The translations under genes were made by a program, and so were the position numbers. From contig JBGFSC010000051.1 in the NCBI GenBank assembly GCA_041694815.1, forward strand, positions 1 through 24,934: a DNA stretch of 24,934 nt, read 5' to 3'. This stretch comes from Elusimicrobiota bacterium. GTDB lineage: Bacteria > Elusimicrobiota > Elusimicrobia > UBA1565 > JACRDR01. This document shows positions 1 through 24,934 of the stretch, piece by piece. The notes beneath the pieces were generated by a model that saw only the letters and a list, made by a program, of their open reading frames with translations, was not told the DNA's origin and did no database searches. Position 1 is the stretch's first letter. Every line of letters starts with the position of its first letter.

Positions 1-116
1 AACCTTGCTTGAGCGAGCCTCGCTTTTCGATCTGCTCCACCTCAACCCCAAAAGGCTCGACCGCCTCAGGCGTCAAGACCTCCAGCTATGCCTCCAACTT
101 TAACCGGACAGGAGTG
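1..116 (+). mobile_element. Right end of an IS4-family insertion sequence (transposase C-terminus plus terminal inverted repeat)
   Basis: Frame 2 is open from the window edge (TLLERASLFDLLHLNPKRLDRLRRQDLQLCLQL, TAA at 101-103) and runs into TAACCGGACAGGAGTG (101-116). This matches the ...TAACCGGACAnnAGTG end I recognise from DUF4372-type IS4 elements, where the stop codon overlaps the IR. The left end is outside the window. Confidence 0.7.
2..103 (+). CDS. Partial CDS: last 33 aa of a putative IS4-family transposase
   Basis: Open from the edge. The LLER.SLFDLL...QL.L pattern resembles IS4/DUF4372 transposase C-termini, and the stop lies within the putative IR. Confidence 0.6.
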   Translation, partial: TLLERASLFDLLHLNPKRLDRLRRQDLQLCLQL

Positions 117-130
117 ATTTTTCCTTAAGG

Positions 131-826
131 ATGGAAGAACCGGAAAAACGCCATCAGGAAGCCTTCAACGCGGCGGCGGACGCCGCCGAACGCTGGGCGT
201 TGTCCCTCGCGGGAGAGTTGCCGGTGCGCCCCAGGGGGGTCGCCTTATGGAGAGATCCCGTTCCGAAGAGCGAATGGAAGGCCTATTTCAGGACCCTGCA
301 AAGAAAAATCCTCGCGAATCCCGCCATCCCTCCGTTCCATGAGTTTTATATGCCAGATCTAGACAATGCTCGGGCCGTCACGAGCTCTTGCATCGAGTTG
401 ATCGATTCTAAACAGGGAAAATTGAGCGCCGAAGGCGACGCTCCACTGACGGTCGCGTATTCCAATGAGAGCGACGAAGGCAGCCGCGCGCATGAATGGG
501 TCCACATCACCGATTTCGTGAGGCTTGGTATCGTCGATGGCCATGGGCGCGGCATCAGACCCATGACCTTCATGGAGGTTTTTTTTACGGAATTACGCGG
601 CCAAGCAATGAGTTATTTATTTCTCAAGAATTATCGAGTGTTTGGTCCTGGAAATTTCAGGGATTATTGGGAATCGAGGATTTCCGCTTATCCCTGGGGC
701 AAGGCCTTTGGAGAGGATTTTAGAATCAACCAGGCGAAGGGAAACGAAATCCTGAAAAACACTGCTAAAGACTGCGGGCCTTACTTTAAGGGGCGTATGG
801 AGTATAAGCGAACGATCGTCCCCTAG
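131..826 (+). CDS. Hypothetical protein with HEXXH zincin-like motif, possibly N-terminally truncated by the IS
   Basis: 231-aa ORF with RAHEWVH followed by a downstream Glu (FFTELRG). It is visibly more AT-rich than the core. The frame is open back to the IS end at 116. Confidence 0.7.
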   Translation: MEEPEKRHQEAFNAAADAAERWALSLAGELPVRPRGVALWRDPVPKSEWKAYFRTLQRKILANPAIPPFHEFYMPDLDNARAVTSSCIELIDSKQGKLSAEGDAPLTVAYSNESDEGSRAHEWVHITDFVRLGIVDGHGRGIRPMTFMEVFFTELRGQAMSYLFLKNYRVFGPGNFRDYWESRISAYPWGKAFGEDFRINQAKGNEILKNTAKDCGPYFKGRMEYKRTIVP

Positions 827-837
827 TCGTCCGAGCG

Positions 838-867
838 TTGACCGTCCTCATTTAAAAACGTTAGCAT
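838..867 (+). promoter_or_regulatory. Sigma70-like promoter, probably leaderless transcript
   Basis: TTGACC (838-843), 18 nt, TAGCAT (862-867), then ATG at 874 after 6 nt. Confidence 0.5.
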
Positions 868-873
868 GGAGCC

Positions 874-1290
874 ATGCTCGGCTCCATGCTGGCCTTGCAC
901 GTGCTCGGCATCATCCTCTGGGTCGGCGGCGTGTTCGCCGCGGGCCGTGTGCTTTTAGACCACGCCAGGTCGGGACCGGGACCGTCGTTTACGGCCTTGG
1001 AGCGCAGCCTGATGCTAAGGACAGCGCATCCCGGGATGCTGCTCGTGCTGCTGACGGGGGCGGCGATGCTGGCCTTCAACCCCGAATATTATTTGCGCGA
1101 GTACTGGATGCTGGCCAAACTGGGCGTGGCCGTGTTGATGATTCTTCCGACGATCGCGCTGACCGTCGCCAGCCGCAGAATGGCCGAGCGCTTCGACGCC
1201 TCCTGCGAGGGCAAGCTGCGGCGCTGGCGCCGCTTGTTCATGGGCTTGGCCCTCGCGGAATTGATCCTCGTCTTCGTCAAGCCGATTTAA
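874..1290 (+). CDS. HemJ/UPF0093 (CopD-like) four-helix membrane protein, protoporphyrinogen oxidase-like
   Basis: ALHVLGIILWVGG, LERSL...HPGM, W.LAKL and C-terminal ILVFVKPI match HemJ-family hallmarks (LH...W.AG, ME.RL...P.M, W...KL, LVV.KPF). Confidence 0.75.
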   Translation: MLGSMLALHVLGIILWVGGVFAAGRVLLDHARSGPGPSFTALERSLMLRTAHPGMLLVLLTGAAMLAFNPEYYLREYWMLAKLGVAVLMILPTIALTVASRRMAERFDASCEGKLRRWRRLFMGLALAELILVFVKPI

Positions 1291-1961
1291 GACGCCCCCA
1301 ATTTTTCTAGGGCGCGGCGGGCGACTTCCTGATAAGCCGGGTCGCGCGACTCCAGCATGGAGCGGTAGATGCGCCTCGCCTCGCCGCGCCGCCCCGCCCG
1401 TAGGTTCAGGAAGGCGACGAGATTCTTGATCATCGTGGGGCAGTCGGGGTCGTCGACGACCGGGCTCAATTCGCGTAGTATCGACAAGGCATCTCCCTTG
1501 TGCTGGAAGCCGATCGCGGCCAGGTAGGCGCGGTATTTCCATTCCTTGGGGTTCCTCGCGGAGGCGTATTGCAGCACCCGCACCGCCTCCTGGGGCCGGC
1601 CGAGATTGAAGGCCAAAGCGCCGGCGCCGTAGAGCGCCGCGTAGCTAAAGTACGGGTCGAGGTCGAGTATGCGCAGGCTGCGCTCTAAGAGCTCGGGATA
1701 ATGGCCGGCTCCGAACGGCGTCTCGTGCGAGTGGCCGTGCCCGTCTTCCCCGGATTCCGGCGTTCCATAATACATGAGGAGGCGGATGAAGGCGAGATCG
1801 GCGGCCAGGCGGCGCATGCCCAGCGAGGCGAGGAATATGTTTTGGGTGGCGTCCCGGGCGCTCAGGGGGACCGAGCTGATGGGAGGCATGGGCCAGTAAA
1901 AGGACTGGAGCGTCGCGTGATTGCCCAGGATGAGCGCAAGGACGAGGGCGGCCCACCTCAT
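1287..1961 (-). CDS. TPR-like membrane/exported protein, PilG/XapA-like partner of the ABC transporter
   Basis: The likely start ATG at 1961 overlaps the permease stop (ATGA) and gives a hydrophobic N-terminus (MRWAALVLALILG). Motifs SLGMRRLAADL.FIR...YYG and LDPYF..A.LYG, followed by TPR-like helices. Confidence 0.8.
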   Translation of the reverse strand: MRWAALVLALILGNHATLQSFYWPMPPISSVPLSARDATQNIFLASLGMRRLAADLAFIRLLMYYGTPESGEDGHGHSHETPFGAGHYPELLERSLRILDLDPYFSYAALYGAGALAFNLGRPQEAVRVLQYASARNPKEWKYRAYLAAIGFQHKGDALSILRELSPVVDDPDCPTMIKNLVAFLNLRAGRRGEARRIYRSMLESRDPAYQEVARRALEKLGAS

Positions 1962-2728
1962 AGGTCCTTTCGGCGGATGAGGGCTTGGGCCAACAGTAGG
2001 CACGCGGCGGAGTAGGCCAGGGAATAGATCAGCCCGAACAGCACCGGGGAGGAGGTGCCCAGCGCCTCGGGGAGGGCGATGCGGTCGCGGAAATTGAGCA
2101 ATTCGAGGTTCGGCAGCAGCCGCAAGAGCGCCAGCAGGGGCCAGGAGGCGGTCGACTCGCCCAACCTGCGGGCGAGGAAGTTCAATTCCTGGATGAAATG
2201 CCCCAGCGTCCACAAGATGCCCGTCATGGTCAGCGCCGAGAGGGGGGATGTGGTCGAGAGGGCCAGCAGCGTGGTCAGGGACACGGCGATGAGCAGCTTG
2301 AGCAATATCCCGAATACGGCGAGGGCGTAATCCCCGTGCCAGGCCCAACCCTTGAAAAACAGGATGGAGAGGTGGAGGGCGCTCATCGCGAGCACCGCCA
2401 GGGCGATCGAAAGGGCGAGGCCGAGCACGCGGCCCAGCAGGTAGCTGCCGCGCGACAAGGGGCGGCTTAAGACCAGGTAGACCACCTTCGTCTCCATCTC
2501 GCGCAGCAGCTGGTTGGCGGCCCCGAAGACGGCAGCGGCCAAGGCCAGCGTCTCGATGAAGCCCAGGCCGAAATCCAGGAGGGCGCGCAGCTCCTGGTCG
2601 ACGGCCAACATGCCCAACAGCAGGCTGAGGTAGAGCATCACCCCGGCAAACAGCAGGGCGACCTGGTAGGCCCGGCTGCGCCATTGCTCGCGCAGCGTGT
2701 TGGAGGCGATCGGCCAAAGGGCCCTCAT
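1958..2728 (-). CDS. ABC-2 type transporter permease (PilI-like)
   Basis: 256 aa, about 6 TM segments; IA.NT.RE..R, E.E.K.VY..LSRP.SR..YLLGR..G and LLPNL motifs; ATGA overlap with the ATPase. Confidence 0.9.
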   Translation of the reverse strand: MRALWPIASNTLREQWRSRAYQVALLFAGVMLYLSLLLGMLAVDQELRALLDFGLGFIETLALAAAVFGAANQLLREMETKVVYLVLSRPLSRGSYLLGRVLGLALSIALAVLAMSALHLSILFFKGWAWHGDYALAVFGILLKLLIAVSLTTLLALSTTSPLSALTMTGILWTLGHFIQELNFLARRLGESTASWPLLALLRLLPNLELLNFRDRIALPEALGTSSPVLFGLIYSLAYSAACLLLAQALIRRKDL

Positions 2729-3549
2729 CGCCAGGCCCCCTCGGAGCTAGGACGCACCGTCTCGACGAAGAGCTCCTCGAGCCGACCTGGGGCCGCCGAC
2801 CAGTCCCTCTGCTCTAGGGTGCGCACGAGCCGCCCCTGGGCCAGTATCGCGACGCGGTGGCAGAGCCGCTCCACCTCCGAGATGCTGTGCGAGCAGAGGA
2901 CGAGGCTCTTGCCCTCCTTCTGTAGGCGGGAGAGCACCGCCCGGAATTCGGTGATGGCCAGCGGGTCGAGCCCGCTGGCCGGCTCGTCGAGCAGGAGCAG
3001 ACGCGGCTCGTGGAGCATGGCCTGGGCCAGGCCTACGCGCTGCAGCATGCCCTTGGAGAACTCCGCCATGCGGCGCTCGGCGTGCGGGCGCAGCCCGGTC
3101 TGCTCTAAGACGGCGGCGCAGCGCGCGCCCAGCTCCGCCGAGGGGATCCCGGAAAGCCGGCCGAAGAAGCGAAGGGCCTCCCGGGGCGAAAGGTACGGGT
3201 AGAAATACGGTAGCTCCGGGAGATAGCCGACGGCGCGATGGGACTCGCGGCTGTCGGGTAGATGCCCGAACACGCGCAGCTCACCGGAGCTCGGCGCGAG
3301 CAGGCCCAGGGCCAGCTTGAGCGTCGTGGTCTTGCCGCTGCCGTTGAGGCCCAGAAGCCCCAAGGTCTCGCCCGGGGCGAGCTCAAGCGTCAGGTCCTCG
3401 AGGCCGATGCGGCGCGTCGTCCGCCCCAAATGCGAGCGGACGTAGACCTTGCTGACGCCTTGGTAGGACAGTGCGGCTAGCGGGGCGCAAGCCCCGCTGT
3501 GCCGGCCCTCATGGGGGCTATGGGAGGGCCGGCCTAGAGTCTCACCCAT
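2725..3549 (-). CDS. ABC transporter ATP-binding protein (PilH-like)
   Basis: Walker A GLNGSGKTT, GYLPELPYFYPYL, signature FSKGMLQR, Walker B LLLLDEP, H-loop CSH. Confidence 0.93.
   Translation of the reverse strand: MGETLGRPSHSPHEGRHSGACAPLAALSYQGVSKVYVRSHLGRTTRRIGLEDLTLELAPGETLGLLGLNGSGKTTTLKLALGLLAPSSGELRVFGHLPDSRESHRAVGYLPELPYFYPYLSPREALRFFGRLSGIPSAELGARCAAVLEQTGLRPHAERRMAEFSKGMLQRVGLAQAMLHEPRLLLLDEPASGLDPLAITEFRAVLSRLQKEGKSLVLCSHSISEVERLCHRVAILAQGRLVRTLEQRDWSAAPGRLEELFVETVRPSSEGAWR
3477..3537. repeat. 57-bp double-hairpin element flanked by CTAG direct repeats
   Basis: CTAG at 3477-3480 and 3534-3537; hairpin AGCGGGGC-GCAA-GCCCCGCT (3479-3498); hairpin GCCGGCCCTC-N13-GAGGGCCGGC (3501-3533). 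Confidence 0.75.
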
Positions 3550-5147
3550 CGCACGGCGGTGATGCCCGGGGTCTCCGAGAGTTCCTTGAGGGCGTCGGGG
3601 GGGACATCCTCGTCCACGGTGATGACCATGACGGCCAGCTGCTTCGGGGAATGCCGCCCCACGCGCATGTCGGCGATGTTGATACCGTGCCGCCCCAGCA
3701 GCATGCCGACGGCCCCGATGCGCCCCGGCTGGTCCTGGTTCGTGATGACCAGCATCTTGCCGCGCGGGCGGACGTCCACGAACAGGTCGTTGAGGCGCAG
3801 GATGCGCGGGCCGTGGGAGACGACGGATCCCGAGACCTTGATCTCCCCCGCGTCGGTGACGGCGCAGACCTCCAGGAGTCTCGAATAGCCCTCGATTCCC
3901 GAGGGGTCGGAGGATTCGGAGACCTTGATCCCGCGCTCCTTGGCCAGGATCGGGGCGTTGATGAAGCCCACCCCCTGCGCCAGGATGCTGCCCAGCAGGC
4001 CCTTGAGAGCGGCGACCGCGATGGGGTGGTGCTGGCGCGACTCGAAATCGCCGTGGAAGACGCAGCGCAGCTCCCGTACCCCGGAGTCGAGCATCTGCCC
4101 GACGAATAGCCCCAGCTTCTCTCCGAGCTCAAGATAGACGCCGATGGATTCGAGGGTCTCGGGGTCGAAGCCGGGAAGGTTCAGCGCGTAGCGGGCCAGC
4201 CCCCGCTCGTAGAACTCGATGATCCCCTTGGAAAGCTCCTCGGCCACCTTGCGCTGGGCCTCCTCGGTGGAGGCCCCCAGATGAGGGGTCAAGAGCACGT
4301 TGGGCATCTTCCGTAGGGGATGCTCGGGCGGCAGCGGCTCCTTCTCGAACACGTCGAGCGCGGCCCCCTTGAGCCTTCCCGATTTCACCGCCTCGATCAA
4401 CGCGGACTCGACGATCAATTCGCCGCGGGCGCAGTTGACCAGCCGGGCCCCGGGCTTGACCCAGGCCAAGGTCTCGGCGTTGAACAGGCCCCTCGTCTGC
4501 TCGGAGACGGGCATGTGGAGGGTGAGGAAATCGGATTGCTCGAGCACCTCGCGCAAGGAGAGCAGGGAGGCGCCGATCCCCTTGGCCTGCTCCAAGGAGA
4601 TGTAGGGGTCGTAGGCGAGCACCTGCATCCCGAAGCTGGCCGCGCGCCTGGCCACCTCGCGCCCGATGCGGCCGAGCCCCAGCACGCCGAGGGTCTTGCC
4701 GAGCAATTCGGTGCCCATCCAAGGGGCGCGCTGCCAGCGCCCCGCGCGCATGTCCGCGTCGGCCTGGGGGATGTTGCGCGAGAGCGAGAGCAGCAGCCCC
4801 CAGGTATGCTCGCAGGCGGCGATCGTATTGGCCTGCGGGGCGTTGATCACCGCGATGCCGCGCTTGGAGGCGCTCTCCACGTCGATGTTGTCCACGCCGA
4901 CTCCCGCTCGGCCGATGATGCGCAATTGCGGCGCCTTATCGATCCACTGCGCCGTCACCTTGGTCTCCGAGCGCACCAGCCAAGCCGAGATCGAGGGAAG
5001 AAGGGAGAGGAGGCGCTCGGGTTCCGGGTGAAGGTCGACTTTGAGGAGCACCCCAGGGTGTTCGGCCAAGGGCCGCAGCCCGTCGCGGTCGATGGGGTCG
5101 GTCACCAGTACCGTGAAGCGCTTGCCGTTCTCGCTGACGGCCGGCAT
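3534..5147 (-). CDS. serA: D-3-phosphoglycerate dehydrogenase (type I, ASB plus ACT domains)
   Basis: VRSETKVT, GRAGVGVDNID, GLGRIG, NCARG, DVFEKEP, TPHLGAST and C-terminal ACT (NQDQPGRIG..G..LG..GINIA.M). Start placed at ATG 5147, just after the upstream stop. Confidence 0.96.
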   Translation of the reverse strand: MPAVSENGKRFTVLVTDPIDRDGLRPLAEHPGVLLKVDLHPEPERLLSLLPSISAWLVRSETKVTAQWIDKAPQLRIIGRAGVGVDNIDVESASKRGIAVINAPQANTIAACEHTWGLLLSLSRNIPQADADMRAGRWQRAPWMGTELLGKTLGVLGLGRIGREVARRAASFGMQVLAYDPYISLEQAKGIGASLLSLREVLEQSDFLTLHMPVSEQTRGLFNAETLAWVKPGARLVNCARGELIVESALIEAVKSGRLKGAALDVFEKEPLPPEHPLRKMPNVLLTPHLGASTEEAQRKVAEELSKGIIEFYERGLARYALNLPGFDPETLESIGVYLELGEKLGLFVGQMLDSGVRELRCVFHGDFESRQHHPIAVAALKGLLGSILAQGVGFINAPILAKERGIKVSESSDPSGIEGYSRLLEVCAVTDAGEIKVSGSVVSHGPRILRLNDLFVDVRPRGKMLVITNQDQPGRIGAVGMLLGRHGINIADMRVGRHSPKQLAVMVITVDEDVPPDALKELSETPGITAVRWVRL

Positions 5148-5148
5148 A

Positions 5149-6252
5149 TTATTTATTAGGGGAGGCGGCGATCGGGCCCAAGCGCCGCGCGAGCGCGGCA
5201 AGGCCGGCGTCGACGTCCATCTGGGTGATGTATCCCATATGCGCGACGCGCACGATCTTCCCCTTGAGTTTTTCCTGGCCGTTAGCGATAGAGATGCGCT
5301 CTTCCTCCAGAAGGGCCTTGAGTAGGGCGTTGCCATCGATGCCGGAAGGCAGCCAGGCGGCCGTCAGGATGTCGGCGGGGTCGGAGGCGTAGAGGCGCAG
5401 GCCGATTTCCGAGAGCCGTTGGCGCGTGTGGGCGGCCAGCGTCGCCGTCCGCTTCCATACGTTCTCGATGCCCTCGGCGCGGATAAGGCGTAGGGCCTCC
5501 GCCTGGGCCACGACCAGGTTGACCGCCGGAGTGTAGGGGGTTTCCTTATTGGGGATGCTATCACGGATGATGCGCCAGTCGAAGTAAAAGCGGGGAAGTC
5601 GGGCCGATTCGACGGCCCGCCAGGCGCGCGGGGAAACGCTTGCGAAGGCCAGGCCCGGCCCATTCATGAGCCCCTTTTGGGAACCGGTGAGAACGACATC
5701 GAGCTCCCAGGCGTCCGTCTCGCATTCCTCGGCGGCCAGGCCGGAGACCGAATCGACGACGACAAGCGCGTCGGAATTCTCGTGAACGACGCGCGATAAG
5801 GACGCGAGATCGTTGACGATGCCGGTGGAAGTATCGGTGTGCTGCAGGAACACCGCCTTGACCGTGGGGTTTTTCTTTAAGGCCTCGCGGAGCCGGGCCC
5901 CATCGGCGGCGCGTCCCCACGGCTCCTCGACGACCGTGGGGGAGATGCCATAGGCGCGCAAGATCTTCACGAATCGGTCGCCGAAGGCCCCGGTGGTGTG
6001 CACCAGGGCAAGTTCGCCCGGAGACAGGAGATTGGCCACCGCCGACTCCATGGAGCCGGTGCCGGAGGCGGTCAGCATCAAGACCGTATTCTTGCTCCGG
6101 TAGACGTACTGCATGTCCGCGATCACCTGCTCGAAGCATTTGCCAAACTCCGCGGTGCGGTGGTGGAGGATGGGCTCGGCCAACTTCGCCGAAACGGAGG
6201 GCGGCAATGGCGTGGGGCCGGGAGTAAGCAGGATGGTGGGCCGCGGCTTCAT
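5149..6252 (-). CDS. Class V PLP-dependent aminotransferase (alanine-glyoxylate/serine-pyruvate family), probable phosphoserine aminotransferase by context
   Basis: [29 protein letters not shown] lysine in GSQKGL, TPYTP, RVAHMG; adjacent to serA. Confidence 0.92.
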
Positions 6253-8651
6253 GCGGCAGCGCCGGGACGCTGGAGCGGCTCGCTTCTATCGGTCAGCGGC
6301 GAGCCGAGGCCCGGCCAAGCGGAACCTCTCGCCTTGGCCATCTCGGGCAGCAGGGCCTTGGCGAACACATCAGAGATATGGCGGACCGGATGCATCTCGA
6401 GCTGGGCCAGGACATCCTTGGGGATGTCCTCGAGGTCCTTGGCGTTCGCGTACGGGAACAAGACGGTCTTGATCCCCTCGCGGTGGGCTGCCATCACCTT
6501 CTCCTTGAGGCCGCCGATGGGCAGCACGCGGCCGCGCAGGGTGATCTCGCCGGTCATCGCCACGTCCGGTCGAACGGGGCGCCCTGAGATCTGGCTGGCT
6601 AAGGCCGTCGCCAGCGTGATGCCGGCCGAGGGGCCGTCCTTGGGGATCGCCCCTTCCGGCACGTGTACGTGAAAATCCTGCCTGCGAAAAGTGGCCGGAG
6701 GCACTCCCAGCCACTTGGCGGCGGACTTGATGTAGGAAAGGGCGGCCTGGGCGGATTCCTGCATCACCGAGCCGAGCTTGCCGGTCAAGGTCAGGGCTCC
6801 CTTGCCAGGAGTGGCCACGACCTCGATGGCCAGGACCTCGCCTCCGTGCTCGGTCCAGGCCAGTCCGGTCGCCACGCCCACCTCGTTATGGGCGATGCGC
6901 TCCTGGTGGAACTTTGGGACGCCGAGGTACTTCGGGATGTCTCCGGCATCGATGACGAGCTTTTGGGGCTTCTCTTGGACTATCTTCTTGGCCGCTTTGC
7001 GGGCGAGGCTGCCCATCTCCCTCTCGAGGTTGCGCACGCCGGCCTCCCGGGTGTATTCGCGGATGGCGCGGTCGAGCGCGGCGTCGCGGATCTCGACCAA
7101 GGAGGGAGCCAGGCCGTGGTCCTTGAGTTGCTTGGGGATCAGGTAGCCGCGGGCGATCGATATCTTTTCCCGATGAGTGTATCCCGGAAAGCGCATAATC
7201 TCGAGCCGGTCTTGGAGGCTGACGGGTATCCCCTCGAGCGTATTCGCGGTGCAGATGAACATGACGTTGGAAAGGTCGAACTCGACGTCGAGGTAATGGT
7301 CGAGGAAGGTCGAATTCTGCTCCGGGTCGAGGACCTCGAGCAGGGCGGCCGCTGGATCGCCGCGCCAATCCATTCCCATCTTGTCGATCTCGTCGAGCAG
7401 GAAAACCGGATTGCGGCTCTGCGCCTTGCGCAGGGACTGAATGATTCGTCCAGGGAGAGATCCAATGTAGGTGCGCCGATGCCCGCGTATCTCCGCCTCG
7501 TCGCGGACTCCCCCGAGCGAAAGGCGGACGAACTTGCGGCCCACCGCGCGCGCGATGGAACGCCCGAGCGAGGTTTTGCCCACCCCGGGCGGGCCGACGA
7601 AGCAGAGGATGGGCCCCCGCAATCTTCTCGTCAATTGGCATACGGCGAGGTACTCCAGGATACGCTCCTTGGGCTTTTCGAGACCGTAGTGGTCCTCGTC
7701 GAGCACCTTGCCCGCCCGCGAGATATCCAGGTTGTCGCGGGTCTGCTTGGACCAGGGAAGCCCGATCATCCAATCCAGGTAGGTGCGGCAAACGGTCGAT
7801 TCCGGCGAGAAGGGCATCATCTTCTCGAGGCGGCTTAAATCCTTAAGGGCCGCCTCCTGAGCCGCTTTGGGCATCTTCGCCTGGGCTATCTTTTCGCGCA
7901 GTTCCTCGATTTCCTTGCCGAAATCGTCCTTCTGACGGAGCTCCTTTTGTATGGCCTTCATCTGTTCCGTCAGGTAGTACTCCTTCTGCGTCTTTTCGAT
8001 CTGCGTGCGCACCTGCGAGTGGATCTTCTTGTCGAGGTTGAGGATGTCGATCTCGGCGTTGATGAGGGTGATGAGCTTCTTGGCGCGCGCCTTGGGGTCG
8101 AAACTCTCGAGCAGGGCCTGGCGCTCGGCGATCTTGACGATCGCGCTGGCGGCGATCGTGTCCGTCAGGCGGCCGAGTTCGTCGATTTGGGCGAGGGGGG
8201 CCAGGGCCTCTACGGCCACGCGGCGGCTGAGCTTGACGTAGCGTTCAAAGACCTCGATGGAATGGCGCATGAGGGCGGCGGCCTCGGGGCCGGAGCGCAC
8301 AGGCTCCTCGATGTGCTCCAAGCCGCTTTCCCAATAGCCCTTGCCCGAGAACTGCGGGGAGGCGGCCCGCGCGCGGCTGAGCCCCTGCAGGAACACCTTC
8401 AGCGTGCCGTCGGGCATCTTGAGCGACTGGATGATCTCCGCGAGCACGCCGACCTCGTAGAGGTCCTTGGTCTGGGGGTCCTCGATCGACGCCTGGCGCT
8501 GCGCGACGACCAGGATGAGCTTGGCCGGCTCCGCCGCGGCGGCCTCCAGGGCGCGGATGGATTTCTCGCGGCCGACCGACAAGGGCAGGGCCATATGCGG
8601 GAATAGCACCACGTCCCGGACGGCTAGGAGCGGAAGATGGGAGGGTTTCAT
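6249..8651 (-). CDS. lon: ATP-dependent Lon protease (endopeptidase La)
   Basis: N-domain [29 protein letters not shown], Walker [18 protein letters not shown], catalytic PKDGPSAG (Ser) and GGLKEK (Lys). Confidence 0.98.
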
Positions 8652-9250
8652 TTCTTCTTGAAGGTCATGACCTCGTCGATGATCCCGTAGGACTTGGCCT
8701 CGGCTGCGGACATGTAGTAATTGCGTTCCATGTCCTCGCGTAGCTTGTCCGCCTTCTGGCCCGTGTGCTTGGAGAGGATGCCGATGAGCTTTTCCTTCGT
8801 GAGGTTCATCTCCTTGGCCTCGATCTCGATGTCCGTGGCCTGCCCGCCGAGGCCGCCGTAGATGAGCGGTTGGTGGATCATGACTCGGGCATACGGGAGG
8901 GCGTAGCGGCGCCCCTTGGTTCCCGCCGCCAGGAGCACGGCGCCGAAGGACATGGCCATGCCGATGCAGATTGTGGTGATTGGCGACTTGACATACTGCA
9001 TGGTGTCGTAGACCGCCAGCCCGGCCGAGACCATCCCGCCGGGGGAATTGATGTAGAGGTTGATGTCGCGGTCATTGTCCTCCGCGTCTAAGTAGAGCAG
9101 TTGGGCGATAATGAGATTGGCGGAGTCAGTGGTCACGGCGCCGTCTTGGCCGCCGACGAAGATGATGCGGTCCTTGAGCAGCCGCGAATAGATGTCGTAG
9201 CCGATGGCCGCGCCCTGGTTCCAGCGTTCGAGTATCGTAGGGATAATCAT
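8648..9250 (-). CDS. clpP: ATP-dependent Clp protease proteolytic subunit (variant triad Ser-His-Asn)
   Basis: [41 protein letters not shown] (Ser), MIHQP (His), ERNYYMS. Confidence 0.97.
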
Positions 9251-9256
9251 TTTTTT

Positions 9257-9265
9257 ATTATAGCA
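9257..9265 (-). promoter_or_regulatory. Extended -10 promoter for clpP (leaderless)
   Basis: The minus strand reads TGcTATAAT-AAAAAA-ATG; there is no SD between tig and clpP. Confidence 0.7.
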
Positions 9266-9274
9266 AAGCCCGCG

Positions 9275-10552
9275 TCACTGCTTGGCGACGGCGGCGTTTG
9301 CCTTGACTAAGGCCATTACCTTGCGCTCGCGCAGTAGGCCGCGAATCTCCTCCTTGCGTTCCTCGAATATCCGGCGCAGGCCCTTGCGCTGCTCCTCCGA
9401 GGCCCCTTCCGGTAGGCTTTTCTGGAGCTCCGCCTCAACGTCGGAGTCCGCGACCTCGATCTTTTCGGCCGTAGCGATCGCCTCTAGCAGGAAGGAGAGC
9501 CGGACCTCCGCCTCGGCGCGGGGGGCCAGTTTTTCCTCGAGCTTTTTACGCTCGGCTTCGGGCAGCTCCGCCTTGGGGCCGATCCATTGCTCCTGTACCC
9601 GCTGCGCGAGGCGCTGGAGTTGGTGCTCCACCAGGGACGGGGGCACGGGGAAGGGATTGGCCTTGAGCAGCGCCTCCTCCAGTTGCAGGGCGAGATCTCG
9701 CTCCGCCTTTTGCCGTCCCTCGCGCTCAATAAGTTCCCGGAGATTCTTCTTGAGTTCCTCGAGGGTCTCGAAGCCCAGGTCTTTCGCGAAGGCGTCGTCG
9801 AGCGGAGGCAGCGCCTTCGACTTGATCTCCTTGACCGTGACGCGGAGACTCATGTCCCGCTGGCCCGCCTTCACCGCGACGTCGCGGGTCTCGCCGCGCT
9901 TGGCCCCGAGCAGCCCCTCCACGAGGCCTTCGAGCGTTTGGGGAGAGGATAGGTCGATAAGTTCATCGGAGCCTCGGCTCTCCTTGAGCGCCTTGCCGCC
10001 AGCGAAACCCTGGTAATCGACGACGAGATAATGCTCCTTTTGGGCGGCCTCCCCCGAAAAGGACTCCAGCCGGGCGTTGCCTTCCCGTAACTCCGCCAAG
10101 CGCTTGGAGAGCTCCTCATCGGTGGCCGGGTAGGACTTCTCGACGACGGGCAGCTTCTTGTAATTCTTGAGCTCGAACTTGGGGGCGCACTCAACATCGA
10201 CCTGGAAGACCAGGGGCTGGTCGTCCTCCATGCGCACCGCGTGCACGGCCGGTGAGACCACCGGCTTAAGCTTGGCTTCCTGCACCGCTTCGGGAACCGA
10301 CTTCTGTATCAGTTGGTGCAGGACGCGTTCCTTGGCCTCCTGCGCGAACTGTTTTTGGATCAGGGGCAAGGGGGCCTTGCCAGCGCGGAATCCTGGGAGG
10401 CGGGCCTGCGTCTGGATCTGCAGCCATACGTTATGAGTCGTCTCTTGGACTCGGGAGGTGGGGACTTGAACCTCCAGGGTGCTGAGGCAGCCCTCCTCCT
10501 TGAGCTTCTTGACCTTCAGTTTGTCCTTATTGGAAAGTATTCCTGCGAACAT
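9275..10552 (-). CDS. tig: Trigger factor
   Basis: Ribosome-binding signature LPGFRAGKAP, FKBP-like middle region, LP.LDDAFAK; position between tRNA-Leu and clpP; SD GAGG upstream. Confidence 0.95.
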   Translation of the reverse strand: MFAGILSNKDKLKVKKLKEEGCLSTLEVQVPTSRVQETTHNVWLQIQTQARLPGFRAGKAPLPLIQKQFAQEAKERVLHQLIQKSVPEAVQEAKLKPVVSPAVHAVRMEDDQPLVFQVDVECAPKFELKNYKKLPVVEKSYPATDEELSKRLAELREGNARLESFSGEAAQKEHYLVVDYQGFAGGKALKESRGSDELIDLSSPQTLEGLVEGLLGAKRGETRDVAVKAGQRDMSLRVTVKEIKSKALPPLDDAFAKDLGFETLEELKKNLRELIEREGRQKAERDLALQLEEALLKANPFPVPPSLVEHQLQRLAQRVQEQWIGPKAELPEAERKKLEEKLAPRAEAEVRLSFLLEAIATAEKIEVADSDVEAELQKSLPEGASEEQRKGLRRIFEERKEEIRGLLRERKVMALVKANAAVAKQ

Positions 10553-10574
10553 GGCGTCCTCTCGAGTTAAGATT

Positions 10575-10657
10575 TGGACGGGGAGGGATTTGAACCCTCA
10601 CACCCTCGCGGGTACAAGGTCCTAAGCCTTGCGCGTCTGCCGTTCCGCCACCCGTCC
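10575..10657 (-). tRNA. tRNA-Leu (anticodon TAG), CCA not encoded
   Basis: GGACGGG/CCCGTCC acceptor stem plus discriminator A, D-arm TGGCGGAACGGCAGACGC, CAAGG-CTTAGGA-CCTTG anticodon arm, long variable arm, GAGGG-TTCAAAT-CCCTC T-arm. Confidence 0.97.
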
Positions 10658-10672
10658 CCCTTTGGCTCCCGC

Positions 10673-11320
10673 TCAGCTCGAGGGTTTGACCGGCGGGGCG
10701 TCGGCCGGTTTCGCCGCGGGCTTCTCGTCCTTGGCAGGTGCCTTTTCGACGCGCGCGTCGGCCGGCAGCTCCGGGACCGAGAAGGATTCGAGCGTCTCGA
10801 ACATCAGCTTGGCCCCTTGCGCGAATTCGACATTGAGCTTGCCTCCCAAAATGGAGGCCGCCGTGCTCGCCGCCGCGCCGGCGCCGGCCCCGATAACCGC
10901 TCCCTCCTTGCCTCCGAAGAGCACCCCGTAAAGCGCTCCCTGCATCGCCCCCAAAAAGGAGGACCCCCAATGCTTGCCGCCGTGCCCCTCGCCGCTGTAG
11001 GAGAGGGTATCCGTCTTGATCTCGTAGGAACGGCCGTCAAGCTCAACGGTTTGCAGCACCAAGGTTAGCTTGGCCTTCCCCTTGATCCTGCCGGAGGGCA
11101 CCACCTCGGGCAGGACCCCGCGCACGGTGGTCCCGGGAGGGACGACTACCTGGCCGCGCAGCCAAACCCCCTCCTCGATCTTCGCCCGGAAAACATCTCC
11201 AGGCTTGTTCTTGCCCGAGCTGAGCGGGTCGACCAACTCGACGGTTAGGACCGTCCCCCGTGGCACTTCCACCAGGGTTTCCTTGGTCGGCTTGGCTCCC
11301 AGCAGGCAAAGCGAGATCAA
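10673..11320 (-). CDS. VirB10/TrbI-like beta-domain protein with glycine zipper; start uncertain (ATG 11410, TTG 11320 or GTG 11272)
   Basis: VPRGT.L.V.L...LSS.....GD.F.A, VVVP.GT.V.G, GRIKGKA.L.L, a GAVIGAGAGAA glycine zipper, and a Pro/Ala/Lys-rich tail. Confidence 0.8.
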   Translation of the reverse strand: MISLCLLGAKPTKETLVEVPRGTVLTVELVDPLSSGKNKPGDVFRAKIEEGVWLRGQVVVPPGTTVRGVLPEVVPSGRIKGKAKLTLVLQTVELDGRSYEIKTDTLSYSGEGHGGKHWGSSFLGAMQGALYGVLFGGKEGAVIGAGAGAAASTAASILGGKLNVEFAQGAKLMFETLESFSVPELPADARVEKAPAKDEKPAAKPADAPPVKPSS

Positions 11321-11322
11321 TA

Positions 11323-11394
11323 TGGGCCATACAGGATTCGAACCTGTAACCTTGCGCTTAAGAGGCGCCTGCTCTACCGTTGAGCTAATGGCCC
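11323..11394 (-). tRNA. tRNA-Lys (anticodon CTT), CCA not encoded
   Basis: GGGCCAT/ATGGCCC acceptor stem plus discriminator A, TAGCTCAACGGTAGAGC D-arm, anticodon loop CTCTTAA, ACAGG-TTCGAAT-CCTGT T-arm. Confidence 0.96.
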
Positions 11395-11408
11395 GGCGAT
11401 GGTCGCGC

Positions 11409-11437
11409 ATCCTTAGTAAGACCCTTCATGATATCAA
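11409..11437 (-). promoter_or_regulatory. Candidate promoter for the tRNA-Lys operon
   Basis: TTGATA (11437-11432), N17, AAGGAT (11414-11409), followed by a GC-rich discriminator-like GCGCGAC. The -10 match is weak. Confidence 0.35.
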
Positions 11438-11451
11438 ATAACGAAATACAA

Positions 11452-11480
11452 TTGACAGTTTCGGCGTCGGGGGGTATACT
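11452..11480 (+). promoter_or_regulatory. Near-consensus sigma70 promoter for the CBS gene (leaderless)
   Basis: TTGACA (11452-11457), 17 nt, TATACT (11475-11480), 6 nt, ATG (11487). Confidence 0.85.
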
Positions 11481-11486
11481 CAGGCC

Positions 11487-11900
11487 ATGAAATCCCAGGC
11501 GGCCGGGCTCATGAAAACGCCTGTCGCGGTGCCTCCCGAGACCTTGGTGACCGAGGTCGCGCGGCTCATGAAGAAGTCCAATATCGGCTCGGTGCTGGTG
11601 GGCGACCCCAAGCGGCCGGCGGGCATCTTCACGGAGCGTGATGTGTGCCGCCGCGTCATCGCGGAGGGATTGGACCCCGCCAAGACGCCCGTCGGCGAGG
11701 TCATGAGTAAGAAACTCGTCACCGTTGACGCCTCGGAGCCGTTGGATAAGATATTCGATTGCCTCGCCAAGGGGCAATTCCGACACGTGCCGATTACCGA
11801 GGGCAAGGAGGTGGTGGGCATCGTATCCCTTACGGACCTCGCCTACGTGTTCCGGGAGATGTACAAGGACGAGAAGTTCCTCGAGAACTTCACCGATTAG
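11487..11900 (+). CDS. CBS domain pair protein
   Basis: LM...V.V.P...V.EVA.LM....IGSVLV, GIFTERD, V.EVMS..LVTV, FRHVPI......VGIVSL.DL. Confidence 0.93.
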   Translation: MKSQAAGLMKTPVAVPPETLVTEVARLMKKSNIGSVLVGDPKRPAGIFTERDVCRRVIAEGLDPAKTPVGEVMSKKLVTVDASEPLDKIFDCLAKGQFRHVPITEGKEVVGIVSLTDLAYVFREMYKDEKFLENFTD

Positions 11901-13352
11901 AGATTATAGTCTAACAGGAACTCCTTCTTGCGCTCCAGGGCCGCCGCCATTGTCGCGAGCGTCGGCCGCGGGTCGAGGGTCGAAGCGATCGAGCGCTTAA
12001 AGCCCGTCGCCGTTTCGTTCATTTCGGCCAGGTCGAGCACCGCCGGCGGCGCCTCCTCTTGCGAGTCGGCCCCGGCTGGAGAGGGTTCCTCGAATAGAAA
12101 GACCTTCGGCCTCGAGGCGCTGGCTGGATTGGGCTTGACGACCAGGGCCCGCCTGCCGTCGTCAAGCCGGACCAGCGAGCCGACCGGGTAAAACCCGACG
12201 CAATTGACCAAGCATTTGACCAGGGCGGCGTCGTGCTCGCGCCCGCGCCGATTGATCAGCCTGCATAAGATGCGGTCCGGCCGGTGTTTTTTCCAGTAAT
12301 ACTTGTCGCTGATGCGCGCCAAGTCGTACGCATCGGCCAAGGCCAATATCTTGTGGAAAATGTCCGGCCGGTAGGAGTTTGTCTCGCCGCCGACGGCCGG
12401 GGCATGGTGTCGCGCCGCCAGGACGGCCATCGGAATGGGAGTCGGCTGGTGGCGCAGAAGCAGCAGCCCGCTCCAGAGGGGATGTTGCGCGACGACGGCC
12501 CGGTCCGAGGCGCTCAAGGGGCTGTGGTCCTGCGTCCATTCGGGTGGGATCGTGATCCGGCCTAGGTCGTGCAGGAAGGCCGCGGCAGCAAGCGCGCCGA
12601 TCTGCCCGGAATTCAATCCCACCATGTCGCCCAATGCGCTGCAGAGTACCGCGACGTTGACGCTATGGGCGGCGTGCTCGTCCTTGCCTTGTCCCAACAG
12701 CGGCAGCAGTAGGAAGGGGGCGCAGCCCTTGTTGCGTATGGTGGCGATCATGTCGTCGATGACCCTGTAGAGCGTCGTCAGGTCTGCCTCCGGATTGTCG
12801 CGAAGCGCCGCCTGCGCGGCTTCAAGGGTGTCCATCGCCTTTTGATACCAATCTAGCAGAGTCTTTTTTTTTCGCCAGTTTCGAGCGGCTTGCCGCGTCG
12901 TCGACTTCGGCCTCGACGATGTGGATGGTGGGTATCTGCGCCTTTTCCAGCAGTTGCGCCGGGTGCTCGGTACTAGGCTTGAACGCCTCGGCGTTGAGTA
13001 TCTGTAGGAAACGGGTGATTTGCTCGATCGTCAGTCCCTTCATTAGGGTCAGGTATTTGACGCGGCAGCGGTTAAACCGGTCGACGAGCACCTGGTTGTT
13101 GGCGGTCTCCTCGATTGACATCGCTCCCTCGATATAGAGGAGCTCGTCCATGAACCCGAAGCCGATGTCCCCTTGCTCCTCGAGTATGGGTAGTAGGGTT
13201 TCGTGGAATCGTTTGATGACCGAGATCACCTCGCCGTGGGTCGGCGGGTAAAGCTTAATGCTGTTGAAGGCGAAATTGAGAAGCCGTAGGGCTTCGATCA
13301 TCTGGTTCCAGCGTTCGTTGTCGGCCCTGGATTTGCGCACCCGCCGCGCCAT
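11897..13352 (-). pseudogene. HD-GYP-like protein split by a frameshift at an A9 tract (12864-12872): N-part 12822-13352, C-part 11897-12835
   Basis: The N-part starts at ATG 13352 (TAATG overlap with the HEAT gene stop, SD AAGGAG). Removing one A from GCG AAA AAA AAA GAC gives AKKKTLLDWYQKAMDTL, joining the HD part (HSVNV, LHDLGR, QHP, HH, ADAYD, GFYPVGSLVRL). Confidence 0.8.
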
Positions 13353-15088
13353 TATTTTCTCTCCTTCCCGATTGCTTCCAGCGACTTGCGGGCCGCCAGG
13401 CGCAGGTCCTTGTTGGCTCCGCTGAGAATCTCGTACCAGCTGCGGCGGGCGACTTCCTTGAGCAGTCGCACGGACTCTTGGGAGGGAAAGCGCCCGAGCG
13501 CGCGGACCAGGGCCAGTTTGCATTGGGGGTTCGTCGTTCGGCGGAAGGCGGCGACGAGCCTTTCTCCGACCTGGGGATCGTTGATGAGCGAGAGGGCGAT
13601 GACCGCGCGGTCGATTTCGTCGGCCTCCGCATGGCCGGGTCGAGCCACGAACTCTCCCAAGGCGTCGATGGCGGTGGTTCCACCGGCCTTGGCCAAGAAA
13701 CGCGTGGCGGCTTCTCGGACCTTGCGGTGTTCGTGCTTGAGCAGGGCCGCGATCGGTCCGAGGTTTTTCATCGAGCCCATTTCACCGAGTATGCCGACGA
13801 CATTGGTGACCAGAAACCAGTCTGGGTCCTTGAGAGCCTGCGCGAGATGGGCTTCTCCATAGGCCTTGCCCAAGGCGGCCAACAACGAGCATAGCCTTTG
13901 CCGGGCGCTTTGGTCTTGCGTGTTGCGCAGTTGCTCGAGCAGCAATGGGAGCATGTCTTCTCCCATGTATAGCGCGAAAGGTAAAAAAGAGGAGGAGTCG
14001 CTGCCGCGACCCAGATAGTCGGCGATATGGGACGCCAGTGCGGGGCCGAGCAACTTTTCCTGAATCCCATTTTTGAGCAACGCGGCGTTAGGGGGATCGG
14101 AGGATTCCATCGCCTGCCAGCGGCCGTATTCCTTGAGCAGGGAGGGAATGTCCCCGTCGCGCGCCAGTTCGGAGAGCAGGCGCACGTAGGCGAAGATGGC
14201 GTATTTCTTCTGGCTGGGCACGGCGGGAGAATCAAGGACCGGGCTCAGCCACTCGAAGGCGTGGGCGACGGAATCTTTTTTTTCATGATGATGATGATTC
14301 TTCAGGGCGGCGGCGTCAGATTTGTCGAGGATGCTCGCCCAGGAGATGAGGTCCATGCGCGAGAGGAATTCCTCGAAGCGTTGGCGGATACGCGGGTCGT
14401 AGAAGGACCAGGGCATCGAGGCGACGAAGTCCTCGACCGGCAGCTCTCGGTAAAGTAGGGAGTCGAGTAAGTCGCCGATACGTTCGGCGTCCTTTCCGGA
14501 GAGATCCTCGTTCTGCTTGAGCAGCAGGGACAGGAAATCCGGGAGGGTCGCGGCCGAGATGAAGGCGAGTATTTGCTCCTCGCTGAGCTGCCCGGGAATC
14601 TGCTTCTTCTCCTCCGTTTCGCCGGTCACCACGAAGCTGAGGATGAAGACCATCTGGAGGCCGTCGATATGCACGTTTTGAACGGCTTTCTGGAGATCGG
14701 TCAGGGTATTCTTTTCATCGGGCTTCGCGATCAGGATGCGAAAGAACTCGCGCATTCCTTCCGGCGTGATGCGGTTCGAGAATACGACCTGGCCGATACC
14801 GAGCGTATGCAGGGCCGAAGCGAAGGCGACGACCTCCGCCGTCTCGCCCAAAGGGGCCTCCTCCACCAGCACCGTCTTGGCCTTGACCTCCAGCGTCAGG
14901 TTCGATTCCTGGCCCAATGTCTTCTGGAGCAACTGGGTCATGCGTTGGGCAATGGCCGCGATGGACGGATGCCCATCCTTATAAAGACCGGCGGTCTTGG
15001 CGCTGGTGACCAACGAGTTAAGAAAGGCGCTCACCGCCGTCTTTTTTTGAAGCAGGGCCGGATTATATTGTTCGACCGGTTCGGACAT
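13352..15088 (-). CDS. HEAT/PBS-lyase repeat protein
   Basis: 578 aa; LKDPDWFLVTNVVGILGEMG, LLKHEHRKVREAA..LA, CKLALVRALG, LRLAARKSL repeats; N-terminal LYxxxHP domain. Confidence 0.88.
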   Translation of the reverse strand: MSEPVEQYNPALLQKKTAVSAFLNSLVTSAKTAGLYKDGHPSIAAIAQRMTQLLQKTLGQESNLTLEVKAKTVLVEEAPLGETAEVVAFASALHTLGIGQVVFSNRITPEGMREFFRILIAKPDEKNTLTDLQKAVQNVHIDGLQMVFILSFVVTGETEEKKQIPGQLSEEQILAFISAATLPDFLSLLLKQNEDLSGKDAERIGDLLDSLLYRELPVEDFVASMPWSFYDPRIRQRFEEFLSRMDLISWASILDKSDAAALKNHHHHEKKDSVAHAFEWLSPVLDSPAVPSQKKYAIFAYVRLLSELARDGDIPSLLKEYGRWQAMESSDPPNAALLKNGIQEKLLGPALASHIADYLGRGSDSSSFLPFALYMGEDMLPLLLEQLRNTQDQSARQRLCSLLAALGKAYGEAHLAQALKDPDWFLVTNVVGILGEMGSMKNLGPIAALLKHEHRKVREAATRFLAKAGGTTAIDALGEFVARPGHAEADEIDRAVIALSLINDPQVGERLVAAFRRTTNPQCKLALVRALGRFPSQESVRLLKEVARRSWYEILSGANKDLRLAARKSLEAIGKERK

Positions 15089-15113
15089 GCGGGTTGTGAC
15101 GGGCGCGTGACGC

Positions 15114-15142
15114 AGTATAGCAGCAGTTCGAAACCCGTGCCA
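15114..15142 (-). promoter_or_regulatory. Candidate promoter for the HEAT/HD-GYP operon
   Basis: Extended -10 TGcTATACT (TATACT at 15119-15114), with TGGCAC 17 nt upstream. Confidence 0.5.
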
Positions 15143-15169
15143 GGCGTTTGGCTGTTAACAATTTAGTCA

Positions 15170-15198
15170 TTGATTTCCTGTCAGGCCGCCTTTATACT
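15170..15198 (+). promoter_or_regulatory. Sigma70-like promoter for the GYF_2 gene
   Basis: TTGATT (15170-15175), 17 nt, TATACT (15193-15198); SD GGAG upstream of ATG 15256. Confidence 0.6.
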
Positions 15199-15255
15199 TT
15201 TGCGGCGCCGAGGAATGCGCCCTAGATCGCAGTCGCTTATTTTGGAGAGACGCTC

Positions 15256-16788
15256 ATGAGATATTGGCTATTCCACAATAATCAGGTCACCGGCCCCTTC
15301 GACCGGGATCAAATCGCCCAACTCTCCGGGTTCTCGGCGGAAAGCTTGGTTTGCCCCGAGGGGCGCAAGGGAACGCAAATGGGGGACTGGATGCGCGCCT
15401 CGACCGTGCCCGATCTCACCGATGCGATCGCCAGGTCTAGCCGTGTCCCGGCCTTGGTCCGCGCCGCCGGCGAGAGGGCCGGGCCGGCCGCCGGCGGCCT
15501 GCCGCCCGAGCCTACGCTTCGGGACTTGGCCGTATTGGGCAGCCTTCAGGAGAAGGTCGAGGACTTAAGCGACAATCTTCGCCGCTTGCAGGACGACCTT
15601 AAGGCGCGGGATGCGGAGATATCCAGGCTCAAGAGCGAGCTGGAGCAGAAGGGGCGCGCGGCCTCGGACTTGGGCGCCAAACTCTCGGAGGTGGAGGCAA
15701 AGGTCTTCGCGGTCTCGGGCGTCAAGGAGGAGCTGGAGAAAACGCAGGCCGAGTTGCGCGGCGCCACATCCAAGCTTTCGACGCAAGATTCGCTGATCCG
15801 GGATCTTCAGGACAAGCTCGAGCGCCAAGCCCGCTCCTTCGCGCCCCCGCCCGTCCTATCTCCTATGTCGACGCAGCCCATGTCTCCCTTGGTCTCGCCC
15901 GCCGCGCCCGCGCTGGAGACGCCGGCGGCGGAGCCGCCGCTGGCCAAGACGATGATGGGCCGTTTGGCAGCGGAAGGCGGCGCGCCGGAAAACCTACTCG
16001 CGTCGGCGAGCGAACCGGCGGCCGAGACGGCCACGGCGGAGTCGCCTAAGAAGACTAAGAAAAGCCCTCTATTTCTTTTCGTGCTCATTGGAGCGGGAGC
16101 GGTGACGGGAACCCTCTATTATCTGGGGCAGCAAAAGCCCAAACCGCCTCAACCGGTGAAGGAAGAGGCGGCGACGCCCGTGCCCCTTCCCGAAGCGCAG
16201 CCCGATTTGAGCCAGGAGGCGATCCATACGGTTAAGGCGCGAACGATTGTGGGCAAGATCGAGACCGTTGGGCAATTGCTCGAGACGCGCTATCCTCCAA
16301 CGGGCAAACTGTCCCCGTGGATGGTGGAGAAGCTGAGCGCCGATCGTTATCAGGTTCATTTCTACGCCTCGCAGTCGGCCAAGGCGCCCAGCAAGGCCCC
16401 GGTGTTCGAATTCCAGGTGGACCCGAAGGCCCAGCAGGTGCAGGGCCTAAACAAGCTGGCCGTGGCGCTGCTCATGGACGGCTCATTGCCGTCGGCGGAC
16501 GGCAAAATCCGCTCGCGGCGCCGCCGCAAGGGACAGGTCGACCTCGCGGGGGAAGTTCTCTCTGGGATCAAGAAAGGAGGCCAGCAGCTCAAGCGCGCCA
16601 AGCGCGCGGCCCAGCCGGCTTCCGACCAACTTGTCGGGGAGGCTTCGGCTCCTCCCGCGGCCGCGGCGCCGGGAGGCTCGGACGCGCCGCCGCAGCCCCA
16701 AGGTAAGGAAGGGGAGGAGAGCAGCTTGGACCAACTGCTTCTCCCGGGACTCGAAAAGCCCGCGGGTAACCCTTCCTCGGCGGACTAA
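15256..16788 (+). CDS. Bitopic membrane protein: N-terminal GYF_2 (DUF4339)-like domain, coiled coil, Pro-rich linker, one TM, C-terminal domain
   Basis: YWLF.NNQV.GPF....I......S.LV.PEG....W...V.DL, heptad region around aa 90-190, TM LFLFVLIGAGAVTGTLYYL. Confidence 0.82.
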   Translation: MRYWLFHNNQVTGPFDRDQIAQLSGFSAESLVCPEGRKGTQMGDWMRASTVPDLTDAIARSSRVPALVRAAGERAGPAAGGLPPEPTLRDLAVLGSLQEKVEDLSDNLRRLQDDLKARDAEISRLKSELEQKGRAASDLGAKLSEVEAKVFAVSGVKEELEKTQAELRGATSKLSTQDSLIRDLQDKLERQARSFAPPPVLSPMSTQPMSPLVSPAAPALETPAAEPPLAKTMMGRLAAEGGAPENLLASASEPAAETATAESPKKTKKSPLFLFVLIGAGAVTGTLYYLGQQKPKPPQPVKEEAATPVPLPEAQPDLSQEAIHTVKARTIVGKIETVGQLLETRYPPTGKLSPWMVEKLSADRYQVHFYASQSAKAPSKAPVFEFQVDPKAQQVQGLNKLAVALLMDGSLPSADGKIRSRRRRKGQVDLAGEVLSGIKKGGQQLKRAKRAAQPASDQLVGEASAPPAAAAPGGSDAPPQPQGKEGEESSLDQLLLPGLEKPAGNPSSAD

Positions 16789-18128
16789 CGGCGCACGAGG
16801 GCCTCGATCTCGGCTATTTCCTTGGGCACCGAGGTCAGGTTCTCGGGCGGGCCGGAGGGCGCGATGAGAACGTCGTCTTCAATCCGCACCCCGCCGAAAT
16901 CCAGGAAGGAGTCGGCCTTGGCGAAATTGATCTGGTCCTTGTATTTTTCCCGAAGTGCCGGGTCCTTGAGCAGGGCCTCGATGAAATAGATCCCCGGCTC
17001 CATCGTGATCACGAACCCCGGTTCCAGGCGCGCGTTGAAGCGCAGGCGCACATGGGCGGGGGCCGGCACGGCGCGACGCTTGCCCCCGAGGCTGTCATGA
17101 ACGTCGAGCCCGAGCATATGCGTCAGCCCATGAGGGTAGAACAGGCGGATGGCACCACCCAAGACGAGATCGTCCACGGGGCCCCGCAGGATCTTGAGGG
17201 CGCGGAGCCCTTCGGCGATCATGCGCATCGAATGCAGGTGGAGTTCCCCCGACAAGACTCCGGCATGGGCCCGCCGGATGCAGTCCTTTTGGGTCTCGAG
17301 GACGATCGCGTAGACGTCGCGCTGCCGTTGGGAAAAACGGCCTCCTATCGGGAAGGTGCGGGTGATATCGGCGCTGTAGCCCTCGCATTCGGCGCCGGCA
17401 TCGATGAGGAGCAGGTCTTGGCGGCGCAGGCGCGCGTCGTTGTGATGGTAATGCAGCACGGATGCGTTGCGACCCGCGGCTACGATGCTGGGATACCCCA
17501 GATGCTTGAGGCCTTCGCTGAGGCAATGCCGCTCGAATTCGGCTTGGAGCTGGTATTCGAACATGCCTTCCTTGGCGGCGCGCATGACCGCCAGGTGCGC
17601 CTTGCCGCTCACCTCGTTGGCCCGCCGCATCAAGGCGAGCTCGCCAGGGGTCTTGCAGGCCCGCATCTCATCGAGGGCATCGATCAGCTCGCTCGGCCGG
17701 TTTTCCGCGCCAAGAAACGCCTTCACCTCCTTCCAAGAGTCCGCGTCGGCGTAGCAGCGGCGGGCACTCCGCCGGGCCGCCTTGGCCTCGGCCGCGAAGC
17801 GGCCGCACGGGCGCGTCTCATCGAAGCCCCACCTCTGGCCGGCTTCGGTGGGGCTAGGGACATGCCCCAGCCAGACCCGATAATGCGAGTCCACCTCGGG
17901 CACGAAGAGGACGCTGCGCTTTTTCCTCGGGTCGAGCAGGAGGCGATAGCCCGGCTCGGGCACCCCGGTGAGGTAGAGGAAATTGGACTTCTGCCGGAAG
18001 ACATAATGAACGTCGCCGTTGCGCAGCTGCTCGACGCCGCCGGTCAGGAGGATCGGGCCGTCCGGCAGCTTGCGCATGAGCTCCAGCCGCAAGCGGCGGC
18101 GCTGCTCCACGGCATTCGCCTTGTGCAT
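16785..18128 (-). CDS. pepP: Xaa-Pro aminopeptidase (M24B)
   Basis: FRQ.SNFLYLTG, LHY, LIDAG.E..GY.ADITRTFP, HGLTHMLGLDVHD, TMEPGIYF, GGVRIEDD. Start placed at ATG 18128 because ATG 18137 lies inside the -10 box. Confidence 0.93.
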   Translation of the reverse strand: MHKANAVEQRRRLRLELMRKLPDGPILLTGGVEQLRNGDVHYVFRQKSNFLYLTGVPEPGYRLLLDPRKKRSVLFVPEVDSHYRVWLGHVPSPTEAGQRWGFDETRPCGRFAAEAKAARRSARRCYADADSWKEVKAFLGAENRPSELIDALDEMRACKTPGELALMRRANEVSGKAHLAVMRAAKEGMFEYQLQAEFERHCLSEGLKHLGYPSIVAAGRNASVLHYHHNDARLRRQDLLLIDAGAECEGYSADITRTFPIGGRFSQRQRDVYAIVLETQKDCIRRAHAGVLSGELHLHSMRMIAEGLRALKILRGPVDDLVLGGAIRLFYPHGLTHMLGLDVHDSLGGKRRAVPAPAHVRLRFNARLEPGFVITMEPGIYFIEALLKDPALREKYKDQINFAKADSFLDFGGVRIEDDVLIAPSGPPENLTSVPKEIAEIEALVRR

Positions 18129-18176
18129 GGCCCGCATTATAGCCTAAATTAAAATTATGGTACCATCGGTGGCGAC
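18129..18176. promoter_or_regulatory. Compact divergent promoter region
   Basis: Minus strand TATAAT (18141-18136) 7 nt before the pepP ATG; plus strand TGgTACCAT (18158-18166) 10 nt before GTG 18177; AT-rich spacer between them. Confidence 0.55.
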
Positions 18177-18548
18177 GTGAACCTCGGGAGGGCCGTACGA
18201 CTGGCGGCTTGCGTGCTCGCGGCCGCGGCCCTCGTGTCCTTTTACCGCGCCAACCGGCAGCGGGCGCGGGAGTGGTTCGGGGCCCGGAGCGGCGCTGTCA
18301 CCGCCCCGCTTCCCTTAGGCTCGGAGATAGAACAGGAGCAACGCAACCGGCGCACGCGGCAGGTCGTCGCCGAGTATGGGAGGATCAAGGCTCTTTTATC
18401 CAAGGCCAAAGGGCGAGGGTTCGATTCAGGCGAGCTGGAAGCCTTGGCCGCGCATGCGCTGGAGTTGGCCAAGAACGGGCGTTTCGAGGAGTCCCTCACG
18501 TTGCTAAATCGCATTGAAATGAGTGTTCCCCTGTGGGCCTCGCGATAA
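18177..18548 (+). CDS. Small hypothetical membrane-anchored helical protein
   Basis: N-terminal hydrophobic segment, helical C-terminus; overlaps the next gene as the first gene of an operon. Confidence 0.7.
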   Translation: MNLGRAVRLAACVLAAAALVSFYRANRQRAREWFGARSGAVTAPLPLGSEIEQEQRNRRTRQVVAEYGRIKALLSKAKGRGFDSGELEALAAHALELAKNGRFEESLTLLNRIEMSVPLWASR

Positions 18549-20734
18549 CGCGCCGCCGCTGGGCGCTCGCCGCCGCGCTGGGCCTGCTGGCGCTGTCTTC
18601 AGGCGCGGTGGAGACCGTCGAAACCTACCGCGCCTCGTGGGGGGCCTACCTGCAGGGCCGGCTGGAGGACGCCGCCAGCGGCTACCGCTATCTGGCGACG
18701 CTCGGAGAAGGCGGAGCCGAGGCTTCCGTCAATCTCGCCTTGATGGCGCGCGACCAGGGCAAGGAGGACGAGGCCCTGGCCCATTGGGTGAAGGCGACCC
18801 TGCTGGAGCCTTACGATTCCTTCCTTTGGAGCCAACGCGGATGGAGCAGCCTCGCCCTGCGGCGCTACCGCGACGCCCGGGACTCGTTCAAGAAGGCCAT
18901 CGAGACCTCCTCCATCACGTATCAAACGGCGGAGGCGCGCTTCGGGCTCGGGCTGACCGAACAGCTTGATGGCAACGACAAAGCCGCCATCGCGGCCTAC
19001 TCGATCGCCTACACGCACAGTCCCTACCTTCTGCCCGCTGTCAGCGCCCAGATGGGCCGCCTGGCCTCGCGCCGCAAACGGGATTCGACCGCCGAACTAT
19101 ACTTTAAGCAGTCGCTCAGCCAGGACCCCAAGCAGCTCGAAACGATCCTGGAGCTGGCCAGGATTTACGAGCGAAACGGCTCTCCCAAGGCGGCCTGGCA
19201 GGGTTACAAGCTCGCCCTCGACCTGGACTCCTCCGACCCCGCGGCCCAGGCCGGCTTTTCCCGCACGGAGGCATTTTTACTCGAGCGGGCCGAAAAGGTA
19301 TTGCCCGTGCGCCGCTTGGTCAGCCCGCTCATGACCCATTTCAGCCAGCCACCGGCCTCGCCATCCGTGCGCGTCGGCCTTTTCTCCAATCCCGAGGGGC
19401 TCAGCGCGCAGTTGACCCGCTTCTACTGCATATCGGGCAGCGGCTTCAAGCTCGTGGATACCCGACTCGGCGAGATCGCCCGCAGCAGGCCGCTCGACCA
19501 GTGGGAGGTTTCCTTCCGGCCCGAGACGCGCGTCATCGAGGTGCGCGACGCTCATCGCGAGCTCAAATTCACCACCAAGCAGAATTTCCGGATCGAGCCG
19601 ATCCACCCCGGGGCGACGGTGCTCGTCAAGAGCGCCGCTCTCGTCGACATCAAGGGCGTCGATATCGGCGACCGCGAAATGCGCGGGGCCGTGGAAGGCG
19701 TCCCGTCGCCGCAGGGCTTTCAGCTGGTCAACGAGCTGGGACTGGAGGATTATCTCTCGAGCCGAATTTCCGCGCTGCTCCCCTCGGGCGCGCCGCCGGA
19801 GGCCTTGAAGGCCGAAGCGGTGCTGGCCAGGACGCAGTTGGCGGGGCTGCCCGCCGCGGCGCATCATTCCTTCCTGAGGACGGATCTTTGCGATTCGACC
19901 CATTGCCACGTCTATCCCGGCATCAGCCAGGAGAACCTGGCCGCCCGGCGGGCGGTGATCGATACCCGCGGCATCAAGGTCTCGCTTGGTGCCGGATGGC
20001 TCCCCTTGCAGCATGTTTCCTGCGGGTTCGCCACCGAAGAAACGCCCGATCGCCCCAAGCCGCACCCACCCCTGCTCGCGCCCTCGGAGCTTGAGCGCCG
20101 TATCCACTCCTATCCCGGCTCCGATCTCTATTGCGAGGCCTCGGCACTGGCGCAGCCCGCGTGGTCGCGCTGGGTCCGCCTGCTAGAGGCGCAATGGATA
20201 CGCGACCGCATCGAGCGCGGTCAGGAGTTGGGGCCTTTGCGCGGCCTTCGCGTGCTTGAACGCTCTCCCTCCGGGCGGGCCAAGGCCCTAGAGATCATTG
20301 GCGCCTACCGGACGATCAAGCTCGAGGGAGCCGCGGCCATCGAAAAGGCCCTCTCTCCCGGGGGGATCCGATCGATGCTGTTCACGGTGCAACCGATCTA
20401 CCGCTCCAAGAATATCGAATACCTGTTGATCTGGGGCGCCGGGACGGGCTCCGGGCAAGGACTCTGCAATGCCGGGGCCATGGGGCAGGCCCATCTGGGC
20501 AGATCTTACCGCGATATCTTGAAATTCTATTTCCCCAACGCCTCCTTCCCGCAGCTTCCGGGCGCCTCCGCGAGGGCCGTTCGTAAAGAAAGGGCGACCC
20601 GCGCCTTGGGGAGCCCCGCCTCCAAGACGGAGATTGGGGGACCCTCGCTCAAGGAGAGGGATCGCGCCAGGCGCCGGCGTGCCGCGCGCCTGCGAGCGGC
20701 GCAGAAGGCCCGAGCGGAAAAGAAGGGCGAGTGA
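18533..20734 (+). CDS. Exported TPR-repeat protein with SpoIID/LytB-like domain (degenerate active site)
   Basis: Signal peptide, several TPRs, then VRVGL, VNELGLEDYL, EALKAEAVLART, LCDSTHCHVY.G, G.G.G.GLC..GA, G.SYRDIL.FYFP. Confidence 0.88.
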   Translation: MGLAITRRRWALAAALGLLALSSGAVETVETYRASWGAYLQGRLEDAASGYRYLATLGEGGAEASVNLALMARDQGKEDEALAHWVKATLLEPYDSFLWSQRGWSSLALRRYRDARDSFKKAIETSSITYQTAEARFGLGLTEQLDGNDKAAIAAYSIAYTHSPYLLPAVSAQMGRLASRRKRDSTAELYFKQSLSQDPKQLETILELARIYERNGSPKAAWQGYKLALDLDSSDPAAQAGFSRTEAFLLERAEKVLPVRRLVSPLMTHFSQPPASPSVRVGLFSNPEGLSAQLTRFYCISGSGFKLVDTRLGEIARSRPLDQWEVSFRPETRVIEVRDAHRELKFTTKQNFRIEPIHPGATVLVKSAALVDIKGVDIGDREMRGAVEGVPSPQGFQLVNELGLEDYLSSRISALLPSGAPPEALKAEAVLARTQLAGLPAAAHHSFLRTDLCDSTHCHVYPGISQENLAARRAVIDTRGIKVSLGAGWLPLQHVSCGFATEETPDRPKPHPPLLAPSELERRIHSYPGSDLYCEASALAQPAWSRWVRLLEAQWIRDRIERGQELGPLRGLRVLERSPSGRAKALEIIGAYRTIKLEGAAAIEKALSPGGIRSMLFTVQPIYRSKNIEYLLIWGAGTGSGQGLCNAGAMGQAHLGRSYRDILKFYFPNASFPQLPGASARAVRKERATRALGSPASKTEIGGPSLKERDRARRRRAARLRAAQKARAEKKGE

Positions 20735-21897
20735 GGATCAAGGTCGCCCATCTCATCACCCGCCTTGACCTGGGCGGAGCCCAACAGAACACCCTGCATA
20801 CCGTCGCCCATCTCGACCGATCGGAATTCGAGCCTTCCTTGCTTTGCGGGCCGGGTGGTTTCCTGGACGAAGAGGCCAAAACCATCTCGCGCGACGCCGA
20901 GCGGCCGTTCCAGATCCATTTTTTCCCGGATCTGCGCCGCGAGGTAGCTCCCTTGCGGGACCTCTCGGCCCTCCTGCGCCTGACGGCCCACCTGCTCCGC
21001 CACCGTCCCCATCTCGTGCATACGCATTCCTCAAAGGCCGGGATATTGGGCCGCCTGGCCGCTTTCCTGGCCCGAGTGCCGAGGGTCGTGCATACCTACC
21101 ACGGCTTCGGGTTCCACTCGCGCCAGAACCCCTTGCTCCGCCTCTTCTACGTCTCGCTGGAGAGGCTTTGCGTCCGGCTCAGCGATTGGACGGTTTTCGT
21201 TTCCGAGGAAAACAGGCGGGCGGCGCAGGGGCTCGGACTCGCCCCGGCCGAGAGGCACTCGATCATCCGTAGCGGAGTCGATTTGAAGGCGTATCCGGCG
21301 CCGTTGGAGGATAAGGGGCGCAAGAAGGCATCCTTGGGCTGCGGGATGCACAAGCCCCTGGTCGTCAGCGTGGGCAATCTCAAGCCGCAAAAGAACCCCG
21401 AAGCCTTCTTGAGGATGGCCGCGGCCTGCCTCAAGGAGATGCCCGAGTCTCGATTCCTGTTCGTGGGCGACGGGGAGCTCAGGTCCAAGCTCGAGGTGCA
21501 GGTCATCGCGCGGGGGCTGCACGGGAAGGTCCTTTTCCCGGGCTGGCGTCGCGACGGGGCGGAGATACTCGCGAGCGCGGACGTTTTCGTCCTGACCTCG
21601 CTTTGGGAAGGCCTGCCCCGTGCCCTGGTGGAGGCCATGAAGACGGGGCTCGCCTGCGCCTGCTACGCCACCGACGGGATCAAGGACCTGGTCCGGGACG
21701 GAGAAAACGGTTTGCTGATCATGCCGAACGACGAAGCGGAACTGGCCCGGAAGGTCCTGCTGCTCTTGCGCGACGAGGGGTTGCGCCGGCGCCTGGGCGA
21801 GAGCGCCGCGCGCTCCATAGGGCCTGAATTCGACATCGATGGGATGGTGCGCGAGCAGGAGAAGCTCTACCGGCGGTTACTGGGGGTGGACCGATGA
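20731..21897 (+). CDS. Glycosyltransferase family 4 (GT-B)
   Basis: HLITRL..GGAQQNT, VHTHSSKAGILGR, HT.HG, L.PQKN, VGDG.LR, S.WEGLP.ALVEAM (EX7E). Confidence 0.95.
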   Translation: MRIKVAHLITRLDLGGAQQNTLHTVAHLDRSEFEPSLLCGPGGFLDEEAKTISRDAERPFQIHFFPDLRREVAPLRDLSALLRLTAHLLRHRPHLVHTHSSKAGILGRLAAFLARVPRVVHTYHGFGFHSRQNPLLRLFYVSLERLCVRLSDWTVFVSEENRRAAQGLGLAPAERHSIIRSGVDLKAYPAPLEDKGRKKASLGCGMHKPLVVSVGNLKPQKNPEAFLRMAAACLKEMPESRFLFVGDGELRSKLEVQVIARGLHGKVLFPGWRRDGAEILASADVFVLTSLWEGLPRALVEAMKTGLACACYATDGIKDLVRDGENGLLIMPNDEAELARKVLLLLRDEGLRRRLGESAARSIGPEFDIDGMVREQEKLYRRLLGVDR

Positions 21898-22760
21898 TTT
21901 TCCGGCGGCCGCTCGGGCTGGTGCTGGCGGGGGGAGGCTCGCACGCGGCCTGGCAGGCTGGCTGCCTGGAGGCGCTCGCCCTTCGCGGCCTGGCCTTCGA
22001 CAAGATACTCGCGATCTCGGGCGGGTGCATCAACGCCCTCGCCTATTTCCTCGACCGCATGGGGGACCTGCGTTCGTATTGGCACGAGATCGACCGCTAC
22101 GCGTTGACGCGCTTAGCGCCCCGGCTGCGCCCCTTCAGCCTATTCTCGGACGCGCCTTTGTGGAAGGTGGTAAGCCCCTACGCCGAGGACAGGCAGGCCA
22201 AGCGGCAGGCGCGCTGCGAGTTCATCGCGGTCAGCCTTCGGCTAAGCGATAGGCGCTACCATTACGCGCGGTTCACCCCCGGAGGCAAGCAAGGATGGGA
22301 CGGGCCCCTCGCCCATAAGATCATCGCGAGCTGCGCGGTGCGCTGGGTGTTTCCTCCGGTGAAGGCCAAGCTCGATGGGGAGGGCGTGCAATGGCTCGTC
22401 GACGGAGGGACCCCCGGCAAGGAATGGATCCGCTTCGACTCCTTAAGCGATTGCAAGGACGTGCTGGTCGTGCAGATGAACCGCCCGGAGCAGATCGGCC
22501 GCCAGGGGATACTCGCCCGCTGGCGCGGCGACCAGGGCGGGGTGGATCTCGTGCACGGGGTCAATTCCCTCTTCGAGGCGAAAAAGCGCCCGCGCGTGTT
22601 CCGCTTCTACCCTTCCGCCAAGCTGGCCTATTCGCAGTTCAGCTTCACGTCCAAGGAGTGCGTGCCCGCCTTCGAGTTCGGCCGCCGCGACTCGCAGTCC
22701 TTCCTGGAGGGCCCCGAGCGCTTTATCCTCCCGCGGCCCCTGCCCCCGCCGGCGGGTTGA
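21894..22760 (+). CDS. Patatin-like phospholipase
   Basis: LGLVLAGGGSH.AWQAG, nucleophile AISGG..NA, ASCA....FPPV, LVDGG. Confidence 0.9.
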   Translation: MIFRRPLGLVLAGGGSHAAWQAGCLEALALRGLAFDKILAISGGCINALAYFLDRMGDLRSYWHEIDRYALTRLAPRLRPFSLFSDAPLWKVVSPYAEDRQAKRQARCEFIAVSLRLSDRRYHYARFTPGGKQGWDGPLAHKIIASCAVRWVFPPVKAKLDGEGVQWLVDGGTPGKEWIRFDSLSDCKDVLVVQMNRPEQIGRQGILARWRGDQGGVDLVHGVNSLFEAKKRPRVFRFYPSAKLAYSQFSFTSKECVPAFEFGRRDSQSFLEGPERFILPRPLPPPAG

Positions 22761-23363
22761 TTACCGGCAGCCGACGGAGAGCTTGTGCTTGCAAGCGAAT
22801 TGCCTCGCGAAGGCGTAGGCCTCCAGCTCCATCGCGTTGCGGTAATAATCCATCTTTCCGTCGAAAAGGGCGCGGCAGTAGCGGCCGCTGAAATTACCCT
22901 CCTCGAACTGCCGCACGTGGACGAACTCGTGGGCGAGCAGCGCCAGCTGCCAGTCGTTGTCGGGCTGGTAGGCGTCGCGGACGTAGACGTTGCGGCCGAA
23001 GGTCTGGGCGCCGATGTTCTTGAGGCCGCCCAGCACGATCCCGCCGACGCCGAAGTACTGCATGTCCGCCTCGTAGCGTAGCTGGACGCGGTTGACGAAG
23101 TCCTCCCCGAACTCCTTGACGAGAATCTCGCGCTGGCGGCCGGAGAGGACCTGCGGCTTGCCGGTGTCGGCGATGCTCTTGCTCCAGCGGCGGTAGATGA
23201 ACTCGCAGGCGGGCATGAAGGCGCCGAAGACGGGGTTTGGGATCGGCGCGCCGGGCCAGGCTGAAATCTTTGGGGCCTGGCCGCCGGATTGCCACCAGGG
23301 CTCAGGCGGCATGGCCTGGGCGGCCGGCAGGCAGAGCCTGAGTAAGAGGAGCAACGCCGTCAC
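22761..23363 (-). CDS. Secreted DUF4157-like HEXXH metallopeptidase-domain protein
   Basis: AQTFG..VY, LLAHEFVHVRQF, Y..N.MELEAY; signal peptide from GTG 23363 (VTALLLLLRLCLPAAQA), which lies 6 nt after CATAAT. Confidence 0.8.
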   Translation of the reverse strand: MTALLLLLRLCLPAAQAMPPEPWWQSGGQAPKISAWPGAPIPNPVFGAFMPACEFIYRRWSKSIADTGKPQVLSGRQREILVKEFGEDFVNRVQLRYEADMQYFGVGGIVLGGLKNIGAQTFGRNVYVRDAYQPDNDWQLALLAHEFVHVRQFEEGNFSGRYCRALFDGKMDYYRNAMELEAYAFARQFACKHKLSVGCR

Positions 23364-23399
23364 GGGGTTATTATGCGATCTAAGCGGGCGCCGCCCCAA

Positions 23400-23437
23400 G
23401 GGTCCGAATGCCCAATGCCGATTGGGCTTTAAGGCCT
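23400..23437. promoter_or_regulatory. Two 14-bp imperfect palindromes, candidate transcription factor sites
   Basis: GGGTCCGAATGCCC (23400-23413) and GGGCTTTAAGGCCT (23424-23437); similar boxes occur at 24817-24854. Confidence 0.4.
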
Positions 23438-23453
23438 ACAATGAGGACGGCGA

Positions 23454-24080
23454 TTAAAGGCGAAAACGGTCCTGCGCGTTGTCGGCGCCGTCCTCCTCGG
23501 CCTTCTTCTGCTCTATCTCCAGGGCGGTCGCCTTCGAGAGACGCTCTTTCCATTCAGCCTGCTTGGCGGCCAGATATTTCTCCTTCTCTTGCGCGTCCTT
23601 CCGGCGGCCGCGCGCGGCGCCCAGCTTGCCTCCGCCGATATAGATCGCGGTGGGCAGTAAAATGAAAGCGATAAACAAAAAGAGTGAGGGAACGCCGCTT
23701 GAGATCTTTTGCGGGTCGGCGCCTATCGTATATTGCAAGAGGGCATCGGAGCCCATCCAAACGAGTCCCGCGCCTATAGGGAACATGGCGATGAAGGCGA
23801 TGCGCTCTCCGATCGCCCGACCGCGGGCCTTATACTCTTTTTCGTATCTTTGAGGTTCCGGGGGCACGATCCGCGGTGAAGGCCAACCGCCCTCAGCGTC
23901 TGGACCCGTGAGAAGGGCCATGTCCGAACGAATAGCTCCCCCCACGGGAACCGCCTCTTCATTGACTGCATTTCCATCGAATCGCCGCCTGGCGGCGGAG
24001 ACATCCTCTTCCAGGCCCGCGAAGCTAGGCGCGGATGCCAAGCCGCAAATGATTATGGGAAGCAATGATGTTTTTTTCAT
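23454..24080 (-). CDS. Hypothetical membrane protein (signal peptide, 2 TM, charged C-tail)
   Basis: MKKTSLLPIIICGLASAPSFA signal, two hydrophobic segments, ends AQDRFRL. Confidence 0.75.
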   Translation of the reverse strand: MKKTSLLPIIICGLASAPSFAGLEEDVSAARRRFDGNAVNEEAVPVGGAIRSDMALLTGPDAEGGWPSPRIVPPEPQRYEKEYKARGRAIGERIAFIAMFPIGAGLVWMGSDALLQYTIGADPQKISSGVPSLFLFIAFILLPTAIYIGGGKLGAARGRRKDAQEKEKYLAAKQAEWKERLSKATALEIEQKKAEEDGADNAQDRFRL

Positions 24081-24084
24081 GGAG

Positions 24085-24777
24085 TCAGAACCTAAAACGT
24101 TGTTCGGCCGTTTCCTCGGAGTCGGCAGGTGATTTGTGAGGAATCGCGGCTCGCTCGCCGAAAGTGCGATGGATCTCTCGGACTTCTTGACGACTTAATG
24201 TGGGAGCGGGCTGTCGACGGTGCAGCCATTTGGCGATATTCTCCCCGTAGAGTTCGGCGGAGGAGTAAAAAACAACCGCTCCCGCGCCGAAAAGGGCTCC
24301 TAAAGCGATCATTCCAAGCGTGAAGGCGCGACGTTGAGAAGGTTGGATAGAAAAATATTTGGATATCAATACTCCCGCGCCAATTCCCGAGAGGATGTTG
24401 AAGGAGAGCATTGCGGTTGACATGGGGTCGAAGCGTTGCAACAGGATGGATATAGCGAGCACATGAATAGGGATACTCACCAAAGAGCCCAATAAACCTA
24501 GGGGGATGCCGGCGATCAGCCGGCCGGTCAGGCGCTGCCTTTCGGTCGGCTCCGGAGACGTGACGGGCAGGACTGTCCGTTCCGCAGGTGGAACGGTTAG
24601 GGCCTGGTGGAATCGTTTCGCCGATCCGAACGCAGGCACGAGGGGCATCGTTGCCGTCGCGGCCCCATTATCATCAAATAGAATTCCGGCGGTAACTTTA
24701 TCTTGCTCGAGCTTTTGCGCGAGGGCGAGGGAGGGGGCGAGTAAGAGGGTAAAAAGAAGTTTCACGTAATTATCCAT
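24085..24777 (-). CDS. Hypothetical membrane protein (signal peptide, 3 TM)
   Basis: MDNYVKLLFTLLLAPSLALA signal, three Gly-rich hydrophobic segments, ends AEQRFRF; TATGAT 5 nt before the ATG. Confidence 0.75.
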   Translation of the reverse strand: MDNYVKLLFTLLLAPSLALAQKLEQDKVTAGILFDDNGAATATMPLVPAFGSAKRFHQALTVPPAERTVLPVTSPEPTERQRLTGRLIAGIPLGLLGSLVSIPIHVLAISILLQRFDPMSTAMLSFNILSGIGAGVLISKYFSIQPSQRRAFTLGMIALGALFGAGAVVFYSSAELYGENIAKWLHRRQPAPTLSRQEVREIHRTFGERAAIPHKSPADSEETAEQRFRF

Positions 24778-24816
24778 CTTAAATCATAGGGTAAATGAGA
24801 GATAGAAAAATTACCT

Positions 24817-24854
24817 GAGCCTTAAGGCCCAGACGAATCGGACCCTATAGACCT
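24817..24854. promoter_or_regulatory. Palindromic boxes similar to 23400-23437
   Basis: GAGCCTTAAGGCCC (24817-24830), followed by AGACGAATCGGACCC and GGACCCTATAGACCT. Confidence 0.35.
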
Positions 24855-24934
24855 ATTCGGAGAGAACTCGTCGGGCACATCGTTACCACCTACCGAAAGA
24901 ACGAGAAATCTGTTGGATGTCGTTTAAAGAATTA

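Follow-up and report, generated by a model that had tools for sequence, protein, structure and literature searches.

In animal mitochondria, protein genes lie between tRNA genes with scant spacers, no Shine-Dalgarno (SD) sequence, a start codon at or next to the tRNA end and no encoded CCA, an arrangement known as tRNA punctuation. Animal mitochondria and reduced endosymbionts also contain overlaps in which a tRNA gene and its neighbour share bases. In bacteria, E. coli operons of the tufB type place tRNA and protein genes on one promoter and one transcript, and tmRNA combines a tRNA part and a coding part in one RNA. Same-strand overlaps of tRNA genes and coding sequences in bacterial genomes are usually dismissed as annotation errors, and a literature search by title and abstract found no case of translation starting inside a bacterial tRNA gene. 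In Actinobacteria and Deinococcus, leaderless and short-leader mRNAs exhibit SD-independent initiation at or near the RNA 5' end (PMC4633059, PMC4007540, PMC3848588). The locus described here resembles each of these systems in part: translation of a protein gene of an Elusimicrobiota bacterium may begin inside or ahead of the tRNA-Lys gene that it adjoins.

The window, a stretch of 24,934 nucleotides (contig JBGFSC010000051.1), contains tRNA-Lys(CTT), a 245-codon open frame, tRNA-Leu(TAG) and tig in this order, all on the (-) strand (Table 1). An earlier note on this DNA had claimed this order with almost no spacers, and both points were borne out by ARAGORN, the Rfam tRNA model and reading of the sequence. 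The coding region is flanked by 0–2 nt and 15 nt, the minimal spacing of tRNA punctuation, and the tig ATG lies 22 nt past tRNA-Leu with GAGAGGA ahead of it. The positions previously given for the stop codon relative to tRNA-Leu, for a TTG 2 nt beyond the tRNA-Lys discriminator base, and for a GTG behind an AAGGA SD motif (11284–11280) also hold. Both tRNA genes score well above the RF00005 gathering score of 29 (71.2 bits for tRNA-Lys and 57.8 bits for tRNA-Leu), and each is the sole copy of its anticodon in the genome. Neither encodes CCA, in agreement with the earlier note, and genome-wide this holds for every tRNA gene (0/48 encode CCA). The neighbourhood comprises a CBS-domain gene, an HD-domain gene, tig, clpP, lon, an aminotransferase gene and serA. 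The divergent CBS gene appears leaderless, as its -10 element ends 6 nt ahead of ATG 11487.

Table 1. Features of the tRNA-Lys locus, in window coordinates.
Feature	Position	Strand	Basis or placement
Predicted extended -10 promoter element TGATATCAT of the tRNA-Lys transcription unit	11428..11436	(-)	motif match
Leader ATG, 13 nt 5' of tRNA-Lys (tRNA 5' end 11394)	11408..11410	(-)	sequence reading
tRNA-Lys(CTT)	11323..11394	(-)	ARAGORN; Rfam RF00005
TTG, first in-frame canonical start past the tRNA, position +3, without SD	11318..11320	(-)	sequence reading
Predicted signal-peptide hydrophobic core ILISLCLLGA	11294..11323	(-)	Kyte-Doolittle
AAGGA, then GTG 11272 (alternative start) after 7 nt	11270..11284	(-)	sequence reading
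Mature protein, stop codon 10675–10673	10673..11269	(-)	Pfam, AlphaFold2, Foldseek
tRNA-Leu(TAG), 15 nt past the stop codon	10575..10657	(-)	ARAGORN; Rfam RF00005
tig (trigger factor), ATG 10552	9275..10552	(-)	ORF, Pfam
clpP	8648–9250		after tig
lon	6249–8651		after clpP

As the earlier note stated, the gene frame is open from ATG 11410 through tRNA-Lys; it continues to the stop codon (245 aa) and reads AISSTVEQAPLKRKVTGSNPVWP across the entire tRNA. The extended -10 motif predicts a transcript start near 11421, ~11 nt ahead of the leader ATG, which shares the frame of the gene and would be the first AUG that the transcript contains; an in-frame TGA (11427–11425) lies upstream of the predicted start. 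The motif is conserved, and TTTGnTAnnAT also occurs 14–60 nt 5' of tRNA-Lys in relatives' loci. The tRNA-Lys sequence has no stop in frame A, the frame of the window gene, a TAA at the anticodon loop in frame B and a TAG in the D-arm in frame C. Openness is thus a fixed property of the tRNA-Lys sequence and alone is no evidence of translation; by sequence comparison, the feature above chance is the conserved hydrophobic segment that stands flush with the tRNA in relatives. The D-loop of the window tRNA reads CAACGG (ACG), so frame A has no ATG there, and the acceptor-stem ATG (11330–11328) is out of frame with the gene. Frame C has no start inside the tRNA and was seen at one locus, which has its own ATG. 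Comparison of minimum-energy and cloverleaf-enforced folds of the tRNA plus 75 nt at 19 loci gave no sign of an alternative fold opening the tRNA (differences of -3.1 to +2.7 kcal/mol, with no pattern by class). A search of sequencing runs for window positions 10500–11500 listed no RNA run, and two DNA runs that contain 5% of the sampled words.

In its AlphaFold2 model (pLDDT 72.5; 89 of 199 residues at or above 90), the protein is a beta-barrel like the C-terminal domain of VirB10 with a putative glycine-zipper insert. Each of the top ten Foldseek matches is a VirB10-type chain (E 1e-4 to 1e-3, TM 0.42–0.44, probability 1.0), and the matched C-terminal domains are those of VirB10, TrwE, CagY and ComB10. 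The barrel starts at a conserved E[VI]PxGT motif; after it come the insert and a tail rich in Pro, Ala and Lys. The label "VirB10-like" given previously is therefore appropriate at the level of fold, but not by profile or by secretion-system context: a Pfam scan (E <= 0.1) of the window protein returned no TrbI match (PF03743) and only Gly-zipper_YMGG (PF13441, 18 bits against a cut-off of 28.9), and no type IV secretion genes are present among the neighbours. A precomputed PF13441 match exists for 11 of the 29 other close orthologs.

A Sec signal peptide has a charged n-region, a hydrophobic core of ~7–15 residues and small amino acids at positions -3 and -1. At this locus, the highest Kyte-Doolittle mean over eight residues is 3.2 in the gene frame, compared with 1.3 and -0.5 in the other two, and the first codon of the hydrophobic core starts with the discriminator base of tRNA-Lys. 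Judged by eye on the -3/-1 rule, cleavage is likely after LLGA. This putative signal peptide would have its charged stretch only through translation of the tRNA (KRK) or of the leader. Classic signal peptides are apparent in orthologs that have their own start, which argues that the protein is exported.

Within one Elusimicrobiota order, two families share this conserved arrangement. Of 14 loci in relatives, 12 have tRNA-Lys beside the gene and 10 have tRNA-Leu after it; with the window included, 13 loci are tRNA-adjacent. Eight of these 13 have no canonical start between the tRNA and the hydrophobic core (counting the window, with its TTG at +3), and the core begins at the last base of the tRNA in 8/13, again including the window. 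At all eight loci without their own start, the sequence after the tRNA is hydrophobic in the gene frame only (2.2–3.5; the other frames do not exceed 1.6), and an in-frame ATG is present within the tRNA or ahead of it: at -58 in the D-loop in five, at -8 in the acceptor stem in two, and at -88 in the window. In support of the earlier note's interpretation, the gene is without an initiation region of its own, as indicated by a signal-peptide core that begins at the last tRNA base. The note had proposed checking whether the hydrophobic segment, the frame through the tRNA and the TTG are conserved. The hydrophobic segment is, and in relatives it lies directly against the tRNA; the frame is not, since the 13 adjacent loci vary (7 A, 5 B, 1 C), and the TTG at +3 is unique to the window.

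Some orthologs have their own ATG 11–16 nt past the tRNA, with no SD, and this ATG was lost in several lineages; the number of independent losses is uncertain, as the deep nodes of the neighbour-joining tree (100 bootstraps) are poorly supported. At one locus, L070, a charged RSRLK directly past the tRNA is translatable solely from the acceptor-stem ATG. Database gene calls begin inside or upstream of the tRNA in 15 of 30 close orthologs, five reading through the tRNA in frame A and ten beginning MAH or MAQ, which are encoded by ATG-GCC-CA of the tRNA 3' end; for the database proteins P0002–P0028 the comparison covered protein sequence alone, and a TTG or GTG may follow the tRNA in the MAH and MAQ cases. 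Genes without their own start remain under purifying selection, with dN/dS of 0.15–0.54 among the eight loci (26 of 28 pairs, two being saturated) and of 0.15–0.29 at dS 0.7–1.1 within one genus whose loci are all frame A with no own start. In contrast, the control gene psd, which follows tRNA-Leu(TAA), has its own start in 25/25 adjacent loci, compared with 5/13 for the gene studied here. The link between frame A and the D-loop ATG is weak (5/6 vs 5/13, one-sided p = 0.09, among related loci), and the window is the sole frame-A locus without a D-loop ATG. An in-frame leader ATG is found only in the window, L073 and P0002, and by rough estimate could occur by chance in ~10% of leaders. Matches listed in scans of genomes and metagenome contigs are mostly distant homologs with ~30% identity; tRNA-Lys adjoins the gene in 0/15 distant loci checked, one of which has tRNA-Pro ~800 nt downstream. 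No orthologs of the tRNA-Arg(CCG)-adjacent lipoprotein were found in 40 relatives.

Across the genome, an ATG-led ORF of at least 80 codons lies within 10 nt past 9 of the 48 tRNAs, compared with 4.9% of random positions (p = 4e-4), and within 25 nt past 14 of 48, compared with 10.3% (p = 2e-4). Most of these ATGs have no SD, and Pfam confirms 8 of 12 such ORFs as real genes. SD use is low genome-wide, so the previous remark that there is no room for an SD before the TTG is accurate but carries little weight; promoter-proximal ATGs are also present in the genome. RNase Z, named earlier as the enzyme that cuts the tRNA 3' end, was not found in a profile search of the genome, which is 97.8% complete (best match 57.8 bits, cut-off 292.95). 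The genome does contain RNase P RNA (175.9 bits), and the trailer of the window tRNA is A/U-rich, as are other trailers of the genome. The proposed likeness to mitochondrial punctuation is therefore supported by the excess of SD-less ATGs close behind tRNAs, but not by the search for RNase Z.

If the tRNA acted as punctuation only and was cut off at or near its 3' end, a near-leaderless mRNA with a 0–2 nt leader would be translated from TTG 11320. This possibility is unlikely, yet it has support from the excess of tRNA-adjacent ATG-led ORFs at both distances (9/48 and 14/48), the SD-less starts of orthologs with their own ATG, the apparently leaderless CBS gene and the A/U-rich trailer. However, the resulting signal peptide, MISLCLLGA, would have nine residues and no charged stretch, too short by the usual rules. 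The TTG is a feature of the window alone, RNase Z was not found, and in five frame-A relatives (L073, L077, L078, L080 and L085) the hydrophobic core has no start ahead of it, so a near-leaderless mRNA cannot account for the family. UUG is also rare as a leaderless start, at 3% in one actinobacterium (PMC3848588).

Initiation at GTG 11272 would instead leave the upstream hydrophobic stretch untranslated and yield a cytoplasmic protein, which is highly improbable. The AAGGA with its 7-nt spacer forms the region's only good SD-start pair, but SDs are little used in this genome, and neither motif nor start is conserved. The earlier note had allowed for orthologs that start at this position; instead, they have GTG, ATG or no start there, within a variable linker. 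A cytoplasmic product also conflicts with the periplasmic or outer-membrane location of the fold family, with the signal peptides of own-start orthologs and with retention of the hydrophobic stretch in the gene frame at 8/8 loci. Use of no conventional start, either through a non-canonical codon by the tRNA (ATA, ATC, ATT or CTG) or through absence of translation where the own start was lost, is improbable. Such codons are present near the junction in some loci, but by eye L078, L080 and L085 have none before the hydrophobic core. Intact frames and purifying selection speak against gene decay.

Other candidates were rejected. An internal promoter in the tRNA that would generate a leaderless AUG at -8 was dismissed by eye, as the T-loop hexamer is without the key second-position A. 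A recurrent TTCCTCC, considered in connection with +1 frameshifting into frame A after a start at the acceptor-stem ATG, proved to be Phe-Leu-Leu codons in the gene frame. Use of the tRNA in a manner similar to tmRNA or an IRES is ruled out by geometry and the blocked 3' end.

The best explanation for the window is translation from ATG 11410 running through tRNA-Lys, to which the sequence evidence gives a probability just short of even. The gene heads the tig-clpP-lon cluster, and its transcription most likely begins at the tRNA-Lys promoter. In lineages that lost their own ATG, the start would lie within the tRNA gene, with an overlap of 8 nt (acceptor stem) or 58 nt (D-loop); the equivalent in the window would be the leader ATG, from which all 72 nt of the tRNA would be read. 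The KRK charge and the first part of the hydrophobic core (VWPILISLCLLGA) would then come from the tRNA, and cleavage of the signal peptide would take place after LLGA. Each transcript could give rise either to mature tRNA-Lys or to protein, not both. A folded tRNA should hide a D-loop AUG, and an acceptor-stem AUG still more, and tRNA processing is fast. The folded tRNA, the window's TTG at +3, the variable frames and a promoter identified as a motif match all weigh against a start at ATG 11410. The dual-coding tRNA envisaged in the earlier note suits the relatives more than the window, whose tRNA has no D-loop ATG.

For the clade, we tentatively suggest, at somewhat less than an even chance, that a functional single-copy tRNA-Lys doubles as coding sequence, its acceptor-stem or D-loop ATG serving as start and its frame-A anticodon arm encoding KRK. 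The transcript would become either tRNA or mRNA, within a mitochondria-like layout without SD or RNase Z. The locus represents a family-wide case under selection, in which an essential tRNA gene, or the sequence ahead of it, would be the only source of the start codon for a probably secreted protein. If this is true, a tRNA sequence is translated, and a trade-off between tRNA and protein is built into one transcript. A bacterial genome would also place genes against tRNAs in a mitochondria-like manner, yet without RNase Z, and gene finders should handle tRNA-abutting ORFs differently.

The described systems differ from this locus in several respects. Unlike a mitochondrion, the organism here is a free-living bacterium with a ~2.8 Mb genome, in which RNase Z was not found; many orthologs of the gene have no start codon past the tRNA, so clean excision would leave a start-less mRNA. 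The protein genes of tufB-type operons have their own spacer, SD and start, and no overlap. The tRNA-like part of tmRNA is built from both RNA ends and is aminoacylated; here, the mRNA blocks the tRNA 3' end, so the tmRNA mechanism cannot apply. The VirB10/TrbI C-terminal domain shares the modelled beta-barrel fold and has its antenna at the position of the predicted insert, but here the insert is a putative glycine zipper, Pfam gives no TrbI match and no secretion genes lie nearby. Leaderless mRNAs owe their 5' end to transcription initiation and not to tRNA processing, and have a 5'-terminal AUG or GUG. In the overlaps of mitochondria and endosymbionts, the shared bases set two products in competition for one transcript, as they would here; those overlaps accompany extreme genome reduction, whereas the genomes here are 1.8–5 Mb, with an overlap restricted to a single gene family (0/25 loci for psd).

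The open frame is enclosed by two tRNA genes (see table), whose anticodons occur in no other of the genome's 48 tRNA genes. The positions read by the earlier note hold: TTG 11320 lies 2 nt past the discriminator base of tRNA-Lys, 7 nt separate AAGGA from GTG 11272, the gene stops 15 nt before tRNA-Leu, and neither tRNA encodes CCA.

Features of the tRNA-flanked locus and its surroundings
Feature	Position	Strand	Remark
tRNA-Leu(TAG)	10575-10657	-	ARAGORN and Rfam
Open frame between both tRNAs	10673-11410	-	245 codons
tRNA-Lys(CTT)	11323-11394	-	ARAGORN and Rfam
Predicted extended -10 TGATATCAT	11436-11428		motif match only
Near-consensus promoter of CBS-domain gene	11452-11489	+	TTGACA, 17 nt, TATACT
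CBS-domain gene	upstream		divergent
tig, clpP, lon	downstream of tRNA-Leu	-	same strand

The junction was compared at 14 loci with DNA, the window counted; at 13 the tRNA adjoins the gene, and the 14th has an intervening gene. Frames are named by the number of tRNA bases in the boundary codon. Frame A (one base; 7 loci) has no stop in the tRNA and, where position 16 is T, gains a D-loop ATG; frame B (two bases; 5 loci) meets TAA in the anticodon loop, followed by an acceptor-stem ATG; and frame C (no base; 1 locus) meets TAG in the D-arm, without a start. A canonical start of the gene's own, between the tRNA and the hydrophobic core of the signal peptide, lies 11–16 nt past the tRNA at 5 of the 13 loci (ATG in L071, L075, L083 and L084, TTG in L074), none with an SD before it; the only frame-C locus is one of those with an ATG. 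At the other eight no canonical start precedes the hydrophobic core, the window's TTG at +3 aside. For five of these, all frame A (L073, L077, L078, L080, L085), the nearest start ahead of the core is the D-loop ATG at -58, any others being more distal, and their first later starts, if any, fall within the core; in frame-B L070 and L088 the sole start is the acceptor-stem ATG at -8, and the window has an ATG at -88 (11410). In the 16 codons that follow the tRNA, the gene frame alone is hydrophobic in all eight (best 8-residue mean 2.2–3.5, versus 1.6 or less for the other two). L070 reads MAQRSRLKGILVALALAAPAWSA, with charged residues straight after the tRNA and no other start upstream of them. 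The family evidence is strongest for an 8-nt overlap at the acceptor-stem ATG and weaker for read-through of the whole tRNA; frame A and the D-loop ATG are not significantly linked (p = 0.09), and that ATG is missing from one frame-A locus, the window.

Two further small frames touch the tRNA. In three species of one genus (L077, L078, L080), and only there, the leader ends in AT and forms with the first tRNA bases a mini-ORF, ATG-GGC-CAT-TAG; its stop lies 4 nt ahead of the D-loop ATG, a termination-reinitiation-like spacing. The window also has a 95-codon frame-B ORF (11043-11330, minus strand) that opens with the acceptor-stem ATG and shares DNA with the gene in a different frame; its translation is not hydrophobic, and it probably arose by chance, the DNA being GC-rich.

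The missing start is peculiar to this gene and not general behind tRNAs, as the contrast with psd indicates. In relatives, 25 of 30 loci have psd behind tRNA-Leu(TAA), always with its own canonical start, 7–183 nt past the tRNA (25/25 versus 5/13 behind tRNA-Lys, or 6/13 including the window's TTG; Fisher p = 3e-5, overstated since the genomes are related). This gene arrangement is kept in each of the order's three families (L140-L169), and several of the spacers carry a TATGAT-type -10 near the start codon.

SD use in the window's genome is low, with SD-like 4-mers ahead of 385 of 1299 first ATGs (30%) versus 1743 of 8131 internal ones (21%); a published table puts SD genes at 46% in the class Elusimicrobia (PMC10783764). 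ATG-led ORFs of at least 80 codons begin within 10 nt of 9 of the 48 tRNAs (4.9% of random positions; p = 4e-4) and within 25 nt of 14 (10.3%; p = 2e-4), and thus an SD-less gene start just after a tRNA is normal here. Pfam identifies 8 of 12 such ORFs tested as real genes (ThrS, PSD, response regulator, PCD, TPR protein, GlmU, GAF-domain kinase and solute-binding protein). These counts support the punctuation part of the proposal that tRNA processing releases a nearly leaderless mRNA, and take the weight from its argument that TTG 11320 leaves no room for an SD. The tRNAs followed within 10 nt, mostly SD-less, include those at C40:14861-14952, C23:39627-39698, C14:68318-68400, C24:56867-56938 and C52:20129-20202 (contig:positions). 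At C12, tRNA-Arg(CCG) (58453-58524) and a lipoprotein-like ORF (58524-59066; MESLPTLLALLILFSGC) overlap by 1 nt, the last tRNA base being the first base of the ORF's ATG; no ortholog of this ORF was found in 40 relatives, and it has no Pfam match. In family f3 (L115, L116, L124, L128, L129), a small gene starting MLIKLRVHP lies ~5–13 nt past tRNA-Pro (TGG); in the window's genome and G001 a solute-binding-protein gene takes its place, at +10 and +12. The divergent CBS-domain gene probably has a leaderless mRNA, since the end of its -10 is 6 nt from ATG 11487. None of the 48 tRNA genes encodes CCA; the genome has RNase P RNA and two nucleotidyltransferase genes of the CCA-adding type. A search of the genome for RNase Z found none (best match 57.8 bits versus a cut-off of 292.95, the proteins being clearly something else), although all tRNAs need CCA addition.

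An extended -10 motif upstream of tRNA-Lys, conserved in relatives, predicts a transcript start near 11421, preceded by an in-frame TGA (11427-11425). ATG 11410 would be the first AUG, ~11 nt from the predicted 5' end and in frame with the gene through tRNA-Lys; initiation there would yield MRDHRRAISSTVEQAPLKRKVTGSNPVWPILISLCLLGA as a 40-residue signal peptide, with KP after it. Judged from the sequence, this ATG, with translation through tRNA-Lys, is tentatively taken as the start, with confidence a little short of even. A folded tRNA is expected to conceal both internal AUGs, which counts against a start inside it, and no alternative fold opening tRNA-Lys was found.

Initiation at TTG 11320 is possible but rather unlikely: an SD-less start in that position would be ordinary in this genome, but its signal peptide, MISLCLLGA, is judged too short under the usual rules for signal peptides. 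GTG 11272 has its AAGGA, yet it would give a protein without any signal peptide, and both elements are unconserved among orthologs, making it a very improbable start. A non-canonical start, or a gene that is not translated, is improbable; among the eight loci lacking their own start, dN/dS is 0.15–0.54 in 26 of 28 pairs (two are saturated), indicating that the gene is still in use there, and the three species of one genus, all frame A, give 0.15–0.29 at dS 0.7–1.1.

Gene calls in the protein database agree with the loci. Among 30 close orthologs, five calls are frame-A read-throughs of the tRNA (…MVEQAPLKRKVT.SS.VWP, then the hydrophobic core), ten begin with MAH or MAQ, 11 have other starts, three are truncated and one is partial. 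ATG-GCC-CA of the tRNA 3' end encodes MAH/MAQ, and from the five frame-B loci read as DNA we infer that these ten N-termini derive from the tRNA. In a neighbour-joining tree (100 bootstraps), the frame-A clade of the one genus (support 85) is sister to an MAH clade within a node of support 100, and the window groups with an MAH clade at support 67. The junction frame has thus changed more than once; the number of events is uncertain, as deep nodes are weak.

Orthologs with their own start codon open with textbook signal peptides, e.g. MKSLLILLLAAAPAAAEP and MRHAVLAVCLLSVAAGA, and on these sequences the protein family is exported. The sole Pfam match of the window protein is a sub-threshold Gly-zipper_YMGG (18 bits versus a cut-off of 28.9). 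An AlphaFold2 model of the mature part, folded on an alignment of 11 orthologs, has pLDDT 72.5, with the barrel confident and residues 97-143 not. The top ten Foldseek matches are all VirB10-type C-terminal domains (TrwE, CagY, Xanthomonas VirB10; probability 1.0, TM 0.42–0.44, E 1e-4 to 1e-3), with ComB10 at rank 13. The earlier label "VirB10-like" is therefore apt for the fold but not for family membership: the Pfam scan found no TrbI match, and no secretion-system genes were found among the neighbours.

Of 101 genomes from the order, 15 have a close ortholog, the window's own included (f1 4/5, f3 10/17, f2 0/78); in an even sampling of the phylum the gene is in 10 of 401, two of these distant. 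Where it was not found, tRNA-Lys(CTT) and tRNA-Leu(TAG) keep their order, 9–82 nt apart in f2 (seven loci) and 57–417 nt in f3 (five loci); thus, the gene sits inside an older tRNA-Lys/tRNA-Leu/tig unit. Two f3 spacers hold remnants of its 5' end, indicating loss by deletion in some lineages: a 46-codon ORF in L079 (genome G013) retains MAH and a signal peptide (MAHSFSIQTVPVVLSLLLSSAAYA...), and the 57-nt spacer of L069 (G033) retains only ATGAGACTC.... None of 15 distant homologs checked, in other phyla or families, has tRNA-Lys beside it.

No bacterial coding start inside a tRNA gene was found in the literature, searched mainly by title and abstract. Overlaps in reduced organelle or symbiont genomes, bacterial tRNA-mRNA operons, leaderless mRNAs and mitochondrial tRNA punctuation are among the nearest known systems, yet the window case differs from each. 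The genome as a whole resembles the mitochondrial layout, with ATGs close behind tRNAs, mostly without an SD, and no encoded CCA.
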